Made by a program: the position numbers and the translations under genes. From Candidatus Saccharimonadia bacterium (GTDB taxonomy: Bacteria > Patescibacteriota > Saccharimonadia > UBA4664): DNA of 53,713 bases. How positions within the stretch are numbered: position 1 is the stretch's first letter; each line of letters opens with the position of its first letter. The stretch is taken from positions 1-53,713 of the forward strand of contig JBBRTI010000004.1 in assembly GCA_038244585.1 (NCBI GenBank), read 5' to 3'. Positions 1 to 53,713 of this stretch are shown here, one piece after another. The notes beneath the pieces were generated by a model. The model searched no databases and had not been told where the DNA came from. It saw nothing but the letters and a program-made list of their open reading frames with translations.

Positions 1-198
1 CCGGTTGACGTCTGCAAGAACATCCCCGGCAATCAGTCGGAGGTGCCAGCAGGCATGGTGAGGGATGATGCAGGCAACTGCACCACTCCGCCGCCACCGC
101 CGGTTGACGTCTGCAAGAACATCCCCGGCAATCAGTCGGAGGTGCCAGCAGGCATGGTGAGGGATGATGCAGGCAACTGCACCACCCCGCCGCCACCG
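1..198 (+). repeat. Two near-identical 99-bp tandem coding repeats (array may continue beyond the window)
   Basis: 1-99 and 100-198 match except at about one synonymous site. Confidence 0.95.
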
Positions 199-384
199 GT
201 TGTGACGCCACCTGCACATGTGCCGCCGGCAGTTACGCCGCCGGTACACGGTCCGAAAGTCGTTACCGACAATGTCCCCAGTAACAACGCCTCGCTACTT
301 GGCGTTGCAGCTCTTCTGCTCGGTGTGTCAAGTCTCGGCGGCATGGCGTTCTACTCGCGACGACGCAAGTTGTCACAGGGCTGA
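1..384 (+). CDS. 5'-truncated Pro-rich surface protein with Cys-paired 33-aa repeats and C-terminal sorting signal (probable class F sortase substrate)
   Basis: Open frame from window edge; repeat PVDVCKNIPGNQSEVPAGMVRDDAGNCTTPPPP; C-terminus GPKVVTD + hydrophobic helix + RRRK; sortase gene immediately downstream. Confidence 0.8.
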   Translation, partial: PVDVCKNIPGNQSEVPAGMVRDDAGNCTTPPPPPVDVCKNIPGNQSEVPAGMVRDDAGNCTTPPPPVVTPPAHVPPAVTPPVHGPKVVTDNVPSNNASLLGVAALLLGVSSLGGMAFYSRRRKLSQG

Positions 385-392
385 ACAAGACA

Positions 393-1049
393 ATGCGCCG
401 GTCACTGGTTGTGATATGTGTGTTTCTGGTGGTAGTCGAACTTGTAGCGTGTGCAAACTCGCTCCAAACCCCGGCTGCCTCCGTTACCGCACTGTCACAA
501 CCAGTGACGGTGCCTACTCCGAGCTTGGTAGCCGCATCCGCGGCGCCGACTACGAAGATTTCGAAACTGCCGTCGACGGCAAAGCTAACACCAACGGTGC
601 GCGCAGCCGAAGTGACTGCTACGCCTACGTGGCTGTCGATCCCGACGGTTGGCATCAATGAGAGCATCGCTCCCATGGGTCTTACCAAGTCGGGTGAAAT
701 CGAGCCTCCTCAGCGTCAGACCATCTGGTATACAGGGTCGCCGAAACCCGGTACACCTGGCATATCAGTGATTGCGGGCCACGTTGAGTTTAGTGGTCCA
801 GACAACTTCTGGAGGCTCGATGAAGTACCGATTGGCGCAACCATCACCATTCGGTACTCCGATGGCACGCAGGTTCGTTTCGTGGTCAGCCACAAACGTT
901 CCGAGCTCAAGGTCGCTGTTCAAACCGACGCCGAAGTTTGGGGCACAAGCACGACGCCCAAGTTGGTACTAATCACGTGCGATAAACATTCGCCAGTGGT
1001 CAGCCACCATCATCTCAACAACTTCATCGTCGTGGCGAGTCCAGTTTAA
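393..1049 (+). CDS. Class F sortase
   Basis: N-terminal membrane anchor; LSIPTVGI, WYTGSPKPGTPGISVIAGH, FWRL, LVLITC motifs. Confidence 0.9.
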   Translation: MRRSLVVICVFLVVVELVACANSLQTPAASVTALSQPVTVPTPSLVAASAAPTTKISKLPSTAKLTPTVRAAEVTATPTWLSIPTVGINESIAPMGLTKSGEIEPPQRQTIWYTGSPKPGTPGISVIAGHVEFSGPDNFWRLDEVPIGATITIRYSDGTQVRFVVSHKRSELKVAVQTDAEVWGTSTTPKLVLITCDKHSPVVSHHHLNNFIVVASPV

Positions 1050-1050
1050 T

Positions 1051-1119
1051 TACCAGGGGAGTGAGCGCTTAAGCTCTCAACAGGGTATACCATCCCGGTA
1101 TGCACTCACTCCCTCGGTT
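1051..1119 (+). terminator. Long hairpin directly after the sortase stop (terminator or stabiliser)
   Basis: taccaggggagtgag ... ctcactccctcggta inverted repeat; no clear U tract. Confidence 0.45.
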
Positions 1120-1311
1120 ACAATCCCAAAAACCCGCAATCTGACATGTCATAACCAACCCTTTACCTCTTTGAGAGTACGCACTGTGTCTTCAATTAAT
1201 AGGTAAATGTAACCTGTCAAAGTTAATAACGATACCAAAGACTTAATGTCTTTATTGAATTAGTTGCTAGTCGTGTATAATTCCGAAAAAGTATTGAGTT
1301 CTCATGAACAA

Positions 1312-1341
1312 GCCCCCAAGCTCAATAGAAAACTTGGGGGC
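1312..1341 (-). terminator. Terminator-like hairpin downstream of CPBP gene
   Basis: gcccccaag ... cttgggggc. Confidence 0.55.
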
Positions 1342-1363
1342 ATTTGGCATTCGCGCACAGGAG

Positions 1364-2032
1364 CTAGAAGCCATTAATAGCGCTATCAAGCAGTCCGTGT
1401 AGGAGTATGCCTGGGAGCAAAGAGCGGAAGTGCTCGACTACAGCTGAGAGAATTACCCCTATCGCGAATTGGAAGATCATGGGTTGCCAATGAAACGAGT
1501 CGGCAAAAACGTGACTCAAGGCAAACAAGATATTTGTGGCAATGACGGCGGGAACAATTCCCATTCTTTGCCGTAGACCTGTCATTATGAGACCACGGAA
1601 CGCAAGCTCTTCGAGCAGAGCTACATGCAACAACACAAAAATCAAATTTGCAGCGTCAGCACCATATTTAAAGAGTCCGATTGGGCTTTGAAGCCCCCGC
1701 CTAGCACTATCCGGAACGAGAGCCATTGCTATCACGAAGCAGAGCGCCATAGCAAGCATCGCTATAAAAAGCACGAGGCTCCCGCGAACGATATCTAGCC
1801 GCTTAATCCCCGAGATATTGAAGTACCCCTTCAGGTCAATCTGGGAGCGAAATAAATAAAGACCGATAAGGGGTAATATTGTGACAAGCGCCAGAGTCAC
1901 AAGTTGAATCGACGGCGTTTTTGGAAGTTTAAGGAGCACGTAGAAAAAAACCGTCACCAGTAAACTACTAATCATCACTGTTGTAGCAACAATCGCACCG
2001 TACAGTAACGGGTGCTTTACGCGAGTTACCAT
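1364..2032 (-). CDS. CPBP/CAAX-protease-family intramembrane glutamic endopeptidase
   Basis: Multi-TM; EELAFRG, FALSH and HGLLD motifs. Confidence 0.9.
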   Translation of the reverse strand: MVTRVKHPLLYGAIVATTVMISSLLVTVFFYVLLKLPKTPSIQLVTLALVTILPLIGLYLFRSQIDLKGYFNISGIKRLDIVRGSLVLFIAMLAMALCFVIAMALVPDSARRGLQSPIGLFKYGADAANLIFVLLHVALLEELAFRGLIMTGLRQRMGIVPAVIATNILFALSHVFADSFHWQPMIFQFAIGVILSAVVEHFRSLLPGILLHGLLDSAINGF

Positions 2033-2135
2033 ATCGCTCCATTAGAAAGGTACGAGGACAATCCTATGTATCTGGATATTATTATATAAATGCGCGCTTA
2101 TGTCAATGTAACCCATTATAACTTTACAATAAAAG

Positions 2136-2358
2136 CAAAACAAAAACCCCAAAGGTGGGTGGTCACCGGTGAGGCTTTTGTTACACCCTTCAACCGCGCC
2201 CAAGGGCGTTTTGGCGAGTCTCTCGCAATGGAGGAGAAGCGGGTTTGAAGGGACTAATCCGCCTGCGCGATAGCTGAAGGAGGGTGCATCCAGATATCAT
2301 CGCAGACAGATTAGTGATATTGTTGAGGGGAACCACCACGCTCGTTTGCGAGGTATGT
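2136..2358 (-). ncRNA. Putative structured small RNA or cis-regulatory leader (~220 nt)
   Basis: Own sigma70 promoter; 15-bp stem 2253-2267/2301-2315 perfect only on minus strand (two G-U pairs); second multibranch stem 2186-2252; terminal hairpin + U tract; no credible ORF. Confidence 0.6.
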
Positions 2359-2363
2359 TCAGT

Positions 2364-2392
2364 ATGCTAACACAGTTTGTTAATAATGTCAA
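2364..2392 (-). promoter_or_regulatory. Sigma70 promoter for the putative sRNA
   Basis: TTGACA-17 bp-TAGCAT with TGn extension on minus strand. Confidence 0.7.
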
Positions 2393-2401
2393 CACCTATT
2401 T

Positions 2402-3262
2402 ATGCAAATTAATCAAATAAACTTCCAAACGGACGCCTTTCCTGAACAATTAGCCGAAATTCCCAGTCCGCCGAAGTGCCTTTTTACGTTGGGAGAATTG
2501 CCAAGCGGACCATATCTGGCCATTGTCGGGACGCGCAAGCCCACCAGTTACGGCCGCCATATGGCCTATCAGCTCGCCAGTGAGCTGGCGGCTGCCGGGT
2601 TCGTTATTGTCAGCGGCCTAGCTTCCGGCATTGACGGCGTGGCTCACCAGGCGGCCCTGGATGTCGGCGGCAAAACTTTGGCTGTGCTTGGCAGCGGTCT
2701 GGACCGTATCTACCCGGCCGACCACCGTAAGTTGGCAACCGACATCCTGGGGGCAGGCGGAGCACTGGTATCAGAATTTCCGATCGGCACTACGCCGTTC
2801 CCCGGCAACTTCGTCGCCCGCAACCGTATAATCTCGGGCCTGTCGCTAGGCACTGTCTTCATTGAAGGCGACGTCAAAAGCGGCGCCATCCATACGGTAA
2901 ACTTCGCCATCAAGCAGAACAGGGTCGTTATGGCCGTACCTGGTAACGCCACGTCGCCCATGTCGGCTGGTCCCAACAACATCATCCGCGAAGGCGGCGT
3001 CCCGGTTACCGGATCCATTGATGTTATCAACCAGTTCCAATCGCAACTGGCAACGGACAAACCACAGCCCGTCACGGCGGCCGACCCACGGGAAGCTTTG
3101 CTTACCAAGCTCCTAAAGGAGGGCAAGACCACAACTCATGACCTCATAGCGGCCAGCGGTCTGCCCGCCGGCGAGCTGGCAGATGTCATGAGCCTCATGG
3201 AAATTTCGGGAAAACTGCGCAACTTGGGATCGGGGCAATGGGCGGCGCGCGTCCGGTCGTAA
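2402..3262 (+). CDS. dprA: DNA-processing protein DprA
   Basis: LAIVGTRKPTSYG, IVSGLASGIDG, FVARNRIISGLS, C-terminal winged helix. Confidence 0.96.
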   Translation: MQINQINFQTDAFPEQLAEIPSPPKCLFTLGELPSGPYLAIVGTRKPTSYGRHMAYQLASELAAAGFVIVSGLASGIDGVAHQAALDVGGKTLAVLGSGLDRIYPADHRKLATDILGAGGALVSEFPIGTTPFPGNFVARNRIISGLSLGTVFIEGDVKSGAIHTVNFAIKQNRVVMAVPGNATSPMSAGPNNIIREGGVPVTGSIDVINQFQSQLATDKPQPVTAADPREALLTKLLKEGKTTTHDLIAASGLPAGELADVMSLMEISGKLRNLGSGQWAARVRS

Positions 3263-3291
3263 GTCTGACAAAAAAATGTTATAATAGGGTG

Positions 3292-4260
3292 ATGAATTTC
3301 TGGCAGTCATTACCAAAACCTTTCTTTGTCCTCGCCCCGATGGACGAGGTGACCGACATTGCCTTTAGGCAGATAGTAGTCCGTGCGGCAGCACCTGACG
3401 TACTCTTCACCGAGTTCGTAGCCACCGACGGGCTGCAGAGTGCCGGGAGGGAGCGTACGTTGGAACGTCTGCGCATCGAGACTAGTCTGGACAGGCCTCT
3501 AGTTGCCCAGATTTGGGGGGCCAACCCCGACAATTTCTACACAAGCGCCAAGGAAATCGCCGCTATGGGTTTTAGCGGCATCGACATAAATTTCGGCTGC
3601 CCGGAGCGGGGGATTGTGGCCCGAGGTTGCTGTGGCGGCATGATCGGCCGCTACGACGCAGCGGCCGCCATTATCGAGGCGACCAAACGCGGTGCCGGGA
3701 ACGTACCGGTTAGTGTAAAGACACGGATAGGCCTGGCCGAGGTGGCAACCGAGGAGTGGGCTACCTTCCTGCTGAAACAGGATCTGGCCGCCCTGACGAT
3801 CCACGGCCGCACTGTCCGCGAGATGAGCCGCGTGCCGGCCCGGTGGGATGAGATTGCCAAGGTCGTAGCCCTGCGCGATAAGCTAGCCCCACAGACGCTC
3901 ATCATCGGCAACGGTGACGTTGCAGATTATGCCGCCGGCCTTGAACGCGTCGCCGAAACCGGTGTCGACGGCATCATGATCGGCCGGGGGATTTTTCACG
4001 ACATCTACGCCTTCTCTCACGAAGCCACCGCGGCGACTCCGGCGCAACGTTTGGAAATTCTCCTCCATCATATTTCGCTATACGAGGACACTGGCAGCAG
4101 CAAACCGTTCCACGTTCTCAAGAAGTTCTTCAAAATCTACGTCAGCGGATGGCGCGATGCCAGCGACCTGCGAACTAGGCTCATGGACGCGACGACCCCG
4201 GACCAAGTCCGCGCGCTTGTAGCCTCAGCCGAAGTCCCCGAAGTCATGCTATCCGCATAA
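3292..4260 (+). CDS. dus: tRNA-dihydrouridine synthase
   Basis: LAPMDEVTD, IDINFGCP, SVKTRIG, TIHGRT, GNGD, GIMIGRG; start placed at ATG 6 nt after TGnTATAAT. Confidence 0.93.
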   Translation: MNFWQSLPKPFFVLAPMDEVTDIAFRQIVVRAAAPDVLFTEFVATDGLQSAGRERTLERLRIETSLDRPLVAQIWGANPDNFYTSAKEIAAMGFSGIDINFGCPERGIVARGCCGGMIGRYDAAAAIIEATKRGAGNVPVSVKTRIGLAEVATEEWATFLLKQDLAALTIHGRTVREMSRVPARWDEIAKVVALRDKLAPQTLIIGNGDVADYAAGLERVAETGVDGIMIGRGIFHDIYAFSHEATAATPAQRLEILLHHISLYEDTGSSKPFHVLKKFFKIYVSGWRDASDLRTRLMDATTPDQVRALVASAEVPEVMLSA

Positions 4261-4407
4261 TAAAGTTATACACACAGGCTCATGACTAAGACTCTGCTAT
4301 TTCAGGCGTAGATCGGCAATCTACCTCCACAAGCGAGCTTTATGCGGGATGACCAAAGTATATTTATAATGCTTGTGGTATAATGCCGCAACAGTGCTTG
4401 AGAAATC

Positions 4408-4435
4408 AAAAAGACCCCCTTGCGGGGGTCTTTTT
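4408..4435. terminator. Bidirectional intrinsic terminator
   Basis: aaaaagaccccc-ttgc-gggggtcttttt between convergent genes. Confidence 0.85.
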
Positions 4436-4447
4436 GTGCTATCAGGC

Positions 4448-5065
4448 TTACCAGTAGTGGCGAGTAGTCCAGAAAGCGTAGGCGTTAGCCCACGAACCGT
4501 ATCTACTAACCGCATAGGATGTTGCCCATCGCAGCTGAGTTACCGGGTTGGTCAGGTAATCGGCACCGTAAGGGGCCATTTTACCGGCAGGCAGAGCCTG
4601 CCCTAGACCATAAGCTCCGGAACCACTGTAATTTGGCTTCGTCACACCCCAACCGGATTCCCGGTCGATGATGTAGTCGACGTAGCCAAAGTCACCTTCA
4701 GCGATGCCTGCGGCGCGCATCCAGTCGGAATGAGAACCGGCAGGAAGAGCGACCGAGACTACTGCCGTACGGACCGTAACGCGGGTTTTACGCGCAGCTG
4801 CGGCATGTTCGGCGGTGACACGAGCGGCTTGGGCTTTCGCTTGGGCGGCACGTAAGGGGACGAGGATCTCGGCATCGAAGTCGGGCTTATTTGCAGCCGT
4901 GACTTGCACCGGATTTCCGGTATTTGTGTTTATTCTCACCTCGAGAACGCTTTGCGTCGGTTGGACCGACGTGTCGGCGGCGGCCGCAGCCCCGACCGAA
5001 GCCGGAACATTGACCTGAGTGGCAAGCAGCATCATTGATGCCGCAAGCTGTGAGATGTTACGCAT
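4448..5065 (-). CDS. Secreted lytic transglycosylase-like (SLT / aggregation-promoting-factor C-terminal domain) protein
   Basis: Signal-like N-terminus MRNISQLAASMMLLA; IIDRESGW, SGAYGLGQALP, NPVTQLRW, RYGSW motifs. Confidence 0.85.
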   Translation of the reverse strand: MRNISQLAASMMLLATQVNVPASVGAAAAADTSVQPTQSVLEVRINTNTGNPVQVTAANKPDFDAEILVPLRAAQAKAQAARVTAEHAAAARKTRVTVRTAVVSVALPAGSHSDWMRAAGIAEGDFGYVDYIIDRESGWGVTKPNYSGSGAYGLGQALPAGKMAPYGADYLTNPVTQLRWATSYAVSRYGSWANAYAFWTTRHYW

Positions 5066-5159
5066 AGGGCCACGTCGAGCGTGGCTATATACCTTTCGTT
5101 TACCTGCACGTCCAACTAAAAAGATCCCATAAAATGGGGCCTGTCTAGCGAACAAAAAC

Positions 5160-5200
5160 AGTATACACTTTTGACATATATTTGTCAATACTATTAAGAT
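5160..5200. promoter_or_regulatory. Overlapping divergent sigma70 promoters
   Basis: Minus: TTGACA(5188-5183)-17-TATACT(5165-5160); plus: TTGACA(5171-5176)-18-TAAGAT(5195-5200). Confidence 0.7.
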
Positions 5201-5282
5201 AAGGTTAAGCATAATAAGCAAGGGCCGGTTAGTTGTTACCGGACTCGTCACGTTATATCCTTAAGAGGAATCAAGGAAAATT

Positions 5283-6059
5283 ATGAACGACATCAGAGCT
5301 TGGATTGCTCGGCGGCTGGACGGTTCCACATCGACCGGCTTGGAGTTTACTGTCAGCCTGCTGGCGGCCGGTCTGGGTTTGGCCTTCTTTGCCGGCGTCC
5401 TCTTGGGCGTTCACGAGACCGATACCATCGCGCGCTTCGATCATGTCGTAGGAGAAGCAATTATCGGGCTGCGTTCGCCGCTGCTGACTTCTGCTTTCGA
5501 GGTCATTACCGGCCTGGCCGGAGTCGCAGGGATCAGCCTGCTCCTTGTCTTATGCGGGTTACTGCTATGGCGTTCGCCCTACCGACAGTTACCTGCCGTG
5601 CTGGCTGCCGGAGCAGCGGTAGATCTGATTATCGTCGTTATCGTCAAGCTGCTGGTGGCGCGCCCCCGGCCGGACCAGGCATTGCAGCTGGTTCATGAGT
5701 CAAGCTTCAGCTTTCCCAGCGGCCATGCTATGACAGCAGTCGTTATCTACGGATTAATGGCGTTTTTCCTTGGTCGCACGCTAAGCCGCGGCCGAAAGTT
5801 GGTAGTTGTGACTGTCTGGCTACTGTTTGTCGCTGCCGTCGCTTCCAGCCGGATTTACCTAGGAGTCCATTACCCCAGCGACACGCTGGCCAGCGCCTGT
5901 CTGGGCGGGGCAGGGTTGAGTCTGGGGCTTGCGTGGCTGAGTCGGCACGAAACCGGACTGGCCGCGACCAACTTCGATGCCCACGCCCGTAAACGGCTCC
6001 TCTTAGCTCTAAGCCTAACTATCCTGGCCGTAATTATTTGGCGCCCCCTCTTTATATAA
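5283..6059 (+). CDS. PAP2-family membrane phosphatase (undecaprenyl-PP phosphatase-like)
   Basis: KxxxxRPRP, SFPSGH, SRIYLGVHYPSD motifs. Confidence 0.93.
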   Translation: MNDIRAWIARRLDGSTSTGLEFTVSLLAAGLGLAFFAGVLLGVHETDTIARFDHVVGEAIIGLRSPLLTSAFEVITGLAGVAGISLLLVLCGLLLWRSPYRQLPAVLAAGAAVDLIIVVIVKLLVARPRPDQALQLVHESSFSFPSGHAMTAVVIYGLMAFFLGRTLSRGRKLVVVTVWLLFVAAVASSRIYLGVHYPSDTLASACLGGAGLSLGLAWLSRHETGLAATNFDAHARKRLLLALSLTILAVIIWRPLFI

Positions 6060-6083
6060 GAAGCACAGTGGTACAATTGGCTT

Positions 6084-6446
6084 ATGCTTGCAGTCGCATT
6101 TATACGATGGTGGTACGGAGCCGGCTGGCGTGACAACGCCGACCGCGTAAGCTCACGCCTTAGTAATACCTATTTAGAGTTCTCTGTTCCTATCCTCTTG
6201 CGAACACTGTTTTCACCATGGCGGCGCATTATCAGCTATGGCGGCGGGTCGCTTGGCCAGCGGGCTCAGGCTACCCTCGACAATATCGTCTCGCGATTCG
6301 TGGGATTTATTGTCAGGTTGTCGGCGCTGATGGCCGCCGTGGCGCTTATCGGTTTGACCGTGCTGGTGGGGAGTTTCTGGCTGGTCTTGTGGCCGCTCCT
6401 CCCCTTGGCGGGACCTTTTCTGGTTATATGGGGATTGGTCTTATGA
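6084..6446 (+). CDS. Small membrane protein coupled to the Clp ATPase
   Basis: Hydrophobic 120 aa, WWY and LFSPWRR motifs; stop overlaps next start (ATGA). Confidence 0.8.
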   Translation: MLAVAFIRWWYGAGWRDNADRVSSRLSNTYLEFSVPILLRTLFSPWRRIISYGGGSLGQRAQATLDNIVSRFVGFIVRLSALMAAVALIGLTVLVGSFWLVLWPLLPLAGPFLVIWGLVL

Positions 6447-8908
6447 GTATCTACGAGTACCGTGGTGGTGGCCTTAGGCTGGCAAAAGCCTCCGTCGCGG
6501 TACGGGGCGGGCGCATAGTATACAGGGCAGCATATTTGCTGGCCGGGCTCAGTGCGGGCTCTGCCGTTGTGGCCTTTATCTTCAAGATACCCCACGCACC
6601 CTTCGCAGCCGCTGGCGTTGGGTTCATCTGTCTAACGCTTGGCCTCTGGCTGCAGCGCGACGTCATGAGGTTGCCTGCCAGCCCCTTAGGCAACACTAAA
6701 CGGCTTGACCTCTTGCTGCCCGCAACTGTCGCTTCGGGCTACCGCCCGGACGCGGGCCTGGCCGGCTTATGGAACCAGTTGGTCGCCACGTGGCAGGTTC
6801 GATTCCTGATCGCCCGGTTTGACCTGCACCCGGACCTGATCACTCAGGTCCTGGCGGCTGGCGGGGCTGACACCGACGCTATCTGGGCCGAAGCCGAACG
6901 TTTAGCGGCACAAGCCGGTCAGACGACTTTGTCCGAAGCGGCCATCGCGGCCGCTATCCTCACGAGCGTAGCCGGCACTCGTGAAATGTTAACAGCGGTC
7001 AAGCTGGAGCCGGCCGATTTGGCCGAAGGCGTCGCCTGGATTGCACGATTGGAAGCCTTCCAGAGTGCCAAGAAACCGATTTACGGTGGTATAGCTCGCG
7101 ACTGGGCCGCCGGCTTCACGCCGCTACTCAGCCAATTCGGGCAGAATCTAAGCCGCCAGGTCGAGGTAGTGGGGAGCCGGTTTGGCGTCCAGGAGCGTAC
7201 CAACCAGCTTGATACGTTGATCAGCGGCCTCGCCAGCGGCACTGGCAGCGTCGTCGTAGTCGGGGAGCCCGGTATCGGCAAGACAGCCCTATTATATGGG
7301 CTGGCCGACCGCCTGCTTCAGGGCAATAACGGGGGAGCCTTGGCCCATCATCAGGTAGTGGCCTTAAACGCCTCAGTTATACTCTCCAGCCAACGCGGGG
7401 CAGGCGATTTGGAACGCATCGTGTTGCAGCTCCTAAGCGAGGCTGCTCATGCCGGCAACATTGTCATAGCGCTGGACGAGGCGCAATTATTCTTCGGTCA
7501 GGGCGTGGGAGCCGCCAACCTTAGCCAAGTTCTGCTACCAGTCCTTCAAGCCCGCAGCCTCAAGATCGTTTTTGCCATCACGGCCGGCGATTGGCAGCGG
7601 ATGCGGGCAACTAACACCGCCCTGACGAGTCTGCTGACACCGCTGGTCCTCGCTGAGCCTCCGGAAGACGAGGTCATTCGTCTGCTCGCCGACCGATCGC
7701 TGCTACTCGAGCAGGGTACCTACACCACCACCTGGCGAGCACTCGGTGAAGCCTACCGCCTGTCAGGCCGCTACTTCCCTGATGAGGCTTTTCCGGGCAA
7801 GGCGCTCAAACTACTTGAGGCGTCTTATACCCATGCCGAAGGACAATTCATTACTCCGGTCAGCGTCCAGCGGGCCGTCGAGAGCCAACTCGGGGTCAAA
7901 GTGGAGCAGGCCGGTAGCGATGAGGCTGATGCGCTCCTGCATCTGGAAGACCGCATCCACGAGCGGATGATCAACCAGTCTCACGCAGTTGGTGTGGTCG
8001 CCGCCGCGCTACGCCGCGCCAGGGCCGGCGTCGCCAACCCTAAGAGACCAATCGGCTCGTTCTTGTTCCTGGGACCGACCGGCGTTGGTAAAACCGAGCT
8101 CGCTCGCAGCCTGGCTGCACTCTATTTTGGAGCCGAAACCAACATGGTGCGGCTTGACATGAGTGAATACCAACAGGCCAGCGATGTCAGCCGCATATTA
8201 GCCGGGGCAGCCGAAAATCCCCAGGGATTACTGGCCAAGGTCCGGCAGCAGCCCTTCAGCGTGGTGTTACTCGACGAAATCGAGAAGGCCGACTCTAATA
8301 TACTCAACCTCATGCTCCAACTGCTCGATGAGGGCAACCTGACTGACGCTACTGGTAAGATGACTTCATTCAAGGACGCCATCATAATTGCCACTTCTAA
8401 CGCCGGTGCTGAGGAAATCCGCCGTCACATCGACGCCGGAGAGGAGCTAGCAGCGTTTGAGCAGGAGTTTACTGACCGGCTCATCAGCTCAGGCCAATTC
8501 AAGCCCGAACTCATTAACCGCTTCGATGAGGTAGTGCTTTTCCGTCCACTAAATGAAACTGAACTGGCTCAGGTGGTGGCGCTTCTCATTGATGAGGTTA
8601 ACCGGACGCTTGAACCACAGAAAATCGCCGTCACACTGTCCGCCGCTGCTATTACGCACCTGGTAACGGCCGGATACGACCCACGCCTAGGGGCACGACC
8701 CATGCGGCGGATGGTAACCCGAACCGTCGAAGACGCCATCGCCGGACGTATCCTGCGCGGCGAAACGGCGGCCGGGGACGTCATTCACCTGTTCCGCGGC
8801 GACGTGGGCGGTGAGTCCGAGACAACCTCGGTACCGCCGCCTATGAAACCAGCTCCTCCAGTCAGCGAGGTCCTCTATGAGCGGCCCAAGGACAAAACCA
8901 GCTCTTAG
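6443..8908 (+). CDS. ClpA/B-family double AAA+ ATPase with N-terminal transmembrane helices
   Basis: GEPGIGKT / IALDE; GSFLFLGPTGVGKT, RLDMSEY, LLDEIEKA, GARPMRR; two N-terminal TM segments; start at MSIYEY. Confidence 0.9.
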   Translation: MSIYEYRGGGLRLAKASVAVRGGRIVYRAAYLLAGLSAGSAVVAFIFKIPHAPFAAAGVGFICLTLGLWLQRDVMRLPASPLGNTKRLDLLLPATVASGYRPDAGLAGLWNQLVATWQVRFLIARFDLHPDLITQVLAAGGADTDAIWAEAERLAAQAGQTTLSEAAIAAAILTSVAGTREMLTAVKLEPADLAEGVAWIARLEAFQSAKKPIYGGIARDWAAGFTPLLSQFGQNLSRQVEVVGSRFGVQERTNQLDTLISGLASGTGSVVVVGEPGIGKTALLYGLADRLLQGNNGGALAHHQVVALNASVILSSQRGAGDLERIVLQLLSEAAHAGNIVIALDEAQLFFGQGVGAANLSQVLLPVLQARSLKIVFAITAGDWQRMRATNTALTSLLTPLVLAEPPEDEVIRLLADRSLLLEQGTYTTTWRALGEAYRLSGRYFPDEAFPGKALKLLEASYTHAEGQFITPVSVQRAVESQLGVKVEQAGSDEADALLHLEDRIHERMINQSHAVGVVAAALRRARAGVANPKRPIGSFLFLGPTGVGKTELARSLAALYFGAETNMVRLDMSEYQQASDVSRILAGAAENPQGLLAKVRQQPFSVVLLDEIEKADSNILNLMLQLLDEGNLTDATGKMTSFKDAIIIATSNAGAEEIRRHIDAGEELAAFEQEFTDRLISSGQFKPELINRFDEVVLFRPLNETELAQVVALLIDEVNRTLEPQKIAVTLSAAAITHLVTAGYDPRLGARPMRRMVTRTVEDAIAGRILRGETAAGDVIHLFRGDVGGESETTSVPPPMKPAPPVSEVLYERPKDKTSS

Positions 8909-9026
8909 GCAAAGCGCCTAGTTTGTACAAAGTTGCCCAGGTATCGTTGTAACATCGTACAATGCTACATCGTTAACCATGAGCGCATAATGTATCTAAC
9001 ACATATAATTACTTGGAGTTATCTTT

Positions 9027-9404
9027 ATGGCAGATGTAGAACGTACCACCGAAACAACCACCGTGGCCCCGGTTGAAAACGGAGCAACGACCCAAACCGT
9101 CGTGGCACATAGTGCCAGTGCTGGCGCCAAGGTTGAAATGATCATCTACTACATCGTCGGGCTGGTGGAAGCTTTCCTGGCCATACGTTTTGTTCTATCC
9201 CTTCTCGGTGCTCTTCAAAGCAATGGGTTCGCTCAGTTCATCTACAACCTGACCTATCCTTTCGTCGCGCCATTTTTCGGTCTCTTCGGATACAGCTTCC
9301 AGTACGGGGTAGCTCGTTTTGAGTTCGAAACTCTCATCGCCATGGCTGTCTACGCCCTTGTTGGGTATGCCATCGTGCGGCTTCTGCGCATCGGCCGAGC
9401 CTAA
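9027..9404 (+). CDS. YggT-family membrane protein
   Basis: LAIRFVLSLLGA...FAQFIYNLTYPFVAPF pattern; ggag SD. Confidence 0.8.
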   Translation: MADVERTTETTTVAPVENGATTQTVVAHSASAGAKVEMIIYYIVGLVEAFLAIRFVLSLLGALQSNGFAQFIYNLTYPFVAPFFGLFGYSFQYGVARFEFETLIAMAVYALVGYAIVRLLRIGRA

Positions 9405-9411
9405 ACTATCG

Positions 9412-9438
9412 AAAAAGAGCCTTCGGGCTCTTTTTTTT
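9412..9438 (+). terminator. Intrinsic terminator
   Basis: aaaaagagcc-ttcg-ggctc + T8. Confidence 0.85.
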
Positions 9439-9532
9439 GATTTTTTTATTGCCATAATGTAAAAAATATTCTATAGTGATTATCATGTCCTGTCACCCGG
9501 CAAGATTGCAGTCCACTCGTCCAAGGAGCTAA

Positions 9533-9757
9533 ATGCCGTCAGAACCAGCCGTCCGGACCATTGCCTCAACCCAGTTAGGCGACTACACCGAACAGCTTAT
9601 GCCCAACAACCGAATCGAACTATTAACCAAGACCGGAGTCAGATATATCGGCTGGGTAGTCAAAGTCAGCCAAAATTCCATCTTGATGAAGCTTCAGGAC
9701 GCCGGGAGTAAATTCCTTTTTGAACGCACTAGCATCGGCAGTTTTCAGATCATCTGA
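9533..9757 (+). CDS. Small Sm/LSm (Hfq-like fold) protein
   Basis: Helix + IELLTKTGVRYIGWVVKVSQNSILM + FLFERTSIGSF resembles Sm1/Sm2 pattern; promoter TTGCCA-17-TATAGT (9449-9477), SD aaggag, terminator 9765-9800. Confidence 0.6.
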   Translation: MPSEPAVRTIASTQLGDYTEQLMPNNRIELLTKTGVRYIGWVVKVSQNSILMKLQDAGSKFLFERTSIGSFQII

Positions 9758-9997
9758 ATCTCGTGCATCCAACCGATTGGATGCGCTGTGAGTTTTTTTT
9801 GATTGAGCAGTCAAGCGACCCGCGCCACACCGGCCTGCCCGCCTCGGATTTTTTTTCCGAGGCGGGCGTATTACGGTCTTATGCAATCGTGCAACATACC
9901 TGCGCGCCGTACCTCAAGGTCTGAAAGTTTTACTAATGCCTTACCCGCGCTAAAGGTCCACAATACGAGTGTAATTAATGTTTTGAGGTAAATAATT

Positions 9998-10417
9998 ATG
10001 GCAAAGAACCGTATCAACGGAAATCGTCGCGAGGACTATGACGATTTCCGCGAATCCCTGAATCCCTCGATGTCCCGAGACTACGGCCAAGTCAGTGAGC
10101 GCGATGTCAATATGGCAGCAGCCGGATCAGTCGCCGAGCAGCTTGTAAGAATTGCGGCCTGGGTGCTTTCGGCCGTACTTGCCCTCCGCTTCGTCACGCA
10201 CATATTTTCGAACGACACGGCCAATGGGTTTGTTAGCTTCGTCAACGTCGTGACTGACTGGCTGGCGATACCATTCCAAAACTTATTCCAGAGCGTTCCC
10301 GCCGGATTATCCGGGTTCTTCGATTTCCCGGCTGTCGCAGCTTTGGTCCTCATAGTGGCAATCGCGTACCTGCTCAACTGGTTACTAGCTAGCACACGTC
10401 GCGACGATATCGTCTAA
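9998..10417 (+). CDS. Second YggT-family membrane protein
   Basis: LALRFVTHIF...NGFVSFVNVVTDWLAIPF pattern, similar to 9027..9404; gagg SD. Confidence 0.75.
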   Translation: MAKNRINGNRREDYDDFRESLNPSMSRDYGQVSERDVNMAAAGSVAEQLVRIAAWVLSAVLALRFVTHIFSNDTANGFVSFVNVVTDWLAIPFQNLFQSVPAGLSGFFDFPAVAALVLIVAIAYLLNWLLASTRRDDIV

Positions 10418-10433
10418 CGCCGTCCGGTTTAAT

Positions 10434-10461
10434 AAAAAAGAGCCCCGTAGGGCTCTTTTTT
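10434..10461. terminator. Bidirectional intrinsic terminator
   Basis: aaaaaagagccc-cgta-gggctctttttt. Confidence 0.85.
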
Positions 10462-10477
10462 ATTCTCTTAGTCTAAG

Positions 10478-11737
10478 CTAATAGCGGCGCTTGCCGTTAT
10501 TACCGCTGAAACCGCCGCTTGAAGCACGGGGTGTGAACGGCTCCGGCTGGTTAGATACGAACGTCAGGGCAATACCCATCTGTCCGGCACGGCCGGTACG
10601 GCCGATACGGTGAATGTAATCTTCGTAAACCTTGGGCTGGTCAAAGTTGATGACGTGACTGACATTCGGGATGTCCAAACCGCGAGCCGCGACGTCAGTG
10701 GCGATAAGCGCCTGCACCGTCTCATTCTTGAAGGCGTTCAACGCGCGCTGGCGCTGGGGCTGGCTCTTGTTACCGTGGATGGCTTCGACTTTGAGGCCTT
10801 TCTGGCTCAGACGGTCGGCAAGCTTCTGCACGCCCCACTTGGTCTCACCGAAAATGAGGACCTTCTTGAACGCAGGGTCGGCCAGCATTTCGGCCAGTTT
10901 GTCTTCTTTGGCCATCTTGTCGCCATCGAAGCGGACAACGTCCTGTTCGACATGGCTGGAGGTCTCGCCCTTGCGGACGCTGATTGTCTCCGGGTTGCTC
11001 AGGATGGTCGCAATCAGACCGTCGATTTCACGATTGGTCGTCGCCGAGAAGAACATGGTGTGGCGTTCGCCGGGGAAGTGACCGATAATGGTCCGGATGT
11101 CCTTGATGAAGCCCATGTCGAGCATACGGTCGGCTTCGTCGAGCACGAGCGTGTCGAACCCTTCGAAGGTCAGGCCGTAGTTCTCCAGCAAGTCCTTGAT
11201 GCGGCCGGGAGTTCCAATAATGAACTGCGGGCGGCGGCGGATTTGCATGAGCTGACGGTTGATGGACGCGCCGCCGACAACGAGTGCCGAATACAGGTTA
11301 AGGCCGCGGGCGAACATCCGGAACTCTTCCTCGATCTGGACAGCCAGTTCGCGGGTCGGAACCATGATGAGCGTACGCTTGGTCGTGCCAACCAGCATGC
11401 GCTGGAGAAGCGGCAGCAGGAACGCAGCCGTCTTACCGGTACCGGTATTAGCGAGGCCGATGACATCCTTGCCTTCGAGGACAATAGGAATCGCTCCGTC
11501 CTGAACAGGTGTCGGGTGAGTATAACCGTGTTCACTGATGTTGCTCATCAGGCGTTTGTCGAAGTTGAAGTCGGCAAACGAGTTAACGGACACGAACGGT
11601 ATCTCATCGACAAGAGGTGTAGCTTTGTTGATGAACTTATTCGGGTCGATAGTTTTGGTTTGTGGTGCTCGGCGCTGATTGCGCGATGAAAACACCGGGC
11701 GGCCGCTACGGCTGCCATTTGAGTTGTTTGAATACAA
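10478..11737 (-). CDS. DEAD-box RNA helicase (RhlE/CshA-like)
   Basis: Q motif, ANTGTGKT, PTRELA, TPGR, DEAD, SAT, ARGLD, HRIGRTGRAG; TTG start with ggag SD. Confidence 0.96.
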   Translation of the reverse strand: MYSNNSNGSRSGRPVFSSRNQRRAPQTKTIDPNKFINKATPLVDEIPFVSVNSFADFNFDKRLMSNISEHGYTHPTPVQDGAIPIVLEGKDVIGLANTGTGKTAAFLLPLLQRMLVGTTKRTLIMVPTRELAVQIEEEFRMFARGLNLYSALVVGGASINRQLMQIRRRPQFIIGTPGRIKDLLENYGLTFEGFDTLVLDEADRMLDMGFIKDIRTIIGHFPGERHTMFFSATTNREIDGLIATILSNPETISVRKGETSSHVEQDVVRFDGDKMAKEDKLAEMLADPAFKKVLIFGETKWGVQKLADRLSQKGLKVEAIHGNKSQPQRQRALNAFKNETVQALIATDVAARGLDIPNVSHVINFDQPKVYEDYIHRIGRTGRAGQMGIALTFVSNQPEPFTPRASSGGFSGNNGKRRY

Positions 11738-12134
11738 TATTCTGCTCCATGCAGGTCTCGTTCGCTTCGGCGGTAGTCGCCAGAGTGTGCCCGTCGTGTT
11801 GGGGCATATGGCGTGTTTGAATCGCGTAGGGGACGTGCATTTTAAAGTGGGTTGATGTAGAACTGCCGTTCATGTTCATCAGCGTAATTCTTCAACCGAA
11901 ACGCAGATACACGAAAAACAATTAATAAGACTCTAACACAAAGATGTTTGGTTGTCGATAGTTTTAGTTGCCTTTTAGGTAGAATTATCTCTAAGTAGTA
12001 TTATTGGATAGAGTCGCTGGTGATTGTTCTGTGGGCTCAAATAAGTGACGCACCGACGAATTCTAAGATCATGCCGTATAATATCCTCAGTAGTGACTTC
12101 CGAGCTACTTTCAGCCTCGTCCCTGGAGCCAAAC

Positions 12135-12545
12135 ATGTCTCTTCCCCGAGTACATTTTCGTACCGCTCGCGTTAAGCCCTGGGCTGTTGGAGCCGGGCTG
12201 GCTGCAACGAGCGTCATCGGCCTAACGCTGTTTTTTCTTGCCAATCACCGGGACAAGTCCGGTGCAGAGTCACACGAGATGGACCTCAGCGACATCGACT
12301 CGGCGAAGCTGAAGCATCGACTGGAAAATGACAGCCAGGAGATGTTTCAGCAGCTTATCAGGCTTTACCTGAACGATTACCGAGTCTCCCTGATAGAACT
12401 CGTCCCGCCATACTCTGATGGCATCGGGTATGTACTACGAGTCAGCCTGGACCAACCTATTCCCAGCAATGAATTTGCTGATTTCGAAAAGGCGGTCATC
12501 GCGGCGGTTGCCTCGCTGCTCGAAGTCGAACCCACCATGGACTGA
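12135..12545 (+). CDS. Hypothetical single-pass membrane protein
   Basis: ggag SD before ATG 12135, one TM helix, downstream hairpin at ~12594-12609. Confidence 0.65.
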   Translation: MSLPRVHFRTARVKPWAVGAGLAATSVIGLTLFFLANHRDKSGAESHEMDLSDIDSAKLKHRLENDSQEMFQQLIRLYLNDYRVSLIELVPPYSDGIGYVLRVSLDQPIPSNEFADFEKAVIAAVASLLEVEPTMD

Positions 12546-12660
12546 AGCGGAAAATGTCCCAAAACAATCCAAGCCCTCACCGGCACAATCACCGCCCCTT
12601 TCGAGGGGCTAATTATTTGTCTCATAAATAATTTTGACTTATGACAAAGATAATAGTTTA

Positions 12661-13011
12661 ATGTTGAAGCCGATACGTCAGTATTTTGCCCTCCGAAAGG
12701 CTGGTGGTGTTATGTCCTCCGATTTGGAGGCTTCTGCCTCCGATAGTTCCCATAAGGTAATTGCAAATGAACTGACGGCGTGCGCGGATATCGTCGTCAC
12801 CGACTATGCCGATGATGCCGTTGACGCCCTGCGGAAGCTCTATCGTCAACGTGCCGACCTCACGCGTGTCCCGCTACGCAGACTGTTTAACAAGTCACCG
12901 CACTTAGCCATGCTGATGGCTATGGAGGTAGGGCGCCACCTTCTTGTCCAGAGGCTTATCGAAGCCAACAAGCTCAATAAAAAAGACATTAAACATTTCA
13001 GCATTTTCTAA
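12661..13011 (+). CDS. Hypothetical helical protein
   Basis: Open frame filling the gap, followed by hairpin + U tract ~13040-13076; start uncertain. Confidence 0.6.
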   Translation: MLKPIRQYFALRKAGGVMSSDLEASASDSSHKVIANELTACADIVVTDYADDAVDALRKLYRQRADLTRVPLRRLFNKSPHLAMLMAMEVGRHLLVQRLIEANKLNKKDIKHFSIF

Positions 13012-13136
13012 ACCGTGAGAGCACTTCCGAATTCTCCCACCCCGGTAAGCTCCCAGGCCTACCGGGGGCTTCTTTTGTCGATAAATAGTCTTCCACACCT
13101 AGACACATTGCTACCGCTACCTATATGCTCGGACTC

Positions 13137-15455
13137 ATGAGCAAACACCTCGTTATCGTTGAGAGCCCGGCCAAGGGCAAGACCATAAGTAAGTTTTTAG
13201 GGCCCGATTATATTGTCGAGGCCTCCTTTGGGCATGTCCGGGATCTGCCGAAAAGCGGCATGTCGATTGATATCGAGAATGGTTTCAAACCGGCCTACGA
13301 GGTCAGCCCCGATAAAAAGAAGCGGATAACCGAACTCAAAAAACTGGCTAAGAGCGTCGATGACGTCTATCTGGCCTCCGATGAGGACCGCGAAGGCGAG
13401 GCCATCAGCTGGCACTTGTGCCAGGCCCTCGGCCTAGACCCCAAAGTTACCAAGCGGATCGTCTTCCATGAAATCACCAAGACCGCCATCATGGCCGCTC
13501 TCGAAGCACCGCGGTTCGTCGACCAGAACCTGGTAGATGCACAACAGGCCCGCCGAGTACTTGACCGCCTAGTGGGATACGAACTGTCACCCGTATTATG
13601 GAAAAAAGTTCAGAGGGGACTGAGCGCCGGGCGTGTGCAGAGCGTAGCCGTGCGTCTGATTGTCGAACGTGAGCGTGAAATCGAAGGTTTCGACGCAAAA
13701 TCCAGCTTCAAAGTGGCGGCCGAATTCACGCTGGACGGGGGAGTCCTGCTAAAGGCCGAGCTGCCACGCAAATTCCCAACCGCCGAAGAGGCCAGCCAGT
13801 TCTTAAACGACTGCCGCTCCGCGAGGTTTAGCGTGGCGGGACTTGAGACCAAACCGGGTAAGCGGACACCGGCCGCGCCATTTACCACTTCCACGCTACA
13901 GCAAGAGGCCAGCCGCAAACTCAGCTTCAGCGTCCGCCAAACCATGGTAGTGGCCCAGAAATTATATGAGGCGGGACGTATTACCTACATGCGTACTGAC
14001 TCCGTGCACCTGAGCGACCTGGCACTAAATGCCACCCGAGACACCATTAATAAGGAGTACGGCGAGTCGTATTATGAACGGCGCCAGTTTACTACCAAGA
14101 GCGCCGGTGCACAGGAGGCGCATGAGGCCATCCGCCCGACGGAATTTGGTGTCGCTTCAATTTCGGGAGACCGCAATGAGGCCCGTTTGTACGAGCTCAT
14201 CTGGAAACGTACCCTGGCATCGCAGATGTCCGACGCACAGCTGGAACGAACAACAGCCGAAGTCGCCGTTTCGACTCGACCCGAAAAACTGTCTGCCAAG
14301 GGCGAAGTCGTCATCTTCGACGGTTTCCTTAAACTATATCTGGTCAGCCGCGACGAAGATGACGAAGCAACCGCGGAAGGCATCTTGCCGCCATTAACTG
14401 TCGGACAGATTCTGGATCTAGCCCGTATGAGCGCCGTCCAGACTTACGACCGACCCAAGCCCCGCTATACCGAAGCCTCTCTGGTCAAACGGCTTGAAGA
14501 AATGGGCATCGGACGACCGTCGACTTTTGCACCGACCATTTCAACCATCCAGGACCGTGATTATGTCGTCAAAGGCGACCTTGAAGGCAAAGAACGCCCC
14601 GTACAGAAGTTTGAGCTGTCAAGCGCGGGCGATGTGACCGAAGAGCGTACTTCAGAAATATATGGTGCCGACCGCGGCAAGCTGGTTCCCACCTCCGTCG
14701 GCATGGTCGTTACCGATTTCCTGGTACAGCACTTCCCAGACATCGTCGACTACAGTTTCACCGCCCGAGTAGAAGGTGATTTCGACGATATTGCTGAAGG
14801 ACACAAAGTCTGGAACACCATGATCGCCGAGTTTTACGGACCATTTCATAAGACGGTCGAGGATGTGACCGGCATGGAAATCAGCGATGCCGGCGGACGT
14901 CGCATCTTAGGCAATGACCCCAAATCCGGCAAGCCTGTCATCGCCCGCCTCGGCAAGTTCGGTCCAATGCTCCAAATCGGCACTGCTGAAGACGAGGACA
15001 AGCCGACCTTCGCGCCCATGCCATCGAACAAACGCGTCGATGAAGTCACCTTGGAAGAAGCCTTGGAGATGTTCAAGCTTCCCCGTATAGTAGGCCAAAC
15101 GCCCGCTGGAATCGACATCGCGGCCAACCACGGCCGGTTCGGTCCCTATATTAAATGGGGCAGCACCTACGCCTCTATCAAGCCTGACGACCCTTTTACT
15201 GTCACTTTGGAACGGGCGCTTGAACTCATCGCCGAAAAAGAGGATTCCGACAAAAACAAATACATCACCCAGTTCGAAGGGACTAAAATTGCCGTCCTCA
15301 ATGGCCGTTACGGACCCTACATTACCGACGGCACGAAAAATGCCAAAATCCCCAAGGACACCGAACCGGCTAAACTTACTCTCAAAGAATGTGAGGAGCT
15401 GCTCAAGGCCGCTCCGGCAAAAAGTAAAAGACGCCGTATCGTTAAATCATCGTAA
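13137..15455 (+). CDS. topA: DNA topoisomerase I with Topo_C_Rpt C-terminal repeats (no Zn ribbons)
   Basis: LVIVESPAK, DEDREGEAI, SAGRVQS, ITYMRTD, GRFGPY/GRYGPY repeats. Confidence 0.97.
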   Translation: MSKHLVIVESPAKGKTISKFLGPDYIVEASFGHVRDLPKSGMSIDIENGFKPAYEVSPDKKKRITELKKLAKSVDDVYLASDEDREGEAISWHLCQALGLDPKVTKRIVFHEITKTAIMAALEAPRFVDQNLVDAQQARRVLDRLVGYELSPVLWKKVQRGLSAGRVQSVAVRLIVEREREIEGFDAKSSFKVAAEFTLDGGVLLKAELPRKFPTAEEASQFLNDCRSARFSVAGLETKPGKRTPAAPFTTSTLQQEASRKLSFSVRQTMVVAQKLYEAGRITYMRTDSVHLSDLALNATRDTINKEYGESYYERRQFTTKSAGAQEAHEAIRPTEFGVASISGDRNEARLYELIWKRTLASQMSDAQLERTTAEVAVSTRPEKLSAKGEVVIFDGFLKLYLVSRDEDDEATAEGILPPLTVGQILDLARMSAVQTYDRPKPRYTEASLVKRLEEMGIGRPSTFAPTISTIQDRDYVVKGDLEGKERPVQKFELSSAGDVTEERTSEIYGADRGKLVPTSVGMVVTDFLVQHFPDIVDYSFTARVEGDFDDIAEGHKVWNTMIAEFYGPFHKTVEDVTGMEISDAGGRRILGNDPKSGKPVIARLGKFGPMLQIGTAEDEDKPTFAPMPSNKRVDEVTLEEALEMFKLPRIVGQTPAGIDIAANHGRFGPYIKWGSTYASIKPDDPFTVTLERALELIAEKEDSDKNKYITQFEGTKIAVLNGRYGPYITDGTKNAKIPKDTEPAKLTLKECEELLKAAPAKSKRRRIVKSS

Positions 15456-15563
15456 CCATAAGCATAAATTCCAACCATTGCCATAATGGTCATATTTTGC
15501 TATGATTATGCACAACAACGACACACTGGCAGCAGGTGCGCCCGAGGCAATACTGGAGAAATA

Positions 15564-17975
15564 ATGGCGCGATCAAAGCAGAAAAAGCGTAAGAAGCAGC
15601 AGCGTCAAACAGCGTTCTACGAAGCCATGCCAGCCGCCTCGCTTCAGCCAGTCATGCCGGACATTCGCCAGCAGCTGGCCCTTGGGGCCGATGAAGTCTG
15701 GGGGGCCGGTCAGAGTATAGGCACCGACCTGTGGCGTAATGCCGCAGCCGGTGCGACAGCCGTCTGGGACCGCCGTGATGCCGCTACCGACTATGCGGCG
15801 GCCGCGGGTCATGACGCCTGGGCGTTTCTCGCCATGTGCGGCAAACAGCTGGTATCCCGCCGGATGCGGGCGTTAGCGCTCGCCACGGCCAGTGCAGCCT
15901 CAATCGCGGCCATAGTAGTCACTTCCAACTTGGTAGCCTCCACCTATACTCACTACGCCTCAACCATTTCCAGCCCGGCAAGCGTCCTCAACAACAAGAA
16001 GTCCGGTACTACCATAACCGACCGGAACGGGGTCGTACTGTATAACGGCTACGGCGCCCAATCCAACGCTGTAATCCCGTTTGAGGATATGCCGAAGGAT
16101 CTGAAGAATGCTACTCTGGCAGCCGAAGATCCCACGTTTTATGATCATCCCGGATTCTCCTGGCAGGCTACGGCTCGGGCAGCATGGGTCGATGTGATCA
16201 AGGGAGGCAAAATGGAGGGCGGCTCAACTCTCACCCAACAGCTGGTGAAGAATGCCATCTTGACCTCACACAAGACCTTCGAACGCAAGTTCCAGGAACT
16301 GGTTTTGTCGATGGAGCTGGAGCGTCGCTATTCCAAAGACGAGATCCTTGGCATGTACCTTAATGAAATCTATTACGGCCAAGGTTCCCATGGCGTAGAG
16401 GCAGCCGCGCAATCATACTTCCGTAAATCGGTCCGCGACCTGACGCTCAGTGAATCCGCCTTCATCGCCGGTCTGCCGCTCGGGCCTAGCCGTTTCGATC
16501 CCAATTTGGACCCGGAAGCAGCCATCGGCCGTCGCAACTTCGTCTTGGACCGCATGGCAGGCTATGGCAAGATAACTTCCAATCAGGCGGCCGTCGCTAA
16601 AGCTGAGCCGTTGAATGCCGGGGCCCGTGATGCCTCAATTAAAGCGCCTCATTTTGTCTTCTATGTACTGGATCAACTCCGTTCGCAATATGGCGACGAT
16701 GTCGTCGAACAGGGCGGCATAACCGTCAAAACTACGCTCGATTATTCCAAACAGGAAAAGGCTCAGGAGATTGTCGCGGCGCAGATTGATCATCTGGCCG
16801 GTCACAATGCCACCAACGGCGGGTTGATTTCCCTCGAGCCGTCCACTGGTGACATCATTGCCATGGTCGGCAGCCGTGACTATAACGCCCCCGGATTCGG
16901 CGCCGTCAACGTCATGCTGGCCAATTTGCAGCCGGGATCGAGTTTCAAGCCGATCGCATACGTCACGGCCTTTGCTAAAGGCTGGAACGGCTCGACCCAA
17001 GTCGTCGACAAACCTATCCGGGAGCCAAACGGTGACGGCACCTTCTACGAGCCGAAAAATTACGACCTTAAATTCCGCGGCCAGGTTACGCTACGACGTG
17101 CCTTGGCTAACTCTCTCAATATCCCGGCAGTGGAAGTACTGAAATTCGCCGGCATTCCCCAGACCCTCGAAATGGCCCATAAGCTAGGCATCACCGGTCT
17201 GAACCAGCCTTCCCGTTACGGCCTCAGCCTAGTGTTGGGCGGTGGGGAAGTGCGACCCATTGATATGGCAACGGTCTACGCCACGTTTGCCAACCAGGGC
17301 ATAAAAGTAACACCGCGGGCCATCCTGACGGTCTCCGACCGCTATAGCAAAGACATCACCAAGACTGACACCCCCAAGCCGGTCCGCGCCCTTGAGGCCA
17401 AATACGCCTCTATGATAACCAGCATCCTGTCTGACAATAATGCCCGCACCGAGGAGTTCGGAGCCAATTCACCGCTTAAGCTCAGCCGTCCAGCCGCCGC
17501 CAAGACCGGAACTACCAACGATTTCCGCGACAACTGGACCGTCGGTTATACGCCCGGCCTAGTTACGGCCGTCTGGGTCGGCAACAACGACCACTCGGCC
17601 ATGAACAACGTCGACGGTATCACCGGTGCTGCGCCTATCTGGCACGATTTCATGGAATGGGCCCTGGCAGGCACGCCTGTCCAGAATTTCATTGTCTCGG
17701 CCGACGTGTCTCAGTTCCATGTATGTGCGACTGGCGGCATCGTTGACGGAGCCGCCCCAGGTTACACGGAGCTTGCGCCCACCGACGCGCCCATTATACG
17801 GCCGTGTGTGTTAACCCCATCACCGACCACAACGCCAGGCCCTACACCAGACCCAAAATCACCGGGCACCGACCCCGGAATAACCGCTAGCACACTCAGT
17901 CCTAGCCCCGCCCCAGGAACCCCGGTGCCACCTTCCAAACACAAGCTCATCCCCACGCCTCCGCCCAAAATATGA
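15564..17975 (+). CDS. Bifunctional class A penicillin-binding protein (PBP1A family)
   Basis: AAED..FYDH, GGSTLTQQLVKN, YLNEIYYG; QPGSSFKP, SLN, KTGT; Pro-rich tail. Confidence 0.95.
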   Translation: MARSKQKKRKKQQRQTAFYEAMPAASLQPVMPDIRQQLALGADEVWGAGQSIGTDLWRNAAAGATAVWDRRDAATDYAAAAGHDAWAFLAMCGKQLVSRRMRALALATASAASIAAIVVTSNLVASTYTHYASTISSPASVLNNKKSGTTITDRNGVVLYNGYGAQSNAVIPFEDMPKDLKNATLAAEDPTFYDHPGFSWQATARAAWVDVIKGGKMEGGSTLTQQLVKNAILTSHKTFERKFQELVLSMELERRYSKDEILGMYLNEIYYGQGSHGVEAAAQSYFRKSVRDLTLSESAFIAGLPLGPSRFDPNLDPEAAIGRRNFVLDRMAGYGKITSNQAAVAKAEPLNAGARDASIKAPHFVFYVLDQLRSQYGDDVVEQGGITVKTTLDYSKQEKAQEIVAAQIDHLAGHNATNGGLISLEPSTGDIIAMVGSRDYNAPGFGAVNVMLANLQPGSSFKPIAYVTAFAKGWNGSTQVVDKPIREPNGDGTFYEPKNYDLKFRGQVTLRRALANSLNIPAVEVLKFAGIPQTLEMAHKLGITGLNQPSRYGLSLVLGGGEVRPIDMATVYATFANQGIKVTPRAILTVSDRYSKDITKTDTPKPVRALEAKYASMITSILSDNNARTEEFGANSPLKLSRPAAAKTGTTNDFRDNWTVGYTPGLVTAVWVGNNDHSAMNNVDGITGAAPIWHDFMEWALAGTPVQNFIVSADVSQFHVCATGGIVDGAAPGYTELAPTDAPIIRPCVLTPSPTTTPGPTPDPKSPGTDPGITASTLSPSPAPGTPVPPSKHKLIPTPPPKI

Positions 17976-18028
17976 ACTTATCCTTCTCCGCGTGAGGTTT
18001 TTTAGTCATGAACCAGTATAATGCCGGT

Positions 18029-19141
18029 ATGGAAGACTTACTCAAACGCTTGCAGGAGCTGTCCCGCAATATCGATGATGCCTTAATCCGTCTGGGTATC
18101 GATGACGACGAAACCAAGGCGGCCGAACTGACCGCCCAGACCGTGCAGCCTAATTTCTGGAGCGACCCGGAGGCGGCTGCACGCGTGTCACAACAATTGG
18201 CGGCGCTCACCAAACATGCCGAGAGTTGGCGTAAGCTTCAGGCTGATGTGAAGGGAGCCGCGGACCTGTTGGAACTCGCCGACAAAAATGAAGCGGACAG
18301 CCTGCGCGTAGACCTTGAAGCGGCCTACGAGACCGCCCGCGCCGACTATGCGTCCCGCGAATTTGAGCTTAAACTCAGCGGTCCGCATGACCGTGCCTCA
18401 GCCATCATTGAGCTCCACGCGGGCACCGGCGGCACCGACGCTCAGGATTGGACCGAAATGTTGCAGCGTATGTACCTGCGCTACGCCGAAAAAGCCGGAT
18501 TCACTGCGGAGATCGTCAGCCTTAGCCCGGGCGAAGAGGCCGGAATTAAGAGCGCGACCATCGAAGTGAACGGGCAGTACGCCTACGGCAAGCTAAAAAG
18601 CGAAGCCGGCGTGCACCGTCTAGTCCGCCTGTCGCCCTTCAACTCCGACAACCTGCGTCAGACCTCATTCGCTCTGGTAGAAATCCTGCCACAGCTGGAC
18701 AAGGCCACCAGCATTCAGATCGACCCCAAGGACCTAAGAATCGACGTCTATCGCGCGGGCGGCCACGGCGGACAATCTGTTAACACCACAGATTCGGCCG
18801 TGCGGATTACGCACGTGCCCACCGGTACGGTCGTCGCCATCCAAAACGAGCGGAGTCAATTGCAAAATAAGGAGAAGGCTATGGCTATACTGACCTCACG
18901 CCTAACCGCCCTAATGGAAGCCGAGCATAAAGCCGAACTCGGCGAGCTGCGGGCAGGCGAGCGCGCGGCCGACTGGGGCCAGCAGATACGCAATTATGTA
19001 CTGCATCCATACACCAAGGTTAAGGATACCCGCACCGGACATGAAACCGGTGACACGCAGGCCGTATTGGGAGGCGCGCTTGAGCCCTTTATCGACGCCT
19101 ATCTGTCGAGTCAAATCGGTACCGCCAAAGACAGTGCATAA
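18029..19141 (+). CDS. prfB: Peptide chain release factor 2 (no programmed frameshift)
   Basis: SPF anticodon-mimic motif, GGQ motif; continuous frame. Confidence 0.96.
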   Translation: MEDLLKRLQELSRNIDDALIRLGIDDDETKAAELTAQTVQPNFWSDPEAAARVSQQLAALTKHAESWRKLQADVKGAADLLELADKNEADSLRVDLEAAYETARADYASREFELKLSGPHDRASAIIELHAGTGGTDAQDWTEMLQRMYLRYAEKAGFTAEIVSLSPGEEAGIKSATIEVNGQYAYGKLKSEAGVHRLVRLSPFNSDNLRQTSFALVEILPQLDKATSIQIDPKDLRIDVYRAGGHGGQSVNTTDSAVRITHVPTGTVVAIQNERSQLQNKEKAMAILTSRLTALMEAEHKAELGELRAGERAADWGQQIRNYVLHPYTKVKDTRTGHETGDTQAVLGGALEPFIDAYLSSQIGTAKDSA

Positions 19142-19192
19142 GTTTCACCGTTAGCATAACCGTAAGCGCTTTATTATGTTAGAATAGGTCCA

Positions 19193-19873
19193 ATGATTCT
19201 CTTTGATCGTGTCACGAAAGTCTACCCGAATCAGTCGATTGCGCTGAGCGGCTTGAATTTGCATATCGAACCGAAGGAGTTCGTCACCATTGTGGGCTCC
19301 AGCGGGGCCGGCAAATCGACGCTCATCAAGCTCATGACGCGTGAAGAAGTCCAAACCTCCGGCAAAATCATTGTCGGCGGCCTGGATTATGACACCATCA
19401 CACCCAAGGACGTCCCGCTAGTGCGACGCCGCATCGGTGTGGTCTTCCAGGATTTCAAACTGTTGCCCAACCGCCGCGTCGGCGAGAACGTAGCCTTTGC
19501 TCTAGAGGTTTCGGGTGCCCGCAGTAAGGAAATCAAGCGTGCCGTACCCAAAATGCTCCAACTGGTCGGCCTATCATCGAAGCAAAACGCCTTTCCTAAC
19601 GAGTTATCCGGCGGCGAACGCCAGCGTGTGGCTATTGCCCGCGCCCTCATCCGCCAGCCGAAAATCCTCATCGCCGACGAACCCACGGGCAACCTTGACC
19701 CCAAAAACGCTTGGGAAATCATCGAATTACTGCTCAAAATCAACCGTTTTGGAACCACCGTACTATTGACTACCCACAATAAGGAGATCGTCAACGCGCT
19801 CAAACGCCGCGTCATTACCATCAACCGCGGCCGTATCGTCAAAGACGAAGAGCAGGGGAGGTACGCTTTATGA
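19193..19873 (+). CDS. ftsE: Cell division ABC ATPase FtsE
   Basis: GSSGAGKS, VVFQDFKLL, LSGGE, ADEPTGNLD; coupled to ftsX. Confidence 0.95.
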   Translation: MILFDRVTKVYPNQSIALSGLNLHIEPKEFVTIVGSSGAGKSTLIKLMTREEVQTSGKIIVGGLDYDTITPKDVPLVRRRIGVVFQDFKLLPNRRVGENVAFALEVSGARSKEIKRAVPKMLQLVGLSSKQNAFPNELSGGERQRVAIARALIRQPKILIADEPTGNLDPKNAWEIIELLLKINRFGTTVLLTTHNKEIVNALKRRVITINRGRIVKDEEQGRYAL

Positions 19874-20784
19874 TTACCCTCTGGCGTATCATTCAGGCCG
19901 GCGGCCGCAACTTCATGCGTAACGCCTGGCTGTCGACTGCCGCTACGGCTGTAATGACCGTGACGCTGTCGATTGTGGTGATTTCGTTTATATCCAATCT
20001 GGCGCTGACTTCGACCATCAAGGGTGTCACGGACAAGATCGACATCTCCATTTACCTCAAACATGAGGTGACCCCGGAGCAGGTTAATGCGTTCACTAAA
20101 TCGCTTCAGGCCAGTTCCAATGTCGAAAGCGTGACCTACCTCTCGGAAGACCAGGCAATTGCCCAGTACCGTGAACAGAACAAGACCAACAAGCAGCTGC
20201 TTTCCGCCCTTGATATTGCCGGCAACGCGCTGCCGTCGTCGCTACAAGTCAAAGCCAAGGACCCGAAAAAGCTCGATGACATCACCGCTGTTGTAGAACA
20301 GCCACAGAACAAGGAGATGTTGGATCCTGCTGCGCCTCCGTCCTATACCGGCAGCCGCAAAACCACTATCGATAAAATTGTCAGTTTCTCGAACTTCTTC
20401 AAGTCTACCGGCCTCGTAGCTAGCGGTATCTTTGTCATAATTTCTACTCTCATCATCTTCAATACTATCCGCATGGCAATATTTACCCGCCGAGATGAAA
20501 TCGAGATCATGAAGCTCGTAGGCGCCACCAAGTGGTTTATCCGCGGACCTTTCATCATCGAGGCGGCCCTGTACGGAATCATCGGTGCATTTATTGCCGT
20601 GGCCTTGTCGTACGTCCTACTAATGGGCGGGGGACCGAAGCTGGCCAGCTACGTGGACGTGGCGTCGACAATCGAATTCTTTAGGAATTACCCGGTGCTG
20701 GTAATCGGTGCAGAAGTACTAATCGGCCTCCTGATAGGTATGCTTTCAAGCCTACTGGCCATGAGCCGTTATCTTAAGCTTTAG
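19870..20784 (+). CDS. ftsX: Cell division permease FtsX
   Basis: 4 TM, NTIRMAIFTRRDEIEIMKLVGAT, FIRGPF. Confidence 0.95.
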   Translation: MITLWRIIQAGGRNFMRNAWLSTAATAVMTVTLSIVVISFISNLALTSTIKGVTDKIDISIYLKHEVTPEQVNAFTKSLQASSNVESVTYLSEDQAIAQYREQNKTNKQLLSALDIAGNALPSSLQVKAKDPKKLDDITAVVEQPQNKEMLDPAAPPSYTGSRKTTIDKIVSFSNFFKSTGLVASGIFVIISTLIIFNTIRMAIFTRRDEIEIMKLVGATKWFIRGPFIIEAALYGIIGAFIAVALSYVLLMGGGPKLASYVDVASTIEFFRNYPVLVIGAEVLIGLLIGMLSSLLAMSRYLKL

Positions 20785-20832
20785 CGCTTTAACAAGGCCT
20801 TTTAGCACTGCCAAGCCCATAGCACAACCAGT

Positions 20833-20862
20833 TTGACAAATACCCTCCAAATCTCTTATGAT
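20833..20862 (+). promoter_or_regulatory. Sigma70 promoter of CHAP hydrolase gene
   Basis: TTGACA-18-TATGAT. Confidence 0.7.
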
Positions 20863-20888
20863 AAGGCCACCTTGGAGGGGCAAGACTA

Positions 20889-22031
20889 ATTCGTAACTTC
20901 AATCATAATCACAACCGCATCCGCACCTCGCTCGCCCGCACGGCCAGCATATTTGCGGTACTTTTTGTGTTCAGCGGGACGGCTTTGGCCGACACCTATG
21001 ACGATCAGATAAATGCATTAAAAACTACGTCAGCCCAGCAACAGGCTAACGCTAACCAATTTCTGGCGCAGGCTAATGACTATCAGGCACGAGTCAACCA
21101 GCTCAACGCTCAAATTGGCGCACTGCAGGCGCAAATAAATCTTAGCCAAGCTCAATCGCAACAGCTCTCAGCCAATATCGCTACCAATGAAGCCAACTTA
21201 GCGACGCAAAAACAAATTCTTGGCGCTAACATCAAGTCGATGTATTTAAACAGTGGCGTAACTCCAATTGAAATGATTGCCTCAAGCAAAAATCTGAGCG
21301 ACTACTTCAATCAACAGCAATACCAAGATAGTATCAAGAGCAAGATTCAATCTGCCATGGCCGAAATTATCGTCACTCAAAAGTTGTTAGCGGCACAAAA
21401 AACCCAGGTCGATGCTTTGCTCATAACTCAGACCAGCCAGCGGCAGCTGCTTGCCAGCAGCCGAGCGGAGGCCAATGCACTTTTGGCAACGGCGGCGCAA
21501 AATGCCGATGTAGCAAACGCCTCCGTAAAGAGCAACAACGCAAAAGTAGCATCACTAAAGGCACAACAAGCCGCAATTCTGCAGGCCGCATCACGGAGCT
21601 TCGGCGGCTCCATCCCAGGGGCCTCGAGTGGTAGCGGTGGTGCTTGCGACAACGGTCACGGCAACGGCGGATATCCGGCTTCATGGTGCAGTGCAGGACA
21701 GGACCAGCCTGGCTATGGCGGCGCATGGGGATACAACCGCGAATGTGTATCATGGGCAGGCTGGCGACGCGCAAATATGGGTCGTGCTCTGCCAACAGGC
21801 TGGGGCAACGCTAACTCATGGGACGACTACGCACGCTCAGCTGGTTACAACGTCGACTATAGTCCAGAAGTTGGGGCAGTTGCCCAAACTGACGCCGGCG
21901 GATACGGACACGTTGCCATCGTGGAAGCTATTCAAGGCAGTAACGTAGTAGTAAGTGAAATGAATTACGACGGTGCCGGCCACTTCCGATATGGCACATA
22001 CTCGAGCAGTTATTTCAAATATATTCACTAG
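20889..22031 (+). CDS. Coiled-coil + CHAP peptidoglycan hydrolase (PcsB/CwlO-like), probable ATT start
   Basis: Long coiled coil; ECVSW, WGNANSW, GHVAIVE, SEMNY; full signal peptide extends upstream of the first GTG (20967). Confidence 0.9.
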   Translation: MRNFNHNHNRIRTSLARTASIFAVLFVFSGTALADTYDDQINALKTTSAQQQANANQFLAQANDYQARVNQLNAQIGALQAQINLSQAQSQQLSANIATNEANLATQKQILGANIKSMYLNSGVTPIEMIASSKNLSDYFNQQQYQDSIKSKIQSAMAEIIVTQKLLAAQKTQVDALLITQTSQRQLLASSRAEANALLATAAQNADVANASVKSNNAKVASLKAQQAAILQAASRSFGGSIPGASSGSGGACDNGHGNGGYPASWCSAGQDQPGYGGAWGYNRECVSWAGWRRANMGRALPTGWGNANSWDDYARSAGYNVDYSPEVGAVAQTDAGGYGHVAIVEAIQGSNVVVSEMNYDGAGHFRYGTYSSSYFKYIH

Positions 22032-22163
22032 AGGCACAATAAAAACATTAGCTAGGTATACCATTTATTGTGTGTATTTCAGCTTGTAGTCTAGACATTC
22101 TCAGGTGCCTAGTCGAAAAATAAGGTAAACTAGGACCAACACCAACCACAAGGAACCGACTTT

Positions 22164-23333
22164 TTGCGATCTACTTTTTCTACCCGAACCGCCGTCATCG
22201 TTGCCATTTTAATTTCCGTCGTCAGTTTTGCCGCCGGTGACCGACTTCATGGGCAGGGGCTCAACTTGTTCGCCAAGCAGCCCGACACCATCGACGCCTC
22301 CAGCCTCAACGACATCTACGCACTTATGCAGCGTAACTTCGACGGCTCAATCGACGCCGGGGCGGCTCTCGAAGGCGCTAAAAAGGGCCTCGTTGCGGCC
22401 GGCGGCGACCCATATACGGTTTATATGAACGCCGGTGAGAGCAAGGCGCTCAACGACGACCTCAGTGGTAAATTGAGCGGCATCGGGGCGGAAATCGGCA
22501 TCAAGAACAACGTCCTGACTGTCGTAGCGCCTATCGCCGGTGCTCCGGCCGAAAAAGCCGGAATCCGAGCCATGGATCTTATTGCTAAGATTAACAGTGA
22601 AGATACTACTGGTATGAGCGTCGACACCGCTGTAAGCAAGATCCGCGGCAAAGCCGGCACTACCGTAAAGCTGACTATTCTTCATACAGGTGCGCTCGAA
22701 ACCGCCGAAATCACCATTACGCGGGCTGACCTGACTGTTCCAAGCGTCAAATGGAGCATGAAGGATGGCGGCGTCGGTTACATTCAGATCAGCACATTCG
22801 GGACCGATACGTCCGCACTTATCCAGAAGGCGGCGAGCGAGCTTAAAACCCAGGGTGCTGCCAAAGTCGTTCTTGACCTACGCAACGACGGAGGCGGGTA
22901 TCTAGATGCCGGCGTGGCTGTGGCCAGCCAGTTCCTGCCGGACGGCAAAACCGTTGTCAGCGAACGAACCTCTGGCAAGACCGTTGATACCCTAAACTCG
23001 CAGGGCGGCGGCGCGCTAGCCGGACTGCCCCTGGTCGTGCTCATCAACGGCGGATCAGCCAGTGCCAGCGAGATTGTCGCCGGTGCCTTGCACGATAACG
23101 GCGTAGCCAAGCTCGTCGGCGAAAAGAGTTTCGGCAAGGGCAGCGTCCAAGAAATGAAGCAGCTGCCGGGCGGCGCCCAGCTCAAAGTCACCGTAGCGCA
23201 CTGGTACACCCCTAAGGGCGTCAACATCAACAAAGAGGGCATCAAACCGGACGCCGAAGTGAAGCTCTCCAACGAGGACTACAACGCCTCACGCGACCCG
23301 CAGCTCAACAAAGCCCTGGAGATGCTGAAGTAG
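22164..23333 (+). CDS. ctpA: S41A C-terminal processing protease (PDZ)
   Basis: DPYT, GIGAEI, LDLRNDGGG, SASASEIV, SFGKGSVQ. Confidence 0.93.
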   Translation: MRSTFSTRTAVIVAILISVVSFAAGDRLHGQGLNLFAKQPDTIDASSLNDIYALMQRNFDGSIDAGAALEGAKKGLVAAGGDPYTVYMNAGESKALNDDLSGKLSGIGAEIGIKNNVLTVVAPIAGAPAEKAGIRAMDLIAKINSEDTTGMSVDTAVSKIRGKAGTTVKLTILHTGALETAEITITRADLTVPSVKWSMKDGGVGYIQISTFGTDTSALIQKAASELKTQGAAKVVLDLRNDGGGYLDAGVAVASQFLPDGKTVVSERTSGKTVDTLNSQGGGALAGLPLVVLINGGSASASEIVAGALHDNGVAKLVGEKSFGKGSVQEMKQLPGGAQLKVTVAHWYTPKGVNINKEGIKPDAEVKLSNEDYNASRDPQLNKALEMLK

Positions 23334-23411
23334 CCATTTGTGTTGCCCGTAGGCTAACTCCAGCGTATAGTTAGAACCAATTGTTGTTACGGCTAACTAG
23401 TAGGAGTGCAC

Positions 23412-25058
23412 ATGGCAGGGGAGAGCCAGACTAAGTTTATATTTGTGACCGGCGGAGTCCTTTCGGGACTCGGGAAAGGCATCACCGCGGCGTCTCTGGG
23501 AACAACCCTTAAGGCCCGCGGTTTTAGCGTCAATATACAAAAAGTCGACCAGTATTTGAATACCGATGCCGGTACCCTCAACCCCGCTGAGCATGGTGAA
23601 GTGTTCGTCACTCACGATGGTGCCGAGACGGATTTGGATCTTGGACATTACGAACGCTTCTTAAATGCGGAGCTGTCGCATGGAAGCTCACTCATGAGCG
23701 GCCGGGTGTACGCCAAGGTTATTGCCGACGAACGCGCCGGCAAATATTTGGGCAAAACCGTCCAAATTATTCCCCATGTTACCAATGAGATCTGCAACCA
23801 AATTATTGCAGCTGGCGTTGGTTTTGATTTTCACATCGTCGAAATTGGTGGTACCGTAGGCGATTATGAAATCCTAGCGTCTCTCGAATCGATCCGCCAA
23901 CTACGGCGCAAAATTGGTGCTGCCCATACATTTTATATGCATTTAGTCTACCTGCCGTACCTTGAGGCGTCCCACGAGATAAAAACCAAACCAGCTCAAA
24001 ACACCGTCCGAGACTTACGTGAAGCCGGAATTCAACCTGATGCTATAATAGCTCGAGCCGAACGGCCCATAAGCCAAGCCATTATGAATAAACTCGGCCT
24101 GTTCTGTGATGTGGATGAACGTGGAATCGTTGCACTGCCAACCGTTAAAAGCGTTTATGAGGTGCCATTGATCCTAGAGGCGGCCGGACTACCGGATTAC
24201 GTCACTACTCATCTGGGGCTTGAAGTGCGCAAGCCCGATATGCAGTCCTGGCAGAAGCTCGTCGAGCTCATCAAGCATCCTGATCACCGAAGTCTTAAAA
24301 TCGGCGTTGTGGCCAAATATATGGATAACGAAGACACTTACATGAGTGTTTTCGAAGCCATCAAGTCGGCCGGTTGGGCTAATCGAGTGCGTCCAGAAAT
24401 CTGCTGGATTTCGGCTGAAAAGTTGGAAGGTGAGGACGGCGAGCGAATGCTCGAAGGCTACGACGGCCTCGTCGTTCCCGGTGGCTTCGGCGGCCGCGGC
24501 GTTGAGGGCAAGATTACTGCCGCGACCTATGCTATGGACCACAACATCCCATATCTGGGCCTCTGCCTGGGAATGCAGATCGCGGTCATTGCCAAAGCCC
24601 GCCAGATCGGCCTGGAAAACGCCAATACCACTGAAGTCGATCCTGAAACCGCCCACCCGGTCATCGATATCATGGAAAGCCAGCGTGATGTCGAGTCCAA
24701 AGGCGGAACGATGCGGCTGGGCGACTATCCGTGCGTTCTGACAGCCGGCAGCAAGAGTGCTGAGGCCTATGGCACTACTAAGATTACTGAGCGTCACCGT
24801 CACCGTTGGGAATTTAATAACTCCTACCGTGCCGAACTTGAGGCTGCCGGCTTGGAGCTCGTCGGACTATCGCCCGACGGCAACCTAGTCGAAGTCATCG
24901 AAATCAAAGGCCATGACTTCTTCGTCGCCAGCCAATTTCATCCGGAGTTTAAGTCCCGACCCAATACGCCGCACCCATTATTCAATGCCTTCATGGCGGC
25001 AACAGCCAAACACCGAGAATACCGCGAGCAAGGCAAAAGGAGTATAGTAAGCATATGA
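23412..25058 (+). CDS. pyrG: CTP synthase
   Basis: FVTGGVLSGLGKGI, DLDLGHYERF, KTKPAQ, LCLGMQ, ERHRHR, QFHPEF. Confidence 0.98.
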   Translation: MAGESQTKFIFVTGGVLSGLGKGITAASLGTTLKARGFSVNIQKVDQYLNTDAGTLNPAEHGEVFVTHDGAETDLDLGHYERFLNAELSHGSSLMSGRVYAKVIADERAGKYLGKTVQIIPHVTNEICNQIIAAGVGFDFHIVEIGGTVGDYEILASLESIRQLRRKIGAAHTFYMHLVYLPYLEASHEIKTKPAQNTVRDLREAGIQPDAIIARAERPISQAIMNKLGLFCDVDERGIVALPTVKSVYEVPLILEAAGLPDYVTTHLGLEVRKPDMQSWQKLVELIKHPDHRSLKIGVVAKYMDNEDTYMSVFEAIKSAGWANRVRPEICWISAEKLEGEDGERMLEGYDGLVVPGGFGGRGVEGKITAATYAMDHNIPYLGLCLGMQIAVIAKARQIGLENANTTEVDPETAHPVIDIMESQRDVESKGGTMRLGDYPCVLTAGSKSAEAYGTTKITERHRHRWEFNNSYRAELEAAGLELVGLSPDGNLVEVIEIKGHDFFVASQFHPEFKSRPNTPHPLFNAFMAATAKHREYREQGKRSIVSI

Positions 25059-25456
25059 ACAATCGACCGTTAGCTCGTATTCTGCTGGTTGAAGATGACT
25101 TGGCATTGGCCAACGCCTACAAGGTGCGTATGGAAGCCGAGAACTTCCACGTCCTGCATTGCCCCAACGGGGAAGAAGCCATGCAGACCGCTTTGGAATA
25201 TCACCCTGATCTGATCCTGCTCGACCTCATGATGCCCAAGATATCCGGCTTCGACGTGCTGGATATCCTCCGCAACACTCCGGCGACCTCCCATACCAAG
25301 ATTATCATCCTGACGGCGCTCAGCCAGCCGTCCGACCAGGCCCGCGCCAAAGATCTGGGAGCCGATGAGTTCCTGGTCAAATCCCAGGCCGTCGTTTCCG
25401 ATGTCATGAAGCGCATCCGCTTCCACCTCGGCATCAAGGAAACTGAAGCCGCCTAA
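25055..25456 (+). CDS. Stand-alone response regulator receiver (CheY-like)
   Basis: LLVEDD, LLDLMMPKISG, LTA, LVK. Confidence 0.92.
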   Translation: MNNRPLARILLVEDDLALANAYKVRMEAENFHVLHCPNGEEAMQTALEYHPDLILLDLMMPKISGFDVLDILRNTPATSHTKIIILTALSQPSDQARAKDLGADEFLVKSQAVVSDVMKRIRFHLGIKETEAA

Positions 25457-25471
25457 AAATAATTCCAAACT

Positions 25472-25497
25472 AAAAAACGCCCCTCGGGGCGTTTTTT
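25472..25497. terminator. Bidirectional intrinsic terminator
   Basis: aaaaaacgccc-ctcg-gggcgtttttt. Confidence 0.85.
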
Positions 25498-25508
25498 AGT
25501 AGACTGGG

Positions 25509-25790
25509 TTAGTCCTGCGGCACAACCGAGACAATAGTCCGCCGTACCTTGGTACCGGTGAACTTGATAATCTGTCGGATCGAGAAGGCGACGACGCCGT
25601 CGCGCAGAGCGAAGAGGGTCTGGTCCAGACCGACTCCAACACCGGGACCGGCTTCCATGCGGGTACCGCGCTGGCGGACAAGGATGCCACCGGCACGTAC
25701 GGTCTGACCGCCGAAGCGCTTAACGCCGAGCCTTTGACCGGGTGAATCGTGGAGGTTCTTTGACGAGCCTCCGGCTTTTGTATGTGACAT
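25509..25790 (-). CDS. rpmA: 50S ribosomal protein L27
   Basis: [31 protein letters not shown]. Confidence 0.97.
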
Positions 25791-25793
25791 AGC

Positions 25794-26933
25794 TTAATTC
25801 TTCCTTAGTAATAGTAGTTGCCGTCCGACGATTTGATCGTCTCGGGCGTATAAAAGCGGCTCGTTAGCATGCTTAAAAACCTTCATAGTGTAGCCTAAGC
25901 CAGGTAACGCGTCAAGGACGTCCAGGTAACGCCACTTCCTGGCCTGGCGCCAAGCCGGCAGACATAATGCCACTTCGGAGCCGGAGTTTAGTTGGGCAGC
26001 CCAACTTGCCAGGGACCCCAGGTAGAGCTCACGGAGTTCGGCCCGGGCAGCCTCAAGTTGGTCGGACGTAGGCTCGTGAATCAAGTTCGGACCCAGATAG
26101 CCCTCGCTGACCACTGAGCACCCGCCATCCGGCAGCTTCAGCTCACGCGCGTCCGTCGGGTCTAAAACCTCCCAATTGCCTGTAATGTCGGGGCGCAGAT
26201 CTTGAAGCCAGGCAAGGTTCTCCCGAGTCGCCGCAACCATTTCCGGCGCCAGATCCGATCCGAGAGATTTGCGTCCCATCAGCAATGCTTCCTGGGGTAT
26301 CACACCGGTGCCGCAGAACGGATCGACAACCACGCCGGCTGTCGTCGTGTTGATTAGGATCTGCGCCAGCTTAGGCGGCAGCATGCCGACTTTGGCACTT
26401 CGGACCGGGCGTTCGTAGTCCCGCTTGGAATACCAGTCGATATCCTGGATCTGCTCGGTCAAGGCTACGATCATAGTCTGCTTATCAATCACGATCATAA
26501 GTTCAAACCCGTCTTCGATAACCCGGTTGTGCTTGAGCTGAGCCACGGTGGTATCGGTCCCCTTGGTTGGCGTAATGAGCCGAATGGACCTGCCCTCATG
26601 GCGCAGGCGATTCTTAAGCTCGAGGCCGGAGCTAAGCACAAAACGAGTGGTAGTCCGCAAGCCGTAATAGCTCACGGCGAAGGGCATCTTCTTGTCATAA
26701 GTGGGCAAAAGGTTGATATCGAGGACCTCCATGAGCTCCGCGGCCAGGCCCTGATAGATGATCCTGCCCATTTTTTGCGCTCCGCCCAGCAGATCAAGAT
26801 CGTATCTAGACCCCAGAACTGCCGACTGCCGACCGAACGGCTCGACGCCGTCCGAACCGACGAGAGACTCAAGCTCGACCAGACCGAGCTCCGGCTGGCG
26901 CCCCAGTAGGGCGATGTGCGTGAAATTAGTCAT
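25794..26933 (-). CDS. SAM-dependent methyltransferase (Trm11/RlmL-like, probably RNA)
   Basis: GMLPPKLAQILIN, VDPFCGTG, SEGYLGP; start at MTNFTH. Confidence 0.85.
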   Translation of the reverse strand: MTNFTHIALLGRQPELGLVELESLVGSDGVEPFGRQSAVLGSRYDLDLLGGAQKMGRIIYQGLAAELMEVLDINLLPTYDKKMPFAVSYYGLRTTTRFVLSSGLELKNRLRHEGRSIRLITPTKGTDTTVAQLKHNRVIEDGFELMIVIDKQTMIVALTEQIQDIDWYSKRDYERPVRSAKVGMLPPKLAQILINTTTAGVVVDPFCGTGVIPQEALLMGRKSLGSDLAPEMVAATRENLAWLQDLRPDITGNWEVLDPTDARELKLPDGGCSVVSEGYLGPNLIHEPTSDQLEAARAELRELYLGSLASWAAQLNSGSEVALCLPAWRQARKWRYLDVLDALPGLGYTMKVFKHANEPLLYARDDQIVGRQLLLLRKN

Positions 26934-27013
26934 GACCCCTACTTTACCAAAAATGTAGACAAACATCAACAATATGGTATCGTATGCCGTATTGGTATCT
27001 TCCACGAAAATCG

Positions 27014-27043
27014 TTGACATTAAGCATTAGCTTTTCGTAAGAT
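27014..27043 (+). promoter_or_regulatory. Sigma70 promoter of nuclease-like cassette
   Basis: TTGACA-18-TAAGAT. Confidence 0.65.
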
Positions 27044-27049
27044 ATGACT

Positions 27050-27127
27050 ATGAGGTATGTGATGAACATCAGCGAAGTCCTTGTAGGACCACTCGCCACC
27101 ATCATGTCCTTCCGCGCCGTCGCCTGA
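27050..27127 (+). CDS. Putative 25-aa leader peptide MRYVMNISEVLVGPLATIMSFRAVA
   Basis: ATG 6 nt after the -10 box; stop codon lies inside the 5' arm of a terminator. Confidence 0.4.
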   Translation: MRYVMNISEVLVGPLATIMSFRAVA

Positions 27128-27151
27128 GTCATCCCTGACCAGGCGGTTTTT
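27121..27151 (+). terminator. Intrinsic terminator / attenuator upstream of nuclease-like gene 1
   Basis: cgcctg-a-gtca-tccc-tgac-caggcg-g-ttttt. Confidence 0.6.
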
Positions 27152-27179
27152 GATATCTCGTCCTAGATCGGAGGAGCGA

Positions 27180-27674
27180 GTGACTACTTTAGTTAGCGCA
27201 CCCCAAGCGCGAACGCACCACAGTCCGATGCAGTTTCGGGGCGGAAAAGCTTCACACAAGCGCCCATCGCGGTCGCCTGTGGTCCGTGATCGAGCGGCCT
27301 ACACCCCTTATGCCAAGAATCCCGGCGAGAGGTTGGTAGCAGACCTACTCAGGATTGAAGGCCTCAAGTACGACTATGAGCCGCAGGAGTTCAGCCTAGA
27401 GCTGACCGGCAAGGGCAAGTCCGCCATCAAACCAGACTTTTACGTCCGCAAGTTCCATGTTTTCTTGGAGGTCACTCAAGGAAATGATCTGAACATGGGT
27501 TTTAAGCGTTCCAAGATCAGGAACGCCCACGCACTTTACCCCGAAGCCACCATCATCCTCGTGGGGCCCGACGAGCTCGCCGAGCTGGACTCCGGGCAGG
27601 TAATGATCATCGACCTGATCGAACAGGGTATTGAGGACCGGGAGGCGCCACACGGATGCACAAACGTCGCATGA
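27180..27674 (+). CDS. PD-(D/E)xK-like nuclease-fold protein 1
   Basis: GE..VA.LL...GLKYDYEP..F...KPDFY....VFLEVT; GTG start with ggagga SD. Confidence 0.75.
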   Translation: MTTLVSAPQARTHHSPMQFRGGKASHKRPSRSPVVRDRAAYTPYAKNPGERLVADLLRIEGLKYDYEPQEFSLELTGKGKSAIKPDFYVRKFHVFLEVTQGNDLNMGFKRSKIRNAHALYPEATIILVGPDELAELDSGQVMIIDLIEQGIEDREAPHGCTNVA

Positions 27675-27814
27675 TCAACATCCGACGCGATTCAGAAAGG
27701 AGGGTCACCTTGAACACCAATCGGACCGCAATCATCGGCTCGACTTAGGGGGTGATCCGTTTCTGGCAGGTATGCCGTGCAGAGCCTACCATTTCCAATG
27801 CCGCACATATTCCA

Positions 27815-27865
27815 CCCTCCGAGACCCGGCATCGTATGAGAATGCCGGGTCCGGAGGGGCTTTTT
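27815..27865 (+). terminator. Intrinsic terminator between the two nuclease-like genes
   Basis: ccctccg-a-gacccggcat ... atgccgggtc-cggaggg-gc-ttttt. Confidence 0.75.
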
Positions 27866-27900
27866 ATACCATCTCTCTGGATACTGAATGGAGCGGGGTA

Positions 27901-28377
27901 ATGACAGCTTCGTACCTGATACCCAGTCCTGGGCCATGTCTTAGACGGCGTACATCGCCTCATAAGTTCGTCGGTCCAGGTGAAGCGGAGTTTGCCTCAT
28001 GGTGCCAGCTCCTTGGCATCGACATCTCGTATGAACCATTTCTATACGAGCTCGTCACAATTCTGGATTACGACGATAATGGAGTCGGGCGCGTCCGTGT
28101 CCGCAAGGGCTTTGCACCGGATTTTCTCATCCATGCCACGGATTACTGGCCCGCAATGCATGTGGAAATTACCGGCGCCCGCAGGCGCGGCAAAAAAATC
28201 TACCGCATGCGACGGACCCGAGAGCAATACCGCATGCATACTGTCCTACTGGTCATCGGAACCTCATCTTGGCGCCGCATCGAACGCGAACCCCAGGAGC
28301 TCAGGCGACTGCTCCTCAGGGCTGGCCGCAGAGCAATTGCCATTTCACCGAACTCTTCAGCTGCTGAATCTGCGTGA
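27901..28377 (+). CDS. PD-(D/E)xK-like nuclease-fold protein 2 (paralogue of protein 1)
   Basis: GE.EFA.....LGIDISYEP.LY...FAPDFL....MHVEIT; start placed after the terminator. Confidence 0.7.
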   Translation: MTASYLIPSPGPCLRRRTSPHKFVGPGEAEFASWCQLLGIDISYEPFLYELVTILDYDDNGVGRVRVRKGFAPDFLIHATDYWPAMHVEITGARRRGKKIYRMRRTREQYRMHTVLLVIGTSSWRRIEREPQELRRLLLRAGRRAIAISPNSSAAESA

Positions 28378-28378
28378 C

Positions 28379-28409
28379 GCCGTTCCTTATGGGAACGGCT
28401 TTTTATTTT
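28379..28409 (+). terminator. Intrinsic terminator
   Basis: gccgttcc-ttatg-ggaacggc-tttttatttt. Confidence 0.8.
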
Positions 28410-28423
28410 GGTATCATTGATAC

Positions 28424-29659
28424 ATGCAACCAGAAGTCATCACCGTTTCCCAATTTGTCGGTATCATCAACGACACCTTGGCGATAGCCTATCCGCTGGT
28501 AATCGTCGAGGGTGAGGTTTCGAGCTTCAAGGTCAACCAAGGCAAGTTCGTCTTTTTCGACCTAAAAGACGATACCAGCACGCTCAGCTGTTTCATGATG
28601 CTCCACCAGTTGCGTCTACCCATCGAGGACGGAATGAAAGTTCGGGTCACGGGCAGTCCTAAAATCACCAAGTTTTCGAAGTTCAGCCTGACGGTGCGGG
28701 CCATTGAACCGGCGGGTGAAGGGGAATTACGGCGAGCTATGGAGCTATTGAAGCGCAAACTGACGGCCGAAGGGCTCTTTGATGTTTCACGCAAGCGTCC
28801 ACTGCCACAATATCCTCATACCATTGGCCTTATCACTTCTGCCACCTCGGCAGCATATAGCGATTTCATTAAGATCCTTGGTGCCCGATGGGGCGGCGTC
28901 GACGTTCGCCTGGCCGACGTGACAGTCCAGGGAAACACCGCTCCGGACCAGATTGTCGGGGCCATTGAGTATTTCAACCAGGCATCGCCGCCGGTCGACG
29001 TGGTGGTACTTATTCGCGGCGGCGGTTCGTTGGACGACCTCAGCGCTTTCAGCACCGAGCCTGTCGCCAGGGCGGTCGCAGGTAGCAGGACTCCGGTTAT
29101 CGTGGGCGTGGGTCATGAGATTGACGTCAGCCTGGCCGACTATGCCGCCGACGTACGGGCCGCCACTCCGACCGACGCCGCCAGGCTGGTGGTACCCGAC
29201 CGGCTGGAAAGGGAGGCGCACATCACTTTTACCGCCGGGCGCATGATTCAAGCGATCGGCGGCTTGGCTGAGGCCCGCCACACGCAGATAGACCGCCATC
29301 TGGACGCTATGCAGCGCTACCTGCGTCGGCCGGCCGAAACCGTCAGAGAGGCAACAGTCGTCCTCTCAAGACACCTTGAACGTATGGAGGGCAGTCTAAG
29401 GCGTACGGGGGAGCTCACAGCCTACCTCAGGGGATCTTTGGAACCGGCCTACCGCAACGCCATCGTACGTCGCCGAGAACGCGCTATAAGTCTGGAGCGG
29501 CTCCTGCGGTCAGCCAGCCCGGAAACGGTATTGGCGCGGGGTTACTCTATCGTGAGAACAAAAACAGCCATCCTAAAGGATGCGGCTAAGGTCCAGTCCG
29601 GTGAGGAGCTCATGGTACAATTAGCGAAAGGAACATTGAGTGTGAAGGTTAAGAAATAA
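28424..29659 (+). CDS. xseA: Exodeoxyribonuclease VII large subunit
   Basis: VEGEVS, FFDLKD, GEGEL, VQG, RGGGS, GVGHEID, TPTDAA, LARGYS. Confidence 0.96.
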   Translation: MQPEVITVSQFVGIINDTLAIAYPLVIVEGEVSSFKVNQGKFVFFDLKDDTSTLSCFMMLHQLRLPIEDGMKVRVTGSPKITKFSKFSLTVRAIEPAGEGELRRAMELLKRKLTAEGLFDVSRKRPLPQYPHTIGLITSATSAAYSDFIKILGARWGGVDVRLADVTVQGNTAPDQIVGAIEYFNQASPPVDVVVLIRGGGSLDDLSAFSTEPVARAVAGSRTPVIVGVGHEIDVSLADYAADVRAATPTDAARLVVPDRLEREAHITFTAGRMIQAIGGLAEARHTQIDRHLDAMQRYLRRPAETVREATVVLSRHLERMEGSLRRTGELTAYLRGSLEPAYRNAIVRRRERAISLERLLRSASPETVLARGYSIVRTKTAILKDAAKVQSGEELMVQLAKGTLSVKVKK

Positions 29660-29916
29660 TGCCGCTGAAACCGTTCCATTTCGAGGCTGCCATCAAAGAG
29701 CTGGAAGAGATAACCCAGTGGTTTGAGTCGACTGAAGCCGACCTGGATGAAGGTCTGGTTAAATTCGAGCGTGGCATGGAACTGGCAACCCAGCTGAAAG
29801 AACATTTGGCAACGGTTGAAAACCGCGTCGAGAAAATCAAGGCCCGCTTCGACGGCACTCGCCAGCCGGCCCAGCCTACTGAACCGTTCGGCGACGAAAC
29901 CGACCTGCTCGACTGA
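29659..29916 (+). CDS. xseB: Exodeoxyribonuclease VII small subunit
   Basis: FEAAIKELEEI...LDEGLVKFERGMEL; follows xseA. Confidence 0.93.
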   Translation: MPLKPFHFEAAIKELEEITQWFESTEADLDEGLVKFERGMELATQLKEHLATVENRVEKIKARFDGTRQPAQPTEPFGDETDLLD

Positions 29917-30431
29917 TGCTATGGTACTTGCTCGCCCTTGTCCTGCTGGGCGGGTTCGGTATCGCTGTCTTCGTCGGCGCGCCTTACGTTCCTATCCTCA
30001 AGCGCGACTATGGCCCACTCCTAGATCTTGCCGATATAAAACCAGGCCAGACCCTTATTGACCTTGGTTCCGGCGACGGACGGCTGCTGCGGGAAGTTGC
30101 CAAACGCGGCATCCGGGCAGTCGGGTATGAGATTAACCCTGCTCTATATGTCATCTCACGGGTGGTCTGCTGGCGCTACCGGAACCTTGTGACGATACGT
30201 CTGCGTGACTACTGGCACGTCACCTTGCCGCCCGCCGATATTATTTACGTCTTTCTATTGGAAACATATATGAGCCGGCTGGACCGCAAGCTGACAGCCG
30301 AACTGATCCGTCCCACGACGGTTGTTTCGTTTGTCTTCCAGATACCGGGCCGAGCAGCGACCCGGGCTTCCCGCAACACTTTTGTTTATGAGTATCCCGA
30401 ACCTCCGGCGACCTTGCGCAATCCGGTCTAG
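29916..30431 (+). CDS. Membrane-anchored class I SAM methyltransferase
   Basis: N-terminal TM, GAPYVP, IDLGSGDGR, GYEINP. Confidence 0.88.
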   Translation: MLWYLLALVLLGGFGIAVFVGAPYVPILKRDYGPLLDLADIKPGQTLIDLGSGDGRLLREVAKRGIRAVGYEINPALYVISRVVCWRYRNLVTIRLRDYWHVTLPPADIIYVFLLETYMSRLDRKLTAELIRPTTVVSFVFQIPGRAATRASRNTFVYEYPEPPATLRNPV

Positions 30432-30452
30432 GGGATTACCATAAGCACTAAT

Positions 30453-31115
30453 ATGATGTCCTCTACTCCTAATTTAAACGCTCCCCAAACTGGCCGTAAC
30501 TCGCTAACAACCGTTCTCATCGCCGTTCTGGCGGTTGGGGCCTTGGGATTCGGTATATTGGCCATCGTTGCCTTCTCTACAGCGGGTACGGCTACGAAAA
30601 CTCTGGAATCTCAAAAGCAGGCTGCTGCCGATTCTGCCCGGACAGACCAGAAGAAAGCCGATCAGACGGCGGCCGAACTGGCGTCAGAGTCGCCGTTCCG
30701 GTCATATGTCGCACCCGTCGAGTACGGTTCTTTCGAAATCAAATTTCCTAAGAATTGGAGTGGCGATGTTAAAGAAAACCGGTCTAACTCCATCCAAGTC
30801 AGCCTGGTTGTGAATCCGGACTTTGTCCGCACTCAGAACGGCACTGACGACCTGGTCGCCGCAAAAATCACTTTGTACCAGCGAACACTCGCTGAGCTAA
30901 CCAAGGAATATACCACTAACCGCGAACTTAAAAAATCTGATATTACTGTCGCTGGCATACCCTCTGTTCAGTACACTGGAAAATTCGCGGATAGGCGTAC
31001 CAAGCGTTTGGTCGCGGTCCCCGTGAGAGATAAGACTCTGGTTTTCACTAACGAAAACGCTACATATAACAGCGAATTCGATCTCATCATGGCCCAGTCC
31101 AGAATTAACCCGTAA
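30453..31115 (+). CDS. Membrane-anchored extracytoplasmic hypothetical protein (possibly PsbP/Mog1-like fold)
   Basis: One TM, short coiled coil, FEIKFPKNW motif. Confidence 0.7.
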   Translation: MMSSTPNLNAPQTGRNSLTTVLIAVLAVGALGFGILAIVAFSTAGTATKTLESQKQAAADSARTDQKKADQTAAELASESPFRSYVAPVEYGSFEIKFPKNWSGDVKENRSNSIQVSLVVNPDFVRTQNGTDDLVAAKITLYQRTLAELTKEYTTNRELKKSDITVAGIPSVQYTGKFADRRTKRLVAVPVRDKTLVFTNENATYNSEFDLIMAQSRINP

Positions 31116-31197
31116 TAGCGCCATATTTATCGCGCTTACGCTTGAGGATTCACCGACAGCGGTGCTAATCTGAAGAGTATTAAGTCGGTGGAGGTGA

Positions 31198-34100
31198 ATG
31201 GCTGAGCATAACCCAGTTGCAAACAAGCGCGAAGCCTTAGTGGTTTCTCGGCTTGATGCAACGCTCCAAGCCGTCGAGTCTGCCTCAACACCGCGGCGGG
31301 CCATCCGTGCTGTCATGCCGGTCATAAAAAAGGCTCTGCCAGGTGGTACGGTGGCAGCCTTCCTCTACGGCCCGACCGGAACCGTGGATATGGTAGACGA
31401 ACACCTGCTCCCCGCCGATGCCCGCGGCCTGCTGATATACCCCCCGCCGGAATTATCAGAGGAGTACCTCACTGCCCCCGATGTTGCGGCCTGGCAGGGC
31501 AGCACCGGTTTTAAAGCGGCTATGAAAGAAATGGGCGGAGGCAGCAGCACTGTGTTCCTGCTCCTGACGCAAAACGAGACGCTCGGCGGTATCATCCTGC
31601 TCGGACATGATAAAGCCACGCCCGAATCCAAGGCGACTATTCAGATCCTTCGCCGTGCGTTAGCGAGCGCTCTGGCAGGCCTTAAGCTCCGCCAGGCTGT
31701 CAAGAACGGCCTAGCTGAAAGTCTGGCTCTGCAGCGCATAACTCAAGCCGTAACGAAATCACTTGATTTCGACAAGATTGTCGATACACTGCTGGCTCAC
31801 ACTCGTCGTCTCTTCCACGTCGATGCTGTGTCCTTATTCCTGATTGCACCTGAAAGATCCGACCTCTACATCTATCGGGCTAATGGATTGTCAGAGCCCT
31901 ACATCAGCGCAATAAAGATAGATATAGACAGCCCCGCCCTAAAAAAGTTGATTCTAGACCGCGGACCGGCTCAAATTTACGACGTGAGCAAAGGCGCCAT
32001 AACCACTCAGACAGGCCTGCTGGAGAGGGAGGGAATCCGTTCTATACTAATTGCGCCCATCTTCGCAGCGGACGAGCCGGTTGGCGCCCTAGTGTTGTAC
32101 TCCAAGAGCCTGCGGCATTTCATTTTTTCCGAGCTGCGGTTCAGTCAGAGCTTGGCCGAGCAGGCCAGCATAGCTTTTGCCAACGCTAACATGCACTCGA
32201 ACCTCATCAAGATATCCAACGAGATCGAGCAGACCCGCAACCTGATGCAGGACGGACTGGTGGTACTCGATATGGATGGGGGACTGCGCTATTTCAACAC
32301 GGCCGCCGGTTCGCTGCTGCAGTTGAGCCGACACGATCTCAAGCGCACCTTTAGTATCGATTTGTTCGGACGCGCAGTCCATACGACGCTCGAAGCCAAC
32401 CTTTTCTCGGATGCAATAGCCGGCGCTCGAACGGGTAATATCGAACGCACCAATTTTTCCGTGGCTAGCGACGATACCAACGGCTATTATGAGGCCGTCT
32501 ACTCTCCCTACCGAGATACCGCCGGAAAGATGGTGGGGACTCTGATTAGTATCCGAGACATAACCCAGCTCTACCTAGAAAAAGAGAAACTGGCAACCAT
32601 CCAGGCAAACATGCTCGACGGCCTGATTTTGATTGATTCATCCGGTGTCGTCAGCGAGTACAACCAAGAATGGCAGGGCCTGTTCGGCCAACACGGTAAT
32701 CTCACAGGCAAGAAAGTTTTAGCCGAACTGAATGATCGCGACGACGTCGTGTTCGATCAAAACATTCCTGAGCTGATCGCCGAAGTGCTGCGCGGCAAAC
32801 GCCTGACGTGTTACGGACATTTCGTCGGCCAAGGCAGGCACGTCCAAATCTCCTTCGGCCCGGTACGCAGCCTGGATAAGGTAACCGGCGCCGTCGTCAC
32901 GGCGCGTGATATCACCCCTCTCATAGAGAAAACAGTGGAAGCCAACGAGATGACCGCTAAGGCCCAACGCCACCTGCGGGAGCTCTCGCAGTTGGCCGAG
33001 CTCTCCAGCATCATCGGGTTCAATGTCAGCACAATCTACCAGAAGTACGTTGCAAAGATCAGTACGCTGCTCGTATCACCTGAAGCTTCAATCTATCTCT
33101 ACGAACCCGGGCAGCAGGTTTTAGTACAGCAAACGCCCGAGACTGGTTCCACCGATAAAAAAATCATACAGTTGAGTGCGGACAATCTGGTAGCCCGGGC
33201 ATTTTCCGCCCGCCACAGTATGTCGTCTACAGACGACCATAATGACATGCACCGGCTGGCTATGCCAATCATCCATCATTCCAAGACCCTCGGTGTCATC
33301 GCTGTAGGACGACCGGCTTCCAGCTATGATGAACATGATTCTAAGCTGTTACGGCTCGTCGCTACCCGACTGGCCGTCCTAATAGAGAACTCGAACCTCT
33401 ACCACGACGTCAACGCACGGCGCGAACGCTGGGAAGCCGTTTTCCGTTTTACGGATGAGGGCATAGTCATCTTTGACCGCAACGGCATCATCGTCGGATT
33501 CAACCCGGCGTCCACCAACATCACCCAATGGACTACTGCCGAAGCTATTGGCAAGCCGTTCGACAGTATCATCAAGACAGCGGCCGAGAACCAAACGGCC
33601 GGGGTCTCGCCCTTGGCACGAGTACTCATCGAAGGTGTCACCATCGCAAAAAGCGAACAATTGATAGAGAGCCGTACCGGCAGCCGGGTCTGGACCGAAA
33701 CCAGCTACTCGCCAATCTTCGACGACTCGGGCCGAGTCACCTCAGGCATCGCCATTATCCGCAACACCCTTAAAGACCGTGAGGTCGATGAGATTAAGAG
33801 CGATTTCATTTCCATTGTCTCGCACGAACTCAGGACGCCTCTCACGGCCATCAAGGGTTTCTTGTCGATGGTCATCAAGACCGACTTCGGACCGTTAAAC
33901 GACAAGCAGTCTCATTACCTCACACGCGTCTACCAGTCCAACCAGCGCATGATCAATCTGGTAGAAGACCTGCTAGACGTCTCATACATCGAATCGGGCA
34001 AAATCAACCTCACCATCAACCCCGTCGGACTCGAAAATATCATCACAGAAGTTGTAGCGGAACTGGCAGGCAAGAGCGTGGCCAACGACATAACGGTCAA

Positions 34101-34494
34101 GGTCAAACGCCATGCCAAGCTACCGTTGGTACTGGCCGACGAGACCCGCCTGCATCAGGTCATGCTCAACCTTGTTGACAACGCCATAAAGTATTCCATG
34201 CCAGGGAGTCTCGTCCAGATTGACTGCACGGTTCAGGGGGATGAGCTCATCACCACCATTACCGACCAGGGCGTCGGCATTGGCAAGGGTCAGGTCGACC
34301 GTCTCTTCACCAAGTTCGGCCGTATTTATAATCCGATGAGCGTCCAGGCGGGAGGATCGGGGCTGGGGCTCTATATAGTCAAGAACCTAGTGGAATCCCA
34401 TGGGGGACGTATCTGGGTAACTAGTCAGGAGGGAAAGGGGAGTAAATTCCGGTTCTCGGTTCCCATAGCGAAACAGCTTCCCCTCTTGGGATAG
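31198..34494 (+). CDS. Cytoplasmic multi GAF/PAS sensor histidine kinase
   Basis: GAF and PAS repeats; SHELRTPLT H-box, NLVDNAIKYS, DQGVGI, GSGLGL; no TM. Confidence 0.95.
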   Translation: MAEHNPVANKREALVVSRLDATLQAVESASTPRRAIRAVMPVIKKALPGGTVAAFLYGPTGTVDMVDEHLLPADARGLLIYPPPELSEEYLTAPDVAAWQGSTGFKAAMKEMGGGSSTVFLLLTQNETLGGIILLGHDKATPESKATIQILRRALASALAGLKLRQAVKNGLAESLALQRITQAVTKSLDFDKIVDTLLAHTRRLFHVDAVSLFLIAPERSDLYIYRANGLSEPYISAIKIDIDSPALKKLILDRGPAQIYDVSKGAITTQTGLLEREGIRSILIAPIFAADEPVGALVLYSKSLRHFIFSELRFSQSLAEQASIAFANANMHSNLIKISNEIEQTRNLMQDGLVVLDMDGGLRYFNTAAGSLLQLSRHDLKRTFSIDLFGRAVHTTLEANLFSDAIAGARTGNIERTNFSVASDDTNGYYEAVYSPYRDTAGKMVGTLISIRDITQLYLEKEKLATIQANMLDGLILIDSSGVVSEYNQEWQGLFGQHGNLTGKKVLAELNDRDDVVFDQNIPELIAEVLRGKRLTCYGHFVGQGRHVQISFGPVRSLDKVTGAVVTARDITPLIEKTVEANEMTAKAQRHLRELSQLAELSSIIGFNVSTIYQKYVAKISTLLVSPEASIYLYEPGQQVLVQQTPETGSTDKKIIQLSADNLVARAFSARHSMSSTDDHNDMHRLAMPIIHHSKTLGVIAVGRPASSYDEHDSKLLRLVATRLAVLIENSNLYHDVNARRERWEAVFRFTDEGIVIFDRNGIIVGFNPASTNITQWTTAEAIGKPFDSIIKTAAENQTAGVSPLARVLIEGVTIAKSEQLIESRTGSRVWTETSYSPIFDDSGRVTSGIAIIRNTLKDREVDEIKSDFISIVSHELRTPLTAIKGFLSMVIKTDFGPLNDKQSHYLTRVYQSNQRMINLVEDLLDVSYIESGKINLTINPVGLENIITEVVAELAGKSVANDITVKVKRHAKLPLVLADETRLHQVMLNLVDNAIKYSMPGSLVQIDCTVQGDELITTITDQGVGIGKGQVDRLFTKFGRIYNPMSVQAGGSGLGLYIVKNLVESHGGRIWVTSQEGKGSKFRFSVPIAKQLPLLG

Positions 34495-34535
34495 GGAATC
34501 CTATCTGTTAAACTATCAAGTACAAGGAGATTCTC

Positions 34536-34940
34536 GTGGCCAAAATTTTACTCGTCGAAGATGATGCGATCCTGGTAGAAATGTACCAGGCGAAATTCGA
34601 GCTGGAAGGCCATGATGTACGTATCGCGACCAACGGCGAGGACTGCCTGGCAATCCTGAAGGATTTCCGGCCGGAGCTCATTTTGCTTGATATCCTCATG
34701 CCGAAGCTAAACGGCTTTCACGTCCTCAAGGAAATCAAGAAGCAGCCCGAATTGCGCCAGATTCCCGTCATCCTGCTTACCAATCTCGGTCAGGCCGAAG
34801 TCGACATGAACCAGGAGTTGGCCAAGGCCTTAGGCGTCAGCGACTACCTCATTAAGAGCCACCATACACCTGACGAGGTCGTCCAGAAGGCCGTCAAGGT
34901 ACTAAAGGATTCCGGCAGAAACACCTCGACCGAGGCGTAG
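34536..34940 (+). CDS. Stand-alone response regulator receiver
   Basis: LLVEDD, LLDILMPKLNG, LTN, LIK; GTG start with aaggag SD. Confidence 0.93.
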   Translation: MAKILLVEDDAILVEMYQAKFELEGHDVRIATNGEDCLAILKDFRPELILLDILMPKLNGFHVLKEIKKQPELRQIPVILLTNLGQAEVDMNQELAKALGVSDYLIKSHHTPDEVVQKAVKVLKDSGRNTSTEA

Positions 34941-34970
34941 TCCGCAACCCGGCAAGGAAAGCCCCAGAGC

Positions 34971-35705
34971 ATGCCGACCTATCAGACCAATGCCATCGTG
35001 ATCGGCCGTACCAACTTCGGTGAGGCCGATAGAATCATCCGAATCATCACACCCGAAAACGGCAAGCTCAGCGCCGTAGCCAAAGGTGTCCGTCGCATCA
35101 AGAGCCGCAGCGGGGGACACTTAGAACTGTTCAGCGACGTCGCCCTGACGCTGGCCAAGGGCCGCAATCTGGACGTCGTCACTTCCGCCAGGTTGAGTTG
35201 GTATCCTCACAGCCTAGCGGGCGACTACGGGCGTCTGGGGCTGGCCTTCATGACGGCGTCAATGGTTGACCGCTTAGTCGAAGAGAACCACCCACAGGCA
35301 GACATCTACGAGCTCACCAGCGAAATGCTCCGCCTGCTCGAGGCCGGTCGGACTGGTAAACTTCCCGAGTTATGGTTTAAGCTACGCTTGTTGCAACTGC
35401 TCGGCTACCGGCCCGAGTTGGGCGCCTGCCTAGCCTGCGGACGAAAAAGCGCCGAAACCGCCTACGGATTTAGCTCAGAGCGAGGTGGAATCGTCTGTGA
35501 CACCTGCCGCGAAGCCATGGCTATCCCGATGTCAAACCCCACCATCAAGCTATGGCGTATTCTGAGCGACCACCCCTTCGCCAGCATTACCGGCATCAGA
35601 GGCGGTGAGGAACTGGCCCAAGCCAGCTTGCCAGCCTGCGACAGTTTTTATCAATTTCACCTTGGCCGAGTCTTCTCGGCCGATCCCATCGGAGAACCAC
35701 TATGA
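34971..35705 (+). CDS. recO: DNA repair protein RecO
   Basis: FGEADRII, GKLSAVAKGVR, C4 zinc motif CLAC...CDTC. Confidence 0.95.
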   Translation: MPTYQTNAIVIGRTNFGEADRIIRIITPENGKLSAVAKGVRRIKSRSGGHLELFSDVALTLAKGRNLDVVTSARLSWYPHSLAGDYGRLGLAFMTASMVDRLVEENHPQADIYELTSEMLRLLEAGRTGKLPELWFKLRLLQLLGYRPELGACLACGRKSAETAYGFSSERGGIVCDTCREAMAIPMSNPTIKLWRILSDHPFASITGIRGGEELAQASLPACDSFYQFHLGRVFSADPIGEPL

Positions 35706-36001
35706 AACCTACCGAACTAAGCTGGGTCCTGAGCGATTATGAGGCGGGGGACATCGAAATCCCTGAACGCATCCGCGAATTTCCCGAGATGTGCGAGGGC
35801 GAACTGATGACCAGCGACGAAGTCGAGGAGTTTATCAAGGACTCCATAGCCACCCTGCGTATCCTGTCCGATAAGCATTCACCACGCTTCGGAACCGTCG
35901 TCGATACCTTCAAAGCCGACATGGCCGTCCTCTACGAACTTGGTCGCATCGAAGAGGATGAGTATAATGGACTAACTGACGACATTAACCTAAGGTTTTA
36001 A
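35702..36001 (+). CDS. Small acidic hypothetical protein
   Basis: ATGA-coupled to recO, ends 5 nt before glyQS. Confidence 0.7.
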   Translation: MKPTELSWVLSDYEAGDIEIPERIREFPEMCEGELMTSDEVEEFIKDSIATLRILSDKHSPRFGTVVDTFKADMAVLYELGRIEEDEYNGLTDDINLRF

Positions 36002-36006
36002 CAAGA

Positions 36007-37371
36007 ATGGCCGAACCAACCAGTCCCTCCATGGAAACCCTCGTTTCGCTGGCCAAGCGACGGGGCTTCGTGTTCCAAACGTCCGAAATTTACGGCGGCC
36101 TGGCCGGATTCTGGGACTACGGTCCTTATGGCGCGGAACTAGCCAAGAATATCCGCGACGCCTGGTGGCGCGCCTTCGTTTACGCCCGTCCCAATATCGT
36201 CGGACTGGACACGGCTATCATCCAGAACCCCAAACTATGGGCGGCCTCAGGCCATGTCGCGACCTTCGCCGACCCGCTGGTCGACTGCCGAAGCTGCCAA
36301 CACCGTTTCCGCGCTGACCACGTCGCTGGTTTTGAGACCAAGGACCTGGCCGCCTACGACGAGACCCTTAAAACCAAGAAATGTCCCAACTGCGGCAAGT
36401 CCGGCCAGTGGACGCCGGTCCGCGACTTCAATATGATGTTCAAGACCTACGTGGGCCCAGTGACGGACGAGGCCAACGTCGCCTACCTGCGCCCGGAGAC
36501 GGCCGGAGGTATCTTCGCCCAGTTCCAAAACACCCTGGAAACCTCACGCCAAAAGATACCCTTCGGAATTGCCCAGGTAGGGAAGGCCTTCCGCAACGAA
36601 ATCACTCCTGGCGACTTTATCTTCCGCGTCCGCGAATTAGAACAAATGGAACTCGAGTACTTCACTTCGCCGGAGACCGCCGATGCCGATTACGAAACTT
36701 GGAAGGCTTACTGCTGGGCTTGGCTGGGTGATATCGGGCTGAAGGAGGATAACCTCCAGTGGTACGAACATGACGCGGGTGAACGGGCGCACTACGCCGC
36801 GGCCAGCACCGATATCCAATACCGCTACCCGATGGGCTTCAAGGAACTCTACGGCATCGCCAACCGCACCGATTACGACCTCAAGGCTCAAGGTGAAGGG
36901 AGCGGCAAGGACCTCAGCTTCTTCGACGAAGCCACGAAGTCCCGCTACGTGCCATACGTCATCGAACCGTCAGTAGGAGTTGGGAGGTTGTTTTTGGCGC
37001 TGATGCACTCCGCCTACACTGAGGAGGCGGTCAAGGACGATACCCGTATCGTCCTCAAGTTCAAGCCCGAAATCGCCCCAGTCAAGGTCGCCGTGCTACC
37101 GCTCTCGAAAAACGAGAAGCTGATTCCTCTGGCCACCAAGGTGTTCGACAACCTGGCCGGCCGCTTCCGCACCGAATACGATGAGACCCAGAGCATCGGA
37201 CGCCGTTACCGCCGTCAGGACGAAATCGGCACCCCGCTGTGTATCACAATCGATTTTGAGTCCCTAGAAGACGACGCAGTTACCATCCGCCATCGCGACA
37301 CCATGGAACAGACCCGCGTCCCAGTGACCGGTCTTAGCTCAGCAATCGATAAGATGCTGGCAAGCTTTTAA
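36007..37371 (+). CDS. glyQS: Glycine--tRNA ligase (alpha2 type)
   Basis: KRRGF, YLRPETA, GKAFRNEI, VIEPSVG, IGRRYRRQDEIGTP. Confidence 0.97.
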   Translation: MAEPTSPSMETLVSLAKRRGFVFQTSEIYGGLAGFWDYGPYGAELAKNIRDAWWRAFVYARPNIVGLDTAIIQNPKLWAASGHVATFADPLVDCRSCQHRFRADHVAGFETKDLAAYDETLKTKKCPNCGKSGQWTPVRDFNMMFKTYVGPVTDEANVAYLRPETAGGIFAQFQNTLETSRQKIPFGIAQVGKAFRNEITPGDFIFRVRELEQMELEYFTSPETADADYETWKAYCWAWLGDIGLKEDNLQWYEHDAGERAHYAAASTDIQYRYPMGFKELYGIANRTDYDLKAQGEGSGKDLSFFDEATKSRYVPYVIEPSVGVGRLFLALMHSAYTEEAVKDDTRIVLKFKPEIAPVKVAVLPLSKNEKLIPLATKVFDNLAGRFRTEYDETQSIGRRYRRQDEIGTPLCITIDFESLEDDAVTIRHRDTMEQTRVPVTGLSSAIDKMLASF

Positions 37372-37374
37372 CCT

Positions 37375-38376
37375 GTGACGTCACGCACCGATCCCCACAT
37401 TGTGGTAATTGGCGGCGGCACCGGCAGTTTCACCGTTCTGTCGTCGCTCAAGGAGCACACCCGGAACATTTCGGCTATCGTTAATATGGCCGATGACGGC
37501 GGCTCCACCGGCATTCTGCGGGACGAGCAGGGCTCCTTGCCGCCCGGTGACGTCAGACAGTGTCTAGTAGCCCTGTCGCGAGCACCCGAGACGTTGCGGA
37601 CGCTGTTTAACTACCGGTATGAAGGCGGAACTCTTAGCGGCCATGCCTTCGGCAACTTACTCCTGAGCGCCCTCGAAAAAACCACCGGCAATTTCGGCAT
37701 CGCCGTACAGACCGCCAGCAAGCTACTAAATATTACGGGCCAGGTTCTGCCGGTGACCCTGGAGGATTGCAAACTCGTCCACCTCACTCCGGACGGACGG
37801 ACTATCACCGGCCAGCACGCCGTAGAGAACCACTCCATGAACCCCGACGTGCGTCCGAATCTGCGCCTTGAGCCAGCCGTGAAACTTAACCCCAAAGTCG
37901 CGCGGGCGCTGGAACGGGCCGATCTGATTGTTATCGCGCCAGGCAACCTGTACGCCTCGTTGGCACCAACATTGCTGGTACCAGGATTCGCCGCCGCTAT
38001 AATCGCATCAAAAGCTCCGCTGGTAAGTGTCATCAACCTCGTCACCAAGCCGGGTCAGACCGACGGCTTCAAAGTGGGAGACTTCGCCGACGAGATCGAG
38101 CGGTTCATCGGTGCCCACCGGCTGGATTACGTCATCTATAACACCCAACGCCCGGATAAGTCTCTGCTCAAAAAGTACGCCGCAGCGGGGGAGTACTGGG
38201 TCGAAAGCGGCGAATCGACGCTCACGAACGCCCATTTCCAGGCCATCGGCGCACCGTTGGTGTCGGGTGATATCCCCACATTCCAACCCGGAGATACTTT
38301 GATTCGTCGTACCCTCATCCGTCACGATGGAGCGCGTCTGGCACAGACCATAATGAGCCTGTTGCCAAGTCAATAA
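37375..38376 (+). CDS. YvcK/GlmR (UPF0052/CofD-related) UDP-GlcNAc-binding protein
   Basis: IGGGTG, ADDGGSTG, PPGDVR, GHAFGNL, IRHD. Confidence 0.93.
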   Translation: MTSRTDPHIVVIGGGTGSFTVLSSLKEHTRNISAIVNMADDGGSTGILRDEQGSLPPGDVRQCLVALSRAPETLRTLFNYRYEGGTLSGHAFGNLLLSALEKTTGNFGIAVQTASKLLNITGQVLPVTLEDCKLVHLTPDGRTITGQHAVENHSMNPDVRPNLRLEPAVKLNPKVARALERADLIVIAPGNLYASLAPTLLVPGFAAAIIASKAPLVSVINLVTKPGQTDGFKVGDFADEIERFIGAHRLDYVIYNTQRPDKSLLKKYAAAGEYWVESGESTLTNAHFQAIGAPLVSGDIPTFQPGDTLIRRTLIRHDGARLAQTIMSLLPSQ

Positions 38377-38512
38377 AAATGCAAAAATATTCGTATTTAC
38401 ATTTCTAGTTAAATGTTCTAAAATAGTTCCAACGTATCGCCATTGCGACACTTTTTTGTGGATGTGACAACTGTTGACTCCAAACCAGACATATTATATA
38501 ATTTAGGCAACT

Positions 38513-39553
38513 ATGAACGACATTATCCTGCCCGCCAAACCTGCCAGTTCGTACGATTACAAATCGACGGCCGCCCAAATCCTGCAAGAACTGCGTCGCG
38601 ACCGCGATCGTCAGATTATTTCGCGCCGCTTTGGTTTTGGTATTCCCAAGCGCCAGACTCTGGAAAAAATCGGCAACGACTTTGACATTACCCGCGAGCG
38701 GGTCCGCCAGATTGAAAAAGCCGCCATCGCCAAGATGCAGGCCAACCAGTCTAGCGCCGTCGAACAAGCCAATGAGCTGCTGGTCGAGATCGTCCGTGAG
38801 CAGGGCGGCGTCGCACCAATCGCCGATATAGCAGCCGTTCTTGCCGTGCCCGATAATGACCTGCCTTACATCGTCTTTTTGACGCTGCTCGTTCCCGGTC
38901 TTAACCTTATCGACGAAGACGACAGCCTACGTGTGTCAGCGGGCTTGAATCCAATCTATCAGCGCTCCCAGTGTGTCGCTCTAATCACCGAGATAGTCAA
39001 AGCTATCAAGGAATATGGCAAGCCGATCACATTGGCCAAGCTCCGCTCAAAGCTGCCGTCAGAACTTGACGGCCTGACCCTTGAGCAGCTGATGCGTATA
39101 TCAAAACAGCTGGCTTACTTCGACGGCAAGTGGGGACTTATCAGCTGGCCGGAGGTCAATCCAAAAAGCATCCGTGATAAGACCTATCTGGTGCTGAGTC
39201 GCCATGGCCGGCCACTGCATTTCTCCGATATCGCCAAGCACGTTCGCGGGCTGGGAACCACCAAGCGCGACGTTACTATTCAGGCGGTCCACAACGAACT
39301 CATCAAGGACCAGCGGTTCATATTGATAGGCCGCGGCATTTACGCTCTGGCTGAATGGGGTTATACCCCCGGAACGGTCGCAGAGATCATCTCCAGCGTC
39401 CTGCGCGAGGAAGCGCCGCTCCATAAGGACGAAATCGTCCGCCGCGTCCTCATGAAGCGCCAAGTCAAGACCACCACCATCATCCTAAACCTCCAAGAAA
39501 AAGACCAGTTCGTCCGCACCGCCAAAGCCACCTATAAACTAAAAGAGGAGTAA
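38513..39553 (+). CDS. Sigma-70 region 4 HTH + tandem winged-helix (RNAP delta / HB1-ASXL-like) protein
   Basis: RFG....TLEKIG..FDITRERVRQIE; PLHFSDI, VHNELIKD.RF..IGRGIYAL.EWG; no sigma region 2 seen. Confidence 0.85.
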   Translation: MNDIILPAKPASSYDYKSTAAQILQELRRDRDRQIISRRFGFGIPKRQTLEKIGNDFDITRERVRQIEKAAIAKMQANQSSAVEQANELLVEIVREQGGVAPIADIAAVLAVPDNDLPYIVFLTLLVPGLNLIDEDDSLRVSAGLNPIYQRSQCVALITEIVKAIKEYGKPITLAKLRSKLPSELDGLTLEQLMRISKQLAYFDGKWGLISWPEVNPKSIRDKTYLVLSRHGRPLHFSDIAKHVRGLGTTKRDVTIQAVHNELIKDQRFILIGRGIYALAEWGYTPGTVAEIISSVLREEAPLHKDEIVRRVLMKRQVKTTTIILNLQEKDQFVRTAKATYKLKEE

Positions 39554-39559
39554 TAAGGA

Positions 39560-42385
39560 ATGGATATTGGAAGCATCATGGCCCCAATTGTTGCGATCTT
39601 CCAGTTCATCGGCCTAATACTCTTTAAATTCTATGGGTGGGTGATCGTCGTTGCAGTTCTTGGCTATTTGATTTGGCAAAACCGCCGACGTGAACAGTGG
39701 GTCAATGACATAGACACTGTGCTCCTACTAATCGAGGTCCCCAAAGACAACGAAAAGAAAGAGCTGTCCGCCGAGCAGATGTTCGCCTCACTCCACGGAA
39801 TATTGCGCCCCAGGAGCGAACTGACACGTGACGGTATTATCCAAGAGCATGTCTCATTCGAAATTGTCGCCCGGGAGAACTCCATCCAGTTCTACGTCTG
39901 GACCCCCAAGCACCTCAAGGACTTTGTTGAGAGCCAAATTTACGCCCAATACCCGACGGTTCAAATCCGCGAAGGCGCCGATGATTATTCGCGCACCGAA
40001 GTCGGGGAGCGGACCGTCTACGGTACCGAGCTCGCGCTGACCAAAACCGATGTCTTGCCCATAAAGACCTTCGCCTCGTTCGAAGTCGACCCTCTGGCTG
40101 GCATAACCGGCGTTCTGGCTAAGCTTGAGCACAGCGGGGAAGAAGTCTGGATTCAGATTTTAGCCCGGCCGCTCGACGACGCCTGGCAGGACAAAGGCAA
40201 GCACCATATCGAGCAGATCAAATCCGGCAAGAAAGGCGGCAGTTTCTTGTCGCAGATCACTGACGCATTGCTCATGATGCCGGTGTTTGTTATATCCAAT
40301 TTCATCACGGCGCTATTCGCGCCTCCAGGGACCGGCGACAAGAAGGGTGATGGGGCTAAGGCAGCCGCCAAGCCGGAAGTATCCACCGGTGACCAGACGA
40401 TCATCAAGGCCATCGAGGAGAAGATTACCAAGCTCGGTTACAGCGTCAAAATCCGTATCGCTTACCTAGGACCCGACGAAGCGGCCGGCAAGCAGCGCCT
40501 CCAGGCCATCGTGGGCGGCTTCAAGCAATTTAATACCACCAACCTCAACGGCTTCGCCCCGAGCAAAATATATAACAGTCTTGATTTCATCGAAGATTAC
40601 CGCTCGCGGCTGTTTTTAGACTCCGGACAGATCCTCAACATCGAAGAACTGGCCTCGCTCTACCACCTGCCGCACATGTCGGTGGAAACGCCTAACATAG
40701 TCTGGACCACTTCAAAAACTAGCGAGCCGCCGCCCAGCCTGCCCATAGAAGGCACGACCGAAGCTGGAGAAGTAAGCCTGTTCGGCCTGACTAACTTCCG
40801 CGGCCGACACCTTAAATTCGGCATCAAGCGAGCTGACCGCGGCCGCCACATGTACGTCATCGGCCAGACCGGTGCCGGCAAGACTTTTCTCCTCCAGTTG
40901 CTCACCCTTAGCGATATCTACCACGACCAAGGGTTCGCTATCATCGACCCCCACGGCGATTACGCCACCGACATTCTAAAATATATTCCAGAGCATCGCA
41001 TCAAGGACGTTGTATACTTTGACGCCACCGACCGAGACAACCCCATGGCGTTCAATCCTATGGAAGTCACCGACCCTAATTTGAAGAACCATATCTCAAG
41101 TGAGCTCGTGGGTGTCTTGAAGCGCATGTTCGAAGCGACCTCCTGGGGGCCGCGTTTGGAATACATACTGCGCTACACCGTGCTGGCCCTGTTGGATTAC
41201 CCTGGTGCCACCATGCTGGATATTACGCGCATGCTGACCGAAAAGGATTTCCGCAAGAAGGTAATCAGAGAAATTGACGACCCTGTGGTACGCACATTCT
41301 GGAATACTGAGTTCGCCTCCTGGAATGAGAAGTTTGCTTCAGAAGCCGTCGCACCGGTATTGAACAAGGTTGGAGCCTTTGTAGCTAACCCGCTTGTTCG
41401 TAATATTATCGGCCAGAAGCAGAGCGCCTTCAATATCCGCCAGATTATGGATGAAGGTAAAATTTTCATCGTCAACCTGAGCCGTGGTCAGGTCGGTGAA
41501 GACAACGCGGCCATTCTGGGTGCCCTGATGGTCACCAAGATCCAACTAGCTGCCATGGGCCGCGCCGACATGCCACTGGAAGAACGTCGCCCGTTCTACC
41601 TGTACGTGGACGAATTCCAGAACTTCGCTACCGATAGTTTTGCCGTCATCCTCAGTGAAGCCCGTAAGTACGGCCTGAACCTAACCGTAGCCAACCAGTA
41701 TATATCCCAGATGCCGGAAACCGTCCGCGATGCCGTCTTTGGTAACGTAGGTACCATGGTCACATTCCGGGTTGGCCCGGAAGACTCGGCCGTGCTGGGC
41801 AAGTACTACGACCCGACGTTTGAACCTGCCGACATTACTCGCCTCAACAACCAGAATATCTTCATTTCCATGATCATTAACGGCGAGAAGGCCATACCAT
41901 TCTCTGCCAAGACGCTGCGCATGCCCGACCCCGAGGACAGCCACCTCGAGGAAATCGTTAAGCTCTCACGAGAGCAGTATGCTTCCAACCGAGTCGACGT
42001 CGAAGACGAAATCCGCAGCCGCCACAGCGACGGAGCCGACTTGGGCTCACGGGCCGTCTCCACCCTGGTAGACTCCCATGCCCAAAATGGCGCCGTCCCA
42101 CAGGACTCCGGAGCACCGTCTCAATCTGAACAAATACCGAACAATCCTAAGAGCGAGTTCCTGGCCGCTCTCCGAAACCCTGAACCGGGTACAAGCCCCA
42201 TACCCACATCGTCGGGGAGGGGAGACAGCAGGGGACAGGGCAGTGGACGCAACGACCGACCGGTGCCGGTAAACGCTGCTAAGCCCATCGATAGGGCACA
42301 CAACGATGAAGCGGTCCGGGCTGCCATCCAGCGCGTACAGGCTAACTTGAAACACCAACGTTCAGGGGCTGGACAGCACCACTAG
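39560..42385 (+). CDS. Membrane-anchored VirD4/TraG/HerA-superfamily ATPase
   Basis: HMYVIGQTGAGKT, IDPHGD, LYVDEFQNF, SEARKY, ANQ; disordered C-tail. Confidence 0.88.
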   Translation: MDIGSIMAPIVAIFQFIGLILFKFYGWVIVVAVLGYLIWQNRRREQWVNDIDTVLLLIEVPKDNEKKELSAEQMFASLHGILRPRSELTRDGIIQEHVSFEIVARENSIQFYVWTPKHLKDFVESQIYAQYPTVQIREGADDYSRTEVGERTVYGTELALTKTDVLPIKTFASFEVDPLAGITGVLAKLEHSGEEVWIQILARPLDDAWQDKGKHHIEQIKSGKKGGSFLSQITDALLMMPVFVISNFITALFAPPGTGDKKGDGAKAAAKPEVSTGDQTIIKAIEEKITKLGYSVKIRIAYLGPDEAAGKQRLQAIVGGFKQFNTTNLNGFAPSKIYNSLDFIEDYRSRLFLDSGQILNIEELASLYHLPHMSVETPNIVWTTSKTSEPPPSLPIEGTTEAGEVSLFGLTNFRGRHLKFGIKRADRGRHMYVIGQTGAGKTFLLQLLTLSDIYHDQGFAIIDPHGDYATDILKYIPEHRIKDVVYFDATDRDNPMAFNPMEVTDPNLKNHISSELVGVLKRMFEATSWGPRLEYILRYTVLALLDYPGATMLDITRMLTEKDFRKKVIREIDDPVVRTFWNTEFASWNEKFASEAVAPVLNKVGAFVANPLVRNIIGQKQSAFNIRQIMDEGKIFIVNLSRGQVGEDNAAILGALMVTKIQLAAMGRADMPLEERRPFYLYVDEFQNFATDSFAVILSEARKYGLNLTVANQYISQMPETVRDAVFGNVGTMVTFRVGPEDSAVLGKYYDPTFEPADITRLNNQNIFISMIINGEKAIPFSAKTLRMPDPEDSHLEEIVKLSREQYASNRVDVEDEIRSRHSDGADLGSRAVSTLVDSHAQNGAVPQDSGAPSQSEQIPNNPKSEFLAALRNPEPGTSPIPTSSGRGDSRGQGSGRNDRPVPVNAAKPIDRAHNDEAVRAAIQRVQANLKHQRSGAGQHH

Positions 42386-42424
42386 TCCTCACGCCCGCCG
42401 AGCTATAAACAGGGAAGGGGAGCT

Positions 42425-42459
42425 CCGCCGTCGCCACAATAGGTCCGGCGGTTTTTTTT
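42425..42459 (+). terminator. Intrinsic terminator
   Basis: ccgccg ... cggcgg + T8. Confidence 0.6.
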
Positions 42460-42987
42460 GTAGTACGCATTGCTTTGTTCGGTTTTTGTACAAACAAAGC
42501 GCCGGTGTTAATACAAAATAATCTCCTGATCCAAAATTGATAATCCCCTGTTCTAACAAACAAAAAAACGAGCCAAATCACTATAACCGTATATGCCACA
42601 GACGGCGGCGCAACTACTGATAGAATAATAAACCTATCGATAAAGAGATAGCAGCAATACCGCTCAAAGTACGAGGTAGATCCATATGACGGCCACTATA
42701 AGCTTTATGGCTTGGGAGAGGTATAATACAAAGGTCCAACCATACCGGAAGCGAATGATACAGCCCGTGTCGCACAATGTATATTTTGCGTCGTATACCG
42801 TACAGCCTCTCTATAGTAGCGTTTTAGAGCTTATTATATATTCATATTTGATATTTGTATTTTTGGATTTTCTTAGTCCCCGTCTACCCGTACATTGCCC
42901 CGGTTTGCCCTATGTTTATGGGCAAGTATGTTATGACTATGTGGCATACAAAAACCGAACTTAAACAAGGGAAGTCATTACAATGAT

Positions 42988-43791
42988 TTATTTGTAGTAA
43001 GCCTTGCCGACGACACGCAAATCGATATAATGGGCCGGCTGCTTCTTCTGAACAGCCAGGGCAGCCAGAATGGTTTGCAAGTCGGCTATCTCGTCGACTG
43101 ACGACCGGCTGGTATCAAAAATCAGCTGGTATCCGGCGGGCGTAGTGGCGTACAGGTCCAAAGTTGTATCCTTGATCTCAAGTTTCGTCGGACCGAGCTT
43201 CAGCCGAGCCATGGCGGTCGCGACATCCCCCGTAAAGCCCACGAACTGCGTACTGGTCACCCGCTGCCCCAGTTGGACTGGCAGATTGCTGTTGTCGAGC
43301 ACCACCGGTAAGGGCTGGCCGACCGGCAGGGCCCCGATAACCGTCCCGTCCCGGTCTAACAGATAACTCTGATTGCCTGAAGTCCAGCCGAGCGAAGGTT
43401 GTTTAAGGGTTACCTTCACCGAAATGCCGTTCGGCCAGTTCTCACTGACTTCCGCTGTTTTAATCATGGGGTCTGCAGCCAGGAGGCGGGCTGTCAGGCG
43501 GTCGGGGTTGAAGGTCAGCAGGTTGGAAGCCGTCCAATCAGCCGCCACGATTTGCTTCGTCTCTTGAGCAATCTCATCCTGGCGTGTTGTAGAAACTACT
43601 CGCACCTGCTTGATAGCAAACAATTGCTTCAGACCGAATAATACCACCACTGCCAATATACCCAGAATAAATAGGCGTTTTGGGATCAGCCCTATATTAA
43701 CCCTGCGTCGGCGGGCTCCGCGACGATTCCGTGACGGCGGCTGCCGGCCGTAAACCGGACGGGCCGTACGGACGTGCCGCTGATTATTCAT
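42988..43791 (-). CDS. ftsQ: Cell division protein FtsQ/DivIB-like
   Basis: Basic N-terminus, one TM, POTRA-like WPNGISV, C-terminal YIDLR; follows murG. Confidence 0.85.
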   Translation of the reverse strand: MNNQRHVRTARPVYGRQPPSRNRRGARRRRVNIGLIPKRLFILGILAVVVLFGLKQLFAIKQVRVVSTTRQDEIAQETKQIVAADWTASNLLTFNPDRLTARLLAADPMIKTAEVSENWPNGISVKVTLKQPSLGWTSGNQSYLLDRDGTVIGALPVGQPLPVVLDNSNLPVQLGQRVTSTQFVGFTGDVATAMARLKLGPTKLEIKDTTLDLYATTPAGYQLIFDTSRSSVDEIADLQTILAALAVQKKQPAHYIDLRVVGKAYYK

Positions 43792-44968
43792 CCCCTTCTC
43801 CCCTATCCGGCTTGGCCGGGCGAACCGGGGCAGTAGCCATAACCAATTTGGCAAGGTCCACAGCGGCCTGCGGCCGGGCAAACTCCCCTATCGCACGGGC
43901 AAGCCTGCCCTGTTCTTCGGGGTCGTCTAAAATTCGCCTCACCTCCCCCACCAGCCGTTCAGGCGTCAATTTAGCGTTATCGATAACACGAACTGCACCC
44001 ATCCGGGCGAGCATCCGGGCGTTGGCTACCTGATGCGCGGCCATCTGGTTGTTCGGTATTAGTACGGTCGGCTTGCGCAGGGCGGCCGAATCGCTAATGG
44101 TGCCGACACCAGCCCGTCCGATGATTATATCCGCGGCGGCTAGAGCCAGCGGCATCTCCTTCATGAGGAAGGCATATGGATGGTAGCGGTTGGCGTGAGG
44201 CAAACGATCCATCCTGGCCAGTTCGAATTTAATCCTAGCCAGCTCGCCCTCGCCGGTCTGATGGATTATCTGATACTGCTCTAGAAGCTCCGGTAGGGCG
44301 CCAATCAGACAGTCGTTTATCTCCGCCGCCCCTTGTGAACCGCCGGTTACGAAGATGACTGGGTGCTTATCGTCCAAGTGGAAAGCGGCCAGTCCTTCCA
44401 AACGATGGGCGCTAAGAATCTCCGTTCGTATCGGGTTACCAACGTATACCAGGCGCTTCGGATCAAACCCTGGGTAGCTCTTGGTTGGAAATCCCACGGC
44501 GATCTTGTCGGCCCAGCGGCTTAATATCCGGTTGGCTAGGCCAGGGCTGACGTCTGATTCGTGAATGACAAACGGCACGCGCAGAACACGCGCCGCTATT
44601 CCGACCGGTAGACAGACGAAACCGCCCTTGAGAAAAATAATGTCAGGCTTGAAGGAGCGAATAATACGCAGGCTAGCCATAACGCCCAGGCCAACGCGTG
44701 CCAGATCGCGGGCGTTGAGCCCTAATGTCGCGGGGTTAAATAATTTGCGAGCCAACGAAATACCGGTGCGCTGGTCGCGACGGAATTTACCGGACTTGAT
44801 GGCGGCAAAGCGGATGCCCGAAGCCGCGACGATACGAGCCTCCATACCGGTGGCTTCGCCGACGTATAACAGCTCTAAATTGCTATCTAGCGACTTTAGG
44901 GCGTCGCAGACTGCCAGAGCCGGCGATATATGTCCGGCTGTTCCCCCGCCGCTGACTATAATTCGCAT
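43784..44968 (-). CDS. murG: Lipid II GlcNAc transferase MurG
   Basis: GGGTAGH, KGGFV, HESD..PG.AN, GNP, GGSQG, HQ..NA. Confidence 0.96.
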   Translation of the reverse strand: MRIIVSGGGTAGHISPALAVCDALKSLDSNLELLYVGEATGMEARIVAASGIRFAAIKSGKFRRDQRTGISLARKLFNPATLGLNARDLARVGLGVMASLRIIRSFKPDIIFLKGGFVCLPVGIAARVLRVPFVIHESDVSPGLANRILSRWADKIAVGFPTKSYPGFDPKRLVYVGNPIRTEILSAHRLEGLAAFHLDDKHPVIFVTGGSQGAAEINDCLIGALPELLEQYQIIHQTGEGELARIKFELARMDRLPHANRYHPYAFLMKEMPLALAAADIIIGRAGVGTISDSAALRKPTVLIPNNQMAAHQVANARMLARMGAVRVIDNAKLTPERLVGEVRRILDDPEEQGRLARAIGEFARPQAAVDLAKLVMATAPVRPAKPDRGEGDE

Positions 44969-46106
44969 CACTACCCTCATTTACCGTGTACTTGGAAATA
45001 TTTAACAGAATACCGATCCCGAACAAGGAAATTATCAGACTGGTTCCGCCGTAACTGATGAACGGAAGCGGTATACCCGTCAGCGGAATCAGTGACAACA
45101 TGGCTCCGATGTTGATGACGGCCTGAAACATCATCCACAGGGAAATACCGGTCGCGACCAATCGCGAGAACATATCCGGAGCGCCACGCGCCACTTTGAG
45201 CCCGCGGTATACCAAAAGGCCAAAAAGGCCGATGATCATCAGTGACCCGATCATGCCGAACTCTTCGGCGATGATGGCGAAAATGGAGTCGTTGGCCGCC
45301 TCAGGCAGGTAGCCGTATACCTGGATGCTACGACCCAAGCCCAGACCCAGGATTCCGCCTGAACCAATAGCAATAAGGGCTTGTGAAATGTGATAACCTG
45401 ATCCGGATGAGTCTTTCGTCGGATCAAGAAACGTCGCCAAACGGTCCATACGGTGCGGGAAAGCGATGATAGCCGCCCAACCTGCGGCCAATCCGGTCCC
45501 AACCAAGACAGCCAAATGAGTCCAGCGAATGCCTGCAGCAAAGAACATACCCAACGTCGCCGCTGCCAGTACTGCCATGGTGCCCATATCACGCTGGAAA
45601 ATGACGATGACGAAACAGGCACCGCCCACCATAATAATAAATGGCACCACGCCGTCCCAGAATGACTTCAGTTCATTGGAACGACTCTCAAACCATTTTG
45701 CCAGATAAAGTATAAGCGCAACTTTCATAACCTCGGCCGGTTGGACGGAGAACAGACCCAAATCCAGCCAGCGGGTCGCGCCATATTTAGAATAGCTGAG
45801 TCCGGGGACCATGAGCGCCAGAAGCCCAATTACGGCCGCCACTATGACCCAGTGGGCTTGTTTGCGCCAGAACGTATATGGCATGGCCGTAGCCGCAATC
45901 CACACTACCAGGCCGAATCCGATATATTTAATCTGGTTAAGAAAATAATAATTGCGGTCGGCACTGCCCACGAGCTTATGACTGAGAATCGGGCTGATCG
46001 AATACATCATAACGAGTCCGACAGCCAGCAGTATGGTAACGACGAGAGCAATAACATAATCCGGATGATGCGCCCTTAGCCCCGTACCGGCCTTGGCTAC
46101 CGTCAC
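44883..46106 (-). CDS. ftsW: SEDS peptidoglycan polymerase FtsW
   Basis: GATRWL, QPAE..K, Q.D.G, LPEA.ND.IF, TGIPLPFISYGG; C-tail overlaps murG. Confidence 0.95.
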   Translation of the reverse strand: MTVAKAGTGLRAHHPDYVIALVVTILLAVGLVMMYSISPILSHKLVGSADRNYYFLNQIKYIGFGLVVWIAATAMPYTFWRKQAHWVIVAAVIGLLALMVPGLSYSKYGATRWLDLGLFSVQPAEVMKVALILYLAKWFESRSNELKSFWDGVVPFIIMVGGACFVIVIFQRDMGTMAVLAAATLGMFFAAGIRWTHLAVLVGTGLAAGWAAIIAFPHRMDRLATFLDPTKDSSGSGYHISQALIAIGSGGILGLGLGRSIQVYGYLPEAANDSIFAIIAEEFGMIGSLMIIGLFGLLVYRGLKVARGAPDMFSRLVATGISLWMMFQAVINIGAMLSLIPLTGIPLPFISYGGTSLIISLFGIGILLNISKYTVNEGSDANYSQRRGNSRTYIAGSGSLRRPKVAR

Positions 46107-47158
46107 AGAGCCTTGTCCCCGATCAAAGCCAGCACCAAACCAATCGCCCCAAAGACTTGCCCGATAACCCAGAGACGCATTGTAACTTTGGTTTCCGGCC
46201 AGCCAATCGCCTCAAGATGGTGATGAAGCGGAGCGCTCAAGAAAATCTTGCGTTTGAAAATCTTTTTGGAGGCAATTTGGATGGCGCTCGATCCAGCTTC
46301 AACGACGAATACGGCACAGATAATCGGCAGTACGACGACTGTATTTGTCAGCATAGCCACTACGCCGAGGGTGGTGCCCAGGGCAAACGAGCCGCTGTCC
46401 CCCATGAAGAAGCGCGCCGGATAAATATTGAACCAAGTGTAGGCCAGCATAGCACCGACGACGGTAGCGCAGAAGCCGGCAATACCGTAATTCCCCTGGA
46501 AGTAAGCTATTACCGCATAAACTCCAAAAGCCGTCGACAGCAGGCCGCCGGAGAGCCCGTCCAGGCCGTCGGTAATATTAACGGCGTTGGCAGTTGAGAT
46601 GACCACTAAAATGAATAATGGCACGATTAACCATCCGATATTGAAATCGCCTACGGCCGGCAGATGGATAAGGTTGTAGCCTAATTTGAAATAGAAGTAG
46701 AGCGCTCCAGCCGTCGCCACGGCCATAATGAGGCTGAACTTGATTTTGCCACGCAAGCCCGCTACCCCGAGCCCGTTGCCGCGGATATTGATATAGTCGT
46801 CCAGCAGGCCAACCAGCCCGGCCGCCACCAGAGCAAACAGCGGCAAGTAGGTCTGGCTGCGCGACAGGTTGAACAGTAATGTTACTACAGCGATGGCGAT
46901 AATCATGATTACACCTGCCATAGTCGGGATGTTGCGTTTGTGTTTGGCAGCATGCAGCTTATAGAATATCGGTGCCTTTTCGCCCGTAGTTGCAGTATCT
47001 CGAACCTGCTTCCACCACTTGTATTTGAAGGCTAGTCGCGTGTATACGGGGGTTAGAAGTAAGGCTAGCACAAGCGTGCCAAGTGCCAGCGACGCAATGC
47101 GTGTCAACGAAGTAACTTCTTGAGCATGAATGAAATTGATTGAAGGGATGAGTGACAT
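46103..47158 (-). CDS. mraY: Phospho-N-acetylmuramoyl-pentapeptide transferase
   Basis: PTMAG, GLLDD, NAVNITDGLDGL, FMGDSGS, APLHHH. Confidence 0.96.
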   Translation of the reverse strand: MSLIPSINFIHAQEVTSLTRIASLALGTLVLALLLTPVYTRLAFKYKWWKQVRDTATTGEKAPIFYKLHAAKHKRNIPTMAGVIMIIAIAVVTLLFNLSRSQTYLPLFALVAAGLVGLLDDYINIRGNGLGVAGLRGKIKFSLIMAVATAGALYFYFKLGYNLIHLPAVGDFNIGWLIVPLFILVVISTANAVNITDGLDGLSGGLLSTAFGVYAVIAYFQGNYGIAGFCATVVGAMLAYTWFNIYPARFFMGDSGSFALGTTLGVVAMLTNTVVVLPIICAVFVVEAGSSAIQIASKKIFKRKIFLSAPLHHHLEAIGWPETKVTMRLWVIGQVFGAIGLVLALIGDKAL

Positions 47159-47216
47159 AATTCTTACCTGTCAGTTTACCATATCGTGCAGTTTAAGCGT
47201 AAGCTTTTATACCGAT

Positions 47217-48986
47217 TCAAAGCGTTGGCGGTATGCCATAATATTTGAATAGCCAGTTCGTAATCTTGCCGAATACCGGTACCGTGGTTGACTCCGCGTA
47301 CCCGGGGACCCCCGGCTCGTTGATGCGCACCATAATAACGAACTTAGGATTGTCAGCCGGAGCGAAACCGACGAAAGAACCAATATTGGCTCCGTCAATG
47401 TAGCCTTTGCCGTCCGGCCGCGGTATCTGGGCCGTGCCGGTCTTGCCAGCGATTCTGTAATGCTTGTTGTCACCGATATCGTTGGTGCGATACCCTGAGC
47501 CGTGCTGCACCACGACCTGCAGCATCTGATTGATTTGAGCCGAGGCGGTTGGCGAGATGACATGGTCGCGGATTAGTTTGGGCGGCGCAGCAGCCACTGT
47601 ACCGTCCAGGTTAAGCTCACCTTCCACTAGATGGGGCTGGAACAGTTTTCCCCCGTTCGCTATTGTTCCCATAGCCGAAGCCATTTGGATCATTGTCACG
47701 CTTAATCCCTGCCCAAAAGTCATGTTGGCGTAGTTGATATCATTGCCCGCTTGGCTCGTCGGCTGGTTGACCGAACCCGCCGCCTCGTTGGCCTGCTCGA
47801 TTCCAGTTCGAGTCCCGAAGCCAAAACGCTTGGTGAAATAGTCGTACAGTAGTTTTTTACCGGACAAAGTGAACTTATTATCGTCCCCGCCCAACCGCCG
47901 CAGAACGTACATCACGCCGGTATTTAGGGAGTCACGCAAGACTACCGTCATCGTCTTATTATTGCCTGGCTTATCGCCGGCCGCGTTGCAGACGTTATTG
48001 GCGTCTATCCTGAGGCAGCCCGGATCGTTGTAGGTCGAGTCCGGTGTGACTTTGCCTTGGTCCAGGCCGGCCGCCATAGTGAAGGCTTTCATACCTGAAC
48101 CGGGCTCAAACTGGCTAGTCACCACCTGATTGGTAAAAACGCTGAAATCGGCGGTGCTGCCAAAATTATTCGGATCAAAAGTCGGCCAAGTTGCCATAGC
48201 CCGCACCGCACCGGTATTTGGATCCATAACAACGACGCTTCCCGACTTGGCCTTGGCTGTCTTAATGCCTGCCGCCAGTTCGGCTTCCACCATCGACTGG
48301 ATATTACGGTCGATTGTCAGGACATAATTCTTGCCATTGACCGGTGCTTTCTGGATGTTGTCGGCGGTCGCAATTGGCAGGCCATGAGTATCGGTCTTGG
48401 CCGCCAGCTTGCCGGGAATACCCTTGAGTTGGATATCCAGGTACTGCTCAACTCCATACTGGCCCGCACCGTCTGAGTTGACGAATCCCAGGACCTGCGC
48501 GGCCAACGAGCCCTCCGGGTAGGTCCGGTAATCGTTGTTAGTCATACCGATGCCTGTCAGATTCTCTTTAGTCAATCGCTCCGAAACCGCACTGGCCACA
48601 CGCTGCTCGATGACAGCGTATTCGATGCCGGACTGAAGCCGCTTTAAATAGGTATCGGCCGACCCGCCCAGGATCTGGGCAAGTTTCTGGGCGGCTGCCG
48701 GTTTGTCTTTGACCAGCCGCGGGTCGGCGTAAACCAATTTCAGGGTCTGATTGAGGGCCAACGGTACGTTCTGCGATCCGTCCTTGACGAAAATTTCACC
48801 GCGGGCGGCGGGAATTTCATACTTGCGTGTGTGCTCACTTGAGGCTTTAGCAAAATAATGGCCATGACGGACTACCTGGAGATAAAACAGCCTGGCGCCA
48901 AAAATAAGCGCAAAGACAATTAGCCCCAGCGCCAACGTATCGACGCGTCTGCGTTGAAGGATGGTATCGGTAGAAGAAAGTGCCAT
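47217..48986 (-). CDS. ftsI: Class B penicillin-binding protein (FtsI/PBP2 family)
   Basis: RGEI, R.YP, G.YGVE, LTID, EPGSGMK, SLN, KTGTAQ. Confidence 0.92.
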   Translation of the reverse strand: MALSSTDTILQRRRVDTLALGLIVFALIFGARLFYLQVVRHGHYFAKASSEHTRKYEIPAARGEIFVKDGSQNVPLALNQTLKLVYADPRLVKDKPAAAQKLAQILGGSADTYLKRLQSGIEYAVIEQRVASAVSERLTKENLTGIGMTNNDYRTYPEGSLAAQVLGFVNSDGAGQYGVEQYLDIQLKGIPGKLAAKTDTHGLPIATADNIQKAPVNGKNYVLTIDRNIQSMVEAELAAGIKTAKAKSGSVVVMDPNTGAVRAMATWPTFDPNNFGSTADFSVFTNQVVTSQFEPGSGMKAFTMAAGLDQGKVTPDSTYNDPGCLRIDANNVCNAAGDKPGNNKTMTVVLRDSLNTGVMYVLRRLGGDDNKFTLSGKKLLYDYFTKRFGFGTRTGIEQANEAAGSVNQPTSQAGNDINYANMTFGQGLSVTMIQMASAMGTIANGGKLFQPHLVEGELNLDGTVAAAPPKLIRDHVISPTASAQINQMLQVVVQHGSGYRTNDIGDNKHYRIAGKTGTAQIPRPDGKGYIDGANIGSFVGFAPADNPKFVIMVRINEPGVPGYAESTTVPVFGKITNWLFKYYGIPPTL

Positions 48987-49030
48987 AACTGTTATTACTT
49001 TACCATTAAAGCCCCTTCCCTAGCCTCTTG

Positions 49031-49351
49031 CTATTTGGCGTACGAAACCTGACCGACAGGTACCATGCTTCGGGCCACCGTCGAGTTCTGCGTCGACTGG
49101 ATGGAACCTAGCCGGGCAGACTCAACACCCAAATCGCGGCTTTGCGCCAGAATCGTGTTCTTCTGGGTTTCGAGCTCACTGACTTTGTAACCGAAGACGC
49201 TAGTCTTGGTGACTTGGTTAAGGTACAACAGAGCCAGGACGCTGATGCTGGCGATGACGACGAAAGTTGCTGAAGTAGGACCCAGTTTAAGAGTCGCTGA
49301 CTGGCGGTAAAGATTTTGATTCCTGCGGGCGGTGAGGGTGGCGGATGACAT
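49031..49351 (-). CDS. ftsL: FtsL-like septation protein
   Basis: Short cytoplasmic N-terminus, one TM, coiled coil; between rsmH and ftsI; ggagg SD. Confidence 0.75.
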   Translation of the reverse strand: MSSATLTARRNQNLYRQSATLKLGPTSATFVVIASISVLALLYLNQVTKTSVFGYKVSELETQKNTILAQSRDLGVESARLGSIQSTQNSTVARSMVPVGQVSYAK

Positions 49352-49535
49352 GTATTCGGCCTCCGTCAGCCCGGCGATAAACGTTCGGAAGCATGCAACT
49401 CGCATGTATCCAAGCGTTTAAACCGGCTCTGACTATTTTATTTTTGTATTTTTGAGAAGAGATTTTGGAGAACTTTTTAGGGGTGGTACGGCGCCCTGGT
49501 TTTTTTAGGACGCCGTACCGGTTGGTCGGAGACAG

Positions 49536-49598
49536 TTAGCGCTTGACGCGGATCTTAACTGCTACGATCTTTGAACGGCCCTGTACTTTGATAGACAT
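49536..49598 (-). CDS. Putative 20-aa basic microprotein MSIKVQGRSKIVAVKIRVKR
   Basis: aggaga SD just after the rsmH stop; followed by hairpin 49485-49519. Confidence 0.55.
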   Translation of the reverse strand: MSIKVQGRSKIVAVKIRVKR

Positions 49599-49612
49599 AT
49601 TGTCTCTCCTTT

Positions 49613-50521
49613 TTATTTTTGGTTTTCAGCGGCTCGTAGCTTTGCGCTACGGGCTCGCGGGTTGATAGCTATTTCGGTGGAATCGGCGACGATCGGCTTT
49701 GCGGTAAGTATGCTCAAGCTGGCGTGGTGGCCACAGTTGCAGATGGGTTGCTTGGGCGGACAGATGCAGTCGCGTGACTCGGTATTAAAGAACTCTTTGA
49801 CAATCCGGTCTTCCAGAGAATGGAAGATGATGACGGCAAGCCGTCCTCCCGGACTCAGGATACTGGCAAGAAGCGGCAGCGCCTGCTTAAGCTGTTCTAG
49901 TTCCGCATTAACTTCGATCCGAATCGCCTGAAACGTTTTTGTGGCGGGATCGATGTCTTTGGGTGTAACAGCATGCCGGCGGATGACTTTGGCCAGTCCA
50001 AGGGTGGTAGAGAACGGACGACCGACGACGATGGCATGCGCCACGGCCCTGGCCTTTGGTTCTTCCCCGTACTCGTGGATGATCCTGGCAAGGGTCTTCT
50101 CACTGTACGTATTAACTACGCGGTCGGCGGTCAGCTCCTGGCTCTGATCCATTCTCATGTCCAAGGCCGCATCGGTCTTGAAGCTGAAGCCGCGTTCTAC
50201 GTTGTCAATCTGTGGTGACGATACTCCAAGATCAAGGAGGATCATGTCCGCTAGCGTCCCGTCGGCTTTTAGCCTTTCGGCGGCCTCTAGGTAACTGGCG
50301 TGGATGACCTCTATCCTGTCGCTGAACCTACCGGCCAAGGCCCTGACGGCGTTGGCGTCGCGATCGACGAGTATGGCTCTGCCATCCGGCCCAAGGTGCT
50401 GGATAACGGCCGCCGCGTGGCCGCCGTAACCTGCCGTACCGTCGAGGTAACACTCCCCTTTCTGGGGAGCCAAGACGCGGATGACGCGGTCGAGTAATAC
50501 TGGTTGGTGTGGTGTGTTCAT
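49613..50521 (-). CDS. rsmH: 16S rRNA m4C1402 methyltransferase RsmH
   Basis: HQPVL, DGTAGYGGH, DLGVSS.Q, RGFSF, LDMRM, FHSLEDR, NPRARSAKLR; alternative GTG start 50533. Confidence 0.97.
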   Translation of the reverse strand: MNTPHQPVLLDRVIRVLAPQKGECYLDGTAGYGGHAAAVIQHLGPDGRAILVDRDANAVRALAGRFSDRIEVIHASYLEAAERLKADGTLADMILLDLGVSSPQIDNVERGFSFKTDAALDMRMDQSQELTADRVVNTYSEKTLARIIHEYGEEPKARAVAHAIVVGRPFSTTLGLAKVIRRHAVTPKDIDPATKTFQAIRIEVNAELEQLKQALPLLASILSPGGRLAVIIFHSLEDRIVKEFFNTESRDCICPPKQPICNCGHHASLSILTAKPIVADSTEIAINPRARSAKLRAAENQK

Positions 50522-50529
50522 TTTTAAGG

Positions 50530-50973
50530 TCACCTGTTTGGCAGCCAGCTTTTTGTTTGAGACATTTTTGTTTTTTGACGGTTGACTACCGCTGGAGTGG
50601 AGTTTGTGACTAGGCGATGGAGTGCGCCTTGGCCAATGTTTTGGTAAGGAATTATCGTGTGATAATTCCTAAAAGTGTGTGTTGTGAGGTGGAGTTTATG
50701 AAAGAGGTTCGAGGCTTTATTGACGGAAAGCCTATAGACCGTTTTGCTGGCAACCAAACAGCTGCCCTTAAAATGTTTGTTTTGGGTTTTTAAGGTTCGC
50801 TGGCTGTTAAGTATTACGTGGTTCAACAAAACTAATCGTTGGTCGATGCGTAGTTTTGTCTGGTTAGTGTTTTTGGTGGTGCGTTTGTTTTGAGGCGGCT
50901 GATGTTGCGCCCTAATCACTGACTCAAGTATAAGCGTTATGAGTTGTAGATGTCTAGTGGTTTTTCGCGCCAT
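50530..50973 (-). CDS. Orphan basic 147-aa ORF in the usual mraZ position
   Basis: gaaagga SD before ATG; TGA overlaps rsmH in-frame GTG; no MraZ motifs; biased composition. Confidence 0.35.
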   Translation of the reverse strand: MARKTTRHLQLITLILESVIRAQHQPPQNKRTTKNTNQTKLRIDQRLVLLNHVILNSQRTLKTQNKHFKGSCLVASKTVYRLSVNKASNLFHKLHLTTHTFRNYHTIIPYQNIGQGALHRLVTNSTPAVVNRQKTKMSQTKSWLPNR

Positions 50974-51237
50974 TAATTTATCCTTTCAAAGCCATAATAA
51001 TGGCTTGGCAAAGATATTTTCTTGAAATAGTTCATTTTGCCTCTCCCCTATATCATTATTTTGAGGAAGATATCCACACGTGACTAACATTTTTCGTTCA
51101 TAATCAGGTCAGGTATTGAACTTGTATAAAGTTGGCAGGTGTGACCCGGCTTAGCTTCAACTCGGACGGTTATATTATCATAATTTCGTCCAAAAAACAA
51201 GCCACGCAAGCGGCTACAGTATATTGACCAAAATAGA

Positions 51238-51262
51238 AAAAAGACCCCGAAGGGTCTCTTTC
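51238..51262 (-). terminator. Intrinsic terminator after LPDTG surface protein gene
   Basis: aaaaagaccc-cgaa-gggtctcttt; cUUCGg loop on minus strand. Confidence 0.75.
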
Positions 51263-51350
51263 TATTTTGGATGTCTTGCGACAAGCGCCAATTTACATGT
51301 TCCGGGGCCGAAGCCCCGCAACCGTATGATCAAGTACGAGCTGTGTGCTG

Positions 51351-52901
51351 TTACTTGCGGCGAAGCGAAGCAACGAGGCTCTTGCGCGAACGGATGTAGG
51401 CGCTGGCAGCATAGCCAATGCCACCGAGTCCGGCAGCGCCGGCCAATGCACCTTCGGCACCCGTATCAGGGAGCGTAGATGAGCTAAGAACGGAAGGCGT
51501 CTGTGTCGGAGTCGGGGTTGGTGTTGCGCCTACGGTCAGCTGGGCTGAACATACGCTAACTACCGCCGTGGTTCCGGCCGAGGTAACGACCTGGCCTTCA
51601 ACAGTATAGCTTCCTGCTTTCTTAAACATATACGTGATCTGCTTGTGGTCCTTATCGCTGGTAACGACATCATGCGCACCAGTCGAATCGGTGATGGTAA
51701 AGATGTAACCGGTGACGGTAACGTTCTTTACAACCGGCTGAAGTGTGAAGGTATACTTCAGGACTTCACCAGGGACCTGAGTCATTACCAGACCGCCACA
51801 GGAGAACTCTTCGCTAGGCGTGGGAGTTGGTGTGGGGGTCGGAGTTGTAGACGGAGTGGGTGTGGGTGTTGGTGTTGGTGTTGGTGTTGGCGTTGGGGTT
51901 GGCGTTGGTGTTGGGGTGGGTGTTGGTGTTGGGGTGGGTGTGGGGGTAGGTGTAGGTGTTGCCGGAGGCGAAACTACCTTTATGACCGCGGTATCACAAC
52001 CGCTCTGGGCAGCATCGGCAGCTAGGCAGGCCTTGTTGACGATGAACGCACCAGTAGTGGTGGAGGTAACTACGACGTTTATTTCAGCCTGCAACGAGCC
52101 ACCAGCCGGGATAGTACCCAGATTGTGCTCGATGTGACGGCTGGGTGAACCATTAGCCAAGGACACACCGGCCGGAAGGTCGTCAGTAAAGACGACGTTC
52201 GTCATTGGGGCGGTGCCCTGGTTGTTGATACGAACAAGGTACTTGACCTTGTCACCGGTACGGACTGCTACGGCATTGGCGTTATCGTCGGCCGCGTAAT
52301 CCTTGGTAGGATCAACCGTGACGTTAACGACGCGCTTGAAAATCTGGCCGAACGGCTTGTTCAGGACTTTGATGGGGTTGCCACACGCCTTCAGGACAGC
52401 GTAGTGGAACGTGTTGCCCTCCATATTGACGAAAGCTGCCAACTCCGGACTCAGGAACGATACGGACGGCGGTCGCATGAATACGCTGCCATCGGGCTGT
52501 GAGCCGGGAATGAACTGACGGCCGGAGCTCCAGACGTTAGTCGCAACGACTTTGCCGTTAACAATGACATCACCTGATTTAGTGACGACGCCGTCGACGG
52601 TTGAGGCGCTCATGAAGTTGGCTTCGGTAATACCGCGGCCTTCGTTGTAGTAGATATGCTTTAGGTTGGCCGAAGTATTGACGATTTTACCAGTACTGTC
52701 AGTCGAACCATTATTGACTTTGGTAAGCCATTCGGTCTTGGAATAGGCTCCGTTGTACATGATGGCATTCATGTCATTGTCGCGAGGGCCGTTTGATGTA
52801 GTGGCGACTACCTGGGCGACGGGAATGGCAAAACCGACGAGCACGATGGCGACGCCGACCATTTTTGTCCAACGGGAGCGGATTAGCTGTGAGAAAGACA
52901 T
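51351..52901 (-). CDS. LPXTG-anchored surface protein (signal peptide, DUF11-like domain, PT linker, PKD/Ig-like domain)
   Basis: GDKVKYLVRINNQG...TDDLPAG; (PT)n; LPDTG + hydrophobic helix + RRK; aaggagg SD. Confidence 0.9.
   Translation of the reverse strand: MSFSQLIRSRWTKMVGVAIVLVGFAIPVAQVVATTSNGPRDNDMNAIMYNGAYSKTEWLTKVNNGSTDSTGKIVNTSANLKHIYYNEGRGITEANFMSASTVDGVVTKSGDVIVNGKVVATNVWSSGRQFIPGSQPDGSVFMRPPSVSFLSPELAAFVNMEGNTFHYAVLKACGNPIKVLNKPFGQIFKRVVNVTVDPTKDYAADDNANAVAVRTGDKVKYLVRINNQGTAPMTNVVFTDDLPAGVSLANGSPSRHIEHNLGTIPAGGSLQAEINVVVTSTTTGAFIVNKACLAADAAQSGCDTAVIKVVSPPATPTPTPTPTPTPTPTPTPTPTPTPTPTPTPTPTPTPSTTPTPTPTPTPSEEFSCGGLVMTQVPGEVLKYTFTLQPVVKNVTVTGYIFTITDSTGAHDVVTSDKDHKQITYMFKKAGSYTVEGQVVTSAGTTAVVSVCSAQLTVGATPTPTPTQTPSVLSSSTLPDTGAEGALAGAAGLGGIGYAASAYIRSRKSLVASLRRK
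51818..51960 (-). repeat. Degenerate 6-bp coding repeat encoding a (Pro-Thr)n linker
   Basis: ggtgtt/ggcgtt/ggggtg hexamer run. Confidence 0.95.
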
Positions 52902-53036
52902 TGGTTCCTCCTTTGAAACGGTTAGTCTATTAGGAATATGGGATCAAAACAATATGTTTGTGATTAGTTAGAATTTATTAATTGGTTGTGAAGGTGCCCT
53001 GTCCGGGTAAGGTGGATAGTCAAAGGTAAACAAATG

Positions 53037-53287
53037 GTTCCACGGAGGAGGAGAAAGTGATGGTATCACCACCTCTCCTCCCCGCGGAGCGTCGCCCTGA
53101 CGGGCGAAGCATGGTAGCTTATACGCGACGGATCGCGTGTTTGCAGACGCTCACACCCATGAGTTTGGGTGGTGTGCTGCGGCGGTTAAGCCTCCCTGCA
53201 TGGGATAACCCGGTTACGGACCGGCAACCGTAAAGCGTGTGCTGTTACTGCTGCCCGCTCGAGACGGGGTCAATCCAAGCGGTTGGA
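53037..53287. ncRNA. Putative structured non-coding element: about ten consecutive hairpins
   Basis: Abutting inverted repeats (listed in findings); GC-rich intergenic DNA. Confidence 0.45.
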
Positions 53288-53292
53288 CTCTA

Positions 53293-53713
53293 CTATCCGA
53301 AGCTTATGACCGTGCCCGGGTTGGACACGTCAACGTTGTTCTGGCCGACTGGAGTGGCGCCGCCGGCAGCTGTGCCGCCAGCAACACGCTGGTCAATGAC
53401 GGGGTCGCCCGTAGTGCCGCCCTTTGAGAGGGGGCCATCAGTGGCACCAACAAAATTGTTGATCGGACCGGCTGCTGGGGTCTGAACGACCGGCGGAGGA
53501 GGCAGAAGCGGGTGGTTGGCTGCCGGCGGCGGTGCTGAAATCGGAAGGTCAGCGGCCGGAGGCGGGATTTTGGCGGTCGGGAGCAGCTGTGTCTTGACGC
53601 CGTTGTTCGGCTGCGGCTTCGCGGTTGCGACCAATTGCGTCTTGACACCGTTGTTCGGCTGCGGCTTCGCGGTTGTGGCCGATTGCGTCTTGACGACGTT
53701 GTTCGGCTGCGGC
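53293..53713 (-). CDS. 5'-truncated Pro/Gly-rich repeat protein
   Basis: Frame open to window edge; 16-aa repeats PQPNNGVKTQxxxTAK; tandem TAG TAG stop. Confidence 0.7.
   Translation of the reverse strand, partial: PQPNNVVKTQSATTAKPQPNNGVKTQLVATAKPQPNNGVKTQLLPTAKIPPPAADLPISAPPPAANHPLLPPPPVVQTPAAGPINNFVGATDGPLSKGGTTGDPVIDQRVAGGTAAGGATPVGQNNVDVSNPGTVISFG
53570..53713 (-). repeat. Three 48-bp tandem coding repeats
   Basis: gccgcagccgaacaacg..gtcaagac recurs with period 48. Confidence 0.9.

Follow-up and report, generated by a model that had tools for sequence, protein, structure and literature searches.

RsaE/RoxS and RNAIII are stand-alone, Hfq-independent RNAs with their own promoters and terminators, and C-rich tracts in their loops pair with Shine-Dalgarno (SD) regions. 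RsaE/RoxS is conserved at about the level of an order. The alpha-r14/NfeR1 RNAs of alpha-rhizobia repeat an anti-SD motif in several loops and occur in multiple copies within one lineage.

A 53,713-nt stretch of a Candidatus Saccharimonadia genome (the window) was analysed, and comparison with related genomes identifies the minus strand from 2358 to 2136 as a stand-alone structured non-coding RNA gene of about 220 nt (Table 1). Its resemblance is closest to the C-rich-loop sRNAs, with which it shares an invariant, exposed CCUCC-type loop on a covarying stem; Hfq was found in none of the five genomes searched. The unpaired, conserved anti-SD tract that marks this SD-pairing class is present as ACCCUCC. 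Like RsaE/RoxS (RF01820) and S. aureus RNAIII, the RNA stands alone, has a predicted promoter and terminator, and carries a C-rich loop. Unlike RsaE/RoxS, to which it has no sequence or covariance-model match, it is about twice the size of RsaE and contains a three-way junction, and it differs from both RsaE/RoxS and RNAIII in its single universally conserved C-rich loop, class-wide conservation, and fixed synteny. The alpha-r14/NfeR1 RNAs are also stand-alone and place a CCUCC-type anti-SD motif in a hairpin loop, but the present family has a single invariant loop, a single copy in each genome, a different fold, and no Rfam match. Two further comparisons are with ribosomal and housekeeping RNAs. 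The 3' tail of 16S rRNA has the same sequence except for one inserted C and is likewise single-stranded (predicted, for the loop), whereas the RNA described here is not ribosomal, has lineage-variable flanks, and always carries the extra C. The 6S (RF00013) and SRP (RF00169, RF01854) RNAs are similarly single-copy, widely conserved, structured, ~100–270 nt long, and driven by strong promoters, but neither has a model match at this locus and their architecture is different.

Searches for a known family were negative. The whole window has no matches to Rfam 15 at gathering scores, the region 1900–2600 produced only a chance match to FinP (E = 7.5) that lies outside the RNA, and ten homologous loci returned only sub-threshold matches to miRNA and hammerhead hairpins. 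The Rfam scan proposed in an earlier note on this DNA therefore points to an RNA that has not been catalogued. Full-text literature searches gave no description of it, and on these searches the family is uncatalogued.

Table 1. Features of the RNA locus and its neighbours, in window coordinates.
Feature	Position	Strand	Details
Promoter (predicted)	2364..2392	-	-35 TTGACA 2392-2387, 17-nt spacer, TG 2372-2371, -10 TAGCAT 2369-2364
RNA, ~223 nt	2136..2358	-	Predicted 5' end 6-8 nt past the -10 box; predicted 3' end in U tract
P1, small 5' hairpin	2335..2354	-	Core CUCG-CAAA-CGAG, 2352-2341; sequence variable among relatives
C/U-rich tract UUCCCCUC	2325..2332	-	P1-P2 linker; relatives instead have GAACCA... 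or A/U-rich sequence
P2, long irregular hairpin	2253..2315	-	Basal stem, internal loop, upper stem, apical loop
P2 basal stem, 15 bp	2315-2301 with 2267-2253	-	G-U pairs U2308-G2260 and U2306-G2262
Apical-loop motif CACCCUCCUU	2277..2286	-	Class-wide constant core ACCCUCC, 2285-2279
C/U-rich tract CCCUCCUUC	2284-2276	-	Listed in the earlier note; in apical loop; conserved
P3, multibranch domain abutting P2	2186..2252	-	Closed by CCCUUCAA (2252-2245) with UUGAAGGG (2193-2186)
P3a	2241-2215	-	Hairpin inside P3
C/U-rich tract UUCUCCUCC	2230..2238	-	P3a stem and loop; alignment columns variable in sequence and length
P3b	2208-2197	-	Hairpin inside P3
P4, intrinsic-terminator hairpin (predicted)	2139..2182	-	Inner stem GGUG/CACC, hexaloop ACCACC 2163-2158, U tract to 2136
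dprA	2402..3262	+	Pfam DNA_processg_A, E = 8.3e-70; divergent neighbour
dus	3238-4260	+	Neighbour gene
Rce1-like protease gene	2032-1364	-	104 nt downstream of the RNA, co-directional

The earlier note had read this strand as an independent RNA with its own promoter and terminator, and the predicted elements support that reading. The extended -10/-35 promoter it described is present, with 10 of 12 consensus matches in a promoter scan that also flagged the TG extension. The match alone is weak evidence because three promoter-like sites occur between 1800 and 2700, compared with a mean of 1.4 in shuffled sequence. The -35 box and a GTGTGTTAGYAT block are kept in an alignment of 29 homologues, and a TTGACA box is also found 5' of the loop motif in most of 40 distant loci. 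The predicted transcript scores 179.9 bits with a covariance model (R1) that was built from the 29-homologue alignment. P4 was not listed by a simple terminator scan of the region.

Folding is specific to the minus strand. The predicted free energy of that strand is -92.7 kcal/mol (z = -7.42) and none of 200 shuffles folded as well, compared with z = -1.67 and 13 of 200 shuffles for the plus strand. The fold recovers the 15-bp stem that depends on two G-U pairs, the abutting second stem with its two small hairpins, and the U-tailed terminal hairpin, as had been described from the single sequence. A BLASTN search with 271 nt produced matches in 35 of 61 related genomes, and the MAFFT alignment of 29 homologues contains invariant blocks. 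Covariation was scored on a hand-drawn structure of 64 pairs, with a control in which the pairing partners were slid. In the 29 MAFFT-aligned homologues, 88.1% of cells are paired (34%–46% in the slid control) and 41 of the 64 pairs change on both sides (21–25 in the control). Values from 46 model-aligned RNAs spanning the class are higher, with 56 of 64 pairs changing on both sides (29–38 when slid) and a covariation score of 0.493 against at most 0.099 in controls, but this alignment leans towards the structure because it was fitted to R1. The stems, whose covariation the earlier note had proposed to examine, thus covary strongly in both sets of homologues.

Support from covariation extends to every helix. 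Among the 46 model-aligned RNAs, the P2 basal helix has changes on both sides in 13 of 14 pairs and is 93% paired, and the P2 upper helix has such changes in 9 of 11. The P3 closing helix is paired in 98% of cells, with both sides changing in 4 of 8 pairs, and the corresponding counts are 8 of 8 for P3a, 3 of 3 for P3b, and 4 of 4 for the inner helix of P4. The outer helix of P4 changes on both sides in 7 of 11 pairs in the MAFFT alignment and in 10 of 11 in the model alignment, so the stem of the putative terminator also covaries. All five P1 pairs change on both sides, yet only 70%–72% of their cells are paired, and P1 is therefore considered poorly aligned. A pseudoknot between the loop and the 3' strand of P3 (CACCCU with AGGGUG) was considered and rejected; the loop never varies, while the UG of its proposed partner does (GGGCG, GGGCC, GGGAA).

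The RNA family is near-universal in this class of small-genome bacteria, judging from model matches and from the regions upstream of dprA. R1 matches 95 of 151 sampled genomes of the class, or 80 of the 125 that are of high quality. The RNA is present once in each matched genome except G027, which has two. The most distant RNAs found with the model are longer and have the loop GUUACCCUCCAC, and for this reason the search was shifted to dprA-upstream regions. dprA was located in 132 of the 151 genomes, and 40 upstream regions were taken from genomes with no match or a weak match to R1, one of them only 180 nt long because the contig ends there. CCCUCC occurs on the dprA-divergent strand in 35 of the 40, typically ~125 nt past the TTGACA box; this counts the hexamer only, for which a rough estimate of chance occurrence is ~3 in 40. 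Local folding places the motif in a hairpin loop in 30 of those 35 regions. When R1 was run with filters off, 28 of 39 dprA-upstream regions had a match with E <= 0.01, and the best match was on the expected strand in all 28. The motif, its loop placement, and the R1 matches at these distant loci therefore identify hairpin-displayed ACCCUCC as the universal core. Elements that persist class-wide are the apical loop CACCCUCCUUU, the P2 basal stem, and the P3 closing helix (CCCUU/AAGGG).

A longer variant of the RNA, found in many families of the class (loci L086, L088, L089, L155, and L157–L196), has an additional 5' domain in which a UUACGUACCUUU-ACCCCUA block is conserved. The loop sequence of this variant is (G)UUACCCUCCAC or CUACCCUCCAC, and a separate covariance model is needed to describe it. 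In G027, one RNA (C1:5796-6037) accompanies a dprA at C1:6081-6917 and the other (C13:1024-1271) a dprA at C13:141-980; the pair could be a duplicated module or could reflect redundant contigs from mixed strains. Outside the class, R1 gave one convincing genome (G240), which has the loop AUCACCCUCCUUU and dprA upstream. CCCTCC was present in 4 of 20 dprA-upstream regions from other classes, which is close to the chance estimate over 1.1 kb. The extended CACCCUCCUUUAAG was found in only two of those four (L197 and L208), and R1 had weak matches in two of the 20 (L206 and L208).

Within the best explanation that we can offer, the apical loop of P2 is the functional core of the RNA. The loop motif is invariant in 29 of 29 homologues and CCCUCC is held by 42 of the 46 model-aligned RNAs. 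Its mean predicted unpaired probability is 0.94, compared with 0.36 for all bases (42/42 motif-bearing RNAs). The own assembly does not include the 16S rRNA 3' end, which reads GGAUCACCUCCUUUCUAG in four relatives. The tail of these relatives, CACCUCCUUU, and the loop, CACCCUCCUUU, are one inserted C apart, and the loop is thus an anti-SD core with one extra C. The anti-SD-like tract to which the earlier note had drawn attention proved to be the most conserved part of the molecule. It was one of three C/U-rich tracts singled out in that note; all three exist where they were placed and the one at 2284–2276 is conserved, but those at 2238–2230 and 2332–2325 are lineage-specific. A second C-rich loop that had been overlooked, ACCACC in P4, is conserved within the own order. 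In the alignment, as read by eye, the majority of own-order RNAs have CCACC, as do the distant RNAs L083 and L085–L089, whereas the intermediate loci L070–L082 and L084 lack it.

The position of the RNA is also conserved. In 40 of the 46 loci, which come from across the class, the adjacent upstream gene is a divergent dprA, and in the own order it usually lies 43 nt from the RNA 5' end. This arrangement agrees with the suggestion that homologues be collected upstream of this gene. A sortase gene is also among the neighbours. Downstream ORFs are present in 45 loci; the recurrent ones face the RNA and belong to families found in 21 and 8 loci, which we take to be der/engA and pth from motif recognition in examples of each. 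Four genomes keep the RNA at full length and high score without a match to the DprA family (G007, 100% complete; G005, 98%; G121, 96%; G088, 99%), and G013 has only a sub-threshold DprA match, located elsewhere. In G007 (locus L054) 138 nt separate the RNA from dus, the arrangement that a clean deletion of dprA would leave. Because it is kept in genomes without a DprA match, the RNA does not exist only for dprA.

Five kinds of target test were made, consisting of 10-mer counts, fetched sites, sites in the own genome, dprA mRNA, and the base that follows GGAGG. No conserved target emerged from them. The loop complement AAGGAGGGTG has 222 matches in 101 genomes, of which ~75 are the RNA genes themselves, leaving ~147 that are non-self. 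A control of the same composition, the SD variant AAGGAGGTGG, has 177 matches in the same number of genomes, and the complementary 10-mer is therefore not enriched. By hand tally, the own order has fewer copies of the complementary word than of the control (~62 versus 90). The same tally suggests an excess in family f15 (~31 versus 11), a figure that relatedness confounds and that runs opposite to the own order. The complement of the variant loop, GGAGGGTAAC, has 80 matches in 101 genomes, with no clear excess. At putative SDs of the own genome, GGAGG shows no preference for a following G (14 of 87, versus 232 of 1,266 elsewhere, with crude start calls). A loop-complementary hexamer was found in 5 of 35 dprA mRNAs, at scattered positions, and GGAGGGU was not found in the RNase P RNA, tmRNA, 6S-like RNA, or 16S regions of relatives.

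Individual sites with full complementarity do occur near genes. The fully complementary AAGGAGGGUG is at SD distance of real genes, with an ORF of 50 codons or more starting after 28 of the 60 sites examined. Genes that recur at those sites code for a ribonucleotide-reductase-like ATP-cone protein (4), ParA (3), and a secreted coiled-coil protein (6). In the own genome those recurrent genes are without the extended site, and no reductase-like gene was identified. The own-genome nrdR (G000:C3:29997-30455, minus strand) has AGGAGGGUGG 6 nt before its ATG, and this is the best full loop complement at any start codon in that genome. By a crude count, an SD-like tetramer is upstream of about a quarter of long ORFs (219 of 821), compared with ~100 in background windows. 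Two complementary sites had been offered as examples in the earlier note, and both exist. A GTG follows GGAGGAG at 27170–27176 and begins a frame of 164 codons. AAGGAGGGT at 27697–27705 is inside or just upstream of an ORF at 27631–28377, with no close in-frame start behind it. Overall, the observation made in that note is confirmed, as a structured, strand-specific RNA gene that is divergent from dprA and absent from Rfam. Its interpretation as an SD-targeting RNA is plausible but unproven: two of the three tracts drop out, so that only one matters, and complementary sites are not enriched.

Other identities for the locus were weighed against this evidence. Stop-free stretches of ~50 codons in many homologues (median, 50) and a 49-aa ORF with a GTG start at 2339–2190 could suggest a small protein-coding gene. 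Frames across the invariant motif are closed in 42 RNAs, with medians of 20–27 codons and minima of 5–7, there is no Pfam match, indels are not multiples of three, and changes in the stems are compensatory, and we consider a coding role highly improbable. ARAGORN identified no tRNA or tmRNA in the window. It is just as hard to credit a cis-acting leader (riboswitch or attenuator) for the Rce1-like protease gene, even though in this genome a structured RNA and a terminator are followed by that co-directional gene. The protease gene adjoins the RNA in only 1 of 46 loci and has a promoter-like site of its own (2106–2078, 11 of 12 matches). The ORFs that recur downstream are encoded on the other strand, and the RNA is therefore not a leader. 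A very divergent SRP or 6S RNA would also be single-copy, near-universal, and, as here, 215–250 nt long, and it would fit with the absence of SRP RNA model matches from the own genome and all 41 relatives searched. SRP proteins, however, appear to be missing as well. None of 121 genomes of the phylum has a match to SRP_SPB, the Ffh M domain; SRP54 GTPase has only short matches in the P-loop range (model positions 2–52), in 6 of the 31 genomes searched within the order, three of them just over the curated cut-off; and no ORF with an SRP GTPase motif was found in the own genome. The RNA sequence has no visible GNAR tetraloop or helix-8 motifs, its fold is multi-hairpin rather than a bulged rod, and a better 6S candidate exists at another locus (C36:4824-4980), which together make an SRP or 6S identity very unlikely. 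A role confined to dprA is less remote, though still improbable. The RNA could set the level of this competence protein through a competing, overlapping promoter or as an antisense to the dprA 5' leader, and the conserved divergent arrangement, the same motif position in 35 of 40 further genomes, the RNA copy beside each dprA in G027, and a dprA start that leaves no room for a separate promoter would all be expected. Against it are the full-length RNAs in genomes without a DprA match, including G007 where the RNA adjoins dus instead, and the lack of a loop-complementary site in dprA mRNA beyond hexamers at inconsistent positions. A purely local role would also need neither a conserved fold nor an invariant loop.

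We prefer to read it as a trans-acting, Hfq-free RNA whose loop would base-pair with GGAGG(G) ribosome-binding sites. The partners of the P2 ACCCUCC would be GGAGG(G)-type sequences, for example the SD regions of a subset of mRNAs, the CCACC terminator loop possibly assisting in the own order, and pairing would compete with the 16S anti-SD tail and so lower translation of those mRNAs. Since the target tests show no selection for sites, this reading is held tentatively, at somewhat less than an even chance, and a protein-binding RNA is kept beside it as the main rival, possible though unlikely. Base-pairing sRNAs are usually less deeply conserved and less elaborate than this RNA, which has five helices and a three-way junction. 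A housekeeping or protein-binding RNA would account for its class-deep conservation, with traces beyond the class, and for its multi-domain fold no less well than a classical regulatory sRNA would. In the protein-binding alternative, the loop would mimic the 16S 3' tail and titrate or recruit a factor that recognizes it, with the rest of the RNA as a scaffold. Candidate factors presumably include the KH domain of Era, KsgA, YbeY, and IF3 (30S maturation and initiation), or an anti-SD nuclease. Consistent with this are the single-copy, class-wide distribution with traces in other classes, as for housekeeping RNAs, the near-consensus promoter, and a conserved multi-domain fold whose invariant CCCUU/AAGGG junctions would be needless for a seed-pairing sRNA. 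The lack of enrichment of loop-complementary mRNA sites agrees with it as well, and likeness to 16S extends beyond CCUCC in some loci (AUCACCCUCCUUU in L071, L072, and L154, compared with AUCACCUCCUUU in 16S). However, the flanks of ACCCUCC differ by lineage (GCACCCUCCUUU, CUACCCUCCAC, and GUUACCCUCCAC), and the mimicry is imperfect because the extra C is universal. A broader proposal, which we regard as rather doubtful, is a lineage-wide housekeeping RNA in Patescibacteria that copies the 16S anti-SD tail and acts as a general decoy or competitor in translation initiation or 30S maturation. Such a decoy would soak up SD-led mRNAs globally or bind a factor or nuclease that recognizes the 16S 3' end.

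Genomes in this class are 0.6–1.7 Mb and have shed SRP, yet almost every member keeps a 220- to 400-nt RNA in a fixed place, and its retention despite such reduction implies an important function. Should its role be to pair with ribosome-binding sites, the RNA would be the phylum's first candidate for a global riboregulator. As a protein-directed mimic of the 16S tail it would define a new housekeeping ribonucleoprotein, and as a general decoy it would be a new core component of a reduced translation apparatus in SRP-less cells, as opposed to a gene-specific regulator. Cultivated, naturally transformable relatives exist (PMC10633639), and on that account loop mutants could be made and the question tested directly.

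Additional observations concern other RNAs and dprA. RNase P RNA, tmRNA, and 6S-like RNA have matches at other loci of the genome. The 6S-like candidate (G000:C36:4824-4980, minus strand) scores 37.5 bits (E = 1.5e-6), below the gathering score of 46.4; RNase P RNA is next to it at C36:2971-3334, and a tRNA-like match is beside it at C36:4740-4815. Loss of ffh and ffs in related Parcubacteria has been published (PMC4508563), and the absence of SRP components from the genomes searched here extends that finding to this class. The dprA ATG is 9 nt beyond the -35 box of the RNA and has no SD, with no room for a separate promoter, and the only nearby promoter-like site on the plus strand is at 2055–2082. 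dprA could be transcribed as a leaderless mRNA, from a divergent promoter that overlaps that of the RNA, or with a long antisense leader. A dprA -10 box within the spacer of the RNA promoter was also considered and was dropped because the spacer is variable in the 29-homologue alignment. Most of the phylum's other classes have DprA frames of ~360–400 aa, compared with ~285–300 aa here, and from frame length this class seems to have a shortened DprA.
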